Assembly (NCBI GenBank): GCA_963769935.1
Contig: CAVYNY010000032.1
Location: 32,001-96,000, forward strand
Source: an uncultured delta proteobacterium
GTDB taxonomy: Bacteria; Desulfobacterota; Desulfobacteria; Desulfobacterales; JAFDCJ01
Direction: 5' to 3'
Length of the DNA: 64,000 bases
Under the pieces are notes generated by a model, which was not told where the DNA came from, did no database searches, and saw nothing but the letters and a program-made list of their open reading frames with translations. The stretch's first letter is position 1. Every line of letters starts with the position of its first letter. This document shows positions 1 through 64,000 of the stretch, in pieces. Made by a program: the position numbers and the translations under genes.

Positions 1-368
1 AGGCGGGATGCCGTGGAATAGTGCCGGATAAACATCAGATTTTCAGAGGCCGATATGATTTTTAAATCCTGCCGGCCGATAATGTCTTCGAAATTGGGAA
101 TACTTCCGCAGAGGTCGGGATCATAATGCTGGTACACCAGCGCCTGTATTTGTTGGGGAGCAATGCCGGTCTGCAGGATCTTCATCATAACGGTCGCAAA
201 ATCGGGACGGCTCCCGCCGTCGATGACCACGGCTTCATCACCGTCGACAATCAGATACGGGTTGCAATGCAGCCCCGACGGAGCGTCGTAAAATCCCACC
301 CAATAAATTCCCTCGGCAATTTCAACTGAACTTTCATAATCCTGCGCAGCGGATTCCGGTTTGACCAT
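1..368 (-). CDS. MBL-fold di-iron protein (ODP/FprA-like), runs off the window edge
   Basis: Not in the ORF track. Manual translation from ATG 368: MVKPESAAQDYESSVEIAEGIYWVGFYD...LHCNPYLIVDGDEAVVIDGGS...YQHYDPDLCGS. HxDPD-type motif; AAAAGGGA upstream. Confidence 0.8.
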   Translation of the reverse strand, partial: MVKPESAAQDYESSVEIAEGIYWVGFYDAPSGLHCNPYLIVDGDEAVVIDGGSRPDFATVMMKILQTGIAPQQIQALVYQHYDPDLCGSIPNFEDIIGRQDLKIISASENLMFIRHYSTASR

Positions 369-557
369 TCGTACGATCCCTTTTTATTGTCGAGATAAAA
401 ACGTGTATGAGAATTAATCCTAATACATACGGGGATTGGTGACAAGCTGTTTGTTGCGGCAGGGTAATCGATCCTTCCGATTTGCTGCATAAAATCTTTG
501 ACGACGTCCTCCAGAGTGCCGTAGATGAATGCCATGGGGTAGTGGAATAAATGAAAC

Positions 558-998
558 CTACAGTTTCAAAAAGCCGTCCAGGGTCAGGCTGGTTGCCAGC
601 ATCACGCTGTTAATATCCTGATGCGCGGTCCAGCTTTCAGCTTGTCCTGTATTGGGGATCAAGCCAGAATTTTTCGATTGCTTCGCCCAAACGGGCATAC
701 CGTCGGAGGGCGCTGACCTGCGAATAGATGGCGTGAATATTAGCGAGCATCTTCGGATTTTCTTCAATCAAGCCCTCGATCCCATTCCAGACGGTCGTCG
801 TATGTCTCATCGGACTTGCGTTCATTCATCTGCTTGCCGATTCGAAGTCCGCCGGTAAAGTTCAAGAAAGTTGCAAACGGCAAAAGCATCCGTCCAGAGA
901 TATCGCCGCGGCGGCTTGGCAGCGGTTGCCAGGCCGGTTGCATCGGAGAATTCGGCCATGATCCCCTTAACAGTAGAAATGTCTGCCGGTTGGTTCAT
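558..998 (-). pseudogene. Internally deleted and frameshifted remnant of a conserved hypothetical protein (RYLWTDAFAV family)
   Basis: ATG 998 gives MNQPAD...PPRRYLWTDAFAVCNFLELYRRTS (stop at 822-824). Other frames give ...FWLDPQYRTS / SWTAHQDINSVMLATSLTLDGFLKL*. I recall these as the N- and C-terminal motifs of one longer family. Confidence 0.6.
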
Positions 999-1088
999 AT
1001 CAAATTAGATCCAGCATCGACCTCTTAGAAGCGACGGTCTTGCGTCTGCCTCTGTTAGATTGTTATGCGGATTTAGGCAACGTTAAAG

Positions 1089-2267
1089 CTAACACAGCTC
1101 ACCTTGGGCCTGGTCCTGCGTGTATTTCAAATCCGAAAGCAGCGACAACTCGGCTTTGGCAAGCTCCCGGCCCAAGTAGGCAGCATGGTCCAGCTGCGAA
1201 ATGAGCTTCTTCTCTATCAGGGTGGCACAAATACTCGCCGAATCCTTGCCCTCGATCATGTTCATGAGCCTTCCGTCGTTGCTGTAATGTTCAATCAGCA
1301 GCGGATGCTCTTTGCCTTTCATTACCATGATCACGAAATAGCCTGCCGGATCGAGTTTCAGTCGCTTCGCGGGTTTGGCCCTTTGAATCTCGAGCAAATC
1401 TACCTTCAGGCCGGCTTCGTATGGTTGAACCGCCTGTTTATCCAACAGCTCCAAGCGGCCGGCGAGTGTGGACCGGTCACTTTCGCCGATCAAGTCGACC
1501 GGCTGTATTTGCTTTCTGAAATGGCTGACTTCGCCTTCGGTAAGGTTTTTCAACACCGGCCTGGCGCCGCGGGCACCGATAATTCGCTTGGTTTTGTCAA
1601 AGCCGCTGCCGGATAGATTTAGAAGCGCATCACCCGGTAAATGTCCTTCGATGTCGCTGCCCCAGAGCACTAAATGGCGGAGGTGGGGGTTGGCGATGAC
1701 ATTCTTGACGAGATGCTCTACTCCGAGGTTCTCGGTGCTGATGGTCCCCAAGATTGCAATTTTAGAAGAAAGAATGCTTAATTCCGGTTCATCGAAGTGA
1801 ACCCCTTGCAGGAGAGCCACGGCAATCGATTTTGCAGCGTTAAATACGCGGTAGTCACCCGGCTGCGCGGGCCAGTTTTGGATGCTAAATTCATCCGGTC
1901 GGATGAGTTCCATCCTGCAAGGATCGATAGAATCTGCCTCAACTTCGTCAAGGCTGTCCATAACTTCATTGAATGTGTTGTATGCCGGAACCGGCAGACA
2001 CGGTTTGCACCCCATTCATCCGTGCATTTTCAGGAAATCAGCATCTTTGATCCAGCGCTCGAAATCATTTTCGATCTCCGCTAAACAGTGATCGGATTCG
2101 ATTTTTCGAAATCCCCTTATTTTTTCGTAAATGCTGTTTAGGACGTCTCCATAAAAGCATGAACATGTGCGGCACTTTTCGTGCTGCAGGATTTCCTTGA
2201 AGTCCGTGTGAATCCGCTTAAAAGCCGTGATTTTTTGCGCATGATGCGAGGATGCGGTATTTTTCAT
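1089..2267 (-). CDS. Candidate selenoprotein: Cys/Sec-rich N-domain + MtrA-like corrinoid-binding domain + DUF4346 (392 aa, U84)
   Basis: ORFs 2016..2285 and 1089..2015 are in frame and separated only by TGA (HG*MGCKPCLP). GGAGG RBS precedes ATG 2267. MtrA motifs: WPAQPGDY, TENLGVE..VKNVIANP.LR.L, GH, IIGA.GA.P.L.NL. DUF4346 motifs: DPAGYF, HAAYLGRELAKAE, YTQD. Confidence 0.8.
1980..1999 (-). promoter_or_regulatory. SECIS-like hairpin downstream of the in-frame UGA
   Basis: mRNA GUCUGCCG-GUUC-CGGCAUAC; the loop starts with GU 25 nt after the UGA. Confidence 0.65.
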
Positions 2268-2350
2268 CTTTTGCCTCCAGGGCATTAGGTCCGTCGCAGG
2301 ACCGGTGGTTTTTCCTAATTCGTGCCTGAACGAAAAGTCTTCATTTGCGG

Positions 2351-2416
2351 CAGGTTGGGTTGAGCCCGAAAATCAGGCTCCTACGTCGATATGGATGCCC
2401 GAGGGCGAAACCCAAC
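2351..2416. repeat. REP-like palindrome (GTAGGTTGGGTTGAG...CGAAACCCAAC family)
   Basis: AGGTTGGGTTGAG...CGAAACCCAAC; same family as 30278-30383. Confidence 0.6.
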
Positions 2417-2471
2417 ACAGCCGTTGGACGGGTTTTGTTCAACCACTAGTTAAGCTGTCACTGATTGCTTA

Positions 2472-2627
2472 GGGTTCACGAAAAAATTAATTCACAATTT
2501 TAGGCGTTGAGGCGCCCGGACGGCAAGGCGCGAAAACGCAGGAATATCTGGATATTCGGAGCCTTCGCAACGCAGCCGGGCGGGATGCATCGGCGTATAA
2601 AATGTGAAGTTATTTTTGAGTGAGCCC
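2472..2627. mobile_element. 156-bp MITE, copy 1 (TTA target-site duplication)
   Basis: Imperfect terminal inverted repeats GGGTTCACGAAAAAATTA / TTATTTTTGAGTGAGCCC; TTA on both flanks (2469-2471, 2628-2630); near-identical reverse-complement copy at 55141-55296. Confidence 0.85.
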
Positions 2628-3482
2628 TTAGATTAGCCGAATTGCGATGATATAAATTAAACATTTTTGCGCGACATGTCGAATGATCAGTGTAACGGCA
2701 TCAAGTATTGCATTGGGCTTAATAGACAGTTGCGGCGCAAATCATTAATTTCCAAATAAGTTGATTTGCTCAGCAAATTCATCTTTCCAGATGTTTCACC
2801 TCGTGCCGTCCGGGCTTTAACCTTCTGCCTCAATGCAGCCCAGGCTGCCGGGAAGAAGATTAGAGATTGTTATAATTTTACGGGATGTCAAAAATTATAC
2901 GTAAGATTTTATACATGACGGCATAATTATTGTGTATACATACAGCGTTTTTTTATTTGGCACGGTACGGTAATTTTAAAACAACTACAAAAAGTCGAAT
3001 ACTGCACTAATTATAACGTGTGTATAGCTGGTGAAACTAACATTCTTATCATGCTCCGGTCATCCTAGGGTTAAAGTCTAAAATTAATATCTAGGCTTGA
3101 GAACGCCGATTTTCCTTTAAACGAAGAAGCGGTACGAAAAAAGAAGTAAAAAGAGTAAATTCCAGCGTGAAAGAAAAACCAAATATGCCGCAATCGAATA
3201 CATGTTTCCGGAAAATTAAACCTGAACTTCTGTATTCCCGGAATACTGTCGCGATGCGGTGCAGGGCCGAAAGTGCACGAGCAAAAGAAATGCAGGTATT
3301 ATAGAAAGTCGAGCATCGGTATTAATATATGATTATATTGTGGCATTAAATGGACATTGCGACTGTGTAGATGCACAGAGAGAGGTAAGGCGGCAGCAAG
3401 ACCTGTAGGTGATTAACTGAAAACGGCAGGCCGTGTTTTAATTTACTATCACTGTCAAATCAGCCCGAACCGGCCGCCCACT

Positions 3483-6400
3483 TCAAATTTCAGGCGCCTT
3501 TTCAAGTTGGCCTAGCGAAATTCGGCGGGTTTTTGCTGATCCGGTCAACTTCTCCTGCAACCTGCCAGATAGATATAAATAACCGGCGTAATGTAAAGGG
3601 TCAGAAACTGGGAAAAAATCAGACCGCTCACGACGGCAAGACCAGGGGGCGACGGGCTTCAGTGCCTGCGCCATAGCTGAAGGCGATGGGCAGGGTTGCC
3701 AGGAGCGCCGCTATGGTGGTCATCATGATCGGGCGGAAACGCAGAATGCAGGCTTCGAAAATTGCCTCATCGGGCTTTCGGCCTGCGGTACGCTGGGCGC
3801 TCAGGGCGAAGTCAACTATCATGATCGCGTTCTTTTTAACGATTCCGATAAGCATGATGATACCACAAAGGCATAGATGCTCAAAGAGAGTTTGAAGATG
3901 AGAAGAGTCAGCAGGGCGAGAAAGAGGAAGGAAGGAAGAGAGAATAGTAGGGGATGGAGGAAACTTTCGTAGAGGACGCTCAGTACGATATAGATGACCA
4001 TATGGCCATAAACAGAAACTAGCACATAACTTCATAGATTATGGAACTACTGGGCTGTGCTTGGAAGCTGGTAGTCAGGGAGGCAGGCAGACGAAGCTCT
4101 CTGACAAGTCTGCTGATTTTTGCAACGGCATCTCACAGAGAGACATAGGCCTTAGATAGAAGGACAAAGTGACAGATGGAAGCTGCGAGGTATGGTTTAC
4201 GGTAAAGGGTAAGACGCGCTGGATAAAAGTGGTCACAGATTACAGGGGGATCAGAAGGCCGGTGGATGAGCGGGTGTAGAGCATGCTAAGGGCTGACGGG
4301 TACCGTTGATAGCGGGGTTACACTTCCAGGATCACCTGGTATTAGTTATAGGATGCATATATGATAGAAAATGAAGAGAGATATAAGAGATGTAGAGGGT
4401 GTTAAATTGCTGGGAGTAAAGATAAGGAAGTAGATTTGTAGAGATAGATGTAAAGGAAGATTGAGAGCTGAAGATTGAAGGTAGATGGTAAAATATGTAA
4501 TATGTAAGGTAGAGCAGCTAGGTTAAATAATAGAGGAAAATGGTAAAGCTAAAAAATGGATGGAAATGGATGGTGTACTGGTAGGGGATATAGGTAAGAT
4601 GCGATAAAAAAGAATAATAGGGGGGTTATGCAGGTAGAATATATATAGGGAATATAGGAAGATAGAAAGAAATATATGGATAAGTAAGAAGGAGATAAGA
4701 AGGAGATATGTGAGAGGAGAGAGAAAAAAGATGAAAAATAAAAGAGTAGAAGATAGATGAAGAAAAGATAGCTAAGAAAAAAGAAATAAAAGATAAAAAA
4801 AGGGTAAAAGGAAGATGAAAAGGGAGAAAGATTATGGAGTAGAAAAAAGGAGAAGAAGGAGAAATATAGGGAAGATAAGGTGAAAAAAAAGATATGGTAG
4901 GTGTAATGAATGGGAATAAATAATAAGAGGATAAAGAAAAAAAGATAAGAAGTGGAAGAAAAAAGGATAAAAGAAAAAAAAAGAAAGAAAAGGAAGTGAT
5001 ATAAAATATATAGAGAATATATAAAAAGGAAAGAAGAAAGGAGAAGAAAAAATAATAGGAAGAAGAAAAAAAAATAAAAGGTAGGATATAAAGGTGAGAA
5101 ATAAGAAATATGATGAAAAGAAAGGGAGAAAGAGTAAAAGAGAAAAATAAAGATAAAAGAATAGAAAGGAGATAGAGACTGCAAACTAGCGCAGCAGCCT
5201 CTAAGAAATAAGGCCGGAATAAATGTAGGGAGAGAGTATGGATATAATGGTAAAGAAGATTATATAGAAAAGTAAAGGGAGGAAGTAGAAAAAATATTTT
5301 ATAATTAGATATGAAGGAAGATGTTTAAAGAATAAAAATGGAGTAATAAAAGACAAAAAAAAAAAAAAAGGAAAGGGAATAGAGGAGAGATAGTAAAGGA
5401 TGTAATAGAGCAGATGCATCAAAGCGAAAGTTGCAATAATAGAAAGAGGAAGTGCAGACTGGGAATGATGGTGGCTGGCAGGTCCGCAAAAAGAGAAAGA
5501 ACAAAAATGAAGACACCCATACATGAGAGGGTGAACTAGAGATACTGAATAGAGTAAAGGATGGATAGGGAGAGGTAGTAGAGAATGTAGAGTTAAACAG
5601 AAGAGGGAATCTGAGAGAGAAAGGTAGGCAGAAGCATTTTGATAGAGTAGACAACAGAGACGGTGTTTGTGCAGGGCTGGCGTTGAATGGACAGGATGAA
5701 GGCGCGCTGGTACTTGTACGAACTAGCGACTTTGTGATTTTACACGCTGTCAAGGACTAGGAGAAGCTGGTAGAGATAGAATAGGTGAGAGTTGCGATAG
5801 GAGACGATGAGAGGGCGGTATATGGAAGAGTACAGAAGCTGGAAGGTTGCGGTGACTGTAAAGCCTGGTAGTTTACGCTCAGGGCGAAGGTGGGAAGATA
5901 GACGTTGGCGTAGGCAACGCATCTAAGACTTCTTAGATTAACAGGCAGTAGGAGGTCAGGGCATTAGGGTTCAACTGGACGCGCAAGGCGTATTTTTGGG
6001 AGCAGAAAACCTGGACTTGCGAGACGCTGTACACATGGAAATACGCTGCGCTATGAGGGTTTCAGCATATTCATCTACAGTAGACAGCGGCAGGATGAGT
6101 GAGCTGAGAGACACAAGTAGAATAGACTGCTAGGCAGGGTTGACTTTGCGGAATGAAGGGGGATTAGGCATTTAAGGCGGGAGAAGAGTTGGGCGAGGGA
6201 AATGGAGTTGTGACGTACAGCGCGCATCATCAATATAGCGATTCAGCGAGAACTGCAGCGTAATCTGGGAGGTACACAAGGCACTGGTGGAGGTCATAGA
6301 GTACAATAAGGCGATAGTGGTAAACTGTAGTTACAGCGGCGTAGAGACTGAAGAGGACATGGTCTAGGGACTGGCTAAAGGCAGGCTGGCGGAGACTGGA

Positions 6401-6533
6401 TAGTGGGAAAATACACATTAGGCAGGGCACTGACCGGGAGAAGCAGATAAGCTATGATGCAGAAAAGGAGAATAAACGCTATAAACAGCGTAGTCATTAC
6501 GGGGCGGCGGATAAAATGTTCGGAGATACTCAC
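3483..6533 (-). pseudogene. RND efflux permease (MdtB/MdtC-like), heavily corrupted, probably by sequencing or assembly error
   Basis: N-terminus [15 protein letters not shown]...[16 protein letters not shown]-terminus [21 protein letters not shown]...[24 protein letters not shown]. The ~3.05 kb span fits a full-length RND gene; the middle is degraded. Confidence 0.75.
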
Positions 6534-6539
6534 TGAACT

Positions 6540-7701
6540 TATACTCCGTTGATTTGCTGGGAGCCTCTGCGATTTTAGACATGGGAGCAGGGAAAAAGAC
6601 ACAGCTGGCTGTCTATCACGACGTTCTCTACGTTTTGCAGTCCCTTATCTATAATCGCTTCCTAGTTAACGGTTCTTTACACAAAGATGGGCAGATACTA
6701 CGCGGTAAGGTCAGGTTTGACCACAAAAACATATTGCTACTACTGTACCGTTTGAACGCTAGGGAAGGAACCACTATCGCTCCGGGCTTCTAGTGAGGGT
6801 CACCACAACGTTTACAAACTGGCTCGGCCAAAGCGACTTGTCTTTGTTGGGGAAGGAGGCCTTGAGCTGTATGGTTACGGTGGAGGGATCGACAGTGTTG
6901 TCCATGAAGGTCACTTCGCCGTTGGTAACCTGATCCTCACGGCTCGCAACGGTTGCCCCGACTCGAGCTTGCCTGAAGCCATGTATTTCCTCACGTCGGG
7001 CAGATATTTTTCCGGGATGAAAAAATTGACGTAAATGGGACTTATCTGGTTAATAATTACGAGAGGGTTTGCAGCATCATTGGATTTGACGAGGTTTACA
7101 CGGTCAACCTTCAAGGCTCCGAGGCAGCCGTCGATGGGAGAATTGATGAAGCAGTGGCTCAATTGAAGCTTTCCATTTTCAATGGCCGCCTCGTCCGCCT
7201 GGACAGTAGCCTTGAGCGCCGCGGCATTGGCTATGACCTGATCGTGCTGCTCATGGAAACATACCCTTTTCCAACGACGGATGTAACGCGTTTGAGCTCT
7301 TAGAGGGCGTTTTCGAGCTGGGCATTGTCTTCGCCAGAGCGGCTTGCATCTGTTTAAGCTGGGCTTGGACAAACCTTGGATCGATCGTGAAAAGCGGGGC
7401 GCCTGCCGCCACGCATTGGCCATCCTTAAAGTGAACCGCTACCAACTCTCCATCGACCTGGGCCTTTACCGATACGGTAGCGTAGGCCTGGACAGTCCCT
7501 ACGGCCTGAATCTGGATGGGCACGGTTTTCTCAGTCACGGCCTGGACGCTGACGGGCAAGGTCGTCTCTGCGGTGGGCAGCGCTTCGGGCTCAGAAGCAG
7601 CGTCTTTGAACAACGGCAACAACATTCATGACTACTAAGAGTGAAATCATGCAGCGCAAAGACGAGTCTGGAAAGATGAATAAATTAGATGGCGTTTTCA
7701 T
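6540..7701 (-). pseudogene. RND periplasmic adaptor (MdtA-like), frameshifted
   Basis: AVGTVQAYATVSVKAQVDGELVAVHFKDGQCV..G.PLFTIDPR; LQLSHCFINSPIDG...LVIINQISPIYVNFFIPE. The 3' end is approximate. Confidence 0.75.
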
Positions 7702-7829
7702 GGATATTTGTATCCTTATAACTTGATCCTTTTTAGAGCGACAGGTGCTCGATCCTCTGCAGGAGATCTGAGAGCGGAAATAGTGTTGGTGCCGGCGCTT
7801 TAATCGCATGGACACTCAGTGCACGCGGC

Positions 7830-9213
7830 TCGAGTCTACTCAGCTCCGGGGACGGAAATGCCATCCTCCCCGAGGGCTTTGAAAAGGCTTATCAAAGCTG
7901 TTGAAACTCCCTGCTCGTTCTGGACGAGTTGGTCTTACCTGAAATAAGGACGCCGACTCTGCAGGACGTTAGAAAGTCTACCAGGCCTTTAACATACAAT
8001 TCACTGGAGATATCAACGGCTTGACGGTTGGCCGTAACGCTCCACGAGGGAACGGCGCGTCTCCTGATTCTTAGAGTAAATGACAATGGCATTTCAACGT
8101 CCTCCAAGGCCCGAGGACCGTATTCTCATAAAAAAGGAGCGCCTGTCCTGACGGGCGCTTTGCACCTCGATCGTCGCTCTGATTTTGCGGCGTCAAAAAG
8201 AGGCCATTGCACGCTGGGTCCGGAGTCAAAAGCGGCTGTCCGGGGTCACGAAATCCGAGGCCTTCGTGCTTAGCAGGCCATACGTGCCGGTCACGAAAAG
8301 CTTGGGAACAGGGCAGCTGTTGCAACCCTATGCGGGCAGTCGCCGCCGCAAGTTCGCGCTCGGCACGGCGGATGTCAGGGCGTCGGCGCAGAATCCGATG
8401 GTAAGCCGATCGGCACTTGCGGCGGCACCGGCGGAATGGATCCCTCTTCAAGAGTTCTCCAAGCAATGCTTCCGGCTCCAAGCCAGGAGTACGGCCAAAC
8501 GATGGATCGCTTGCGGATAGAGATTCCAGGGGAGGGACCTTGGCCTCCGTTGTCGCAAGCAGGGTTTGCGACTGAGCAACGCCAGAATATTGCCAGGCCG
8601 GCCTCATATCGCCCCCGCGTAGATACAGGGTCTGCTGTTCTGATTTGATATTTTCCCGGGCGATGGCGATCCGGCGCTGATTGCCGCGTACCGCGAGGTA
8701 GTTTGCGGCAACCTCTCCCAGTAACGTCACCAGGACATCACGGCGATTCTCCTCTGAAGCGGCAAAGTGAGCTTCGGCCGCCTCACAGACCGCCGCACAC
8801 CGCCGAACAGGTCAATTTCCCAGCCGGCATCGAAGCCGGCCTGAAACAGGTTGTAATCGTTGCCCGCCTGGTTGGTTGAGGTGTTCTTACTCTGACTGAT
8901 GCGGGTGTATGATCCTGAAGTATCAATGGTCGGGTAGGCCTGTGAACCGCTATCTCAGATGTGCCGTGCCTCACGGATGCGAGCCTGGGCCAGTTCAGGT
9001 CCTTATTGAACGAACGGCGCGATCGATGAGGGAGTCGAGTTCTTTATCCCCGAAAAGGGTCCACCAGCGCAGCACTTCCAGTGGGCCGGCCGAGAGTCCT
9101 GCGCGCTCTGTCTCTTCCCAGTTGGCCGGGACCACGGGCTCGGGTTTCCGATAATCTGGACCGACCGTGCAGCCGAGGATAGAAACTAACAACAAAAATC
9201 CAAAAGCTCGCAT
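7830..9213 (-). pseudogene. RND outer membrane factor lipoprotein (NodT/OprM-like), frameshifted
   Basis: Lipobox ILGCTVGPDY, WWTLFGDKELDSLIDRA, LLGEVAANY, LRRRPDIRRAERELAAATARIG. The 3' end is approximate. Confidence 0.75.
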
Positions 9214-9768
9214 TGAAAACCTGTCCCTTCACCGCCACGGAAGCATTTAGAAAGACTCCTAATTGTTGAGGCGTTTATTTTTCTTTAAGGGTAAAGGTCG
9301 TTTTGATGGAATGTCTGGCGCGGTTGGTTGACGGCAGTTTTCAGGGGGTTTGTATCGCGAATGCCACGAGAGCCTCCTGATGAGCAAATAATCCGATCAC
9401 GGAATTCAAAAATTTCCGATATGGCAAGATAGCGCATCAGGCCAGCCGTTTATAAAGTTTCTTATTTAAAAAAAAACGTCAATATCGACCTAAAATACAT
9501 CATCATCCCAAAATTCTCAAGGATAATTACCAGATAACCCCTAAACGCCGCAGTCGGCGCAATTTTTGCTGTATTATAAGGCGCTTATTGATGAAGTCGG
9601 AGTGAATGGCTATAATGGAAGTGCCGACATGCATAATCGCTTAAAATATGGACAGAATACACAAGATTTCAGATATAATCTTTGGAAAAAGCATTGATCC
9701 GGTCTGATAGTATACTTATTTTTAAAAACCATGCTAACTCTACAGGGACAATTCATAAGGAGCCGAAC

Positions 9769-9903
9769 ATGACCTTTCACGTATCGTTGCAGCCGTTATT
9801 GGCAATCATAGCAGGGGTCCTGATCCTGGTTAGGCCCCGCCTGTTAAGTCACATCGTTGCCATATTTTTGATTTTATTCGGCATCCTGGGTTTGGTTCGC
9901 TAA
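9769..9903 (+). CDS. Small membrane protein (DUF3096-like)
   Basis: MTFHVSLQPLLAIIAGVLILVRPRLLSHIVAIFLILFGILGLVR; AAGGAG RBS. Confidence 0.8.
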   Translation: MTFHVSLQPLLAIIAGVLILVRPRLLSHIVAIFLILFGILGLVR

Positions 9904-10130
9904 ATTAAAATTCAATTTGGAGACGGAGATAAAAAATGAACTGAAGAAGGCGATCGACATGATGCGATCACAATATTTCAGGGATGAGGCCAGGCAAGAG
10001 AAAGTATGGCCGCCGATTGTATCACCAGACAAAAGATATCTTCCGATTGCGCCTGCTGTTGGAATTGCAGCCGATAAAGAAAAGGTGATAATCAACGATC
10101 GGATAAACGTTTTTCAAAATTCTGTCGAGA

Positions 10131-11951
10131 ATGTCTATGGATTCAACGCCAGAAAAAATGGGTTCTCGCGAGGGCACTGATAATAAAGAGTTTTCGAGCG
10201 CCGCCGCCGAGAAAAATCATATGGATAGAGCGGCCGTTATCACCCCGTTGCCGCACCGGTATATCATTAAAGATTCAAACGACGGCCGAATTCTGACCTG
10301 TCTCGAAACACCCAATATTGCAGTTCATATTGAAGCCGGAATGACGATCTCCGCCTCAGCCGCCCGCAAGTCGTCTCCCGGCGCCATATACCTCGACGGC
10401 GCCGCTCAAAGTGAACCTTTCATGGATAATGAGAAGCAGATTTACAACTTTGACCACCATGAAGGATGTTTGCGGCCGTTTACGCTTTCAACCTGCGAGC
10501 AGGTCCTGGTAATGATTTTTAAGGGCCTGGACCTGCGCGGCCGGGATTGGAGGGTATTTGCCAACGAACCGGACTTGGACACAATCCTGGCAATCTGGCT
10601 CATTTTAAACCATCTGCGGATTCAAAAAAAAGATTCCGGCCGTCTGCAGTTCTTATATGCGCTGGTTCGGCTGGAGGGTATCATAGATTCTCACGGATTG
10701 GAAATGACCGGGTTCAGCGGATTGCCACCGGAACTTGTTAAAAAAACAAAAAAAGTGATCGACTATTTGCGTGCCGAAGAAATTGATTTAAAAAAGAACG
10801 CTATATGGGAGGAAATCGACCGCCTGGAACACACCGCCTTGATATTGCAGAAAATCGACCGAATCATCTACAGATCCAATGATCTGGCCGATTTTAAAGA
10901 ACTAAGCGAACTGTCACGGATTGAATTGGGAGGCAGCCGCATTGCCGTTGTCGTCGAAGCCGATCTGGGCATTTACGAGCTTGAACCCCACCTGCAAAGG
11001 GTGTATGGCGAAAGCATCGGGCTGGTGATTCTCAAAAAGGGAGAAGGCATTTATACTCTGCGTCGTTTAGATCCCTTCATGCCGGGTGATCTGAATGACG
11101 TGTATCGAATATTGAACTATATTGATCCCGCCGTCCGATGCCGCACAAACAGCAATCAATGGGGCGGATCCGGCGACATTGGCGGCTCGCCGCGAGGAAT
11201 TTCTACCAAACTGAGCCCCGCCGAAATTGCCCAGGCCTGCCGCGACGCCTTTCAGAATCCCAGACCGGCCGCCTATGTGATTCATTTTATCTATGCCCTA
11301 ATGGCAGTAATTGCAATAGTTGGGGCGGCTGTCGCAAGCGATTTATATCTTCCGTCCGGTTCCTGGCTCAACAAGACACCTGCACTCGGGCTGGTTTCAA
11401 AAACATATTTTTCTTTTTTCGGCGCCCTAGTATTTTTCACGGCCGTCGTCATCTTTTTGATATCACGACGGCGGTTGTGGCGATTTGGATTTGGCATCCC
11501 GCGCGGCAAAGATTGGTGGATTTGTTTGCCGGTTGTCCTGCTGGCTGCGATGGCAAACGGTGTCTATTTTCCAAATTCAGCTTTTCAATTTTTGAATTTC
11601 AATAAAAGCATAGTATATGTTTTTATCGCCATTCCTTTGGCATCCGAGTTGCTGTTCCGTGGTTTGGCCTACGGTATTTTAGCCGGGGACATCGGTGTTC
11701 AGAGCTGCAACACCCCATGGTCCTTTTCATATGCAGCGGTTGCTGCGGCAATTTTGTATGCCGGCTTTATCACATGCCTCACGTTCCTTCCGGAGATGTC
11801 CCAGGGAGCATTTCAAGCGAAAATCGTTGCCGAAACCGCCTTTGCTGCATTTGCCTTTGGACTCGCCAATGGCATTGTCAGGGAAAGGAGTCAGAGCATC
11901 CTCCCGGCCGTTGTTTTTCACGCCATGGCCATGGCTGTTTTCGTCTTTTAA
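10131..11951 (+). CDS. DHH-like phosphoesterase-fold domain fused to a CPBP (CAAX/Abi) membrane domain
   Basis: YNFDHHEG, NEPDLD and WGGSGDIGGSPRG in the soluble half; multi-TM C-terminus with SELLFRG and RERSQSILPAVVFH. Confidence 0.7.
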   Translation: MSMDSTPEKMGSREGTDNKEFSSAAAEKNHMDRAAVITPLPHRYIIKDSNDGRILTCLETPNIAVHIEAGMTISASAARKSSPGAIYLDGAAQSEPFMDNEKQIYNFDHHEGCLRPFTLSTCEQVLVMIFKGLDLRGRDWRVFANEPDLDTILAIWLILNHLRIQKKDSGRLQFLYALVRLEGIIDSHGLEMTGFSGLPPELVKKTKKVIDYLRAEEIDLKKNAIWEEIDRLEHTALILQKIDRIIYRSNDLADFKELSELSRIELGGSRIAVVVEADLGIYELEPHLQRVYGESIGLVILKKGEGIYTLRRLDPFMPGDLNDVYRILNYIDPAVRCRTNSNQWGGSGDIGGSPRGISTKLSPAEIAQACRDAFQNPRPAAYVIHFIYALMAVIAIVGAAVASDLYLPSGSWLNKTPALGLVSKTYFSFFGALVFFTAVVIFLISRRRLWRFGFGIPRGKDWWICLPVVLLAAMANGVYFPNSAFQFLNFNKSIVYVFIAIPLASELLFRGLAYGILAGDIGVQSCNTPWSFSYAAVAAAILYAGFITCLTFLPEMSQGAFQAKIVAETAFAAFAFGLANGIVRERSQSILPAVVFHAMAMAVFVF

Positions 11952-12036
11952 AGGACAAGGTTTATGCTAACATTGAAAGCCTGTCCCTCCGGGTCAGGAT
12001 TGTTTACCGCTACAAAATTTTTTGATGAAGCCTCTG

Positions 12037-13167
12037 TTATTCGAGGAAAAAATGCAGCCCTAAGCCGAAAAATTGTATATTGTTTTCATAAAATTGTCCG
12101 TTGGGTGAATTTCCGTTGTAATACTCAAACAGCAACTGAACCTTGCGGCTCAGAAAATCCGGATTTTCAAACTGAATTCCGGCGCGGGCCGACACGTCCG
12201 TGTTCCAGTTGCTTTCCTGTCGATTCTGGATATCCAGCGCCACTACCGGGCGCAGCGCCTCTTCAAACCAAGACTTCTTGCCACGGTACTCCAGTCCATA
12301 CTCAACGGACCACGGGTCCAGATTCGACGGGTCCCGGTGAAAAAGGTAGCCCCCACCGGCATAAACGCGGAATCCGGCCGGCAAATTATAGGAAAGCAGA
12401 CTGTTTACGCTTTCATAGCTCAAATTGATGCGCTCATCGCTTTGCCCGCGCAAAAGGTACTCGTCGCCCAGATGGGAACTCTGATGAAAAACGCGCGTCA
12501 TATTGGAAAAATCGCCTTTCTTTAGCGTTAGAGGGATGCCGACCATATAGTCCGCGTTAATCAGATCAAAGGATTGGGAATCGAGGTCGAAGATGGAAAA
12601 AACTCCTGCCTGGACTCCAAGCTGCATAGTTGACTTCCATGGTCCGCGAAAACGGTACAGGCCGATTGACTCACCGAAATTGGTGGACGCCACATTGCGG
12701 AGCTGGTCGTTGCTTATATATCGCTGAAATGAGGCTGAAAAATGCGGCCACCGCGGGTCGCCGAGCAAAGGTTGAAACAGCAGGGATTTAGGCAAAAACA
12801 CCGGCAGATGCACACCCGGCTCTGAAGTTTCTTTAAATGCTTTCGGTTGAACACCTGCCGCTTCCGTCGGCTTGCTTTCCGGGACAAATTCAATCCCCAG
12901 GACGCCGGGCACATCGGAAAGCATTTTGCGCAGCTCCGTTTTTTCTTCTTCTGATAATGACTCACCCTGAAGGTATATCACACCGGCGGCGACCCTGATG
13001 GATTCGACGGTGCCGGGATAATTCATGGCAACTACGGCTGTTGCGTAACCCTGGATAAATTCATCGCCGGGCAGCGCGGCCTGCACTCCCAAATCTGTAA
13101 ACTGCCATAAGGCGAACAGCGCCAATATCCAAATCCGGATGGTCTGTTTCTTCAAAAGATTTATCAT
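12037..13167 (-). CDS. DUF1207-like secreted or outer-membrane protein
   Basis: Signal peptide; LFQPLLGDPRWP, FDLINADY.VG.P, FHQSSHLGDEYLLR, YNGNSPNGQFY; C-terminal aromatic strand. Confidence 0.75.
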   Translation of the reverse strand: MINLLKKQTIRIWILALFALWQFTDLGVQAALPGDEFIQGYATAVVAMNYPGTVESIRVAAGVIYLQGESLSEEEKTELRKMLSDVPGVLGIEFVPESKPTEAAGVQPKAFKETSEPGVHLPVFLPKSLLFQPLLGDPRWPHFSASFQRYISNDQLRNVASTNFGESIGLYRFRGPWKSTMQLGVQAGVFSIFDLDSQSFDLINADYMVGIPLTLKKGDFSNMTRVFHQSSHLGDEYLLRGQSDERINLSYESVNSLLSYNLPAGFRVYAGGGYLFHRDPSNLDPWSVEYGLEYRGKKSWFEEALRPVVALDIQNRQESNWNTDVSARAGIQFENPDFLSRKVQLLFEYYNGNSPNGQFYENNIQFFGLGLHFFLE

Positions 13168-13511
13168 ATCTGCCTCCTTGGAGATAAATGTTGGCCACTC
13201 GCGCGACTATAGCATGAATTCCAAAATTATATCTTTGTAAAACGGATTTCAATGGATGAGAGATTGTCCACGTCCCTTTCAAGGGGGCTTCCCGCTCAGC
13301 TTGTCCCGCGCACGGGTGTCGGATCGGGCAATTTATGGTCGAGGCCGGTGACGGCCGCCGGGGTCGCGTCAATTCGGTTAGAGATGTGGAAGCTCGACGT
13401 CCAGGTCGGCAAGCCGGCCTGCTCGGCCTGCACCAACCGGGGACAAGGGCTCGGGGCGGTTGGCCAGGACACGCCAAAGGGGCTCTCCGGTTGCAACTCT
13501 AATTTTATAGT

Positions 13512-14293
13512 CTAGGCCACCGTTGCCCGTACATAGCAGAAACAGGCACCCGTTTTTCCGGCCGATGATCCGTCCTTGAGGGTGAGATACCTTTTCTGCA
13601 TGTCTTCCGGCGTAAGATGTTCAATAAGGGCCAAGCCTCTCTCCGAGAGAAAGGATCCTATCTCTTCTCTTTTGATAGTGAACTGCATGCGCTCGCCGGG
13701 AGAGTGGGTTTTCATGAATTCACGATGTTCTTTTACACCGTAAGCCTCGTCCATACCGGGAAAAGTGCCGTAATAGTCGAAACAGACGGTGCTGCCGCAC
13801 GGCGAGTTTTCCCGGATGAAGCCGAGCGTGCTATCGATCGCCTCCGCGGGCAGATAATAGGTTACCCCTTCCCAGATATAGAGCGACCTTTGTTCTTTGT
13901 CGAAGCCCGCTGAAAACAGGGCATCTGTTCCACTGTCTTCTCGGACGCCTTCACCTCGCTTATGATACCAATCACATTGCCGGAAGGGTCCTTCAACGTG
14001 GCCGTTCTCATCCCGACCATCGTTGTCAGGTCTGTGTGGGGGGTCGCCCCCAGTTCGCACAACCGCCGGTGGGCTAAAACGGCATCCTCCACGGCCCAGT
14101 AAACGATGGCCCCATCCTGCGCGTTTGATGATTTTTCACGCGGTGCCAGGCTCAAGACAGATGGGCCGACAAGGAATGCTACTCCAACGGGCGAATCGAA
14201 CACCGGCTCCTTACCGAGGACCTGCCGGTACCATTCCTTGGCCTTTTTCAAATCGGATACGCCATAGACGATCCTTCCCGGACTCTTGAAAAT
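13512..14293 (-). pseudogene. VOC + class I SAM-dependent (LCM-type) methyltransferase fusion, internally deleted and frameshifted
   Basis: AGGAG is followed by ATT (not ATG) FKSPGRIVYGVSDLKKAKEWY...DPSGNVIGII. A frame change near 13920 leads to LYIWEGVTYYLP..AIDSTLGFI...STVCFDY. The N-terminal half of the methyltransferase is missing. Confidence 0.7.
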
Positions 14294-14396
14294 GTTCTTC
14301 TCCTAAAGGCTTCCCGCCGGATATTGCGGTTTTAATATTAGACATCGGCTTACCTCCATGCAATAAAAAAAGATATAACCATCGGTTTCACTGTTG

Positions 14397-15509
14397 TTAA
14401 CGGTGAGCACTGTCTATGGCCTGCTTTAAGTCTGCGATCAGGTCTTGTCCGTCTTCGCAGCCAACGCTCAAACGAATGAAACCTTCTGCGACTTTGTCGC
14501 CGCCCCAGCGCGCACGCCGTTCTGCAGTCGTATGCAATCCGCCGAAGCTGGTCGCTTCAAATACCAGGCCGCAGTTCCCCAGGAATTTTTCAGCCAGAGC
14601 CCGATTTCCCAATTCAAAACTGATGACCGGACCGAAGAAATTCATTTGGCGCGAGGCCGTTGGATAGGCCGGGTCTGTGGGCAGCCCCGGATAGCGCAAT
14701 CCTTGAACTTCGGAACGCGAAGCGAGGAACTCCGCAATCGCCAGCGCATTTTTGCCCTGACGTTCAATCCGCATATCCAGCGTAGCCAGGGATCGGTGGG
14801 CCAGCCAGACTTCCATCGGCCCCGGGGCTGCCCCCATTTGCGTTCGCCATGTTCGAAGTTTATTTGCCCAGTCAGCGTCACGCACCGACACATGACCCAG
14901 AATCAGATCGCTGTGCCCCGTTGTGGCCTTCGTATCCGAGGAAAGCGAAAAATCAGCGCCCAAGGCCAGCGGCTGCTGTCCAAGACAAGACGGCGTGGTG
15001 TTATCCACCACCACCAGCGCCCCGGCGGCATGGGCCGCTTCCGACAACACAGCAATGTCACAGACGTCCAGGCAGGGGTTGCTGGGGGTCTCCAACCACA
15101 GGAGTTTTGCGCCCTGGAGATGCTCCTTTTGGGCGTTGCCTGCGGTGGGAGCAAGACGGACCTCCACGCCAAGGGTCGTGAAAAACCCGCCGGCGATCAT
15201 GCGGGCCGTGTAGTAGGCGTCCGACGGCATAACCAGACGGTCACCCGATTTAAGCGTCAAACCGAGTGTGGCCGCAACCGCCGCCATGCCGGAGGAGAAA
15301 ACCACGGTATCTGTGCCTCCCTCCAGTTCACTGATGGCCCTTTCGTAGGCGGTCCAGGTTGGATTGTGATAACGTCCATAGGTGTAGGGCGAACTTGCCG
15401 GATCGCCGGTCAAGTGGTATGCCCCCGCGAAGGTGGGACCAGGCAGGAAGGCCTCACCTTGCGTGATGTCGGGCAAGCCTGCTCGGACTACACGAGTTGC
15501 ATTTTTCAT
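14397..15509 (-). CDS. Cystathionine gamma-lyase family PLP enzyme
   Basis: YGRYHNPT, FSSGMAA, LETPSNP, VVDNT, PLP lysine in SDTKATTGHSD, TSFGG, IRLSVGCED; GAGG before ATG 15509. Confidence 0.9.
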   Translation of the reverse strand: MKNATRVVRAGLPDITQGEAFLPGPTFAGAYHLTGDPASSPYTYGRYHNPTWTAYERAISELEGGTDTVVFSSGMAAVAATLGLTLKSGDRLVMPSDAYYTARMIAGGFFTTLGVEVRLAPTAGNAQKEHLQGAKLLWLETPSNPCLDVCDIAVLSEAAHAAGALVVVDNTTPSCLGQQPLALGADFSLSSDTKATTGHSDLILGHVSVRDADWANKLRTWRTQMGAAPGPMEVWLAHRSLATLDMRIERQGKNALAIAEFLASRSEVQGLRYPGLPTDPAYPTASRQMNFFGPVISFELGNRALAEKFLGNCGLVFEATSFGGLHTTAERRARWGGDKVAEGFIRLSVGCEDGQDLIADLKQAIDSAHR

Positions 15510-15560
15510 AAGACACCTCATCCCCCAGTTGCCGGTCATGCAAAATCCCAAGAAAATATT

Positions 15561-15827
15561 TTATTTCAGGTGCCCACCTACTTCCGCTTGCAAAAGCACA
15601 TCCTCGATTGCATCTACCAGGTTCCGGGCAGCCTGCTCACTGAGTTCTACAGCGACCCTGGCCCCCGGACCCAAGTCTTCGTTGACAAAATCGATATTCA
15701 AGGCATGCTCCATGGAAATATGGAAGGGGTGGTCATAGGAAACGTTGGCCTGATTGAGGGTAAACCATCCCTTTGTTCCTTTGCCGCTGCCGTCGATATT
15801 AACTTTTTTGACAATCATGGTACACAT
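15561..15827 (-). CDS. DUF6295-like small protein
   Basis: MCTMI...GSGKG..GWF.L..ANVSYDHPFH...EHALNIDFVN...GPGARVAVELS. Confidence 0.75.
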   Translation of the reverse strand: MCTMIVKKVNIDGSGKGTKGWFTLNQANVSYDHPFHISMEHALNIDFVNEDLGPGARVAVELSEQAARNLVDAIEDVLLQAEVGGHLK

Positions 15828-15845
15828 TTTAGTCTTCCTCTCTGA

Positions 15846-16607
15846 TCAACCGGTCGCAAGATATTTACTCAGGAAAGCGAAAATCTTCTCCCACCCATCT
15901 ACTGCCTGCTGCTGCCGGTAATTCGGTCTGTTATAGTAAAAGAAGCCGTGTCCCGCGCCCGGATACCTGTGGAATTCATAGGGCTTCCCGCACTTTTTTA
16001 ATTCTTCTTCGTGCAGAGCAACTTGTTCGGGGGCAGGGCTGGTATCTTCTTCGCCAAAGAGACCCAAAATCGGACAAGATAGATCTTTGGTGTAGTCAAG
16101 GGGAGCAACCGGATGTTTGGAGTTCAAATCCGCTTCTGTCATTACCACCCCTCCACCCCAACAATCCACGACCGCATCAAACCCTCCTACCCGGCAGGCT
16201 GCCAGATATGCATGCCGGCCGCCGGAACAAGTTCCAAACACGCCCACCTTGCCGTTGAGATAAGGCAGTGACCGCAGGTACAACATTGCTCCTTCGATAT
16301 CACGTACGGCCTGATCATCAGGAATTCCTCCATCGCCGCGAACTTTGGCGGCCACATCTTCCGGAGTCCCGTGACCTGAACGGAAATAAAGGTTAGGAGA
16401 GACAGCGGCATACCCGTGGTGAGCGAACTTGCGCGTGGCTTCCCGGTACCATTCATCCCATCCCGGCATATGGTGGGCCAAAACCAGTCCTGGAAACGGT
16501 CCGGCACCCAACGGGCGGGCAAAATAGGCATTAATCAACTCGTCATCATCACCCGAAATGCTGATCGTCTCCGCTAACATACCCTCATACATATTTGTTT
16601 GATACAT
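15846..16607 (-). CDS. Dienelactone hydrolase family protein
   Basis: GTCSGG nucleophile, FGEED, YPGAGHGF; AAGGAG RBS. Confidence 0.9.
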   Translation of the reverse strand: MYQTNMYEGMLAETISISGDDDELINAYFARPLGAGPFPGLVLAHHMPGWDEWYREATRKFAHHGYAAVSPNLYFRSGHGTPEDVAAKVRGDGGIPDDQAVRDIEGAMLYLRSLPYLNGKVGVFGTCSGGRHAYLAACRVGGFDAVVDCWGGGVVMTEADLNSKHPVAPLDYTKDLSCPILGLFGEEDTSPAPEQVALHEEELKKCGKPYEFHRYPGAGHGFFYYNRPNYRQQQAVDGWEKIFAFLSKYLATG

Positions 16608-17010
16608 AATTTTCTCCTTTTGGATCGGATTGAACTTGACTCGTAAATTTTCATCCCGCTGGCGGCAGATTCTGAATTTTCCTGCCGGAGATGATTTTTA
16701 TGCGACAAGATGGAGGCGCGCCATGAAACCGGTACGGCTTCGGGTAACTTCCATTTTCCAATGCTTGTCTGCTCGGCTTTGATCGCATCCTGCAAGGAAT
16801 AAGAGAGACGGCCAGCGTCAGGCCAAGCGCAAAAAAGTCCGACGCGTTTTTTATGAGAGCTTCCTTAGAATCGATATTTGAAGGACTGCCAGGCGCGAGT
16901 GTTACGGCCGAACGCTACGGATCACCGACCGGCGGTATGGACTTGCGAACTATTACGGACGTTAACGGTAAACCCGCCGGCTGATTCCAGTCAGGTGAAC
17001 ATGATAAATC

Positions 17011-17178
17011 TTAATCACTAATCAAGATTTGACAAGAAAGCGCCTTTCCATGCTTTTGAAATAATTTCTGCGCCTCACTGGAGTTGAATTTCACGCCGGC
17101 ATCGCGCAGAATCTCCATCGATGCGTTATGGATTTGGCTGAGTTCATAGCCTCTAAAAATTTGCATGCGGTCGGTCAT
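17011..17178 (-). pseudogene. 5' fragment of an MttB-family (trimethylamine methyltransferase-like) gene
   Basis: MTDRMQIFRGYELSQIHNASMEILRDAGVKFNSSEAQKLFQKHG then an early stop; AAGGA RBS; resembles MttB N-termini. Confidence 0.6.
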
Positions 17179-17225
17179 AGAACATTTTCCTTATTCTTAT
17201 GCGTTGGGTAGTGTTAGGTTTCGCC

Positions 17226-18020
17226 TCAATATCTGAAGTGTTTGATCGGTTCTCCCTTTTCTTCGATTTCGGTCATGGCTTCGATGCCGATCTGAAGATG
17301 CTTGTCGGCCCAAAGCGTGGTGATCAGCTCATCCGACGCTTCGGTTTTGACACCCTCCGGCGCAACCGGCACATCCGAGACCAGCAGCAGCGCCCCTCGC
17401 GCAATCTCATTGTAGTGCCCGACGATGAAAATGGTGGCCGTTTCCATGTCGATGGCAATGCAGGTCATCTGTTTCAATTTTTCGTGGAATCGCTTGTCAT
17501 GCTCCCAGAGGCGACGGTTGGTCGTGTACACAACGCCCGTTCGATACTCCAGCCCGTGCTGGACGATTTTTTCCGAGACGAATTTATGCAGTTTGAAGGA
17601 CGGAAGGGCCGGTACTTCAGCCGGGAAATAGTCATTGCTGGTTCCTTCACCTCGAATCGCGGCAATCGGGAGAATAAAGTTGCCCAGCTCGGTAGACTTC
17701 TTAAGGCCGCCGCATTTGCCGAGAAACAACACCCCTTTCGGTTGACGGGCGCAAAGTAAATCCATGACCGTCGCAGCGTTTGGGGACCCCATACTGAAAT
17801 TGATAATCGTCAGCCCGGAATCGTTGGTTGCAGCCTGCATCGGTCTTTTTTCGCCATAAACATCGCATTTAAACCTTTCGGCGAAATCGGTCAGGTAGTA
17901 TTTGAAGTTCGTCAGAAGTATATAGTCGCCAAAAAGATCAAGCTGCATTCCGGTGTATCGCGGAAGCCAGTTTCTGGCAATCTGCAGTCGGTCTAGTACT
18001 TTCATGGATTCCATCCTCAC
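17226..18020 (-). CDS. amn: AMP nucleosidase (short form, PNP/UDP family)
   Basis: NWLPRYTG, YILLTNF, INFSMGSPNAAT.MDLL, LFLGKCGGLK, AIRGEGTS.DY, AIDMETAT. Confidence 0.9.
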   Translation of the reverse strand: MRMESMKVLDRLQIARNWLPRYTGMQLDLFGDYILLTNFKYYLTDFAERFKCDVYGEKRPMQAATNDSGLTIINFSMGSPNAATVMDLLCARQPKGVLFLGKCGGLKKSTELGNFILPIAAIRGEGTSNDYFPAEVPALPSFKLHKFVSEKIVQHGLEYRTGVVYTTNRRLWEHDKRFHEKLKQMTCIAIDMETATIFIVGHYNEIARGALLLVSDVPVAPEGVKTEASDELITTLWADKHLQIGIEAMTEIEEKGEPIKHFRY

Positions 18021-18124
18021 AGCATCTCAGAGTGAAAAACCTGCAATGCAGGTTAGTACCTGAGCTTTGCTCGTAGTTTTATCATCGATGAACAAGACTG
18101 AATATCCGTAATATAGGTTATGTG

Positions 18125-18784
18125 CTATTCAAGCTTTGGGCCAGTGATTTCACACTCTTTGAATATCCGGAAGGATTCTTTCAGGTCCTTTATTTCATTT
18201 TGCAGCGATTCTACCGCCAATTCAAGTTTTTCGATCCGTTCGGCCGAAACGGGTGCAGCGGCTCTGAGCGAAGGGGCTTCCTCCGGTTCTGCAAGGGTCG
18301 CATCGCCGCCGAGCCGGTGGGCAAAGCGGGATTCCTTGCGGCCGGGAAGACGCGCAAGCCGCCGGACCAGACCCCATTCTTCAAGATTCTCCAGAGTTTT
18401 CAGCACCGCTTCCAGATCTTCGAAATTGCACAGCCGGGAGGTGCGGCTGCGGATTTCGCCGGTGGTCTGGGGTCCGCGCAACAGCAATACACACATGGCG
18501 GCAGTTTCCCGGGGCACGAAGTTGAACTTCTGCGAAAATCGTTCTTCATATTTTGGTACCCGGCTTATGTTGCTTTGATTCAACAGACCCTTTTGATCCA
18601 GGCTACCGGCGGCAGCCTCTATCGTCGGTTCGTCATAGGAACTCACCGGATCGCGGCTCGATTTCTGGTTGCAGGCATTGGTCAGGGCGTTTAACGAGAG
18701 GGGGTAATAATCCGGGGTGGACAGGGCCTTTTCCATGAGGCTGCCTAGTACCCGGACCTCAATTTCATTCAGGATAATATCCAT
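18125..18784 (-). CDS. YceH/DUF480 family protein
   Basis: EVRVLGSLMEK..TPDYYPLSLNAL.NACNQKSSRDPV; LLLRGPQT.GE. Confidence 0.9.
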   Translation of the reverse strand: MDIILNEIEVRVLGSLMEKALSTPDYYPLSLNALTNACNQKSSRDPVSSYDEPTIEAAAGSLDQKGLLNQSNISRVPKYEERFSQKFNFVPRETAAMCVLLLRGPQTTGEIRSRTSRLCNFEDLEAVLKTLENLEEWGLVRRLARLPGRKESRFAHRLGGDATLAEPEEAPSLRAAAPVSAERIEKLELAVESLQNEIKDLKESFRIFKECEITGPKLE

Positions 18785-18872
18785 ATATGCCTTTCTGAGG
18801 AAAAATTTGGGTCGTCTTCATTTTTGACAGAATATAGTATACTTCGAATCTAAAAACAGGTTCTTATTCCAA

Positions 18873-20051
18873 TTAATTCTTTACTATAATTTTTTCAATC
18901 GTTCGGCTTAACAGACGCAGATCCTGCAGCGCACCCATGGGCAAAAAGTAATCCACATAGGGCAGGGCGGTGCGCATCCCCTGGCAGATCGGCCGGTAGT
19001 CCCTGGTCCTCAGCAGCGGATTCAGCCAGATGATCTTATGGGTCCGACGCTTGAGCAGGGCCATCTGAGCTTCTAAAAGGTCTACTTCCCCGCGGTCCCA
19101 GCCGTCGCTGAAGATCATGACGATATCTTTGCCCGACAGCAGCCGCCGGCCGTAGCTTTCGGAAAAGCTGCTCAGACAGTGGCCGATTCTGGTGCCCCCG
19201 CCCCAATCCGGAACAACCTCAGGCAGCCGCTTCCAGGCCGCCGAAAAATCGCCGGCGTCAAATAACCCGGTGGCGCGGGAAAGACCGGTCGAAAAAAAGA
19301 AAATTTCCGTGCGGCGATCAACCCGCTTCAGCGCGTGGATGAACTGCAGGATCATAAGGGTATAAACATCCATGGACCCGCTGACGTCGCAAAAAAAGAC
19401 CACCCGGCGCTTTTTTGTTTTGCGCTTCTTATAGTCCAGGAATATGAGTTCCCCGCCGAACTGCATGTTTTTGCGCAGTATTCTTCTCAAAGAAATCTGC
19501 CTGCCGTGCATCGTGTATTGAAGACGCCGGGACGGGCGGTTTCTGACGGGCAGCAGCATTTGACGGATCGTTTCATACAAGTCCCGGGAGGCCGCAAATT
19601 CAAGCTCGCGGGCTGCACTCGTTTTGTTCAGCGAGTCCGGGCTGTAGCGGATGGCTCCCGGCTGTTTCGAAGCCGGTTCATCCGGACCAGGAAGCCCGAA
19701 ATCATTGCGGGTTTTCGTTCCGGCAGATTGCAGTTCGTCGTCCTGCGGGAGATCCTGGATGCTTTCAGCGGCGGACGTTTGGGCGGTGCGATATTTGCCG
19801 AGCCAGAAGGTATTAAACAACCGGTCGAATACAACAATATCTTTCCTGCGGCAAATGAGGCAGGTCTGCAGCAGACACCTGAATTGGTTCGGGTTGAAAA
19901 TATCGATCAGGGGCAGACCCTGGAGGGCATCTAAAACGGCGGGCAGGGAGACTGCGGCCCCATTGTCTCGCAGCAGATGGGAGAAGCCGGTGATGTTCTC
20001 GACCAATCCTGCGCCGGTTGGCCGGGGTTTTGCGGTAATTTTATCGGGCAT
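18873..20051 (-). CDS. CoxE-like VWA domain protein
   Basis: CDVSGSM MIDAS, DWGGGTRIG, IFSDGWDRG, IWLNPL. Confidence 0.9.
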   Translation of the reverse strand: MPDKITAKPRPTGAGLVENITGFSHLLRDNGAAVSLPAVLDALQGLPLIDIFNPNQFRCLLQTCLICRRKDIVVFDRLFNTFWLGKYRTAQTSAAESIQDLPQDDELQSAGTKTRNDFGLPGPDEPASKQPGAIRYSPDSLNKTSAARELEFAASRDLYETIRQMLLPVRNRPSRRLQYTMHGRQISLRRILRKNMQFGGELIFLDYKKRKTKKRRVVFFCDVSGSMDVYTLMILQFIHALKRVDRRTEIFFFSTGLSRATGLFDAGDFSAAWKRLPEVVPDWGGGTRIGHCLSSFSESYGRRLLSGKDIVMIFSDGWDRGEVDLLEAQMALLKRRTHKIIWLNPLLRTRDYRPICQGMRTALPYVDYFLPMGALQDLRLLSRTIEKIIVKN

Positions 20052-20970
20052 TGGAGTCTGAATAGGAAGTCAACAGCCGGGTTCGTTTGCCCGGGTCGGT
20101 CCAGATGTTCGATTTAAACTTTTGAATGTCTTCACGGTATTTGAAGATGCAGCCCAGCGTAATTTCAACCGTGTCTTCATCCAGCCCATGGCGCTGGAGT
20201 TTGATCAGGGCCTCCGCCCAGTCCAGGGTTTCGGAAATACCCGGCTTTTTCGTGAACTCTTCCCGGCGGATATTCTGCATGAAGATGGCAACCTGATGGG
20301 CCAGAGATTCCGCGATGTCCGGCACCCTGGCTTGAATAATCTGCAGCTCTTTGTCCAGGTCCGGATAGTCGATCCAGTGGTAAAGACATCGCCGCTTGAG
20401 GGCGTCATGAATGTCGCGCGTTCGATTGGAGGTGATCACGACCATGGGCTTGTGGGCGGCCTTCAGGGTACCGATCTCAGGAATTGAAACCTGAAATTCC
20501 GAAAGAATCTCCAGCAGAAAGGCTTCGAACTCCTCATCGGCGCGGTCCAGTTCATCAATCAGGAGAACCGGCGGGGTGCCCTGGGAGTTCAAGATGGCTT
20601 CCAGCAGCGGCCGTTTCACAAGATACGGCTCACTGTAGATGACATCGCCCATTTCTTCCGGCGAGAGATTGCACTGCTCGTCCATTTTAATGCGCAGCAG
20701 CTGCTTGGGATAATTCCATTCGTACAATGCCGTATTGGCATCCAGTCCTTCGTAGCACTGGAGTCTGATCAGTTTGGCAGCGAGGATGTCTGAAAGGACG
20801 ATCGCAACTTCCGTTTTGCCGACCCCCGGCTCTCCCTCCAGAAATACGGGCTTGTTAAGATGGTAGGCCAGATAAATGACCGTTGCCAGGGATTGATCGG
20901 CAATATAGCGTCGGGCGGCCATATGTTCGCGGATCGCGTCGATGGAGGTAAAACGGTCAGAACTGGTCAT
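20041..20970 (-). CDS. MoxR/CoxD-like AAA+ ATPase
   Basis: GEPGVGKT, RLQCYEGLD, LLIDELDRADEEFEAFLLE, TSNRTR. Confidence 0.9.
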   Translation of the reverse strand: MTSSDRFTSIDAIREHMAARRYIADQSLATVIYLAYHLNKPVFLEGEPGVGKTEVAIVLSDILAAKLIRLQCYEGLDANTALYEWNYPKQLLRIKMDEQCNLSPEEMGDVIYSEPYLVKRPLLEAILNSQGTPPVLLIDELDRADEEFEAFLLEILSEFQVSIPEIGTLKAAHKPMVVITSNRTRDIHDALKRRCLYHWIDYPDLDKELQIIQARVPDIAESLAHQVAIFMQNIRREEFTKKPGISETLDWAEALIKLQRHGLDEDTVEITLGCIFKYREDIQKFKSNIWTDPGKRTRLLTSYSDSNAR

Positions 20971-21046
20971 GCGTAGGGCCTCATTTAGCTTTGTCGTAAA
21001 ATAGTTTGTTTGGGTATCAATTTGTTTGGGTTTCAGGTGCCGGCAC

Positions 21047-21284
21047 AAATCAAAATCACAAATTCCAACTCACAAATTTCAAATAAATTACAATAACCGA
21101 AATTCAAAATTCCAAACGGAATTTCATCTGCTTGGGGATTGCTTCAGATAGATACATCCTCTTTCATCGGGAAAGCACGAAAAAAATAATTTTTTAGCTG
21201 TATTTCTCGGTTCGGCTCGTTTCGGTCATTTAGTATTGTGATTTGGGATTTATTTGTAATTTGGTGCTTGGAGCTTGGGATTTA
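21047..21284. repeat. AT-rich heptamer-based long imperfect palindrome
   Basis: AAATCACAAATTCCAA...AAATTCCAAAC arm with inverse arm TTTCGGTCATT...TTGGGATTT; same family at 28706-28840 and 38006-38285. Confidence 0.7.
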
Positions 21285-21408
21285 TGCATTTTGATGTTGG
21301 GACTTATACCTTTCCGGCTGTGCTTCGTCTTTAGTTCCGGCATTCTGGGATTCGACATGATGCCCGCCTGGTTTGCCTGCAGTCTCTTACAGGTAACGGA
21401 TTTTCAGA

Positions 21409-21897
21409 TCAATAGAAGGGGAACTTCTCCCAGAATTCTTTGTCATTTTTTTTCCAGTCCGGGCCGAATCTTTTTTCGAAAAATGACCCCATCCGGTCGT
21501 ACCAGCGGATCCAGGGGTTTTTCCCCATTTCCCGGGCCTGCAGGATATCGTCCAAATAAGGTTCAATATCGCTCATTTCTTCCTTGGGAAAATAGGAGGC
21601 CGCACCCTCTTTGCAGGATTTGACGAGGCTCTCGGGAGACAAGGCATGGGCGGTCAACATGACGGCTGTCATTTTCTTTTGAGCGGCAATTTTCAGCAGG
21701 TCGAAACCCCTGACGCCCATAATGTCCAGGATAACCAGATCGAAGTATTTATCCTGCAGATACGCTTCGGCTTCTTCGAAGCTCGATGCTTTCGTAACCT
21801 GACACGACGATAGAATCTCTTCCAGAGCGTCGAGCACATCCGGTTCATCATCGACAATCAAAATGCGTTTGCCTTCCAGGTACTTATATTCCGACAT
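21409..21897 (-). CDS. Single-domain response regulator with C-terminal extension
   Basis: ILIVDDEPD, LVILDIMG, VMLTAH, YFPK. Confidence 0.9.
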   Translation of the reverse strand: MSEYKYLEGKRILIVDDEPDVLDALEEILSSCQVTKASSFEEAEAYLQDKYFDLVILDIMGVRGFDLLKIAAQKKMTAVMLTAHALSPESLVKSCKEGAASYFPKEEMSDIEPYLDDILQAREMGKNPWIRWYDRMGSFFEKRFGPDWKKNDKEFWEKFPFY

Positions 21898-22011
21898 GAT
21901 AGGTTCTCTGTGGTTTTTTTAACCCAATTGGTTTGGCCATTAAGGCAATGAGCCGCGAAGGTTAAGGCATTGCTTTTTTGGATCTAAAATTTGGATAAAA
22001 TCCCCTTCTTC

Positions 22012-22060
22012 TTTTATCTTCTAATCTTCTAATCTTCTGATCTTCTTATCTTCTAACCTT
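22012..22060. repeat. Octamer tandem repeat (TCTTCTAA-like)
   Basis: TCTTCTAA TCTTCTAA TCTTCTGA TCTTCTTA TCTTCTAA; a related tract lies at ~42495-42556. Confidence 0.7.
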
Positions 22061-22063
22061 CAC

Positions 22064-22825
22064 TCAACCGGTGACGGGAATCTCCTTGATACAGCGAAAT
22101 CCGAGCCATTGGGCGCCGTTGACGGGATCTTCCGGCGTCCAGCGGCAAGTCACCCTGACAAAGGTGGCCGAACCCAGAAAGCAGCCCCCCCGCATCGGCA
22201 GGCTGCCCTTGAGCCATTCCCCTTCACATATCTCCCAGACATTGCCGCACATATCATAGCAGCCATAAGGGCTGATGCCCCGGTCGAATATGCCTATTTC
22301 AGATGTCAGCTGCAAATCGTACTCCCTGGAATTGCAGTTGTTCGGCAAGAACTCGCGGCCCCAGGCCCACCAGCGGCCGTCGGACCCGCGGCCGGCCTTT
22401 TCCCAGTGTTTTTCCGTGGGAAGGGTTTTGCCCGCCCAGCTTGCATAGGCCCGGGCATCGTCCCAGCCGACGAATACAACCGGCTGCATCGGTTTGCCCC
22501 ATTCAGGGTGATTGATCAGCATCGGCCGGCGGTGTCCGGTCGCTTCGATGAACCTGCGGTACTGGTAGTTTGTAACCGGATACCGGTCGATATAATAAGA
22601 ATCGAGATACTCCATGCGTGCGGGTATTTCCGTGGCAAACACCGGATTTTCGCGATCATCCAGCATAAATATCTGGTAGATCGCTTCCTCCTCCATTCCC
22701 ATGGTAAATTCACCGGCCGGAACCAGCACCATCTCGGCATTGTCAATGGGCGCGACGACGGCCTCCGGCAAAGGGCCGGGGCCCAACATACGCCTTATGT
22801 CCCATCTATCTTCCATTTTGACCAA
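22064..22825 (-). CDS. FGE-sulfatase (SUMF1/EgtB/PvdO) domain protein
   Basis: MVLVPAGEFTMG, YPVTN.QY, LPTE..WEKA.RG, YDMCGNVWE, LGFRC. Confidence 0.9.
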   Translation of the reverse strand: MVKMEDRWDIRRMLGPGPLPEAVVAPIDNAEMVLVPAGEFTMGMEEEAIYQIFMLDDRENPVFATEIPARMEYLDSYYIDRYPVTNYQYRRFIEATGHRRPMLINHPEWGKPMQPVVFVGWDDARAYASWAGKTLPTEKHWEKAGRGSDGRWWAWGREFLPNNCNSREYDLQLTSEIGIFDRGISPYGCYDMCGNVWEICEGEWLKGSLPMRGGCFLGSATFVRVTCRWTPEDPVNGAQWLGFRCIKEIPVTG

Positions 22826-23031
22826 CCGAATACGCCCGGAAAATTTTTTTCATTATTCCAAAACTCCGGTACTCCAACACTCCTGAGGTCTAATTCAAAG
22901 GTCCCCCTTTGGGGTCGGATTCCCTCGCCTCTTATGAAAGCGGCATCCTGCCAACCGGCGGTTTCAGATTACAAAATAATCAGCGGTAAAGCAATCAAGA
23001 AATTTTTTCGGGGCGTATCGAAAGAATATGC

Positions 23032-23081
23032 TTGACAACCCGGGCGGAAAGCCGTACTTTGTTATGAGCATATACTCATAA
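23032..23081 (+). promoter_or_regulatory. Sigma70 promoter plus palindromic operator
   Basis: TTGACA(23032)-17 bp-TACTTT(23055), then TTATGAGCATATACTCATAA (23062-23081; 18/20 palindromic). Confidence 0.75.
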
Positions 23082-23115
23082 AGGGGGAAAACAGGGAAAA
23101 ACAAGGAGATGAATT

Positions 23116-23544
23116 ATGAAATTAGCCATTAGCACAATCGGCCAGGATTTGCAAGCCCGACTGGATCCTCGTTTTGGAAGATGTTCCTATTTCCTGATTG
23201 TCGATCCGGACACCATGGAATTTGAGGCTTTCGCCAATGAATATGCCACCCTGGGCAGCGGCGCCGGTGTTCAAGCAGCCCAGTTCGTAGCCTCCAAGGG
23301 CGCCGTAGCGGTGATTACCGGACATTGCGGTCCGAGAGCCATGGACGTGCTTTCTGCAAGCGGGATCAAGGTGTTTGCCGGACAGGACGGCAGCGCCAAT
23401 GATGTTGTAAGCGCTTACAAAAATGGTGATTTGACCCCCACAACTGTTGCAACAACCGGGGTTCATGCCGGAATGGGAGGCAGGCGCGGATCGGGTCGGG
23501 GTATGGGTCGTGGCCAGGGAAGCAGACAAGGCCAAGGCAGGTGA
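23116..23544 (+). CDS. NifB/NifX family protein with Gly/Arg-rich tail
   Basis: DPRFGRCSYFLIVD, GAGVQAAQ, ITGHCGPRA. Confidence 0.9.
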   Translation: MKLAISTIGQDLQARLDPRFGRCSYFLIVDPDTMEFEAFANEYATLGSGAGVQAAQFVASKGAVAVITGHCGPRAMDVLSASGIKVFAGQDGSANDVVSAYKNGDLTPTTVATTGVHAGMGGRRGSGRGMGRGQGSRQGQGR

Positions 23545-23627
23545 GGCCGATATCCGGCAGAGGGCGGGCCGAATTTAGAGAGCGGGACGAAACAGATAAG
23601 TAATTACGAATTGGAGCACTAAGTGAT

Positions 23628-24479
23628 ATGATCATCAGCGTTGCCAGTGGAAAAGGGGGGACCGGAAAAACGATGGTGTCGACGAATCTGGCCGTGTCCC
23701 TGGGGTCTAACGTTCAGTTGCTGGACTGTGATGTCGAGCAGCCCAATGCACATTTATTTATGCGTCCGGTTTTTGAACGAACCGAAACCGTTACAACCCC
23801 GGTTCCCGAAATCGATCCGGACAAATGCACCCTTTGCGGCAAATGCAGTGAAATATGCCGCTTTAACGCCATCGTCATCGTCGCTGAAACAGTTTTGCCC
23901 TTTGAAGAATTATGCCACAGTTGCGGCGGCTGCCTGGCGGTCTGTCCTGAAAAGGCCATTACCGAAAAAGGCCGCGAAATGGGTGTTATCCAAACCGGCC
24001 GCTGCAACGGTGTCGGCTTCATTCACGGCATATTAAGAGTGGGTGAAGCCATGTCGCCGCCGTTGATAAAAAAGGTGCTGTCTTTTGCGGATCCGGCTCA
24101 GCTCAATATCGTGGATGCCCCGCCGGGGACATCATGTCCGGTCATCGAAACCATGAAAAGAGCCGATTTCATTCTGCTGGTAACCGAGCCGACCCCATTC
24201 GGCCTTCATGATCTGAAACTGGCGGTCGAGGCGGCCCGGATTCTGAATATCCCCTGCGGTCTGTTAATCAACCGCTCTGATTTAGGAGACAATCAGGTTA
24301 AAGCGTATGCCGACCGGGAAAATCTGCCGGTTCTCATGGAGATTCCCTATGATCGGCGGATCGCCGAGGCCTATTCCAGAGGGGAACTGATTGTGGAAGC
24401 AATGCCGGAATGGAAGAAGAAATTCTGTGAGCTTTATCAAAAGATAAGGCAGTTGGTAGATGAAACTAAAAGTGTTTAG
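23628..24479 (+). CDS. MinD-like P-loop ATPase with inserted 2x[4Fe-4S] ferredoxin
   Basis: ASGKGGTGKT, DCDVE.PN, two CxxCxxCxxxC motifs, DAPPGTSCPV, VTEPTPFGLHDL. Confidence 0.9.
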   Translation: MIISVASGKGGTGKTMVSTNLAVSLGSNVQLLDCDVEQPNAHLFMRPVFERTETVTTPVPEIDPDKCTLCGKCSEICRFNAIVIVAETVLPFEELCHSCGGCLAVCPEKAITEKGREMGVIQTGRCNGVGFIHGILRVGEAMSPPLIKKVLSFADPAQLNIVDAPPGTSCPVIETMKRADFILLVTEPTPFGLHDLKLAVEAARILNIPCGLLINRSDLGDNQVKAYADRENLPVLMEIPYDRRIAEAYSRGELIVEAMPEWKKKFCELYQKIRQLVDETKSV

Positions 24480-24512
24480 TGTTTGGTGTATAGGGAAGGT
24501 GGAAACCTGTCT

Positions 24513-25379
24513 ATGAAAGAATTGGTAATTATAAGCGGGAAAGGCGGTACCGGCAAGACCAGTTTAGTGGCTGCCTTCGCATCCCTGGCGGAAAAAAAGG
24601 TTCTGTGTGATGCGGACGTGGATGCCGCCGATCTGCATTTAATAATGAATCCTAAGGTGGTCCGGCAGAGTGATTTTCAGTCGGGCAATACGGCTGTCAT
24701 CGACAATGACCGCTGCACGGGATGCGGCCTGTGCCGTGAATTGTGCCGCTGGGATGCCATCAGCGAGGATTATAAAGTCAATCCGATCGACTGTGAAGGC
24801 TGCGGGGTCTGCGTCTATTTTTGCCCGGAAAATGCGATCGATTTTCCGGAAAATACGTGCGGTGAGTGGTTTGTCTCGGACACCCGGTTCGGCCCCATGG
24901 TGCATGCCCGGCTGGGCATCGCTGAAGAAAATTCAGGCAAGCTGGTTACCCTGGTGCGGAAGGAAGCCGGCAAGCTGGCCGAAAAAAGGGATCTTGATTT
25001 AATCCTAACCGACGGCCCGCCCGGGGTGGGGTGTCCGGTAATTGCATCCATCGGCGGCGCTGCTGCCGTGCTGATCGTAACCGAGCCCACCGTTTCGGGC
25101 ATTCATGATATGGAGCGGGTGGCCCAGCTGGCAGCCCATTTCAGGGTGCCGGCCCTGGTCTGTGTCAACAAGTTTGATCTCAACCTGGAGCTGACCCGGA
25201 AGATTGAAAAGTATGCCGCAGAGCACAACATAACCTGCCTGGGACGTATTGCCTTTGATCCCATTTTCACCAGAGCCATGGTCCAGGCCCAAACCGTTTT
25301 TGAATACAGCAATGGATCACAGGTAAAACAGGAAATAGAAGCAATTTGGCAGGGGATAAAAAAAATGCTAAAAATATAA
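24513..25379 (+). CDS. Second MinD-like P-loop ATPase with 2x[4Fe-4S] ferredoxin
   Basis: ISGKGGTGKT, DADVDAADLHL, two CxxCxxCxxxC motifs, ENSGKLV, DGPPGVGCPV. Confidence 0.9.
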   Translation: MKELVIISGKGGTGKTSLVAAFASLAEKKVLCDADVDAADLHLIMNPKVVRQSDFQSGNTAVIDNDRCTGCGLCRELCRWDAISEDYKVNPIDCEGCGVCVYFCPENAIDFPENTCGEWFVSDTRFGPMVHARLGIAEENSGKLVTLVRKEAGKLAEKRDLDLILTDGPPGVGCPVIASIGGAAAVLIVTEPTVSGIHDMERVAQLAAHFRVPALVCVNKFDLNLELTRKIEKYAAEHNITCLGRIAFDPIFTRAMVQAQTVFEYSNGSQVKQEIEAIWQGIKKMLKI

Positions 25380-25440
25380 AAACGCATTCGTTTTAATTCG
25401 TGGTTTTTTCAAACATCTTAATTAATAGGAGGAATACCCA

Positions 25441-25773
25441 ATGAAATTCGCCGTACCTTTAGCTGAAGGAAAACTTACCGCTCATTTTGGACATTGCAAG
25501 GAATTTGCACTGGTTGATGTGAATAATAATGAGATCACGCAAAATGAGACCCTTGTGCCGCCGCCCCATGAACCCGGTGTGCTGCCCAAATGGCTCCACG
25601 AAATGGGCGCCGATGTTATCATTGCCGGCGGCATGGGTGCCAGGGCCATGGATCTTTTTACGCAAAACGGCATCAAGGTGATTGTGGGCGCGCCGTCATT
25701 GACGCCGGAAGAACTGGTCAAACTGTATCTCGACAACAAACTGCAATCCGGCAGCAACGTCTGTGATCACTAG
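25441..25773 (+). CDS. NifB/NifX family protein
   Basis: AHFGHC, PPPHEPGVLP.WL, IAGGMG.RA, C-terminal NVCDH. Confidence 0.9.
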   Translation: MKFAVPLAEGKLTAHFGHCKEFALVDVNNNEITQNETLVPPPHEPGVLPKWLHEMGADVIIAGGMGARAMDLFTQNGIKVIVGAPSLTPEELVKLYLDNKLQSGSNVCDH

Positions 25774-25783
25774 CGAATAAGAG

Positions 25784-25833
25784 GTCAGTCCGGCCGTGGC
25801 CAAAACAACGGCCGGTCTGATCAAAAAAGAAAC
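25784..25833. repeat. Dispersed ~50-bp repeat
   Basis: GGCCAAAACAACGGCCGGTCTGATC.AAAAAGAAAC; near-identical reverse complement at 36561-36611; diverged copies at ~42130-42156 and ~49821-49880. Confidence 0.75.
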
Positions 25834-25837
25834 CTTT

Positions 25838-26266
25838 ATGGAACCCGAGAAATTCGATTTTTGGCAGATTCATTCGCAGCACTATCTGGAAATGGCCTTT
25901 CGCAACGATCGGCGTGAAATCATAAGACAGCCTGACGGATATGGTAAAAGGGTCGGCGAATGCGGGGATACCGTGGAGATTTATTTATCCATCCGCGATG
26001 ACCGCATCCAAAGGGTGTCATTTCAAACCGACGGCTGCATGAATACCAGTGCCTGTGCCAATACCGTGGGCGAGCTGGCCGAAGGTAGAAAAGTAGACGA
26101 GGCCTGGGATATCACGCCGGAGGATATCATCGCTTACCTGGAAACACTCCCGCCGGCGAATACCCACTGCGCGGAACTGGCGGCCGGCGCATTGTATCTG
26201 GCCTTGGTGAATTATAAGGAACTTAAACGCCAGCCCTGGAAAAAGTTGTATTCGGGGAATTCCTAA
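25838..26266 (+). CDS. NifU-N/IscU-like Fe-S scaffold protein
   Basis: GECGDT, DGC, HCAELA. The longer GTG-start extension overlaps a dispersed repeat. Confidence 0.85.
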   Translation: MEPEKFDFWQIHSQHYLEMAFRNDRREIIRQPDGYGKRVGECGDTVEIYLSIRDDRIQRVSFQTDGCMNTSACANTVGELAEGRKVDEAWDITPEDIIAYLETLPPANTHCAELAAGALYLALVNYKELKRQPWKKLYSGNS

Positions 26267-26337
26267 TAAGTTCGAAATTATTCAGATATAGTTGGTGTGA
26301 TTGCAGATGCGAATTCGGACTGCCCGATTGCACCACC
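26264..26337. repeat. Dispersed ~70-bp repeat (second copy at 43253-43320)
   Basis: TAATAAGTTCG.AATTATT.AGA..AGTTGGTG...TGCGAATTCGGACTGCCCGATTG.ACCACC is shared by both copies. Confidence 0.75.
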
Positions 26338-26404
26338 GTAATTATGAATAAGAGCACTTAGAATTCTACGGCTAAAACCATTGGTAATATGGGTTGAGCC
26401 TGAA

Positions 26405-26459
26405 TATCCAGCATCGAGCATCCAGCATCCAGCATCGAGTATGCAATATCCAGCATCGA
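26405..26459. repeat. Heptamer tandem repeat (ATCCAGC/ATCGAGC)
   Basis: About 7 degenerate units between convergent genes. Confidence 0.75.
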
Positions 26460-26465
26460 CGGCTC

Positions 26466-28568
26466 TCACTGCTGCATGGCCTTGCGGCAGCGGGCCAGGA
26501 TGCTCAACACTTCAAAAGGCTCTTCAATCAGCGGGAAGGTCGGCACACCCCGGGGCTCCAGAAATGCTTTGGCCGCCTCCATGTGCTGCTTTTGGCCGGA
26601 GAAGGTGACGTAAAGAGGTTTTTCCGGATAGCGTTTGGCCAAATCGACGATAAAATCCATCGGAGGCACACCGGTTTCCTCGGTGATCATCAGAATCATG
26701 ACCACGGCATCAATGTTGGCGTCTCTGAGCACGGCCTCGGCGCCGTCCCGATAAGCCTGCTCGACGCCGGTGACCGTGGCGGCCGGCCAGATGTCCACCG
26801 GGTTTCGCATCCGGATGTAGGGCGGGCTGATGTCCTGCAGATAGCGCCGGGTTTTTTCTTCCAACTGCGGCACTTGCAGCCCCCAGCGCCGGTGGCAAAG
26901 ATCGGTCATGCATACCAGCATGGCGCCGGAAGGCGCCAGAAAGCTGACCCGGTTTCCCGCGGGCAGCGGCATGGCCGAAAGCGCCTTGGCCGCCAGAATC
27001 AGGTGGGAGTAGTCATAGATCCTGACCACACCGGCCTGCTGCAGGGCGCCTTCGATAATGCGGTCGTCCGAGGCCAGGGCGGCGGTGTGGGCCACGGCCG
27101 CCCGGGAGCCTTCGGCGGTGCTTCCGCCTTTGAGAAGAATCACCGGTTTGGTGCGCGTTACCCGGCGGGCGACTTCCAGAAAGCGCCGGGGCTTTTTAAA
27201 GCTTTCCACGTAAACGAAGATGGCTTTGGTTTCCGGATCCCGACCGTAATATTCGAGCACTTCGCTCTCTTCCACATCCAGCTTGTTGCCCATACCCAGC
27301 ACCCGGGCCACGCCGTAGTGTTCGCCGGATATGATGTAGCGCATGGTGTGGGTGGCGAAATTTCCGGTCTGGGCCAGGTAGGAAACATGGCCGCGCGGAA
27401 TTTTGCCGAGCGGGAAAAAACTTGAAGTGAAGTTATGGGGCGTCGACGTATGTCCCGAGGTGTTGGGGCCTATGGCTCGGACCCCGGTTTCGCGGATGGC
27501 CTGAATCGTTTCCTGCTGAAGTTTTTCGCCCTGCTCATCCACCTCGGCAAACCCGCTGGCGGCCATGACGACGGCCTTGGCCCCTTTGGCGGCACAGTCC
27601 CGGATGGCCTGCGGCGTCGCGCTGGCCGGCAGAATGATGATGGCCAGATCGATGCTGTCCGGCAGATCCTGGATGGAAGGGTAAACCCGATGCCCCAGAA
27701 TTTCGCCGCCCTTGGGGTTGACCAGATACAGTTTGCCGCCGAATTCATTGGCCAGAATGTTTTTAATGACGTCGTTGCCGGCCTTGTGGGGTGTCTGGGA
27801 GGCACCGACAACGGCCACACTGCGGGGTTCAAACAGAACATCCAGGTTGCCGGAAACCGGCTCCTCGGCGGGCGCCTGCGGCTGCGGCGCCTGCAGCACC
27901 ACCAGGGCGTCGACGGCCACCGGCAGGCCGTCGCGGACAATCAGGGGGTTGATGTCAATTTCGCGGATGGCGGGATGGTCTAATCCGATCCGGCCCAGCT
28001 GCTGCAGGCAGTGGCTGAGTTGATCGGTGGAAACGGGCGCCATGCCGCGGATGCCCTTTAAAATCCCGGCCCCTTGGATTTCGGCCGGCATTGCCCGGGC
28101 GTCCCGGTCGCTCAACGGAGCCACCCGGAAGGAAACGTCGCCCAGGGCTTCGGTGAGAATGCCGCCCAGGCCGAACATGACGCAGGGACCGAACTGGGGA
28201 TCCCGGATCAGACCCATCACCAACTCGCGCGGGCCGGCAACCATTTCCTGGACCAGGATCGCGCCGCCCAGATCGCGGGCTTGGGGGGCCAGCCGATCAT
28301 AGGCGCGTTTTAATTCGACGGCATCCCTGATTCCCAGCTCGATGAGACCCATTTCGGTCTTATGTTGGGCGGCGGCGGCGCAGGCCTTTAAGGCCACCGG
28401 ATAACCGATGCGATCGGCGGCCTGTTCGACGTCTGCCAAATCCTCCGCCAAAAATTCCGTAGTCGTCGGGATTCCGTATACTGCCAGAATCCGTTTGCTG
28501 TCATATTCGGACAGGGTGTTGCGTCCGGCCGCAAGGGCCTCTGCGATAATGGTCTCAACTGATTTCAC
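26466..28568 (-). CDS. ADP-forming acyl-CoA synthetase (acetate-CoA ligase family), ATP-grasp domain first
   Basis: N-terminal LSEYDSK...HKTE.G...DPQFGP.VMFGLGG...EIDINPL; then PRSVAVVGAS, GPNT.G, phospho-His in AHTAALA, NPVDI. Confidence 0.9.
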   Translation of the reverse strand: MKSVETIIAEALAAGRNTLSEYDSKRILAVYGIPTTTEFLAEDLADVEQAADRIGYPVALKACAAAAQHKTEMGLIELGIRDAVELKRAYDRLAPQARDLGGAILVQEMVAGPRELVMGLIRDPQFGPCVMFGLGGILTEALGDVSFRVAPLSDRDARAMPAEIQGAGILKGIRGMAPVSTDQLSHCLQQLGRIGLDHPAIREIDINPLIVRDGLPVAVDALVVLQAPQPQAPAEEPVSGNLDVLFEPRSVAVVGASQTPHKAGNDVIKNILANEFGGKLYLVNPKGGEILGHRVYPSIQDLPDSIDLAIIILPASATPQAIRDCAAKGAKAVVMAASGFAEVDEQGEKLQQETIQAIRETGVRAIGPNTSGHTSTPHNFTSSFFPLGKIPRGHVSYLAQTGNFATHTMRYIISGEHYGVARVLGMGNKLDVEESEVLEYYGRDPETKAIFVYVESFKKPRRFLEVARRVTRTKPVILLKGGSTAEGSRAAVAHTAALASDDRIIEGALQQAGVVRIYDYSHLILAAKALSAMPLPAGNRVSFLAPSGAMLVCMTDLCHRRWGLQVPQLEEKTRRYLQDISPPYIRMRNPVDIWPAATVTGVEQAYRDGAEAVLRDANIDAVVMILMITEETGVPPMDFIVDLAKRYPEKPLYVTFSGQKQHMEAAKAFLEPRGVPTFPLIEEPFEVLSILARCRKAMQQ

Positions 28569-28651
28569 ACGACCTCCTTATGAGTTCAATCTGATATTTT
28601 AATCCCCCGCCGTCGGATGGAGCGGATAAAACCGTCCTTGCCGATGGCCGG

Positions 28652-28907
28652 GTGCTGGAGTTATGGAGTACTGGAGTGTTGGAGTATTGAAGTGTTAAAT
28701 CGATTTAAAATTCCAAATAACAAAATACAAATCTCAAACAAATCACAATGACCAAAATTTGAAATTCAAAACAGGTCTTCTTGTTTGAATATTGGAATTT
28801 GGGATTTATTTGGAGTTTGGTGCTTGTAATTTGGTATTTTTCAATGCTGCAATACTCCATTACCCCAATACCCCATTTCTCCACTTCTTTAATATTTCAC
28901 CACTCCC
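28652..28907. repeat. Nested palindrome: TGGAGTRN octamer arm / AT-rich palindrome / inverse octamer arm
   Basis: Octamers at 28652-28696, AT-rich inverted pair at 28706-28840, inverse octamers at 28842-28907. Confidence 0.7.
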
Positions 28908-29090
28908 AAAGCTTAATTCCAGAGCCTCTTGAGAAATCGATTCTTGTTACTAAGCCGAGCACAAATCAATAGACATAAATGTATTTAAAATCGAAAGCAA
29001 ACCTTCACCTTGCGCCGAATGCCCTGCGCCGAATGCCATTTCGAAATTAATAAAACAATGGTGGCTGATCGGAACATCTTTTATGTCTAC

Positions 29091-30035
29091 TTAATTATGG
29101 CCTTCTCTGTAAAACCCGGTCTGGTCCTTGCCTTTGAGGCCCAGCATTTGCCGGGCTTCAGCCGGATCGGCAATATCGAAACTGAGTTCGGAGATAATCC
29201 GCCGTATCTTGGCGACCAGATCGGCATTGCTCTTGGCCAGCTCGCCTCGCCCGATATAAAGGTTGTCCTCCAATCCCACCCGGACGCAGCCCCCCATAAC
29301 CACTCCCACCGTTCCCAGATTGAGCTCGTGGCGGCCGACGGACAGCACCGAAAAGATGTAGTCCTCTCCAAAGAGCTTGTCGGCGGTGGATTTCATAAAA
29401 ACCAGGTTTTCCACCGAAGGCTGAATGGCGCCGTGGATACCCAGGATCAACTGGATCCAGAAAGGCGGCCGGATGACGTTGCGGTCCGCCCAATAGGCCG
29501 TATTGTATAAATGGCCGACGTCATAGCATTCCAGCTCCGGCTTGGTGCCGCATTCCTCCATGATTTTAAAGATGCGCTCCTGATCGTAAAAGGTGTTTTT
29601 GAAAACCAGGTCCCTGGAGGACTCCAGGTAGGATTTTTCCCAGTCATATTTATATTCCCTGACGCGGTCCATCATCGGGAAAAGGCCGAAGTTGATGGAT
29701 CCCATGTTGATGGATGCCAGCTCCGGCTCGAGGGCCCGCACGGCCACCATGCGTTCTTCAGGCGTCATGGTCGGCGCCCCGCCGGTGGTGATGCAAATCA
29801 CGGCATCGCTCTGCTGATGCACCCGGCGGCAGAAGGTTTGAAATAAATCGAGATCCATGGTCGGACGCCCGTTTTGCGGATCCCGGGCGTGCAGATGCAC
29901 GGTGGCGGCCCCGGCTTCGGCGGCGGCCACCGCCTCGGCGGCGATCTGCTCCGGTGTGATGGGAAGATACGGCGAAAGCGAAGGGACGTGGATCGACCCG
30001 GTGACGGCACAGTTGATAATTACTTTGCGGCTCAT
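29091..30035 (-). CDS. Beta-keto acid cleavage enzyme family (BKACE/DUF849, Kce-like)
   Basis: IINCAVTGSIH.P..SPYLP.TPEQIA, VHLHARDP, PELECYDVGHLY, VRVGLEDN. Confidence 0.9.
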   Translation of the reverse strand: MSRKVIINCAVTGSIHVPSLSPYLPITPEQIAAEAVAAAEAGAATVHLHARDPQNGRPTMDLDLFQTFCRRVHQQSDAVICITTGGAPTMTPEERMVAVRALEPELASINMGSINFGLFPMMDRVREYKYDWEKSYLESSRDLVFKNTFYDQERIFKIMEECGTKPELECYDVGHLYNTAYWADRNVIRPPFWIQLILGIHGAIQPSVENLVFMKSTADKLFGEDYIFSVLSVGRHELNLGTVGVVMGGCVRVGLEDNLYIGRGELAKSNADLVAKIRRIISELSFDIADPAEARQMLGLKGKDQTGFYREGHN

Positions 30036-30277
30036 GCATTCCTCCTGGGGTGAAAATTTACGGAACGATGAATAAAATGTGGTAATTTTAGAGTTGTCTG
30101 AATTTCATGAAAGTTTTTATTTTGGAGTAAGATGGAGTAATGGAAAAAGACATCGATCCTTAAGCCAGTACTCCATACCTGCCATTCCCGTTTCCCATAA
30201 ACCATATATGACCCTGAAGGTGGAATTTTTCAGGGCGGATTAATTAGTAGTTGACCGAAAACCCGCCCATAGCGCAG

Positions 30278-30383
30278 TGTTGGGTTTCGTCCTCAGGAAT
30301 CCATGTCGCCGCAAGAGATTGATTTTCGTAGGTTGGGTTGAGGGACGAAACCCAACGTTATCGATCGGACTCAACCCAACCTA
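30278..30383. repeat. GTAG-type REP cluster
   Basis: GTAGGTTGGGTTGAGGGACGAAACCCAAC with inverted partners TGTTGGGTTTCGTCC and CTCAACCCAACCTA. Confidence 0.7.
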
Positions 30384-30422
30384 TTGGAAATCAGGACTTT
30401 TCGTTCAGGCACTAATTAGAAA

Positions 30423-31400
30423 TTATTCCTCTTCCTGCGCCCATTCCTTCTTAACCAGCTTGAGGCGGGCGTAGAATTTGCGGTCCCGCTCGCGGCGCAT
30501 GGCATCGGCAGCTCCGGGACCGAAATCGTAAAATCCGCCCGAGGTCTTCAACCCCAGCCGTCCGGCCTGCACCTGCTTCGCCAGCAGGCGCGGCGGTTTA
30601 AAGTAGGGTTTGCCGAGTCTGGCATACAGGTACTCGAATACGCTCATATAAGTGTCCGCGCCGGCCTGATCCATTATTTCAAAGGGACCGTAAGCTCCCA
30701 GCCGGAAACCGAACGAGCTTTTGACGACGCTATCCACCTCAGCCGGCGTGGCCAGCCCCTCTTCGACCAGAGCGATGGCTTCGGCGGCCAGGGCCATTTG
30801 AATGCGGTTGGCCACAAAGCCGGGTGCGCTTTTGCAAACCGTGGGCATTTTACCCAGGCCGGTCAAAAACTTCATCATAAGATCGATGTTGGCCTGGCTG
30901 GCGCCTTGGCCGGGGATCACCTCCACGCAGGGCGTGATCTGGGGTGGATGGAACCAGTGGGTTCCGATGATTCGCTCCGGGTTGGGCACGCCGGCGGCCA
31001 GCTCGTTGATGTCGTAGGAGGAGGTGTTGGAGGCCAGGATGGCCTGCGGGGCGGCTTTTTGACCGAGTATATTCCAGACGCTGCGCTTGAGTTCAAAATT
31101 TTCGCTGACGGCTTCCAGAACATAATCGGCAGCCGCCAGGTTGCCCTCCAGATCGGTGGTAAAATTGATCCTTGACAGGGTGGCTGCTTTTTCAGAGGCA
31201 GCCAGTTCACCCAGCTCGATCATGTAGTCGAGGTTGTCCCGGATCCAGCCCCGGGCGCGATCCAGGAATTCATCCTTTTGATCCACCAGATAAACCTGGA
31301 GCTTGTTTAGGGCCAGAAGCTGGGCAAAGCCGTGGCCCATGATGCCGGCCCCTACGACCAGGGCGGTGTCGATTGTTCCCGTGATTTTTTTTTCCTGCAT
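30423..31400 (-). CDS. 3-hydroxyacyl-CoA dehydrogenase family protein
   Basis: VGAGIMGHG, EAVSE.FELK, ASNTSS, HWFHPP, PGFVANRIQ. Confidence 0.9.
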   Translation of the reverse strand: MQEKKITGTIDTALVVGAGIMGHGFAQLLALNKLQVYLVDQKDEFLDRARGWIRDNLDYMIELGELAASEKAATLSRINFTTDLEGNLAAADYVLEAVSENFELKRSVWNILGQKAAPQAILASNTSSYDINELAAGVPNPERIIGTHWFHPPQITPCVEVIPGQGASQANIDLMMKFLTGLGKMPTVCKSAPGFVANRIQMALAAEAIALVEEGLATPAEVDSVVKSSFGFRLGAYGPFEIMDQAGADTYMSVFEYLYARLGKPYFKPPRLLAKQVQAGRLGLKTSGGFYDFGPGAADAMRRERDRKFYARLKLVKKEWAQEEE

Positions 31401-31582
31401 TTTTCACTCTCATAACTTTTAGAGGTTAATGTTTTTCGGTTCCATGAACCAAAACAAGGTAGTCCAAATTGAAAGCTTTTATTCTGAATTAATCTCGGAG
31501 TCTTGGAGTGATGGAGTGTTGGAGTAATGGTAAATTGTTAGCCGTCTTTTTTCAATACTCCATCACTCGATCACTCCAAGAC

Positions 31583-32725
31583 TTACTGCTCATGGTTCGG
31601 TTGTTTCTGCTTCTTGGCTGGGGTCTCCTTTTCAAAAGGCGCTTTTGCCGCCGGCCTCCGGCTGGCCTCCTGCCGCGCATGGAAGCCGCAGGTATTGCGT
31701 ATCATCAGGACGGGGTCGATTAGAAATTTTTTCACCACGTGTTCGGATTCGCCCTTAATTTTGGCCAAAAGCTGCTCGACCGCCAAACGGCCCAAGGTGA
31801 TCTTCTGATGCGAGATGGTGGTCAAATCGATGCCGGGAAGCCCGGCCATTTCAATGTCGTCAAAGCCCACCAGGGCCATGTCATCGGGCGACTTGAGGCC
31901 GTTTTCCGCCAGGGCCTGGAGAACACCCATCGCCATGATGTCATTGGCGGAGAATATGGCGGTGGGCTGCGGCCTGGTTCGGATGATTTCCAGCCCCAGC
32001 TCGTAGCCGGAAATCCGGGAATAATTCCCCCTGAAAATCAGCGCCGGATCGAGTTTTAACCCTCGGGCTTCAAATGCGGCCTGGGCTCCGCAGAACCGGT
32101 GGTAGCCGGTGGAAGTCTCCTGGGGCCCGGCAATCAGGGCGATACGGGTATGGCCCATGCTCAGCAGGTGTTCGGTAATCATGGCCGCACCCCGCCGGTC
32201 GTCCACGCCCACAAAATCAAGCGGCTGGTCGCAGGGGCCTTCGTCAACACCTCTTAAAACGAGAACAAACGGCACCCCCCGTTTGCACAGGTCGTGGATC
32301 ACAGGGTCGTTGCGCAGCGCCGAGCAGATAATCAACCCGTCCACCCCGCGATCCAACAGTTCATGGGCATAATGCTGTTCGATCCTGGGACCGCCGTTTC
32401 CCACCGATGTTGCAATGACGCCGTAGCCGTCCTCCCGCGCCCGGTCGATGATGGCCTGGGTGATTTCAGCGTAAAAGGGGTTCAGCATCGTGGTGACCAC
32501 CAAACCGAGGGTGGAGCTTTTTTGTCCGACCAGCGAACGGGCCAGCAGGTTGGGGCGGTAGTTGAGCCGCTCGGCGATAGCAATGATCTTTTTACGGGCG
32601 GCACTGCCGACCCGGTTGGTTTCCGGATCGCGCAGCACCAGCGAAACGGTTGACGGCGAAAGCTGGGCCTCGCGGGCAATGTCTTTAAGGGTAGGGCGGC
32701 TTTTTTTATCGCGTGTTTTCATCAT
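31583..32725 (-). CDS. LacI family transcriptional regulator
   Basis: TLKDIAREAQLSPSTVSLVL, YRPN.LARSL, NDIMA.G, VGFDD. Confidence 0.93.
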   Translation of the reverse strand: MMKTRDKKSRPTLKDIAREAQLSPSTVSLVLRDPETNRVGSAARKKIIAIAERLNYRPNLLARSLVGQKSSTLGLVVTTMLNPFYAEITQAIIDRAREDGYGVIATSVGNGGPRIEQHYAHELLDRGVDGLIICSALRNDPVIHDLCKRGVPFVLVLRGVDEGPCDQPLDFVGVDDRRGAAMITEHLLSMGHTRIALIAGPQETSTGYHRFCGAQAAFEARGLKLDPALIFRGNYSRISGYELGLEIIRTRPQPTAIFSANDIMAMGVLQALAENGLKSPDDMALVGFDDIEMAGLPGIDLTTISHQKITLGRLAVEQLLAKIKGESEHVVKKFLIDPVLMIRNTCGFHARQEASRRPAAKAPFEKETPAKKQKQPNHEQ

Positions 32726-32754
32726 AATTGCCGTAGAGTTTTACAAAGGTAGAA

Positions 32755-33477
32755 TTAGATTCCGAGCAGCTGCTGTCTGAGCCGATCATTCGCCAACAGG
32801 TCTTCGGCCGTACCTTCGTAGACATTTTGACCGTCATCCAGAACATAGACCTGCGTGCAGACTCGCAGGGCCAGCATGGAATTCTGCTCCACCAGCACGG
32901 TCGTCAAATGCGTGGCGGTCAACTCCTTAATAATGTCCATCACTTCGCGGACTATCAGCGGGGCAAGTCCCTCGGAGGGTTCGTCCAGCAGGATGAGGCT
33001 GGGATTGCCCATCAGGGTGCGGGCGAGGCACAGCATTTGCTGCTCACCGCCGGAAAGGTTTTCACCCTTATGGTTCGCCAGCGATTTAAGGGCGGGAAAG
33101 TGCTGGTAGACCCGTTCGAGGTCCCAGTGAATTTGTCCGTCGGTGCCCTTTTTACGTGCAATTTCCAGGTTATTTCGCACGGTCAGGGTCGGGAAAATTC
33201 GGCGGTTGTCGGGCACCCAGCCCAATCCCAGATTGGCAATTTCATTGGTCGGCAGATGAGTGATGTCTTGGCCGGCAAAGCGGATGGTGCCGTTTCTGGC
33301 CGGGGTCAAACCGAGAATACTTCGCAGCAAGGTGGTTTTGCCGGCCCCGTTGCGCCCCAGAATGGCAACCGCCTCTCCCTTTTTGACTTCAAGCTGAATT
33401 TGATGAAGTACATGGGCTTCCCCGTAAAACGAATCAATCTTGTCGACCTCCAAAATGGTTTGCATCTCCGGCATCAA
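32755..33477 (-). CDS. livF: Branched-chain-type ABC ATPase
   Basis: GRNGAGKTT, LSGGEQQM, LLDEPSEGLAP, VEQN. Confidence 0.9.
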   Translation of the reverse strand: MMPEMQTILEVDKIDSFYGEAHVLHQIQLEVKKGEAVAILGRNGAGKTTLLRSILGLTPARNGTIRFAGQDITHLPTNEIANLGLGWVPDNRRIFPTLTVRNNLEIARKKGTDGQIHWDLERVYQHFPALKSLANHKGENLSGGEQQMLCLARTLMGNPSLILLDEPSEGLAPLIVREVMDIIKELTATHLTTVLVEQNSMLALRVCTQVYVLDDGQNVYEGTAEDLLANDRLRQQLLGI

Positions 33478-34217
33478 TCTATCCCTCCCAGGTAGGCCGT
33501 CTGCACTTCAGCGTTGGCTTTGATTTCCGCGGGTGCACCTTGCGCAATGACCCGGCCCTGATGCAGCACAATAATGGCGTCGGATATGGTCAGCACGATG
33601 TCCATGTCATGCTCGATAACCAGCACCGTCAGCCGTGACGATATCTTTTTGATGAATTCTTTGATCCGTTCCGTTTCCGAAGTGGGCAGGCCGGATGTCG
33701 GTTCGTCCATCATCAGCAGCCTGGGCTCGGATGCCATGGCGATGCCGATCTCCAGGACACGCTTATCCCCGTAGGAAAGGGTTTTGGTGGGCAGGTCTTT
33801 GACGTCGGTTAAGCCGATCTCCTCCAGGACCGCATTGGTATCCCGGTTGATGTCGGCAAATCCCGCGGCCGGGCGAAAAAAATTAAAGCTTCTCTTTTTG
33901 CGGGATTGAACGGCCAGGCGGATGTTTTCGGCCGGTGATATTTCGTTGAATATATTCAACACCTGAAACGAACGCACGATACCCTGATTGACGATCTTGT
34001 GGATCGGCCAGCCCGAGATATCCTGACCGTCAAAAAGAACCCTGCCTTTATCGGGCCGGTACAAGCCGGTTAACAGGTTGAAAAGGGTGGTTTTGCCCGC
34101 GCCGTTGGGGCCGATGATCGACGTGATTTTGCCTTCTTCAACCCTGAAACTGACATTGTCGTTTGCCATCAGGCCTCCGAAGTGCTTGCTGATTCCGACA
34201 GCTTCGAGAATGGCCAT
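33474..34217 (-). CDS. livG: Branched-chain-type ABC ATPase
   Basis: FGGL.A, GPNGAGKTT, LSYGDKR, IEHDM, AYLG. Confidence 0.9.
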   Translation of the reverse strand: MAILEAVGISKHFGGLMANDNVSFRVEEGKITSIIGPNGAGKTTLFNLLTGLYRPDKGRVLFDGQDISGWPIHKIVNQGIVRSFQVLNIFNEISPAENIRLAVQSRKKRSFNFFRPAAGFADINRDTNAVLEEIGLTDVKDLPTKTLSYGDKRVLEIGIAMASEPRLLMMDEPTSGLPTSETERIKEFIKKISSRLTVLVIEHDMDIVLTISDAIIVLHQGRVIAQGAPAEIKANAEVQTAYLGGID

Positions 34218-35227
34218 TATTCGGTCCCCTTTAATTCAATTGACGCCGGCTTAAGTTCTTTCGAACTATCCCGGGCCCCGGATTTACCAACCTTGAGATA
34301 ACCCAGAATACCTTCGGGCATAAACAGAATGATCCCCACGATGAGCAATCCATAAAACAAATACCAATGCTCGGTGATGGTCGAGAAAATATCCCTGAGG
34401 GCAATGAAAATGATCGCGCCCAGAACCGGACCGAAAAAATTGGTGAGACCACCGCCGATAATAACCATCATGACAACATCTCCCGAGCGGGTCCAGTGAA
34501 TCGAATCGGCAAAGGCACCGTGGGTGAGCAGGGCATGCAACGCACCGGCCAGTCCGCCGAAGGCACCGGAGATAATCCAGGACAGCCATTTGAATAATGG
34601 TGTGTTGTAGCCCAGGTATTTGGCTCTCAGCTCGTTTTGCTTGATGGCATAGAATACGGTACCCAGCGGGGAGTGGATCAGTTTCCACAGCAGTATGATG
34701 CTGGCTGCCAGAATGGCGAACACAAAATAATAAAGCCCCAGCGAGCTTTCGATCCTGATGTTGAACAGGCCGAAAAAGCTCAATGGGTAGCGTTCGATGC
34801 CCATCAAGCCGTTTTCTCCTCCGGTAACCGCGTCCCACTGAAACGCGATAAAAAAGAACATCTGGGTAAAGGCAATGGTCAGCAGGGCATGATAAATGCC
34901 CCTTTTTTTCGCCATAAAGACGGCCAGCGCTGCGGCGATGACCGCACACCCCAGAATGCTTCCGGCCAGCGGTATCCAGATTCCTTTAATGAGGTTATGT
35001 TGCATCAGGCCGAACAGATACGCGCCGCTGCCGAAAAACAGACCATGGCCGAAGGAGGGCAGTCCCGTGTAGCCCAGCAGGATGTTGAATCCCATGGCAA
35101 AAATTGCCCAGATCATCACCTCGATGGCCAGCGACATACCGCCCAGCGGCATCACCACGACCGGTGCAATAAAAAAAACAGCCAGTGTCAGGAACAGCGG
35201 GTGTCGAATGGAGCGCGAGACATTCAT
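34217..35227 (-). CDS. livM: Branched-chain-type ABC permease
   Basis: LLGYTGLPSFGH, TGGENG, AIKQNE.RA..LG, PEGI.G. Confidence 0.9.
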   Translation of the reverse strand: MNVSRSIRHPLFLTLAVFFIAPVVVMPLGGMSLAIEVMIWAIFAMGFNILLGYTGLPSFGHGLFFGSGAYLFGLMQHNLIKGIWIPLAGSILGCAVIAAALAVFMAKKRGIYHALLTIAFTQMFFFIAFQWDAVTGGENGLMGIERYPLSFFGLFNIRIESSLGLYYFVFAILAASIILLWKLIHSPLGTVFYAIKQNELRAKYLGYNTPLFKWLSWIISGAFGGLAGALHALLTHGAFADSIHWTRSGDVVMMVIIGGGLTNFFGPVLGAIIFIALRDIFSTITEHWYLFYGLLIVGIILFMPEGILGYLKVGKSGARDSSKELKPASIELKGTE

Positions 35228-35566
35228 GTAGCAACCCTCATTTTTACTCTACCATTGAAAACCTGGTTCTCTTAGCCAGGTGAGAGATAACGGGCTTAGC
35301 CGTAATCGAATGACATGGGGTAATGGAATAATGGAATGTTGGAATGTTGGGTTTGGCGGAATTAAATCTGTTTTTATATTGATGCCACGGATCAGAAAAT
35401 TTGATCAGCCCACCATCCTCTTGTAATTTCCAATCTTCCATTTTTCTCTCCGATCCGTAGGCTCTGCGAGCCGGAGGCCACCATTCCATGATTCCATGTG
35501 CTGCCTGACGGCCAAAACCACCCATCTGGAGTTAAGTCAAAGCCCTGTCCTTTGATCCGGCAACCG

Positions 35567-36436
35567 CTACTCTTCAAGCAACGATTTTTCCCCCATGATA
35601 CCGCGGGGTCTAAGCACCAGCACAATGGCCATGATAACGTACATGGACAGCTCGGACATGCGCGGCCAGACCAGAATGCTTAAGCTTTTGGAAAGCCCCA
35701 CGATTAGACCACCGATGACGGCACCCCAGAAGCTTCCGATCCCCCCGATTACCACCACCACAAAAGAGGGCATGATCACCTCGGTTCCCATGGTTGGTTT
35801 AAGACTCCACATGGGACCGGCAATCACCCCGGCGATGCCGGCCAGAAAAGCGCCCAGGCCGAAAACCAGAGTGCGCAGTATGCCCAGATTTTTGCCCAGC
35901 GCCAGCACCATCTCACTGTCCGAAACACCGGCCTTGATGATGGACCCGTAGGGTGTTTTTTCCAGGAAAAGCCAGACCAGAAACAGCAGAATCATGGAAA
36001 GCACCGCTAAAAACACCAGATACTTCGAATACCACAGGATGCCGAGGTTAATGGGGCCCGACGCGAAGGTCGGCGGCGCCAGTGAATGGCCGGCTTTGCC
36101 CCAGATCATGCGGATAACTTCCTCTATAGCCATCGCCAGTCCCAAGGTCAGCAGCAGGCCGAACAGAGGGTCTTTGCCGTAAACTCGCCGAATACCGAAT
36201 CGCTCGATGGCAAGCCCCAAAAGGCCGACAAAAATGGGGGCCAGGATCAGGGCCGGCCAGTAGCCCACAATTTTTTGCAGCGAAAGCGCGAAATAAGCGC
36301 CCAGGGCAAACAGGGCGCCATGGCTGAAATTGATCACTTCCATGACGCTGAGAATCAGCATAAACCCCAGGGCCATGACACCGAAAAGCAGGCCTAAAAC
36401 AAGGCCGTTAAATAACTGCGGTAGTAATTCTGCCAT
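35567..36436 (-). CDS. livH: Branched-chain-type ABC permease
   Basis: QLFNGL..G, VINFSHG, VVVIGGIGS..GA, RPRGIMG. Confidence 0.9.
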   Translation of the reverse strand: MAELLPQLFNGLVLGLLFGVMALGFMLILSVMEVINFSHGALFALGAYFALSLQKIVGYWPALILAPIFVGLLGLAIERFGIRRVYGKDPLFGLLLTLGLAMAIEEVIRMIWGKAGHSLAPPTFASGPINLGILWYSKYLVFLAVLSMILLFLVWLFLEKTPYGSIIKAGVSDSEMVLALGKNLGILRTLVFGLGAFLAGIAGVIAGPMWSLKPTMGTEVIMPSFVVVVIGGIGSFWGAVIGGLIVGLSKSLSILVWPRMSELSMYVIMAIVLVLRPRGIMGEKSLLEE

Positions 36437-36627
36437 AATCTGAACACCTCATATGAAACTTTCTTAAATTCGATGCCATTTTTACGAAGTGTCTCACCGC
36501 TGAGAGCGCAGCCTCCGGCCCTATGGGCCGGAGGCTGCGGGCTCTGCGGTGAACTATTATGTTTCTTTTTCGATCAGACCGGCCGTTGTTTTGGCCGGCG
36601 GCTGGGCTGACACCTGATTACGTGCGA

Positions 36628-37881
36628 CTATTCTTTGTACGGCTCGAGCTGACAGGGGTTTTCTTCCCGGCTCAAGACCACGTCTGCACCCTTCATGAAG
36701 CCGATAACCTTGTAAAAATCGGATTTGTCCCCGGCGGCCAGTTCTTCCGGAGTTTTCATGCGGGCGATGATCACATCCTGGACGAACTGGTGATCCCAGG
36801 GCCGGATGTAAGTCGGGTTGAGCTTCATATTGTCTTTGATGGTCCAGCCTTCCAGGGCTTTGATAACATCGTTGGTGTTGAGACTGTTGGCCCGGATCGC
36901 GGCCCGCAGCAGTTCACGGGCGCCGATGTATCCCTGGTAGGTGTTGTTTTCAGGTACCGGAAAAGCGGCATCGGGCCAGCGTTTTTGATAGTTGGCCACA
37001 AACTCTTTGACGCCGGGCGCATCGATGGTGTGATACCACTCAACGGCGAAGGTCCCGATGGCTTTGTCCGGGCCCACGGCCCAGGCATCGCCGTAATCCA
37101 TCAGGCTGAAGCCCCACCGAAAGTCTTTGTCCATGCCGAACTGTCTGATTTGCTCGAACATGGCCGAGCGGTCCAAACCGCCGATGGTGCACATGATCAT
37201 GTCCGGTTTGGGGTTCAGGTTTCTGATCTTGATCAGATAGGAGCTGAAGTCCCGCGTGCCCATGGGAATAAGGGCCTCGCCCATGTCCTTGCCGCCTTCC
37301 TTTTTAAGAATTTCGCGGAAGGAGGCGGTTCCGGAGCGTCCCCAGGTGTAGTCGTGGGTGATAAAATACCAGTTTTTTCCGAAATTCCTGGCAATGTAAG
37401 GTGCCACCGCCCGGACCAGCATGGTGTTGTTGGGGCCCACCCTGAAATTGGTCCGATGGCAATACTTGCCGGTGCATTCGTCGGAGTTGGTATTGGTATT
37501 GAAGTAAATGGTATTGCCGCGTTGCGCGACCTCTGAAATGGCAATGGCCACCGAGGAAGATACCCCGCCCAGCATGAAATGAACCTTGTCGCGTTCTATC
37601 AGTTTCTGGGCCTTGCGCGCACCGGCCGCCGGATTGGTTTCGGTGTCCTCCACGATCATCCGGACCTGTTTGCCCAGCACACCGCCGGCCGCATTTATCT
37701 CTTCGACCGCCATAGTGATTCCGCGCCTTTCCGCAGCACCCAAATCGGCGTAATTGCCGCTGGCCGGGCTGATGACACCCAGCCGGATCTCATCGTCGGC
37801 CGCCGTGGCGGCAACGACCGTCAACCCCAAGGCCAACACGACAATCAGGATAAATCCTATTGATTTTGTAAAAGTTTTCAT
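36628..37881 (-). CDS. ABC substrate-binding protein (LivJ/K-like fold)
   Basis: Signal peptide; AVEEINAAGGVLGK, GGVSSSVA, DYTWG. Confidence 0.9.
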   Translation of the reverse strand: MKTFTKSIGFILIVVLALGLTVVAATAADDEIRLGVISPASGNYADLGAAERRGITMAVEEINAAGGVLGKQVRMIVEDTETNPAAGARKAQKLIERDKVHFMLGGVSSSVAIAISEVAQRGNTIYFNTNTNSDECTGKYCHRTNFRVGPNNTMLVRAVAPYIARNFGKNWYFITHDYTWGRSGTASFREILKKEGGKDMGEALIPMGTRDFSSYLIKIRNLNPKPDMIMCTIGGLDRSAMFEQIRQFGMDKDFRWGFSLMDYGDAWAVGPDKAIGTFAVEWYHTIDAPGVKEFVANYQKRWPDAAFPVPENNTYQGYIGARELLRAAIRANSLNTNDVIKALEGWTIKDNMKLNPTYIRPWDHQFVQDVIIARMKTPEELAAGDKSDFYKVIGFMKGADVVLSREENPCQLEPYKE

Positions 37882-38005
37882 TTTTTTCCCTCCCTTGAAT
37901 GGCTCGGTTTATATTTGCAGATGGAAACGGACCCTTTGACGTGTACAAGAATTATCCGTTGTTCGGCACCCCCTTTCTTTTCCCTGGTTTTCCCTGATTT
38001 TGTAT

Positions 38006-38285
38006 AAACTCCAAATCTGCAACTCCAAAATTTTAACTTCAAAATCTCAAACCGCAAATCTCAAATTCCAAATTCCAAATAAATCTTAAATTCCAAACCT
38101 CAAATTCTAAACAAATCCTAAAGTTTTATCGAGCAATTCAATTCTACTGTTTATGACAGGCTTAACTTGTCCTGAATTCAGGCTGGCGGAAGCACTTTGC
38201 TGTGAGTCAAAATCTGTTTGGGTCATTGGAGCTTGGAATTTAGATATTGTTTGATATTTGTTTATTGGAATTTGGAATTTTTATT
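38006..38285. repeat. AT-rich heptamer long palindrome
   Basis: About 15 AAATYCC/AAATCTC-like units at 38006-38120; inverse arm at 38215-38285. Confidence 0.7.
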
Positions 38286-38358
38286 TTCAAAGACTCAACC
38301 ATAGTTTGCCTATCCAGTTACTGTTTTAAAAGTACATGTGGGACGCACCAAGTCTTAA

Positions 38359-39144
38359 CTAGTGTGCGGTCCAGCCGGCATCCACCAGCAGCACATGGCC
38401 GGTGACCATGTTGGCGATCGGCGACGCCAGGTACAATACCGCTCCGGCAACATCATCCGGCTTGCCGAAGCGCTTCAGCAGATTTTTGGCCAAAGCGTAC
38501 TTTCGAAATTCGGGATCGGCCAGGAAATCTCTGGTCAGTTCGGTTTCAATGAAAGTCGGTGCCACGGCGTTGACCAGAATTCCGTGAGGCGCCCAATCCA
38601 TGGCCAGGACTTTGGTGATCAGATTCAACCCGGCTTTGCTGGCGCAATAAACCGCCCGCTTGGCCAGGGCAACCGAACCGGTTTGAGAGGAGATATTAAT
38701 GATCCGTCCGCCCCGCCCCTCGGCGATCATCACTTTGCCGACGGCCTGGGCCAGGAAAAATGCACCTTTAAGGTTGATGTTCATAACGGCGTCCCAGGCT
38801 TCTTCGGTAACATCGACCGAATCCTGGGGGATGTTGATGCCGGCGTTGTTGACCAGGATATCGATTGGGCCCATGGTCCCGACGATTTTTTCGGTCAACG
38901 ACGGCAGATGCTGCGTTTGGGTCAGATCGGCCGGAAAGGCCACCGCCTGCCGTCCCAAGCTCCGGATTTCCTCGGCCACCGCATTCAGTTGATCCTTGCT
39001 GCGGGACACCAATGCCACGTCTGACCCTGCACGGGCAAGCGCCAGGGCGGTGGCCCGTCCGATGCCGCGGCCGGCACCGCTGATCAGGGATATCTTGCCG
39101 CCAAGATCAAAGTATGGGAAATTGGTTTCGTTGGATGCAGCCAT
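38359..39144 (-). CDS. Classical SDR oxidoreductase (KduD/gluconate 5-dehydrogenase-like)
   Basis: SGAGRGIG, NNAG, YCASK, NAVAPTFIET. Confidence 0.9.
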   Translation of the reverse strand: MAASNETNFPYFDLGGKISLISGAGRGIGRATALALARAGSDVALVSRSKDQLNAVAEEIRSLGRQAVAFPADLTQTQHLPSLTEKIVGTMGPIDILVNNAGINIPQDSVDVTEEAWDAVMNINLKGAFFLAQAVGKVMIAEGRGGRIINISSQTGSVALAKRAVYCASKAGLNLITKVLAMDWAPHGILVNAVAPTFIETELTRDFLADPEFRKYALAKNLLKRFGKPDDVAGAVLYLASPIANMVTGHVLLVDAGWTAH

Positions 39145-39343
39145 AAAACACCTTTCGCCGGCAGAATTAAGTTGAAGGATTGGGTGATTGAATTGTCAAA
39201 CGGTTCCGGAGGGCCGCTGAAGTCCGCTTCCTTGACCGGCCGGCCGCGGACAAGCCAGCGATCGGCTTGCATGAGCCGGCGTTGGTCCGGTTTAACCTTC
39301 CACTAAGTTTGACGTGGATATTATGAATATCAGCTACAGTTGT

Positions 39344-39439
39344 GAGATAACGTTCAACTTGGTGTAGCATCCCATATGGGGAGTGTCAAGCCAAAAAACA
39401 ATGCCCATTTTGCTGTAGACATTAGTCAAACGATATACT
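39344..39439. promoter_or_regulatory. Two LacI-like operators in the divergent promoter region
   Basis: AGTTGAACGTTATCTC (minus strand, 39344-39359) and AGTCAAACGATATACT (39424-39439) share AGTyrAACGwTAT. A minus-strand TTGACA-17-TACACC directly precedes the first. Confidence 0.55.
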
Positions 39440-39533
39440 AAGTTGGGGCCGTAATCACCGGTTCCGGCATACCCAATCCAGGGAGCCGAATAAGTCCAAC
39501 TTCAGAGCCGGCAAACCTTTCAAGGAGGATGCT

Positions 39534-40805
39534 ATGCCCGTGTATCTTAAAAAAGCCCAGGAAAGGCCGGCGGAAGATCTTTCTCAGGTAAGAGAAACGG
39601 TTCGCCGGATCATCGAAAAGGTCAAACAGGAGGGAGAGGATGCCGTCCGCCATTATTCGAAAGCCTTTGACCAGTGGGCACCCAAAAGTTTTAAAATATC
39701 TGAAAATGACATGCGTTCGGCCAGGGATAAACTGCCGGCCTCGATGGCCGAAGATATCGACTACTGTCAGGCCCAGATCCGCAATTTCGCCCGGGAGCAG
39801 ATGAAGCGCCTGGTGGACTTCGAGGTGGAGTCGATGCCGGGGGTTTGGCTCGGGCAAAAAATAATTCCGGTGGCATCTTCGGGTTCCTATGTTCCCGGCG
39901 GCCGCTATCCCATGCTGGCTTCGGCTCACATGACCGTCATCACGCCCAAGGTAGCCGGCGTCTCACGGGTGGTGGCCTGCACGCCGCCGGTCAAAGGGGA
40001 GGGCATCTACCCGGCCACGCTGTACTCGATGGTGGCCGGCGGCGCAGACGAGGTTTTTTGCATGGGGGGCGTGCAGGGCCTGGCCGCCCTGGCCTACGGC
40101 ATGCAGGGCCTCGAACCGGTGGATGTCGTGGTCGGTGCCGGCAACAAGTATGTGGCCGAAGCCAAACGGCAAATTTTCGGGGATGTCGGCATCGATCTGC
40201 TGGCCGGACCGACGGAGATACTGATCATTGCTGATAAAACCGCCGATCCATCCATCCTGGCGGCGGATTTGCTGGGTCAGGCCGAACACGATCCCAACTC
40301 CAGGCAGTGCCTGATCTGCCTTTCGAAAGCCATTGCCGAACAAACCCTGCAAGAACTTGAAAAACAGCTTAAAACCCTGCCGACCCGGGAAGTCGCGGCC
40401 CAATCCTGGGGCAATTACGGCGAAGTCGTGGTGGTGGATTCCCGCGAAGAGGCTGTTGAGCTGAGCGACCGCTGGGCACCCGAACATCTCGAGGTCCAAA
40501 CTGCGGACTGGCGTTATTTTCTGGATAATTGCAGGAACTATGGCTCCATGTTCTGCGGCGAAGAAACCACCGTTGCCTATGGCGACAAAACCATCGGCAC
40601 CAACCACGTACTGCCGACCATGCGGGCGGCCCGATACACAGGCGGCCTTTATGTCGGCAAGTTCGTCAAAACCGTAACTTATCAGCACGCCACCCGGGAG
40701 GCCTCGCTGAAAGTGGCCGAAATCTGCGAGCGCGCCTGCAATTACGAAAACATGCTGGCCCACGGTCTCAGCTGCCGGGTCAGGATTGATAAATACAAGA
40801 GTTAA
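39534..40805 (+). CDS. hisD: Histidinol dehydrogenase paralog (HisD/HpsN-like), probably catabolic
   Basis: YVPGG, GGVQ, AGPTE, QAEHD, APEHL, YGD...GTNHVLPT. YLKKA N-terminus and GGRYPMLASAHM match the HpsN-related clade. No other his genes nearby. Confidence 0.85.
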   Translation: MPVYLKKAQERPAEDLSQVRETVRRIIEKVKQEGEDAVRHYSKAFDQWAPKSFKISENDMRSARDKLPASMAEDIDYCQAQIRNFAREQMKRLVDFEVESMPGVWLGQKIIPVASSGSYVPGGRYPMLASAHMTVITPKVAGVSRVVACTPPVKGEGIYPATLYSMVAGGADEVFCMGGVQGLAALAYGMQGLEPVDVVVGAGNKYVAEAKRQIFGDVGIDLLAGPTEILIIADKTADPSILAADLLGQAEHDPNSRQCLICLSKAIAEQTLQELEKQLKTLPTREVAAQSWGNYGEVVVVDSREEAVELSDRWAPEHLEVQTADWRYFLDNCRNYGSMFCGEETTVAYGDKTIGTNHVLPTMRAARYTGGLYVGKFVKTVTYQHATREASLKVAEICERACNYENMLAHGLSCRVRIDKYKS

Positions 40806-41049
40806 TGAATCTTCGGCTTAACAAGGATCTACCGTATTGTGATCGTGTCGAATTGCCAATAGCGTGGTAGTGTTGGAGTACTGGAGTATTGAAGTAATGA
40901 ATTGGGCTTTGACGTCAATTCACTATACCCCAACACGGCAACTCTCCAGTACTTGAATCAAGGCTTTTATCAACTTAGGGCAATCTCATAATTGCCTCTT
41001 CATTGATAAGAATTTCAAAAAACCTTTAGGTTAAAAAGGAGGAGATCTC

Positions 41050-41970
41050 ATGACGAAACCGTTCCAGAGAGTCGCGGTTATCGGCACCGGCACCCTGGGT
41101 GCCCAGATAGCTATGCTGGCATCCAATGCGGGTTACAGCGTCAACGTTTTTGACCGGCAGTCGGGTGCATTTGATCAAATGATTCAAAAGCTGCAAGCGG
41201 ACATGAAAGCCAAAAAGGTGAGTCCGTTTATCGCCTATGATCAGTGGGACGTCTGCCGGCAGCAGATTCAGCAATTCGAAGAGCTGGAAGCGGCTGTCAA
41301 AGAGGCCGATCTGGTAATTGAAGCCGTGCCCGAAAATCTGGAGCTTAAACAGAAGGTATTCCGCCAACTTGGGGAACTTGCCCCGCCGGCGGCCATTCTG
41401 GCCACCAACAGTTCTTCGATTCCGGTATCCCGCCTGGAGCAGAGCAGCGGCCGGCCCGAGCGCTGCCTGAACCTGCATTTTTACATGGCGCTGCACGGCA
41501 TGAATATCGCCGATGTCATGGGCGGCACCTGCACGCTGGCCGAAGTGATGGATCAGGGCATCAACTGGGTGCGGTCGCTGGGGTGCATTCCTTTGACCGT
41601 GAAAAAAGAGCTGCTGGGGTTTTGCTTCAACCGCGTGTGGCGCGCCGTCAAGCGCGAGGTGCTGTACATGTGGTCCAATGATTATGTGGACTTCAGGGAT
41701 GTGGACCGCGCCTGGATGAAGTTTACCGGCCGCGAAGACCGGCCCGGACCCTTCGGACTGATGGACAGCGTCGGACTCGATGTGATCTATGACATCGAAA
41801 TGGTCTATTACCGGGATTCAGAGGATCCCAAGGATCATCCGCCGGAGGCCCTTAAACGGAAAGTTGAAAGCGGTGAGTTGGGGGTCAAGACCGGACGGGG
41901 ATTTTACACCTATCCGGATCCGGAGTATCTTCAGGCTGATTTTTTGAAGGCGGTTAAAATTGAAGATTGA
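41050..41970 (+). CDS. 3-hydroxyacyl-CoA dehydrogenase family protein
   Basis: IGTGTLG.QIA, EAVPENLELK, ATNSSS, GFCFNR, GPFGLMD.VGLD, GELGVKTG.GFY. Confidence 0.9.
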   Translation: MTKPFQRVAVIGTGTLGAQIAMLASNAGYSVNVFDRQSGAFDQMIQKLQADMKAKKVSPFIAYDQWDVCRQQIQQFEELEAAVKEADLVIEAVPENLELKQKVFRQLGELAPPAAILATNSSSIPVSRLEQSSGRPERCLNLHFYMALHGMNIADVMGGTCTLAEVMDQGINWVRSLGCIPLTVKKELLGFCFNRVWRAVKREVLYMWSNDYVDFRDVDRAWMKFTGREDRPGPFGLMDSVGLDVIYDIEMVYYRDSEDPKDHPPEALKRKVESGELGVKTGRGFYTYPDPEYLQADFLKAVKIED

Positions 41971-42560
41971 CTATTGAATAGTTGTGGTATTCTGTCGATT
42001 TAAATTTGCATTCGCGTTCAATGGAACCTGAACCGGAATTGTCAGAAAAAGCCCGGCATGGACTGATTGCCGCAACGAGCAGCTAATGCGTTCAGCCGAT
42101 GGCTGCATAGATTTTGCCGCCATGAGAAGGCGGGCAGTTTGATCGAAGACGAAACTTCTTGGGAACCAGAAAAAAGTTTTAAGATGTTGTGGGAGCGGTT
42201 TTCCCTCCGGGCGTAAGCTCTACCCTCCGGCCTGCAAGCCCTACGGGCTATAAGCGGGGCTGGAGGCAACCGCGATCAATTCGGTCGGGCCATCACCTGG
42301 AATCGCAGTTAATAGCCACTCCCACCAACCATTTACTCTATCCTAAAGGTGGCATCGAATTTAATTTTGCTTCATATGTGATTTCAGCAGATTCATACCA
42401 GGGCTTTCCCTGCGAACCGCAGATTCCCTCCGGCCGGAAGCTGCCCGCCCCGTTCTGACTTTAAGGATATGCCCTCTGCCGTCTTTCAGTTTTTTTCTCA
42501 TCTTCTCATCTTCCCAGCTTCGTACCTTCTCACCTTCTCACCCTCTCACCTTCTTTCCTT

Positions 42561-43229
42561 TCACCCCAACACCACCAGCGCATCCACCGCGACCGGTCGG
42601 CCGCCGGAAATAATGACGGGGTTGATGTCAATTTCCTTTATTTTTTCATTTTCCATTCCGATCCGGCCGACCGTAATCAGCATATGCGCCAGTAAATCCC
42701 GATCGGCGGCCTCCATGCCGCGCACGGCGTCCAGTATTTTGTGGGCTTTGATTTCCTGCATCATTTCAAGGGCGTCCCTTTTATCCAGGGGTGCAACCCG
42801 AAAAGCCGTGTCATTCAGCACCTCGGTAAAGATGCCGCCCAGACCAAACATAACGCAGGGGCCAAACTGAGGATCTCGGGTCAATCCCAGCACCAGCTCG
42901 CGCGTGCCCCTGATCATCTGCTGAACCAGAACGGCTTTGCCATCAGCGCTCATGTCCGCCATAATTTCTTCGAAAGCAGCCGCGGCCTCCCCGGCGTTTC
43001 TGACATCCAGCCGGATCAATCCTTTTTCGGTCTTGTGAGCGAGGTCCGCCGAACATCCTTTAAGAACCAGCGGATAGCCGATTTCAGCGGCGGCTTCGTT
43101 TAGTTCCCCATGGGTTTTGACCAGTTTTTCGCGGGTGACCGGCAGACCGTATGACGCCAGGACCAATTTGGATTCGTACTCGGAAAGCGTCGATCGGTTT
43201 TCTTTCAGGGCATCGTCTATGATTCTCAT
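42561..43229 (-). CDS. Stand-alone ATP-grasp (beta) subunit of an ADP-forming acyl-CoA synthetase
   Basis: LSEYESK, HKTEKG, DPQFGPCVMFGLGG, EIDINP, AVDALV. Confidence 0.88.
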   Translation of the reverse strand: MRIIDDALKENRSTLSEYESKLVLASYGLPVTREKLVKTHGELNEAAAEIGYPLVLKGCSADLAHKTEKGLIRLDVRNAGEAAAAFEEIMADMSADGKAVLVQQMIRGTRELVLGLTRDPQFGPCVMFGLGGIFTEVLNDTAFRVAPLDKRDALEMMQEIKAHKILDAVRGMEAADRDLLAHMLITVGRIGMENEKIKEIDINPVIISGGRPVAVDALVVLG

Positions 43230-43617
43230 CGGTTCCTCTCTTTGGGTTTTATTAATAAGTTCGGAATTATTTAGACAAAGTTGGTGCAATTGCGAATTCG
43301 GACTGCCCGATTGGACCACCCGCTGCGCTCCAGGCACAGAAGACACGGAGGGGTATTATTCTTTACTTAATTATTTATGGCCCCCTAAGTAATTCTAACT
43401 TTTATTTATCAAGTTGAATTTATACTGTAAAATCGGAAATGTAAAGATTTTGATTAACCCAATAGCTACAAAAAATATTCCATTTGCATTTCTGAAATGG
43501 AATAAATGTGATATGAAAAGTTTTACGGCCGGGGAAGCCGAACAAAATGACTGAAAACTCACCCTTTGCTCAGGCTTTCGGCAAGTCATGAAATGGGCTG
43601 TGTTCTGTCTTTAAAAT

Positions 43618-45201
43618 ATGCGACAAAACAGCGGTAGCAATATGATCAAGTCAATGAACATTGCCTGGTGGGTCAAGCGCTGGAGCGAATTGCATCCGCA
43701 CAAAACTGCGATCATTTTCGAAGGCAACCGGATAAGTTATCTGGAGCTGCATCAAAGGGTCAATCGGTCGTGCTGCTGGCTTCAGTCGCTGGGAATCGAG
43801 AAAGGCGACCGGGTTGCGGTCATGTTAGGCAATTGTCCGGAATTTCTTGAACTCTTCCTGGCATGCTCAAGGTTGGGTGCGCTTTTCGTGCCGATCAATT
43901 ACCGGCTGGCGGCGCCGGAATTGGACTATACGCTTACCAATTCACGACCCAGGCTTTTCGTTTTCGGAGCTGAATTTGTCGAGACCGTGTCCAGTCTTAA
44001 CCTGAATAAACGCCGGCTCTTGATGCTGCTGGCCGGTATTCCTGCCTGCACCCGAATTGCGGATGTCCTGGACTATCATGCCGATTCGGCTCCTTTTGAG
44101 GGACAGCAGCCCTTTCTTACCGATTTAATGGCGCCGGCCGTTCCGGAGGAAGCGCATGTGATTATGTATACCTCCGGCACCACCGGGCAGCCCAAAGGCG
44201 CCGTACTATCGCATCGCAAAACGTTTTTTAACTGCCTCAATGCGGACATTTTTTTCAAACTCCATTTTGATGATAAGATGCTCATTGTCCTGCCGCTTTT
44301 TCATTCCGGCGGACTTTTTATTCAGGCTTCGCCCGTGATTTACAAAGGGGCGACAATAATTCTCCATAGAAATTTCGATCCGCACCGAACCTACCGGGAT
44401 ATCCGGGAGTATCAGGTGACCAAATTTCTCGGCGTACCGACGATCTACAAGTCTCTGGTCAAGGCGGAATCGGAGCAGAGAGCGGATCTATCATCATTGA
44501 GGGTCAGCGCCATCGGCGGTGAAAAATTAACGCCGGAACTGATGGCACAGTTTAAAGAAGCCGGCTTCTCGCTGCGCCAGATCATGGGACAGACTGAAAC
44601 TTCAATTCTCTTATGGGCCCATGAGGAGGATGCCGACCGTAAGCCGGATTCGGTCGGCCGGCCTGTTTTTCATGCCGACGTTCGGGTGGTGGACCGCAAC
44701 GGCCGCCCCTGTGAACCCGGGCAGGTGGGGGAGATCGTCGTGCGGGGCTCGATTATGATGACGGAATACTGGCAGGATCCCGTCAAAACCGAAGAAACGA
44801 TCAGGGGCGGATGGCTGCACACCGGCGATCTGGCCCGCATGGATGAAGACGGTTATTTTTACCTTATCGACCGGGCCAGGGATATGTTTGTTTCCGGGGG
44901 TGAAAATGTATATCCGGCGGAGATTGAAAGGGTTCTGCGGATGCATTCGGAGGTTGAGGACATCGCGGTCGTCGGCATGCCGGACGAAACCTGGGGTGAG
45001 GTAGGTTGTGCTTTTGTGATACCGAAACCGAAAGCCAATCCCAGGGCCGAAGATTTGATCAAATATTGCGACGGTAAACTGGCGCGATATAAATGGCCCA
45101 GGCACATTCAGCTCCGCGCGGAATTTCCGCTCACCGCCCTGGGCAAAGTGCGTAAAACAGAGCTTAAAGAACGATACCTGGCGCAGAGAAAAAACAAATA
45201 G
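43618..45201 (+). CDS. AMP-forming acyl-CoA ligase (FadD/MenE-like)
   Basis: YTSGTTGQPKG, GQTET, HTGDL, SGGENVYPAEIE, GKVRK. Confidence 0.9.
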   Translation: MRQNSGSNMIKSMNIAWWVKRWSELHPHKTAIIFEGNRISYLELHQRVNRSCCWLQSLGIEKGDRVAVMLGNCPEFLELFLACSRLGALFVPINYRLAAPELDYTLTNSRPRLFVFGAEFVETVSSLNLNKRRLLMLLAGIPACTRIADVLDYHADSAPFEGQQPFLTDLMAPAVPEEAHVIMYTSGTTGQPKGAVLSHRKTFFNCLNADIFFKLHFDDKMLIVLPLFHSGGLFIQASPVIYKGATIILHRNFDPHRTYRDIREYQVTKFLGVPTIYKSLVKAESEQRADLSSLRVSAIGGEKLTPELMAQFKEAGFSLRQIMGQTETSILLWAHEEDADRKPDSVGRPVFHADVRVVDRNGRPCEPGQVGEIVVRGSIMMTEYWQDPVKTEETIRGGWLHTGDLARMDEDGYFYLIDRARDMFVSGGENVYPAEIERVLRMHSEVEDIAVVGMPDETWGEVGCAFVIPKPKANPRAEDLIKYCDGKLARYKWPRHIQLRAEFPLTALGKVRKTELKERYLAQRKNK

Positions 45202-45284
45202 AATACGGTTCTGTTTGGTTCATTATCAGATCTACATATTTCAGGCAATCTTTCGAGGGTATTTTGAGTTCCAGCCCCGAAACC

Positions 45285-46046
45285 TCAGAACCGAATCGAC
45301 ATGCAGGTCAACGCGCCGTCCATTTTGCGCACTTCACTGGTTTCAAGCTCGATTATTTTAAAGCCGAGAGACTCAAGTTGTTTGCGGGTGCGCGGGAATC
45401 CCGCGGGCATCAGTAAATGCTCATTGACCAGCAGGGTGTTGGCCGCATAATCCTCAATACTCTCGGTTACAATTCGGTCATATCCTTTGAGCTGCTCACT
45501 GTGCGCAAAGTCGGTGGTTACGAGCAGTGTGTTGCCGCCGACATAAGTGACACCGGATTTAAAGTGCAGTCCTGCGCCCACCGCCACCGGGGTCCAGGTG
45601 TTGCCGTAGCTTTGCAGGATTCGGCCCAGCTGCTCGGCGCCCTGTCTGTTGGTGCGCTCCGACAGCCCGATAAAGAAATGGCTGCCCACCTGAAGGACAT
45701 CGCCGCCGTCGACGGTGCCGGGAGCCTGGATGCGCTCAACTTTACGGAATTCAGCCAGAACCGGTGCAATGAATTCCTCCTCGCCCCGGCGCGCTGCGGC
45801 TCCCGGATTGGTAATGACGGCCACATCCGAAGTTACCACGGCGGTATCTTCGACAAAATGCGCATCCGGAAAATCCGGCAGGGGATCGAGTACGATCACC
45901 TCGAGTCCGGCGGCGGTCAAGGCTTCAAGGTAGGCCGCATGCTGTTTGACCATCAAAGCATAGTCGGCCGGTTCGGAGCTGACGGCTGTGCTGAGGCCCC
46001 GGGCAAAATTCTTACATGGCTTTCTGGTTACGGCGTGGGTGAACAT
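45285..46046 (-). CDS. Dimethylarginine dimethylaminohydrolase (amidinotransferase family)
   Basis: PDAHFVEDTAV, RRGE, DGGDVL, LHFKS, DGALTCMS. Confidence 0.9.
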   Translation of the reverse strand: MFTHAVTRKPCKNFARGLSTAVSSEPADYALMVKQHAAYLEALTAAGLEVIVLDPLPDFPDAHFVEDTAVVTSDVAVITNPGAAARRGEEEFIAPVLAEFRKVERIQAPGTVDGGDVLQVGSHFFIGLSERTNRQGAEQLGRILQSYGNTWTPVAVGAGLHFKSGVTYVGGNTLLVTTDFAHSEQLKGYDRIVTESIEDYAANTLLVNEHLLMPAGFPRTRKQLESLGFKIIELETSEVRKMDGALTCMSIRF

Positions 46047-46097
46047 CGGTCGGGAATCCTTTTCTCTGCAGCAATCTATTTGCTTGATCCTGGATAA

Positions 46098-46484
46098 TCA
46101 TTGAACTTGCGCAATTTTTGTCAGCTGGTACGCTTCCTTCGGCCAATCCCGCAGTATTTGCAGAATCTCTCGGATGTAGGCGCACTCACATCGTGCCACA
46201 CAGGCTTCGAGAATCTCTTTGTCCAGGCAGTAGCCGGGACATGGCCCGGAGCCTGTCAACCGCTCCGAAAATATCGGTCCATCATAGAGGTCTTTGAATA
46301 GACCGGCAGGAATAGCAATTGTCGACATACATGTCAGATGGTTATATAGGAAATACCCAAGCTCCAGTTCGCTGAAATTTGCCTGATAACCTATTAGCCT
46401 CAGGTTGCCGTCATTCAGGAATTCATCCCGGGTAAACCATGGGTTCTCGCAGCAGCTGCATTTTTTAAATACTTGCATCGTCAC
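46098..46484 (-). CDS. Cys-rich hypothetical protein
   Basis: FKKCSCC...NHLTC.ST...CPGYC...C..RCECAYIREILQ. Confidence 0.75.
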   Translation of the reverse strand: MTMQVFKKCSCCENPWFTRDEFLNDGNLRLIGYQANFSELELGYFLYNHLTCMSTIAIPAGLFKDLYDGPIFSERLTGSGPCPGYCLDKEILEACVARCECAYIREILQILRDWPKEAYQLTKIAQVQ

Positions 46485-46573
46485 ACCATTTCATTTCACA
46501 TACTTCGTGAAGCCATTAGTTCCTGATTTGTGTTTTTGTTTATCGGCTGTCGTCGGATAACGACCTGTTAAAC

Positions 46574-46591
46574 ATGCAAAAATTGTTCCCG
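46574..46591 (-). promoter_or_regulatory. Possible sigma54 -24/-12 promoter
   Basis: CGGGAACAATTTTTGCAT (GG-N10-GC), about 90 bp upstream of the Cys-rich gene. Confidence 0.45.
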
Positions 46592-46883
46592 ACTGTCTAT
46601 TTTGCTGTGTTTACAAGAGAGAGCTCTCGCTGACGCTTGATATTATTCGTTTTAGGGCAAAATCAGTCAAGACAATACTTCAGCCTTCCGTCTCATCATT
46701 CAGCGGCAGGATTTGCCGGAAAGGGCCGATTGTCAAAAAAATGGCACATACTGCGGTATCCGGACCTTTGAATGAAACTTCATCAGACCAATGTCATTTC
46801 AGTCAGCTGCCTGGTAATCTTTTGCGTTTTCATAAAGACCTATCAATCCGACAAAAATCCGCATTTCGAATTTCGCAATCGAA

Positions 46884-47555
46884 TTATTGCTTGGCCATGG
46901 CACTGATGAAGGCGTTGGCTTCTTTAATTGAAGCATTCATTTCCCTGATCAGGGCATCAACATCGGATTGGACGGAAACCAGTTCGGTTTGCAGCGAGGC
47001 GATTGCTTTGGCGTTCAGGTTGTGCTTAAGGTACAGGACCTGATCCTTAAACGCTGCCAGCACCGGATCCATTTTTTTTTCAGCCCGTTTCATGGCACTG
47101 ATCAGTTGGCTATACTGCCGTTTGGTCTGCTGCAGTTTGGCAGCGCTGCTGCGGCGCAAGCTGCTGTTGCTGTACTGGTCAAGCTCGGATTCCCACTCTT
47201 CAAACAGCGCCTTGGCCACATCTTCGACAGATTTGATGCGATCACTTACGTTTTCAGCGCGTGCTTCGCTCCGGTCGTATGCGGTCTTCAATTCATCATA
47301 TTTTTTTTCCAGGGCACCGCCCTCAAAATTAACGACGGTTCTAAATTTTTCCAGGGCCGACTCGAATTCTTCCTTCGCATCCTGCTGGGCGTCGCGGGCC
47401 GATTCAACGCGATTTACCATTAAATCCCGTTTGGGGTAGCCCAGTTTTTCCAGGGTGCCGTAATACGCAGACGAGCACCCCCACAAGAGGGTGCATATCG
47501 TACCAAGCAAAACCAGATTCAGGCGGTGTGGCACAATTGTTGCCGGCATGAACAT
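46884..47555 (-). CDS. DUF2959-like lipoprotein
   Basis: LWGC lipobox, YY...EK.G..KRD..V.RV, F.DQVLYLKHNLNA.AI. Confidence 0.85.
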   Translation of the reverse strand: MFMPATIVPHRLNLVLLGTICTLLWGCSSAYYGTLEKLGYPKRDLMVNRVESARDAQQDAKEEFESALEKFRTVVNFEGGALEKKYDELKTAYDRSEARAENVSDRIKSVEDVAKALFEEWESELDQYSNSSLRRSSAAKLQQTKRQYSQLISAMKRAEKKMDPVLAAFKDQVLYLKHNLNAKAIASLQTELVSVQSDVDALIREMNASIKEANAFISAMAKQ

Positions 47556-47567
47556 AGTCCCTTCTAT

Positions 47568-48032
47568 CTAAAAGAACACATCGATAACCCTGCCGTCCGA
47601 CATTTGGCAGAGTCCGAAACCCCCGCTGGAAAATCCGAGAACCACATCGGTTAATCTAAACCGGCACGCCATTTGGCGGCCCTTGCTGCCGGATAACAAC
47701 GCCTTCACGTTGCCGGGAAAGCTCAGAAGGGCGGGAAAACTTGCCGGCTGAGCGGTGCCTTGGGAGGCGCCGGCCGCCATCATATCCTTCTGCGCGTCGA
47801 GCTTTTCAGGCTTGCCTTGGAAACGCTGGCCGTCGGGCAGCGTGGTGATCAATTCAGCTGCCGCGATTCTAGTATCTGTAAAGGTGATCTGGATTCTTGC
47901 AGCGTCCTGCCGGATAACGCCATCCATGGTGCCCGAACACCCGAGCACAACCATTAATACCATCGCTGCCAAGACCCCAATTACCGGTTTTTTCATTTCC
48001 AGAATCCTCATGAGTTGATGAATGCAGTGCAA
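47568..48032 (-). CDS. Hypothetical lipoprotein
   Basis: VLGC lipobox; M.CRF...GG.GLC..SDG..IDVFF. The start is probably at the internal MKKP. Confidence 0.7.
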   Translation of the reverse strand: MHCIHQLMRILEMKKPVIGVLAAMVLMVVLGCSGTMDGVIRQDAARIQITFTDTRIAAAELITTLPDGQRFQGKPEKLDAQKDMMAAGASQGTAQPASFPALLSFPGNVKALLSGSKGRQMACRFRLTDVVLGFSSGGFGLCQMSDGRVIDVFF

Positions 48033-48076
48033 TTTGATTCCAAAATTGCAAACCTGGTCTTGTGGGCCAGGATTCT

Positions 48077-48988
48077 TTACTTCTTCGTTTTCAAACTGAT
48101 GCCCAGCACGTTGGGTACCGGACGAGATATAAGCTTCTTAATATTTCCTTTAAGCTCGATGTCATAATTGCCGACGAATTCGTATTCGTGATCTCCGATG
48201 TGGATATACAACTGCGCCTGCGGACCGCCTTCAACATACATCGCTCTGGCGATGTTGAGGGGTAGTTGTTTAAGGATGTCGATAACGTCGTGGGTGCTGT
48301 AAGGCGATCCGACATGGATAAACAATACCCGCTCACGGTCATCGATTCCAATGGCCGCCGTACTCCATTTTTGGGGTTGTTGCGTCCAGACGTTTTTCCC
48401 GGTGCACGAAATCATGCGAATACTTTGGATCATGGTGCCGTATTTCTTATTCCACGTTTCGAAATCATCGCACTGCCGATCAATTATTTTTACCCGGGGA
48501 ACGTCGGCCTGCTTTCTGTCAAAGGCCAGGACCGCCATATCTTTGGAAAGTCGCGGGTTATTCACATGGGCTTTGGTGCGCATCAAAGATACGCTGCTTT
48601 TGTAATCGGCCTGGTACATGCTGGCGTTGATGACGGCCACCAACCCGTTTTGGCGGCTCCATTCCTTGGCGGACATCGGCCGCCCGTTTTCATCGGCCGA
48701 CGCATTGAGCAATCTCAGCTTGTAGCGCTGCGGATCGATTCTCAGTACTCGTATTTTTGAATCGCCGATTTCCGAAGGCAGGTGAGAGGAAAAAATTCCC
48801 AACTCAAGTCCTTCCGCGAGTTTCAGCCACCCGGGATCTGCATCCGAAGCGGTATTTCGGGTCTGCTCGCCGGTTTCGGCGGCAACCGGGCAACTGCCGG
48901 AAATGAGCATCAGAAATGTCATTGCTGCTGCAAACTTGGCAAGCGATGCACCGATGCCCGGGCTTTTGTTCAAAAACGATAACATCAT
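48077..48988 (-). CDS. Phosphodiester glycosidase (NAGPA/DUF2233-like) family protein
   Basis: VLRIDP, VINASMY, TAAIGID, AMYVEGG. Confidence 0.75.
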   Translation of the reverse strand: MMLSFLNKSPGIGASLAKFAAAMTFLMLISGSCPVAAETGEQTRNTASDADPGWLKLAEGLELGIFSSHLPSEIGDSKIRVLRIDPQRYKLRLLNASADENGRPMSAKEWSRQNGLVAVINASMYQADYKSSVSLMRTKAHVNNPRLSKDMAVLAFDRKQADVPRVKIIDRQCDDFETWNKKYGTMIQSIRMISCTGKNVWTQQPQKWSTAAIGIDDRERVLFIHVGSPYSTHDVIDILKQLPLNIARAMYVEGGPQAQLYIHIGDHEYEFVGNYDIELKGNIKKLISRPVPNVLGISLKTKK

Positions 48989-49149
48989 GTTCCTTTACGC
49001 TCACAATCGACATCTATTCGTGTTATAAAACAAATGATGCTTGGTTGTAAAGATGTTAACCCAATCCAAGAATGCCTTTGTTGCAATTTTTTCCGGCTTT
49101 ACTTTATACGAGGCCATCAAAATTTGTAACCTTAAAAGGGAGGAACTCG

Positions 49150-49674
49150 ATGTCTAATGAAAATAATCTAAAGGATCCGGCAGCTGATGAAAAACCGGTG
49201 AAAGAGGACAATCTCAATGCCAGGCTCGGCGTGCTGACCCGGCGTGAGGTGGAAGCCCGCATGCTTAAACCCATCATCGATGCCCTGGGTGAGGCCTTCG
49301 GTCGCGATGCGGTGCTGGCCGTAGTGCGGGATACCATTGTCGGGGTTGCCCGGGAGCAGGGAGCAGCACTCAGGCGACAGATGGGGGGCGATTCGCTGAA
49401 TTATTTTGTCGATTCCCTCAACTACTGGACCAGGGACCATGCCCTCGAAATCGATATAATCGAAGAATCCGATAAGATATTATCTTTCAATGTTACCCGC
49501 TGCCGCTATGCCGAGCTTTATGAAAGTTTGGGGATACGCAATATCGGCACCATTTTATCCTGCACCCGGGATTTTTCTCTGGTCGAGGGCTTTAATCCGG
49601 ATATTTCGCTGAAACGAACCCGGACGATTATGGAAGGCGCCGATTATTGCGATTTTCGCTATCGGCTTATATGA
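49150..49674 (+). CDS. L-2-amino-thiazoline-4-carboxylic acid hydrolase family protein
   Basis: [38 protein letters not shown]. Confidence 0.85.
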
Positions 49675-49941
49675 AACTACATCTCACACAGAGCACTCAG
49701 AGATCACAGAGGTTAGGGTTGGCAGCCGCCTGCGGCGAAAGAAAAATGTTCTCCGCGGTCTCTGTGAGCTCTAACGAAGTGGGCGTGATAGTAAATCCAA
49801 CTGTGTCCGAATTCCCAAAAGTTTTTTTCTCGATTAATCTGGCCGTCTTTTGGGCCAGCGGCCCGGCTCGTGTGAAACTTCAATTAGATGAAGGTATGGA
49901 ATGGATCCGATTATTTTCATTAAAATAAGAATCCATTCCTC

Positions 49942-51171
49942 TTAATCCATGATCAGGCAGTCGGCGACCAGCTCCCAGAGGTATTTGACCTGCAGGCCTT
50001 CAAAATCATAGTGACTTTTGATATTTTCCAGCTGGCCGTGGCAGCTGTGGCACGGTACCACCACCATGGAAGCACCGGTAGCTTTGATTTGTTCCATTTT
50101 CCGGCGGCCATAATAAATTCGTTCTTCGTTGTAGCCGGTCGTCAGGGCACCGCCGCCGCCGCCGCAGCAAATCTGGAGTTGTTTGGATGGATACATATCG
50201 ACCCAATTTTCCAGGCACTGGCTCATAATCCAGCGGGGCTCCTCATAGTACCCATGGCCGAACAACTTTTCCGCCTTACGGCAGTAGTTGCAGGGATCGT
50301 GATAGGTCGCCAGAACATCATAACGGCCTTTATCGATTCGGATGCGTCCCTGTTTGATGTAGTCAATCAATAGATCAAACACGGTGAACACACCGATTTT
50401 TTGCAATAAGTGGGGGTGATATTTTTCCAGACCAGACCTGGTCGCAAGGTACGCGTGACCTCATTCCGGCCACATCAGGTTCCGGATCTCCAGCGTTTCC
50501 AGCTGGTGAGCGATGCGGTCGACCATGACTTTCATGGCCGCATCGTCGCCGGTGAATAAACCCCAGTTGACGCCTTCCCAGGCGTCGGATGCAACGGTCC
50601 AGTCTTCACCGGCCGCGAAAAAAATTTTCCACCAGTGTTTTAAATCTTCGGTGTGGGTGTTGACCAGCTTATTGTGGATGGTGGTCATCAGGTTGGCACC
50701 CTTTTTGTCAAGCGGCACCTGAAACCCCTCGAAACCGGGTTCTTCGCTGATTTCCGCCGCCACATCCTCCAAAATGAAGATAAAATCCTCTTTGGGAACT
50801 CCCAGGTTGTTGCCCGTCTTCATGGCGGCGGCCACCCCCTTGTGCAGAATTCCCGGCACCTGATCCCGGTCTCTGAGAGAGCGGATACCCCGCATGACGT
50901 TGGGGATGTCGATCTGCATCGGGCAGAGATATTCACATCTGGCGCACATGGTGCATATCCATGGCCAGCGGGATGCCACCAGCTCCTCTTCGAGTCCCAG
51001 CGTGACCATGCGGATAATTTTGCGTGGATCGAAGCCGTCAATTCCGCTCACCGGACAGACGCTGGCGCACAGCCCGCAGGTCTGGCAGACTTCCTGGGCA
51101 TAGGTCCAGGATTTGAATCGATTCCGCGGCAAGTCGCGGATATCGATGATGTTTTTGGTCTCATTGGTCAT
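49942..51171 (-). CDS. HdrD/GlpC-like Fe-S oxidoreductase, selenocysteine-containing (409 aa, U237)
   Basis: Two CxxCxxCxxxCP motifs; in-frame TGA at 50461-50463 in PE*GHAY reads through into YHDPCNY...CCGGGGG...PCHSC. Confidence 0.88.
50430..50443 (-). promoter_or_regulatory. SECIS-like hairpin
   Basis: GACCA-GGUC-UGGUC begins 18 nt after the UGA. Confidence 0.75.
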
Positions 51172-52771
51172 AGTTGCCTCTTTGTGAATCGGTTTTCAAT
51201 TGGAGCAGGTTCTGCTCGAAGCGCTGCACCGTATCGGCAAACTCGCGGGCCATATTCGCGGCCAGCGTGAAACCCTGCAGCCGACTCGGATTTTCTCCCA
51301 TTTGGCCGAGCTGTTCACAAATCAGCGCGATCCGCTGCCGGACAAGAATATTGCCCCGTTCGGAGTGGCAGTAGTCCGGGTGGCAGCTCAATACCAGGAC
51401 CCCGGCCGCACCGCCGGTCAAGGCCGCCAGGATGTGGCGTACGGACAGGGCGCCGGCACAGGGCACCTCGATCACTTTGAGGCCGGCCGGCAGTTTCAGA
51501 TTCAGGCCCTCGGCCAGTTCAGCGGCCCGGGCGGCCGAACGGCTGCAGCAAAAGGCCGGGAACCAGAAATCAGCGGTCGCCGCCGGCGCGGTGAATCGGC
51601 CGAGTTGATGCTCGAAGGGATGGCCGGATTCACCCAGCGTAATGGCGCCGCGTGGACATTCAGCGGCACAGATGCCGCACCCCTCGCACGCTTCCGGGGC
51701 GACCGTGATGCGGTCGGCCTTGTGAACCGACCGGTAAGGACAAAGGCGATAGCAGGTCAAGCATCGTATACACTTGCCGGATTGAATTCTGGCTGTGATC
51801 GGTGCTGTCTCCGGACCGTGGGTCAGGCCCAGAACAGCGGTCGCCGCCGCGGCGGCATCAGCCATGGCTTCATCGGGAAGCAGGACGGCGCGCGCCGGGC
51901 CGCCGGCCAGTATCCCGCGGCGATTGGTAAAAACCGGCCAGCGATGCACGTTTTCGGTCTGCAAAAAGCCGGCGTCGTCGGTGTCAATATCCAGAATACG
52001 GCTGAGGCGCTGAAGTTCTTCCGAAGGTACGACCGTCTCGTCTACCACCGTCATGTCCGAATGCAATCGGATCGTCAGGCCGCTGGCTTCGTCGGTAAAA
52101 AGAATCGTGACCTGTCCGTCTTCCGTCTGGTCGATCTGAGGCCGGGTGGCGCTGAATTTGACAAACAGCACGCCGGCTTCCTTGGCCCGGTGATAAAGCG
52201 CTTCCAGACCCTCACCGGCAACCTTCAAATTGGCGGTCAACACATAGGTGCGCATGTCCGGCAGGTTCTGCAATTCGAGGGCCGTCCGCATGATCTCCTC
52301 GGCGATCACAGGCGTGCTTTCCTGCGCCAGGCCGTTGAGGAATACGACCGTCCGGCCGTCCAGGGTCGCGGATTTCGGGCCCGGGACGTCCGTCAGCCGG
52401 CGCCGAAAATCCGACAGGGATTGGACGGAAGCTGAAGCTTTCAAACCGAACGCCGCGTGGTTTGTCAGGCGTCGGGCGGCTTCGGCAACGATGATGCTGC
52501 CGACGTCATAGAGCACCTGATGGCCATTGGACGAGAGAACCACTTTGAAGGCGCCGGCAAATCCTTCGCAGCGCGCCAGACGGGCGGCAGACAGGACCTC
52601 GATCCCGGCCGCGCCGGTCGAACTCCGAACATCTGAAGCCGAAGCCGAACCGGAGACCGCCGGACGGCTGTCGGTCATGATTACCGCCACCCCGGCGGCG
52701 GCCAGGTGACGGGCCACCTGGAGGGCATATTCGCCGTTTCCGATAACAAGGGTTTTTTTCAAATGGGTCAT
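51161..52771 (-). CDS. HdrA-like domain + ferredoxin + MvhD fusion (QmoB-like architecture)
   Basis: Degenerate FAD motif VIGNG; CIRCLTC...CP; CEGCGIC...CP; MvhD motifs FCC, VPCAG, CH..CHSERGN. Confidence 0.85.
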   Translation of the reverse strand: MTHLKKTLVIGNGEYALQVARHLAAAGVAVIMTDSRPAVSGSASASDVRSSTGAAGIEVLSAARLARCEGFAGAFKVVLSSNGHQVLYDVGSIIVAEAARRLTNHAAFGLKASASVQSLSDFRRRLTDVPGPKSATLDGRTVVFLNGLAQESTPVIAEEIMRTALELQNLPDMRTYVLTANLKVAGEGLEALYHRAKEAGVLFVKFSATRPQIDQTEDGQVTILFTDEASGLTIRLHSDMTVVDETVVPSEELQRLSRILDIDTDDAGFLQTENVHRWPVFTNRRGILAGGPARAVLLPDEAMADAAAAATAVLGLTHGPETAPITARIQSGKCIRCLTCYRLCPYRSVHKADRITVAPEACEGCGICAAECPRGAITLGESGHPFEHQLGRFTAPAATADFWFPAFCCSRSAARAAELAEGLNLKLPAGLKVIEVPCAGALSVRHILAALTGGAAGVLVLSCHPDYCHSERGNILVRQRIALICEQLGQMGENPSRLQGFTLAANMAREFADTVQRFEQNLLQLKTDSQRGNYDQ

Positions 52772-52776
52772 ATTAA

Positions 52777-53856
52777 TTAGACACCCCCCGGCGTCGTGCG
52801 GTTCGTTAGCACCGGTTGCATACTTTCAGGGAAACAGGCCTGGCGGATATACCCGGCCGCATGCAGCGCAGCCTGTCCCGCGCTGGCAATGGATTCGGCA
52901 ATGCTCATGGGACCGCAAACGGTGCCGGCACAGAACACGCCCGGACCCGGCGATATCGGCCAGAAGCCGCTTGGCTCCGGCGTGAGTTGAAACTGACGGG
53001 CGAGCGGCAGATTTTCCGCAGCGGGCGTGATACCAACCGACAGTACCATAAGGTCAAATAAGTCCTCCTTGCCCTGTCGGTCGCCGGGATCGAAATAGGC
53101 AACCCGCAGACGGTCGTTCTCAGCCGGGAAAACATCTCCCGGCAAGGTTCTCACCAGGGTGAAATCTTCCTTGATGCGCGAGAAAACGTCCTGGAAATCT
53201 TTGCCGAACGTCTGGATGTCAATATAAAAAAACGTGATGTCGACCTGAGGGCAGCGGGTTTTGATGAGTCGCGCCAGGCGCAGGGCGGATGCGCAGCAGA
53301 CCTTCGAACACCATAGGTGCCCGAGCTGCCGGTCCCGGCTGCCCACGCACTGCACGAAGGCGATGCGATCAGGGGTGCGGTGGTCGGAGGGCCTCAGCGG
53401 TATGCTCTGATCCCGGAGCATCCTTTCGAGTTCAAGGTTGGTTAAAACGTTGGCTAAGCGACCATAGCCATACGGTTTAGGCCGCGGGTCAAAGGGCTGA
53501 AAACCGCAGGCCAGGATGACCGCATCCGCTTCGCGGGCAAGATCTTCGCACTTGCCGGAATATTCCTGCCGGATTGCCAACCGAAACCGGCCGCTGTGTT
53601 CAACTGCAGTGATCCGGCTGCCGGTCATTACCTCCACGGCCGGGTTCGCGAGAACAGAGCGGCCTGCTTCAACCACCAGACAGGCGCCGCATTTGACGCA
53701 GGCCTCGGTTGCTTTGCAGGCATAGCCGCCGGCGTGTCCACCGATGACGCTTTGGTTCTCGACAAGAATGGAACCAATTTGCATATCCGCCAACCGGTTG
53801 GCAGCAGTCAAACCGGCGATGCCGCCGCCGATAATTAAAACATTTTGCTCGAACAT
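52777..53856 (-). CDS. HdrA-like flavoprotein (QmoA-like size)
   Basis: IGGGIAG, YGYG...NV.T.LELER, FVQCVGSRD...CSKVCC, FYIDIQ, LSVG. Confidence 0.88.
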   Translation of the reverse strand: MFEQNVLIIGGGIAGLTAANRLADMQIGSILVENQSVIGGHAGGYACKATEACVKCGACLVVEAGRSVLANPAVEVMTGSRITAVEHSGRFRLAIRQEYSGKCEDLAREADAVILACGFQPFDPRPKPYGYGRLANVLTNLELERMLRDQSIPLRPSDHRTPDRIAFVQCVGSRDRQLGHLWCSKVCCASALRLARLIKTRCPQVDITFFYIDIQTFGKDFQDVFSRIKEDFTLVRTLPGDVFPAENDRLRVAYFDPGDRQGKEDLFDLMVLSVGITPAAENLPLARQFQLTPEPSGFWPISPGPGVFCAGTVCGPMSIAESIASAGQAALHAAGYIRQACFPESMQPVLTNRTTPGGV

Positions 53857-54067
53857 AATCCTTTTGCTCGGTAGAGGCTGTTTAAACGCGGCCTGGAATG
53901 GGCATTAAGGCGATGTCTTGTGATATAAAGCCGCATTGCCCGCAACCCGGGAGGCCGCGACAGGGAAAATGAGCCACAAGCTGATTCTTATACAGGTTTT
54001 AAGAGCATTTGGCAACCCCGAACACGAAGCAGGCGCAAATTGGAGCATCCGGTGCATGCTGTTTTAT

Positions 54068-54230
54068 GGAGTTAAAATACATTATCCACCTTATTGACAA
54101 ATATGATGAGCAGACCAATTCCTATGACTAAATTCGGAAAAATATTACCACCTCAAAATTTCCGGGTATCCAACAGCCAAAAACCTCTTTAAACTGAGGC
54201 AGGCGGTCATCGAAGCTGTAATCGGCGAAG
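54068..54230 (+). repeat. Duplicated promoter/leader, copy 1
   Basis: 29-bp identical core AAAATACATTATCCACCTTATTGACAAAT (54074-54102 = 60219-60247), plus a second conserved block. Confidence 0.8.
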
Positions 54231-54291
54231 TTCTCAAACCAAATAAGCCACTCATTCGAAAAACCCTGCCCATTAAGAAGGAGATAAAATC

Positions 54292-55116
54292 ATGAGCACT
54301 ATTACGACCCAAGACGGGACGCAGATCTATTACAAAGACTGGGGCCAAGGTCAGCCCATTGTGTTTAGCCACGGCTGGCCGCTGTCGGCCGATGATTGGG
54401 ATATCCAGATGCTGTTCTTCCTCAAGCACGGTTATCGCGTCATAGCCCACGACCGGCGGGGACATGGCCGTTCCTCTCAGACCGGTGGCGGCCATGACAT
54501 GGACCATTATGCCGACGACCTGGCGGCGGTGACCGCTCATCTCGACCTCAAGAAAGCGGTGCATGTCGGCCACTCGACCGGTGGCGGCGAAGTGGTGCGC
54601 TACATAGCGCGCCACGGCGAAAGCCGGGTGGCAAAAGCGGTGCTCATCAGCGCGGTGCCGCCGTTGATGGTGAAAACGTCGGCCAATCCGGGCGGGCAGC
54701 CCAAAGAGGTGTTTGACGGGTTGCAGGCGCAGCTCGCCGCCAACCGAGCCCAGTTCTATTACGATCTGCCGGCTGGACCGTTTTACGGTTACAACCGGCC
54801 CGGTGCGAAACCCTCTCAGGGGGTGATCGGGAATTGGTGGCGCCAGGGCATGATGGGAGGCGCCAAGGCGCACTATGACGGCATCGTCGCTTTCTCCCAG
54901 ACGGACTTCACCGAAGATCTGAAGAAGATCACGGTGCCGGTCCTAGTGCTGCATGGCGACGACGACCAGATCGTGCCTTATGCCGATTCTGCGCCGCTGT
55001 CGGCAAAGTTGCTGCGGAATAGCACATTGAAAACCTACAAGGGCTTTCCGCACGGCATGCCCACGACTGAGGCCGACACGATTAACGCCGACCTCCTGGT
55101 TTTTATCAAAGAGTGA
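54292..55116 (+). CDS. Non-heme chloroperoxidase/arylesterase-like alpha/beta hydrolase
   Basis: [45 protein letters not shown]. Confidence 0.92.
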
Positions 55117-55140
55117 GCCGTCAAGTAAAAACAGCACTAA

Positions 55141-55296
55141 GGGCTCACTCAAAAATAACTTCACATTTTATACGCCGATGCATCTCTTACGGCTGCGTTG
55201 CGAAAGCTCGGAATATCCAGATATTCCTGCGTTTTCGCGCCTTGCCGGAAGAGCGCCTCAACACCTAAAACTGTGAATTAATTTTTTCGTGAACCC
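55141..55296. mobile_element. 156-bp MITE, copy 2 (TAA target-site duplication)
   Basis: Reverse complement of 2472-2627; TAA at 55138-55140 and 55297-55299. Confidence 0.85.
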
Positions 55297-55307
55297 TAAG
55301 GAGATCC

Positions 55308-56219
55308 ATGATGAAAGCACAGAGCAAAAATTCCGCAGGAGCGGCAACAACAGCCAAGGTGGCTTACAGGACCGTTATGATCGACGGCCTGGATATCTTC
55401 TACCGCGAGGCGGGGCCGAAAAACGCCCCCGTCGTGCTCCTGCTTCACGGCTTTCCGACCAGTTCACACATGTTCCGCAATTTGATCCCGGCGCTGGCCG
55501 ACGAGTTCCACCTGGTTGCACCGGACTACCCTGGCTATGGGAACAGCTCGATGCCGGCCGTGGAAGAATTCGCATACACCTTCGACCATTTGGCTGAAGT
55601 GATCGGCAACTTCATGGAGAAGGTCGGACTGAAGAAATACACATTATACGTTATGGACTACGGCGCGCCGGTCGGCTACCGTCTGGCAACCAAGCACCCC
55701 GACCGCGTCCAGGCCTTCGTGGTGCAGAACGGCAACGCCTACGATGAGGGCCTCGACAACGATTTCTGGAAACCGATCAAGGCTTACTGGCAGGAAAAGA
55801 CGGCGGAGCGCGAGAAGCCCCTGCGCGGTTTCTTCACCCGCGAGGCCACCATCTGGCAATACACCGACGGCGTCCGGGACAAGGAGGCGATCAGCCCCGA
55901 TACCTGGAATATCGATCAGCCGCTGCTCGACCGGCCGGGAAACGCCGAAATCCAACTCGCCCTTTTCCACAGTTACGGCAGCAATCCGCCGCTGTACCCG
56001 AGATGGCAGGCCTACTTCCGCGACTACCAGCCGCCGACCCTTATCGTCTGGGGCAAGAACGATAAGATATTTCCGGCAGCAGGCGCCGAGCCGTACAAGA
56101 GAGACCTGAAGAACCTGGAGTTTCACCTGCTCGACACCGGACACTTCGCCCTCGAGGAGGACGGCGACAAGATCGCCGACCTAATGCGTAACTTTCTCCG
56201 CAGAAACTTTAAAAGGTGA
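55308..56219 (+). CDS. Alpha/beta hydrolase (epoxide hydrolase/dehalogenase-like)
   Basis: [16 protein letters not shown], Asp nucleophile in DYGAP, TGHFALE. Confidence 0.9.
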
Positions 56220-56281
56220 ATCGGAGAAAGCCGGCCTGAAGATGAAGCCAACCAAGCTGATGATCTTCGGAAATCCCAAAG

Positions 56282-57001
56282 ATGAACGATCTGCTTGACA
56301 GTATTATCGATGCGCACGGGGGCATGGAACGCTGGAATAGATACGAAAAGGTCGACGCCACGATCGTGAGCGGCGGCGGCTTCTTTGCGCTCAAGGGCAT
56401 GCCCCAGGATTCAATCCCGCGTCGCATGACGGTGTGGCTGCACGAGGAACGCTCGTCTGTGTTGCCCTACGGTGCTCCCGATCAGCGCACGATGTTCACA
56501 CCTGATAGGATCGCGATCGAGAAACTCGACGGGACGCTTGTTGCGGAGCGGCACGCGCCCAAGGACTCGTTCGCCGGTCATCAGATGAGCACGCCATGGG
56601 ACCCGCTGCATCGTGCTTATTTTAACGGCGAAGCGCTGTGGACCTATCTCACCACGCCCTTTCTTCTTGCGCTGGACGGCGTCCGAGTCGAGGAGACCGA
56701 GTCGTGGCGGGAGGGCTCGGAGATGTGGCGCGTGTTGCGCGTATATTTCCCAGGTTCGATCGAGACGCATAGCCTCGTTCAAGATTTCTTCTTCGGTGAG
56801 GATCTGATGTTGCGCCGTCACGACTATAGCGTGAATATCGCGGGCGGTTTTGCAGCGGCGCAGCTGACCTCAGACTACGCGGTGGCGAACGGTATTCGCC
56901 TGCCGACTAAGCGCCGCGCCTATACTCGCGGACCGAATCGCCGGCCGATCCTGGAAATGCTGATGGTTTCCATCGACATCAGCGATGTGAAATTCACATA
57001 A
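56282..57001 (+). CDS. Conserved hypothetical protein
   Basis: 239-aa ORF in operon; AHGG.ERW, WD.LHRAYF.G.ALWTYLT.PF, RRHDY.V. Confidence 0.8.
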   Translation: MNDLLDSIIDAHGGMERWNRYEKVDATIVSGGGFFALKGMPQDSIPRRMTVWLHEERSSVLPYGAPDQRTMFTPDRIAIEKLDGTLVAERHAPKDSFAGHQMSTPWDPLHRAYFNGEALWTYLTTPFLLALDGVRVEETESWREGSEMWRVLRVYFPGSIETHSLVQDFFFGEDLMLRRHDYSVNIAGGFAAAQLTSDYAVANGIRLPTKRRAYTRGPNRRPILEMLMVSIDISDVKFT

Positions 57002-57150
57002 GGGATCTGAACACAAGAATGTCCGTCGTCGGACAGACAAGGACGCACAGGAGGAAACAGCCATGGCACATCTGCTCTATATTGAAGCATGTGAAGACCG
57101 GCGAAGAGAGAAGGCATCAGTTGTCGCATGCGCCGGGAAGGAGAGGGATT

Positions 57151-57627
57151 ATGTCCAATGACGGTCCTATTCTGGTCACAGGTGCTGGAGGTGGAGTAGG
57201 GGGAGTGGGCGGCACGGTTGTGGAGCGGCTGCGCAAGCAGGACTTACCGGTTCGTGCGCTCGTCCATCGCGAAGATAAACGTGCCGAAGCGCTGCGCGCC
57301 GCCGGGGCCGAGGTCGTTGTCGGCGACCTGACCTGTGGCGGGGATGTCGAGCGCGCCCTGGCGGGTTGCCGGCGCATGTATTTCGGCATGAGCGTGTCAG
57401 CGGCTTACCTGGAGGCGACAGTCATTGCCGCTGCTGCAGCTCGCGAGCACGGCGATTTGGAAGTGTTCGTCAACATCTCCCAAATGACCGTATCGCAAAT
57501 GAGCCTCACCCAAGATGTCGAGGCGATTACAGGAAGGCCGGCGACCGGCACCCATGACTTTGTTGTGCAGCACGCCGAGTTATTCAGGCCAAACAACCCG
57601 CCCCTGAGGGTCTTGGGGGCAATGTGA
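57151..57627 (+). pseudogene. NmrA-like NAD(P)H-binding protein with in-frame internal deletion
   Basis: ILVTGAGG.VG...SQMTVSQMSLT joined directly to the C-terminal QDVEAITGRPAT...FV..HAELF; only 158 aa. Confidence 0.65.
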
Positions 57628-57653
57628 GCCTGTTATCACTGAGAGAGGATAAG

Positions 57654-58676
57654 ATGAAAGCATACGTTTTGAGCGAAATGGGTAAAGGCGTCGGCGCCTG
57701 GAAGCAGGTGGAACGCCCCGACCCAGTTGCCGGTGCGGGAGAAGTGCTCGTTGGAGTTCGCGCTGCGTCGTTGAACTTCCGCGACTTGATGATTGCCGGC
57801 GGTTTCTACACCCGTCCAGTGAAGAAAGATGTCATCCCGCTTTCGGACGGCGCGGGGGAGGTGCTCGCTGTGGGCGAAGGTGTGACGCAGTTTAAAACCG
57901 GCGACCGCGTGATGGGCGCTTTCGCACCGAGTTGGAAAGACGGGCCGTGCCGGGCGGGCTACTTCGACCTCGCTCTGGGCGGAGGAATTGACGGGATGCT
58001 CGCCGAGAAAGTCGCGCTTCCCGCAGCAGGCGTAGTCAGAATTCCCGCGCATCTTTCCTGGGAAGAGGCAGCCACGCTGCCTTGCGCCGCAGTGACTGCG
58101 TGGAACGCCCTGATGGAAAATCAGCGTCCGCTAAAGCCCGGCTCTACAGTGCTGGTACTGGGCAGCGGCGGCGTGTCGGTCTTCGCGATGCAATTCGCGA
58201 AAGCGGCGGGCATGTGCGTCATCGGAACTTCGAGCAGTGACGTAAAGCTTGACCGCCTGCGCAAAATCGGCCTCGATCATGGCATCAACTACAGGAAAAC
58301 TCCTGAGTGGCAGGCTGAGGTGAAAAAAATCACCGGCGGTGAAGGAGTTGATCAGGTAATTGAAGTTGCCGGTTCGACTTTGCCGCGCTCGCTTAAAGCG
58401 GTCAAATACGGCGGCGTCATCAGTGTCATCGGAGCGGTGGCCGGCGGATTCGATCAACCGATCGACTTGCTATCCATTTTCATGTCGGGGGCCCGCGTGC
58501 AGCCGGTTTTTGTCGGTTCGGTGGCGATGTTTGAGGCGATGAACCGCGCAATCGAAGCGAATCAAATCCATCCGATGATTGGCGAAGTGTTCCCGTTCGA
58601 CCGCGCGCAAGAGGCTCTGGCGAAACTCAAAAGCGGCGCGCAATTCGGGAAAATCGTTATAGCGAGCCGGGGCTGA
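57654..58676 (+). CDS. MDR-family NAD(P)-dependent alcohol dehydrogenase-like protein
   Basis: ASLNFRD, IPLSDGAGEV, AATLPCAAVTAWNAL, LGSGGVS, FGKIVI. Confidence 0.9.
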   Translation: MKAYVLSEMGKGVGAWKQVERPDPVAGAGEVLVGVRAASLNFRDLMIAGGFYTRPVKKDVIPLSDGAGEVLAVGEGVTQFKTGDRVMGAFAPSWKDGPCRAGYFDLALGGGIDGMLAEKVALPAAGVVRIPAHLSWEEAATLPCAAVTAWNALMENQRPLKPGSTVLVLGSGGVSVFAMQFAKAAGMCVIGTSSSDVKLDRLRKIGLDHGINYRKTPEWQAEVKKITGGEGVDQVIEVAGSTLPRSLKAVKYGGVISVIGAVAGGFDQPIDLLSIFMSGARVQPVFVGSVAMFEAMNRAIEANQIHPMIGEVFPFDRAQEALAKLKSGAQFGKIVIASRG

Positions 58677-58776
58677 TTAATTCTCACAGGCATCCAAAGG
58701 ATGCGCTAGAGTATTAGCGCTTCCCTCTTGTTGGAGAGAGTTCGTTGCAAGTTAGAATCCATTGAGGAGGTGTAGC

Positions 58777-59136
58777 ATGGCAAATCCATTTGTTCACATT
58801 GAATTGCATACCAAAGACGTGAAGAAGTCAAAGAATTTCTACACGAGCATGTTCGGCTGGAAAATGGAAGAAGTTTCAGGAATGGACTACACGATCATCA
58901 ACGTCGGCGAAGGCACAGGCGGAGGAATGATGCAGAACCCTATGCCTGGTGATCCTGACAACTGGCTTCCGTACATCCAAGTAGAGGATGTGGCGGCATC
59001 AACAAAGAAGGCGAAGTCGCTCGGAGCTACGATTGTTAAGGAAGTCACAGAGGTTCCCGACATGGGATGGCTCAGCGTCATTGTAGACCCGACCGGCGCG
59101 GCTTTTGGGCTCTGGGAGCCGAAAATGACCAATTGA
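58777..59136 (+). CDS. VOC/glyoxalase family protein
   Basis: NPFVHIEL, FY..MFGW, WLPYIQVEDV, DPTGAAFGLW. Confidence 0.9.
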   Translation: MANPFVHIELHTKDVKKSKNFYTSMFGWKMEEVSGMDYTIINVGEGTGGGMMQNPMPGDPDNWLPYIQVEDVAASTKKAKSLGATIVKEVTEVPDMGWLSVIVDPTGAAFGLWEPKMTN

Positions 59137-59330
59137 CGTGGGCTCGTCCCTTTATAGCTCGACCTCGAATCGCGCTCTTTGCCCCAATCGGTGAGGGAAT
59201 TTTTTCGGCCCCGCCCGTAGAAACGGTTTCGCTCGATGAGGCGATTGCCGCCTACCGAGCGATTGTTGAAGGAAGCTCCGGGAAAAGGTTCGTTATCCGC
59301 TTTGGGGAGGCAGGTCGGCGCAAGCGCGAA
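59137..59330 (+). pseudogene. Possible C-terminal remnant of an MDR oxidoreductase
   Basis: PPVETVSLDEAIAAYRAIVEGSSGKRFVIRF with no N-terminal part. Confidence 0.35.
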
Positions 59331-59598
59331 CCGTGCGCAGAAAGAGCAGAGCGAATTCCGCGGCCGCCGGTGACACTCGCCTTTTACCCGGCCGGGTGAA
59401 GTTGCGTTTGCGGCGATCAGGTGTTGCTTTGCAACGAGATCCTAACGGAACTCCAGGATCTTGGTGCTTCACTCATGGGTATTTCGCTCATTGGCGGGGT
59501 CTGAAGGCAAAGAGCTTCTCAGCAGCCATGGCGGGTAAGTTTGTCGAGGTCGCTTGAGTCGTCTCATCATGGAAAAATAAAAAAGGAGCAAGAGCCGC

Positions 59599-60160
59599 AT
59601 GAACCATGGACTAGAAAATTAACGGGCGCTGGTAGCCGGCGGCAGCCGTGGCATTGGGGCTGCGATTGTCAAGCGTCTGGCTTGCGAAGGTGCCCACGTC
59701 GCGCTGACCTATGTCAGCAATACAGCTCGGGCTAACGAAACGGTGAAGGCAGCGCCGGAGTCGGGGGTTAAGGCGTTGGCAATCCAGGCCGACAATGCCG
59801 CTGCCGGGGCGGTGGTTGCGGCCATAGAGCAAACGGTACGGGAACTGGGCGGGATCGATATCCTGGTCAACAACGCCGGCATCGCCGTCATGGCGCCCGT
59901 CGATGACTATCGCCTCGAAGACCTGGATCGCACCCTATCGGTGAACGTGCGCGCGGTTTTTGTCGCCACGCAGGCCGCCGTGAAGCACATGCGGGCAGGC
60001 GCATCATCAACATCGGGAGTTGCAATGCCGTTCGCATGCCGTTCGCGGGGGGTGCGGTCTACGCCATGAGCAAGGCCGCTCTCGTAGGACTGGTCAAGGG
60101 ACCGGCGCGCGACCCCGGACCGCGCGGCATCACGATCAACAATGTGCAATCCGGTCCGGA
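59599..60160 (+). pseudogene. SDR oxidoreductase pseudogene
   Basis: ATG 59599; premature TAA at 59620 before RALVAGGSRGIG; NNAG; frameshift near 59995 to YAMSK; truncated after NNVQSGP. Confidence 0.8.
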
Positions 60161-60212
60161 TTTTTCCGGCTTCCACTGGTGTTCGGAAAACCACGCTCCT
60201 TAAAACTAAAAA

Positions 60213-60382
60213 GGAGTGAAAATACATTATCCACCTTATTGACAAATGTGGTGAATAGACCAAACCCTACGCACAAATATGGTTATATTGTGCTCCTTTA
60301 AAATAAACCGTATCGAATAGTCAAAAATAGCGGTGACGAGGTAAACAGTCGCAGGCGATCATTGAAGCTGTGATTGGTGAAG
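60213..60382 (+). repeat. Duplicated promoter/leader, copy 2
   Basis: See 54068-54230. Confidence 0.8.
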
Positions 60383-60406
60383 GTTTACGAAGGAGCGCCG
60401 CACGAA

Positions 60407-60466
60407 ATGAGCAAGACCCTCAAGAACCACATCAATGAGGATCTGCTTGCCTTCTTCAAGGGATAG
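60407..60466 (+). pseudogene. Collapsed remnant of a second chloroperoxidase-like gene
   Basis: AAGGAG RBS; MSKTLKNHINEDLLAFFKG* resembles the terminus [11 protein letters not shown] of 54292..55116. Confidence 0.55.
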
Positions 60467-60520
60467 GCGACTCGATCAAGTGTTGGAGCAACGGGAGAAT
60501 CAACACTCAGAAGGTGTGCT

Positions 60521-60958
60521 ATGAAATCTTCATTCACAAAGATTCAGTGGGTCGCGACCGGCGCCGCGCTGCTGGCGGCCGGTGCCGTGTTGGCCGCAGC
60601 GACGTCCGGCGCCAACGGCCATGAAGTTGGCGTAGAGGTGAAGCCGGTACGCGTGGAGAAGCTTTCCAACGTGCCCGGCAAGACCCTCACGGTCGTCACC
60701 GTGAACTATGCACCGGGCGGCAAATCAGGCGCGCATCACCACGCCGGCAGCGTCTTCGCCTATGTGCTCTCGGGGGCGATCAGATCCGAGAACTCCGCCA
60801 CCGGACCGGCTAAGGTTTACAAGGCCGGCGAAAGCTTCTTCGAGCCGCCCGGCAGCGAGCATCTGGTCAGCGAGAACGCGAGCGCAGCGGAGCCGGCCAG
60901 CATGCTCGCTGTCTTTATCGCCGATGATGGTGCACAGCTGACGGTTTTCGACAAGTAA
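60521..60958 (+). CDS. Secreted cupin domain protein
   Basis: Signal peptide; YAPGG.S..HHHAGSVFAYVLSG.I, GESFFEPPG..H. Confidence 0.9.
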   Translation: MKSSFTKIQWVATGAALLAAGAVLAAATSGANGHEVGVEVKPVRVEKLSNVPGKTLTVVTVNYAPGGKSGAHHHAGSVFAYVLSGAIRSENSATGPAKVYKAGESFFEPPGSEHLVSENASAAEPASMLAVFIADDGAQLTVFDK

Positions 60959-60980
60959 ACCTTAATATTGAGACAATGCC

Positions 60981-62660
60981 ATGACCAATACAACTGAACC
61001 TCTTAAACTGACCCTCGCTTCGCCGGCGGACCAGATGTTCCCCAAGCTGACGCCGGCGCAGGTCGCCCGCGCCACGGTCCACGGGCGCGTGCGTCCTATC
61101 CGGCGCGGAGAGGTGCTCATAGAGTCCGGGGACCAGGTCGTACCGTTTTTTATCGTCACCGCAGGTCAAATCGAAATCGTGCAGCCCTCCGGTACCGGCC
61201 AGACACTGATCACGGTCCATGGACCCGGCGGATTCACCGGCGAGATCAATATGATGACCGGTCGCCGGTCAATCGTCCGGGCGCGCGTCATAGAGTCCGG
61301 TGAAGTGGTCCAGCTGGATCGCGAACACATACTGGCGCTCGTTCAGACCGACGCCGAGCTCGGCGAGATCATCATGCGGGCCTTCATCTTTCGCCGGGTG
61401 GAGTTGATCGCCCATGGACTGGGCGATGCTGTGCTTATTGGTTCGAGCCATTGCGCCGGAACACTCCGGGTGAAGGAATTCCTGACCCGCAACAGCCATC
61501 CCTACTCCTTCATCGACCTCGACCGCGAGGCCGATATTCAGGCAATGCTCGACCAGTTTCACGTCTCCGCCGGAGATATACCGGTACTGATCAGCCGCGG
61601 CGAGGTGGTGCTGCGCAACCCCACCGATCAGCAGATCGCCGACTGCCTCGGCTTCAACGAAGCCATCGACCAGACCGAGGTGCACGATTTGATCATTGTC
61701 GGCGCCGGACCGTCGGGGCTGGCGGCAGCCGTGTACGGCGCATCAGAAGGGCTCGATGTCCTGGTGTTGGAGTCGCATGCGCCGGGAGGGCAGGCGGGTT
61801 CGAGTTCGAAGATCGAAAATTATCTCGGCTTTCCGATGGGCGTCTCAGGCCAGGAGCTCGCGGCGCGGGCCTACACGCAGGCGCAGAAATTCGGGGCGCA
61901 TCTGCTGGTCGCCAAGAGCGCCACCGGGCTCGCATGCGACCGGAAACCTTACGCTATCGATATCGGCACCGGCACGCGGGTTTTGGGGCGCACCGTCATT
62001 ATTGCAACCGGTGCCGCGTATCGGAAGCCGGCGATTGAGAATCGGGCAGGATTTGAAGGCGCCGGTGTTTACTACGGCGCGACCTTCATGGAAGCGCAGT
62101 TGTGCGTTAATGAGGAGGTCATCGTGGTCGGCGGCGGAAACTCAGCCGGTCAGGCTGCCGTCTTCCTCGCGCAGACCGTCAAACGGGTCCACCTGCTCGT
62201 CCGGTCCGGCGGACTGGCCAAGAGCATGTCGCGCTATTTAATTCGGCGCATCGAAGAAAGCCCCCTGATCGACTTGCGAACGCACACGGAGCTGGCGGCC
62301 TTTGAGGGCAATCACCATCTGGAACGTGTGTCCTGGCGGCACAATCTCTCCGGAAGCGTTGAGAACCGCGACATCCGGCATGTTTTTTTCATGGCCGGCG
62401 CCGATCCCAGCACCGGCTGGCTGGATGGCCGGGTGGTACGCGACCCGAAAGGGTTCATCAAGACGGGCTCCGCTATATCCCGGGACGAGCTGATCACAGC
62501 GCATTGGCCGCTCGGCCGCACTCCCTATCTCCTCGAAACGAGCTTGCCGGGCATATTTGCAGTCGGCGACGTGCGGTCCGGCAGCATCAAACGGGTGGCA
62601 TCGGCGGTCGGGGAAGGTTCGATTGCGATTGCCTTCGTGCATCAAGCAATGAGCCAATGA
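60981..62660 (+). CDS. cNMP-binding domain + thioredoxin-reductase-like FAD oxidoreductase
   Basis: N-terminal cNMP domain (FTGE); VGAGPSGL, GGQAGSSSKIENYLGFP, VGGGNSAGQAA, GDVRSGS.KRVASAVGEG. Confidence 0.9.
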   Translation: MTNTTEPLKLTLASPADQMFPKLTPAQVARATVHGRVRPIRRGEVLIESGDQVVPFFIVTAGQIEIVQPSGTGQTLITVHGPGGFTGEINMMTGRRSIVRARVIESGEVVQLDREHILALVQTDAELGEIIMRAFIFRRVELIAHGLGDAVLIGSSHCAGTLRVKEFLTRNSHPYSFIDLDREADIQAMLDQFHVSAGDIPVLISRGEVVLRNPTDQQIADCLGFNEAIDQTEVHDLIIVGAGPSGLAAAVYGASEGLDVLVLESHAPGGQAGSSSKIENYLGFPMGVSGQELAARAYTQAQKFGAHLLVAKSATGLACDRKPYAIDIGTGTRVLGRTVIIATGAAYRKPAIENRAGFEGAGVYYGATFMEAQLCVNEEVIVVGGGNSAGQAAVFLAQTVKRVHLLVRSGGLAKSMSRYLIRRIEESPLIDLRTHTELAAFEGNHHLERVSWRHNLSGSVENRDIRHVFFMAGADPSTGWLDGRVVRDPKGFIKTGSAISRDELITAHWPLGRTPYLLETSLPGIFAVGDVRSGSIKRVASAVGEGSIAIAFVHQAMSQ

Positions 62661-62675
62661 AAGGAGCCCTGATGA

Positions 62676-63640
62676 CTAATCGTAAAGATGGCAACTGACC
62701 AGATGGGGGGTGCCGGACTCTTCAAACCGATGCTGCTCGGGTTTCATCGTTTTGCATTGCGGCATGACTTCCGGACAGCGCGTGTGAAAGCGGCAGCCTT
62801 GCGGCGGATTCTCGGGATTGGGGATATCGCCCTGCAGGACGATGCGGGGGCTGCCCGTCGGGTGGGGTCTGCTATGGGGATGGCGGACATAAGCGCTTGG
62901 GTGTAAGGGTGTTTGGGCGCGGCAAAAAGCGTCTCGCCGGCCGCCATTTCCACGATTTCGCCCAGATACATGACCGTGATGGTATCACAGATATGCTCCA
63001 CCACGGCCAGGTCATGCGATATAAATATATAAGACAAATCCAACTTTTTACGCAGATCCACCAGCAGGTTTAACACCTGTGATTGTATGGACACATCCAG
63101 GGCCGAAACAGGTTCGTCGGCGATCACCAGTTTGGGCTCCAATGAAATGGCACGGGCGATGCCGATACGCTGGCGCTGGCCGCCGGAAAATTCATGGGGA
63201 TAGCGATCCGCCGCATCCGGTTCCAGTCCGACCATGTTGAGCAGCTCGGCCACTCTAGCTCGGCGGGCGGCTTTATTGCCGATGCGATGAACTACCAGCG
63301 GTTCGGCGATAATGTTGCCAATTTTCTGGCGGGAATCGAGCGACGCATAGGCATCCTGAAATACAATTTGCATCTGCCTGCGCTTGGCCCGCAGTTGGCG
63401 GGCGGTCAGTTTGCCCAGATCCGCGCCGTCCAGGAAGATATTGCCCGCGGTCGGCTCGATCAGCCTGAGAAGAACCCGGGCCAGCGTGGATTTGCCGCAG
63501 CCTGATTCACCGACCACCCCCAGGGTCTCGCCCTGGCGGAGGCTGAAGCTGACATCGTCTACGGCATGCACTTCGCCGCGGCCGCCTTTCAGCGGAAAGT
63601 ATTTGGTGAGATGCTGCGCTCGCAGCAGTTCAGCTTTCAT
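62676..63640 (-). CDS. Oligopeptide/dipeptide ABC ATPase (OppF-like), 1-nt frameshift near 62848
   Basis: [28 protein letters not shown]. The true tail [23 protein letters not shown]...SCHLYD* is in the adjacent frame after a 5-nt homopolymer. Confidence 0.85.
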
Positions 63641-64000
63641 ATGGATTCCAGCAGGCCAGGCGATTCTCGGTTCCCTGGCCTTCAAGCGGAGGAATGTTGC
63701 GCCAGCATATATCCATGACGCGTTCGCAGCGCTGCGCAAAGTAGCATCCCTCGGGACGTTCACCGATGCCGGGAACCATGCCCGGTATCGTCGGCAAGTG
63801 GGTCCGCTTTTTCCCGATCTGCGGCACGGACGCCAGCAACCCGCGGGTGTAAGGATGACGCGGCTTGCTGAAAATTTGCCCCACCGGCGCTTTTTCGGCA
63901 ATCATGCCGGCATACATCACGACGACATGATCGCAGAATTCGGCCACAACCCCCAGGTCGTGGGTGATCATCAAAATAGACATTTCGAGCTCTTTTTGCA
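63630..64000 (-). CDS. Oligopeptide/dipeptide ABC ATPase (OppD-like), 3' part only
   Basis: [29 protein letters not shown]. Confidence 0.88.

Follow-up and report, generated by a model that had tools for sequence, protein, structure and literature searches.

On the minus strand of the window, i.e. the whole stretch of 64,000 nucleotides that was analysed, two open reading frames (2016-2285 and 1089-2015) share one frame and are separated by a single TGA at 2016-2018. Read-through of this codon results in one gene of 392 residues, in which the UGA takes position 84 in the context HG-U-MGCKPC, downstream of CRTCSC (translation from the ATG at 2267). The gene has the following features:

1089..2267, minus: read-through gene, 392 aa, one in-frame UGA (U84)
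2274..2278, minus: ribosome-binding site GGAGG, 6 nt ahead of ATG 2267
2016..2018, minus: UGA, predicted selenocysteine 84, first position of a U-x-x-C-x-x-C motif that reaches 1998
1979..2000, minus: predicted bacterial SECIS hairpin, core 1983-1996, loop GUUC 1988-1991
1938..2267, minus: N-terminal domain of four helices (residues 1-110, approximately) that contains the six invariant Cys/Sec positions
2157..2174, minus: CxxCxC motif (C32, C35, C37), found in 28/28 TGA genes that cover it
1434..1883, minus: MtrA-type corrinoid-binding domain, residues 129-278 (Pfam PF04208, E=1.4e-35)
1641-1643, minus: His209, which matches MtrA His84 (alignment to 5LAA)
1113..1355, minus: PterinBD-DUF4346, residues 305-385 (Pfam PF14251, E=5.9e-23)

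A sequence-only reading of this DNA had described two in-frame halves that are split by one TGA, with a GGAGG site ahead of ATG 2267 and no convincing one ahead of ATG 2015, and all of this holds. Inspection of the sequence revealed no GGAGG-like site upstream of ATG 2015, and GAGG- or GGAG-like sites stand ahead of the matching ATG in most homologues among those listed. The gene is solitary, being flanked by a repeat element and by small ORFs of no assigned family. The repeat, which lies upstream of the gene at 2467-2631, is a MITE-like element of 165 bp with terminal inverted repeats; it has about 80 matches of more than 120 nt in the genome, with 84-96% identity among the matches listed.

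There is indel damage in the assembly near the locus, where RND efflux genes are fragmented, as well as in selA, and a sequencing error at the TGA therefore had to be excluded. Contigs of two runs (X1 and X3) bridge 2016-2018 with zero differing letters, a third run covers the TGA close to a contig end, and a fourth has no coverage, the comparison comprising 4 of 20 listed runs, of which the two bridging ones come from one study and X1 is possibly the source sample. The codon reads TGA in the contigs of other runs, and not TGC or TGT, which the sequence-only reading had considered; the TGA does not stem from an assembly error. At 3483-9238, the RND efflux genes lie in many fragments, probably owing to a failure of the assembly consensus, and the stretch 4000-6500 is purine-skewed, with a GC content of 30% and a GC skew of up to 0.9.

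Codon 84 and the hairpin that follows it

We examined 59 loci, 11 of them genomic (this one included) and 48 metagenomic, of which 5 have no coverage of codon 84. Among the 54 loci that cover it, the codon is TGA in 46 and Cys in 8 (4 TGT and 4 TGC), and it is TAA or TAG in none; as the patterns of the metagenome scan came from close relatives, the ratio of TGA to Cys describes that clade and not the whole family. The homologues thus have an in-frame TGA or Cys at position 84, and the refutation by separate genes with TAA, TAG or a shifted frame, or by another aligned residue, which had been envisaged from the sequence alone, did not occur. Dereplication at 95% DNA identity reduced 43 TGA loci to 31 genes, which are 53-83% identical in DNA to the gene at 1089-2267 and in which TGA84 is the sole in-frame stop, with the exception of one (L068) that has an extra TAA. 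The codon after the TGA is CTG or CTC in most homologues and ATG here. In the databases, 119 among the best 120 matches cover at most 78% of the query protein, and one (P0048) is a full-length match with Cys. The matches aligned to the query begin at, or just past, the recoded codon, and the severed N-terminal halves stand as separate entries of 78-114 aa.

The gene is rare and patchy, being found in 3/401 genomes of the class and in 0/7 genomes of the same genus. A single-protein scan of genome contigs returned one distant locus only, and a search of a phage collection for homologues gave zero matches. In a tree of 32 proteins with midpoint root, the 17 Sec forms group with a single Cys form (L053) in one clade, which has a support of 100/99, and the other Cys forms fall outside of it. 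Constraining the Sec forms together without L053 gave a p-AU of 0.042, a borderline value from a 17-row subset and for a group that was named after the tree had been seen. The simplest reading, for a tree rooted at its midpoint only, would be one gain of Sec that was followed by at least one return to Cys.

The predicted hairpin UGCCG-GUUC-CGGCA has its loop at nucleotides 25-28 past the UGA, with a spacer of 24 nt, and a CCG-GUUC-CGG hairpin with its loop 25 nt after the UGA is what the sequence-only reading had seen. It stays within the limits for spacing, loop G, loop size and energy of the bSECIS consensus as outlined in PMC13188914, i.e. a loop of 3-9 nt with G in loop position 1 or 2, at 16-37 nt from the UGA, and an MFE of at most -7.5. 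The MFE of -15.9 kcal/mol corresponds to a z of only -1.38 in comparison to shuffled sequences, which is not significant, and folding energy alone was therefore rejected as SECIS evidence. The 14-nt core TGCC(G/A)GTTCCGGCA is present in 31/31 TGA genes and exact in 0/8 Cys genes, the nearest of which is one base off. Across the 31 TGA genes left after dereplication, all but 3 of 67 four-fold-degenerate sites vary (median entropy 1.71 bits). The exceptions are the silent sites of V93, P94 and A95, all of which lie in the hairpin loop and 3' stem; the silent site of P92 is restricted to G or A. We regard this silent-site selection, and not the energy, as strong evidence for a SECIS element. Covariation that would support the pairing was not found across the 31 TGA genes, and the loop-closing pair is broken in 6 of them.

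It had also been pointed out that the hairpin shares its CCR-GKUC-YGG apex with the one after a second UGA in the window. That second hairpin, CCA-GGUC-UGG, does exist, but the likeness is weak evidence and was discarded as an argument, since the same apex pattern occurs 70 times in the genome at 17-29 nt past a TGA, and since the apices of the two selD genes differ from it. The second UGA (50461-50463, WPE-U-GHAY) belongs to an Fe-S oxidoreductase-like gene (49942-51171, minus), which fits the known row "Fe-S oxidoreductase-like, UGH" as given in PMC13188914.

All components of the Sec machinery, for which selA, selB, selC and selD had been named as the genes to look for, are present in the genome: tRNA-Sec (selC), selB, two selD genes that each have an in-frame TGA, and selA, which lies in two pieces and two frames in the assembly. 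The genome contains tRNA-Pyl as well as tRNA-Sec (contigs C11, 285724-285797, and C3, 6328-6425). The three other TGA-bearing genomes have selB, and so do all six Cys-form genomes tested; the presence of selB therefore does not discriminate between the Sec and the Cys form. Going by Table 1 and the Fig. 2 model of PMC13188914, the system has in common with bacterial selenoproteins the UGA/Cys alignment, the hairpin with a G-led loop at a distance of 16-37 nt, and selABCD.

Could the UGA nevertheless be a true stop or a sequencing error, leaving two genes or a pseudogene? The indel damage in the vicinity and in selA, the ATG that directly follows the TGA at this locus, the existence of stand-alone N-domain proteins and the extra TAA of L068 would agree with such a view. 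However, TGA at the identical codon, never replaced by TAA or TAG, in genes of 53-83% DNA identity argues against it, as do the stop codon's place at the first ligand position of a CxxCxxC that is invariant otherwise, the CTG or CTC instead of ATG as next codon in most homologues, the frozen hairpin and the same TGA in other runs. We consider this explanation extremely improbable. Insertion of Sec at U84 via SelB and the hairpin is predicted with very high confidence from these comparisons, and it is very likely that the gene, which databases split at the apparent stop, encodes one soluble selenoprotein of 392 residues.

Domains of the protein and their known relatives

The AlphaFold model, with Cys standing in for Sec, has a pLDDT of 92.6 and a pTM of 0.80, and 7/7 Foldseek matches of this model at E<=0.001 are MtrA. 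In the N-terminal domain, C32, C35, C37, U/C84, C87 and C90 are invariant in 40/40 rows. This domain has no clear relative by sequence or structure, Foldseek giving 0 matches at E<=0.001, which is not proof of a new fold; the best VIA results (Z 7.9, rmsd 2.1, 74 aligned) are generic helical bundles. It also occurs in free-standing proteins of 80-130 aa, often with Cys-rich tails. A nitrile-hydratase-like reading of the CxxCSC motif was dropped because the Ser varies.

In MtrA, the cobamide contacts His84, Glu54, Thr53, Asn55, Gly57, Asn64, Asp17 and Tyr18, as described in PMC4915002, align to H209, E179, T178, N180, G182, N189, D138 and Y139, respectively. T178, E179, N180, G182, N189 and H209 are invariant in 32/32 rows, and Y139 is conserved in 31/32. 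The retention of the MtrA histidine, which had been recognized in the sequence-only reading, is thus confirmed and extends to its partner residues. Hence the contacts, including the pair His84/Glu54 that corresponds to H209/E179, are common to both proteins, and binding of a cobamide in a base-off/His-on mode through H209 and E179 is predicted with good confidence.

The C-terminal DUF4346 has nine residues (D306, G309, F311, E326, H327, H361, Y364, G366 and E368) that are invariant in 32/32 rows. Elsewhere, DUF4346 is fused to thymidylate-synthase-like and dihydropteroate-synthase-like proteins, and because of these folate-type fusions and the Pfam name it might, as a weak suggestion, bind a pterin methyl carrier. 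Two loci (L007, 286-1740; L009, 289-1764) encode thymidylate-synthase-like proteins of about 490 aa with DUF4346 at the end. Another group of bacterial MtrA-like proteins, of about 410 aa, is followed by a Cys-rich protein of 140-165 aa (L024, L025, L026 and L031). Comparison of this partner with the N-domain detected no relationship (probability 0.5%), and it was rejected as a relative; it has no significant Pfam match either. In a further locus (L027), an MtrA-FeS fusion with a Pfam FeS domain lies behind arsP and a thioredoxin.

The read-through protein has the fold of MtrA (PF04208; PDB 5LAA and 5L8X), with TM-scores by target of 0.64-0.86, but it is bacterial and contains an extra Cys/Sec domain as well as DUF4346, and it scores below the cut-off of the MtrA model TIGR01111 (104 versus 249 bits). 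MtrA has a C-terminal membrane anchor, whereas the read-through protein has none in its model and ends in DUF4346. Neither mtrH nor mtrE (PF02007, PF04206) was found in the 96.7% complete genome, the search being directed at these two subunits, which agrees with the earlier description of a soluble, stand-alone protein that has no other mtr genes nearby. As there is no membrane anchor in the model and neither mtrE nor mtrH was found, the protein is not an Mtr subunit. Bacterial MtrA homologues that keep His84 have been noted before, and the accessible text of PMC4915002 ascribes no function to them.

The same three-domain layout is described by NF002128 (PRK00964.1-6, "tetrahydromethanopterin S-methyltransferase subunit A", 390 positions), which, unlike the read-through gene, does not represent a selenoprotein. 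Its alignment spans residues 8-390, across the UGA and with the N-domain included, at 293.6 bits as compared to a cut-off of 568. No functional study of NF002128 was found; the Cys form of the layout has been modelled and not characterised. The sequence-only reading knew of no described selenoprotein family with this architecture. This stands insofar as the family is absent from the 119-family catalogue of 2026, where the descriptions given in PMC13188914 include no entry for MtrA, PF04208, tetrahydromethanopterin or DUF4346; it does not stand for the Cys-form layout, which already exists as NF002128. The supplements of PMC12013277 were searched and have no entry for this MtrA/DUF4346 selenoprotein family, a full-text search (with most subscription papers outside of it) gave no papers on DUF4346, on DUF4346 with selenoprotein, or on MtrA with ArsR and heavy metal, and a wider literature search gave no title or abstract start on the family. 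The selenoprotein family is real and apparently uncatalogued.

HgcA is a membrane-bound protein with a ferredoxin partner. HgcA/HgcB (NF040863/NF040864) can be compared to the read-through protein by functional analogy only, the common traits being a corrinoid protein that can carry Sec, a tie to a heavy metal and the occurrence in anaerobic Desulfobacterota. The corrinoid fold of HgcA, which is listed as a relative of the CODH/ACS gamma subunit, differs from the MtrA-type domain, and the Sec motif of HgcA is CU, whereas that of the read-through protein is UxxCxxC. Among NCBIfam hits of the read-through protein at E<=1, NF040863 is not found. Selenoprotein forms of HgcA/HgcB are described in 10.1101/2022.07.06.499078. 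The genome has its own full-score hgcA on another contig (C11:436156-437133), and hgcA exceeds the cut-off in 0/5 other carrier genomes tested, for which reason a link between the two genes was rejected.

Gene neighbourhoods and metal(loid) resistance

Within 4 kb of the family genes, we counted ArsR, ArsM, ACR3, ArsP, CDF and P1B-ATPase together with two unnamed partners as markers. At least one of them was found at 7/10 Cys-form loci (all seven with ArsR), at 4/29 Sec-form loci and at 1/4 unassigned loci, which has to be taken as a description and not as a test, since the markers were chosen after the loci had been viewed, the flanks of the Sec forms were short (on average 3.6 of 8 kb) and the relatives are not independent. 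With random placement in this genome, markers are met at 0.9%, and the whole 8-Mb genome has 5 ArsR genes over the cut-off. The Sec-form locus at 1089-2267 has no metal or arsenic marker in its flanks. On contig C17 of this genome (88000-126000) there is a metal/arsenic cluster with ArsR copies, ACR3, CDF and ArsP, in which two ArsR-like matches contain an in-frame TGA.

Several loci illustrate the association. A cultured Planococcus has a small plasmid with an operon in which the genes for ArsR, a metal chaperone and a heavy-metal P-type ATPase (cadA-type) are followed by that for the Cys form. A stand-alone N-domain is encoded between arsP and arsM inside an arsR-arsP-arsM-acr3 cluster (L012), and in one genome (G514) the gene directly upstream of the family gene is ArsM-like and has an in-frame UGA of its own. 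In addition, a PCYCGC-family gene whose product ends in ...HGAG was observed upstream of a Cys-form homologue (L084, 8177-8497); the PCYCGC family has known Sec forms.

A recurring cassette combines ArsR with two further proteins, one of them small, predicted to be exported and marked by CxxxxC, the other a membrane protein with an invariant CCGxP. It stands beside a Sec form (L067) as well as beside Cys forms (L083 and L089). A further Cys-form locus (L086) has ArsR and the CC-motif membrane gene without the small protein, which itself appears fused to P0162. The pair of exported and membrane genes (CxxxxC and CCGxP) is located as follows:

L067, 897-1842
L083, 7759-8690
L107, 1044-2001

There is no Pfam or PDB match for the pair, whose homologues in the database number at least 214 and frequently lie close to ArsR or ArsP. 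The CC-motif membrane gene occurs in 9/401 genomes of the phylum and adjoins an MtrA-like gene in only 3 of these nine, which argues against an obligate link; in the flanks covered for the other 6, there was no MtrA-like neighbour. The CC-motif membrane neighbour is reminiscent of MerT, but its identification as MerT was rejected, as the Pfam hits of 26 members include no Mer family and as no PDB match was found.

A dedicated gene for a methyl donor or a reductant is not conserved beside the family. The neighbours do not agree on one metal (As, Cd/Zn, CDF, Cus-like), and this possibly reflects no more than shared metal-resistance islands. Rfam returned 0 matches at gathering score for window positions 1-12000 and 40 related loci, and thus no cobalamin riboswitch was found there; the upstream regions have no common motif beyond close relatives, and a scan for promoters and terminators remained at chance level. 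Because of the operons led by ArsR/SmtB, we have moderate confidence that the family plays a role in metal(loid) stress, and what lies next to the genes of Cys-form relatives supports the metal(loid) part of what had been guessed from the sequence.

A possible methyl transfer at a Cys/Sec-bound metal(loid)

The explanation that we favour, with a probability of roughly 0.45, is that the protein may function as a soluble corrinoid methyl-transfer selenoprotein whose substrate is a metal(loid) at the Cys/Sec site. A cobamide would be held base-off/His-on in the MtrA-type domain, the N-domain with its six Cys/Sec positions would grip a soft metal or metalloid, with As, Hg, Cd/Pb and Sb as substrate candidates, and a methyl group would move between the cobamide and the metal(loid) in either direction. 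The methyl source could conceivably be a pterin carrier on DUF4346 or a neighbouring SAM methyltransferase, and the selenolate might perhaps sharpen binding or reactivity at the metal site. Among the points that count against this explanation is the Cys form on the plasmid of an aerobic Planococcus, which is awkward for Co(I) chemistry.

Two alternatives are serious rivals. In one of them, the protein is a selenoprotein and corrinoid protein whose six Cys/Sec ligands are occupied by a resident Fe-S or Zn cluster for electron relay or structure. It would then be soluble and carry methyl groups for one-carbon or sulfur metabolism, and the link to metal operons would be incidental. Six invariant ligands in two clusters indeed suit a resident cofactor, 25/29 Sec-form loci have no metal marker, DUF4346 travels with folate-type enzymes, and the related bacterial MtrA-like protein of L027 carries a Pfam FeS domain. 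Yet Cys forms on deep, separate branches adjoin ArsR, C1-pathway genes do not recur among the neighbours, and the rare and patchy distribution does not fit well. We regard this alternative as rather unlikely. It is similarly unlikely that the protein is a non-catalytic binder of metal or of cobalt/corrinoid, i.e. a buffer, chaperone or sensor in metal-stress operons, whose Cys/Sec domain sequesters metal and whose MtrA domain binds or protects a corrinoid without methyl turnover. The invariance of the full His-Glu ligand pair of MtrA methyl transfer speaks against such a binder, as do the ArsM-like genes that adjoin the family gene in some loci, and the one-time gain of Sec together with the frozen SECIS suggests a reactive site; on the other hand, the N-domain also exists alone and often with Cys-rich tails, the neighbours are transporters and regulators, and no partner methyltransferase is conserved.

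A more far-reaching version of the favoured methyl transfer, which we consider improbable, would be a second corrinoid organometal route that is independent of HgcAB/MerB. In such a route, methylmercury or a methylated metalloid would be bound at the Cys/Sec site, and its methyl group would pass, within a single chain, to Co(I) and then by way of DUF4346 to a pterin. If true, this would be a candidate for the anaerobic oxidative demethylation of methylmercury by sulfate reducers or, run in reverse, a metal methylase that has escaped recognition and that has an ArsR-controlled cassette for uptake. Oxidative demethylation in sediments is reported in PMC11511217, where a study on sulfate reducers and methanogens is cited.

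The family adds to the prokaryotic selenoproteome and is, going by the 2026 catalogue as presented in PMC13188914, the first on an MtrA-type B12 domain. Its recognition corrects a systematic annotation error, as the database entries inspected begin past the UGA, and it provides a first functional lead for stand-alone homologues of MtrA in bacteria, which carry an unsupported label as methanogenesis proteins. The function can be tested directly, owing to the recurring cassette with its metal regulator and to the Planococcus plasmid with its Cys form, and if methylation or demethylation of metal(loid)s by this family is true, it would bear on mercury and arsenic cycling in sediments.
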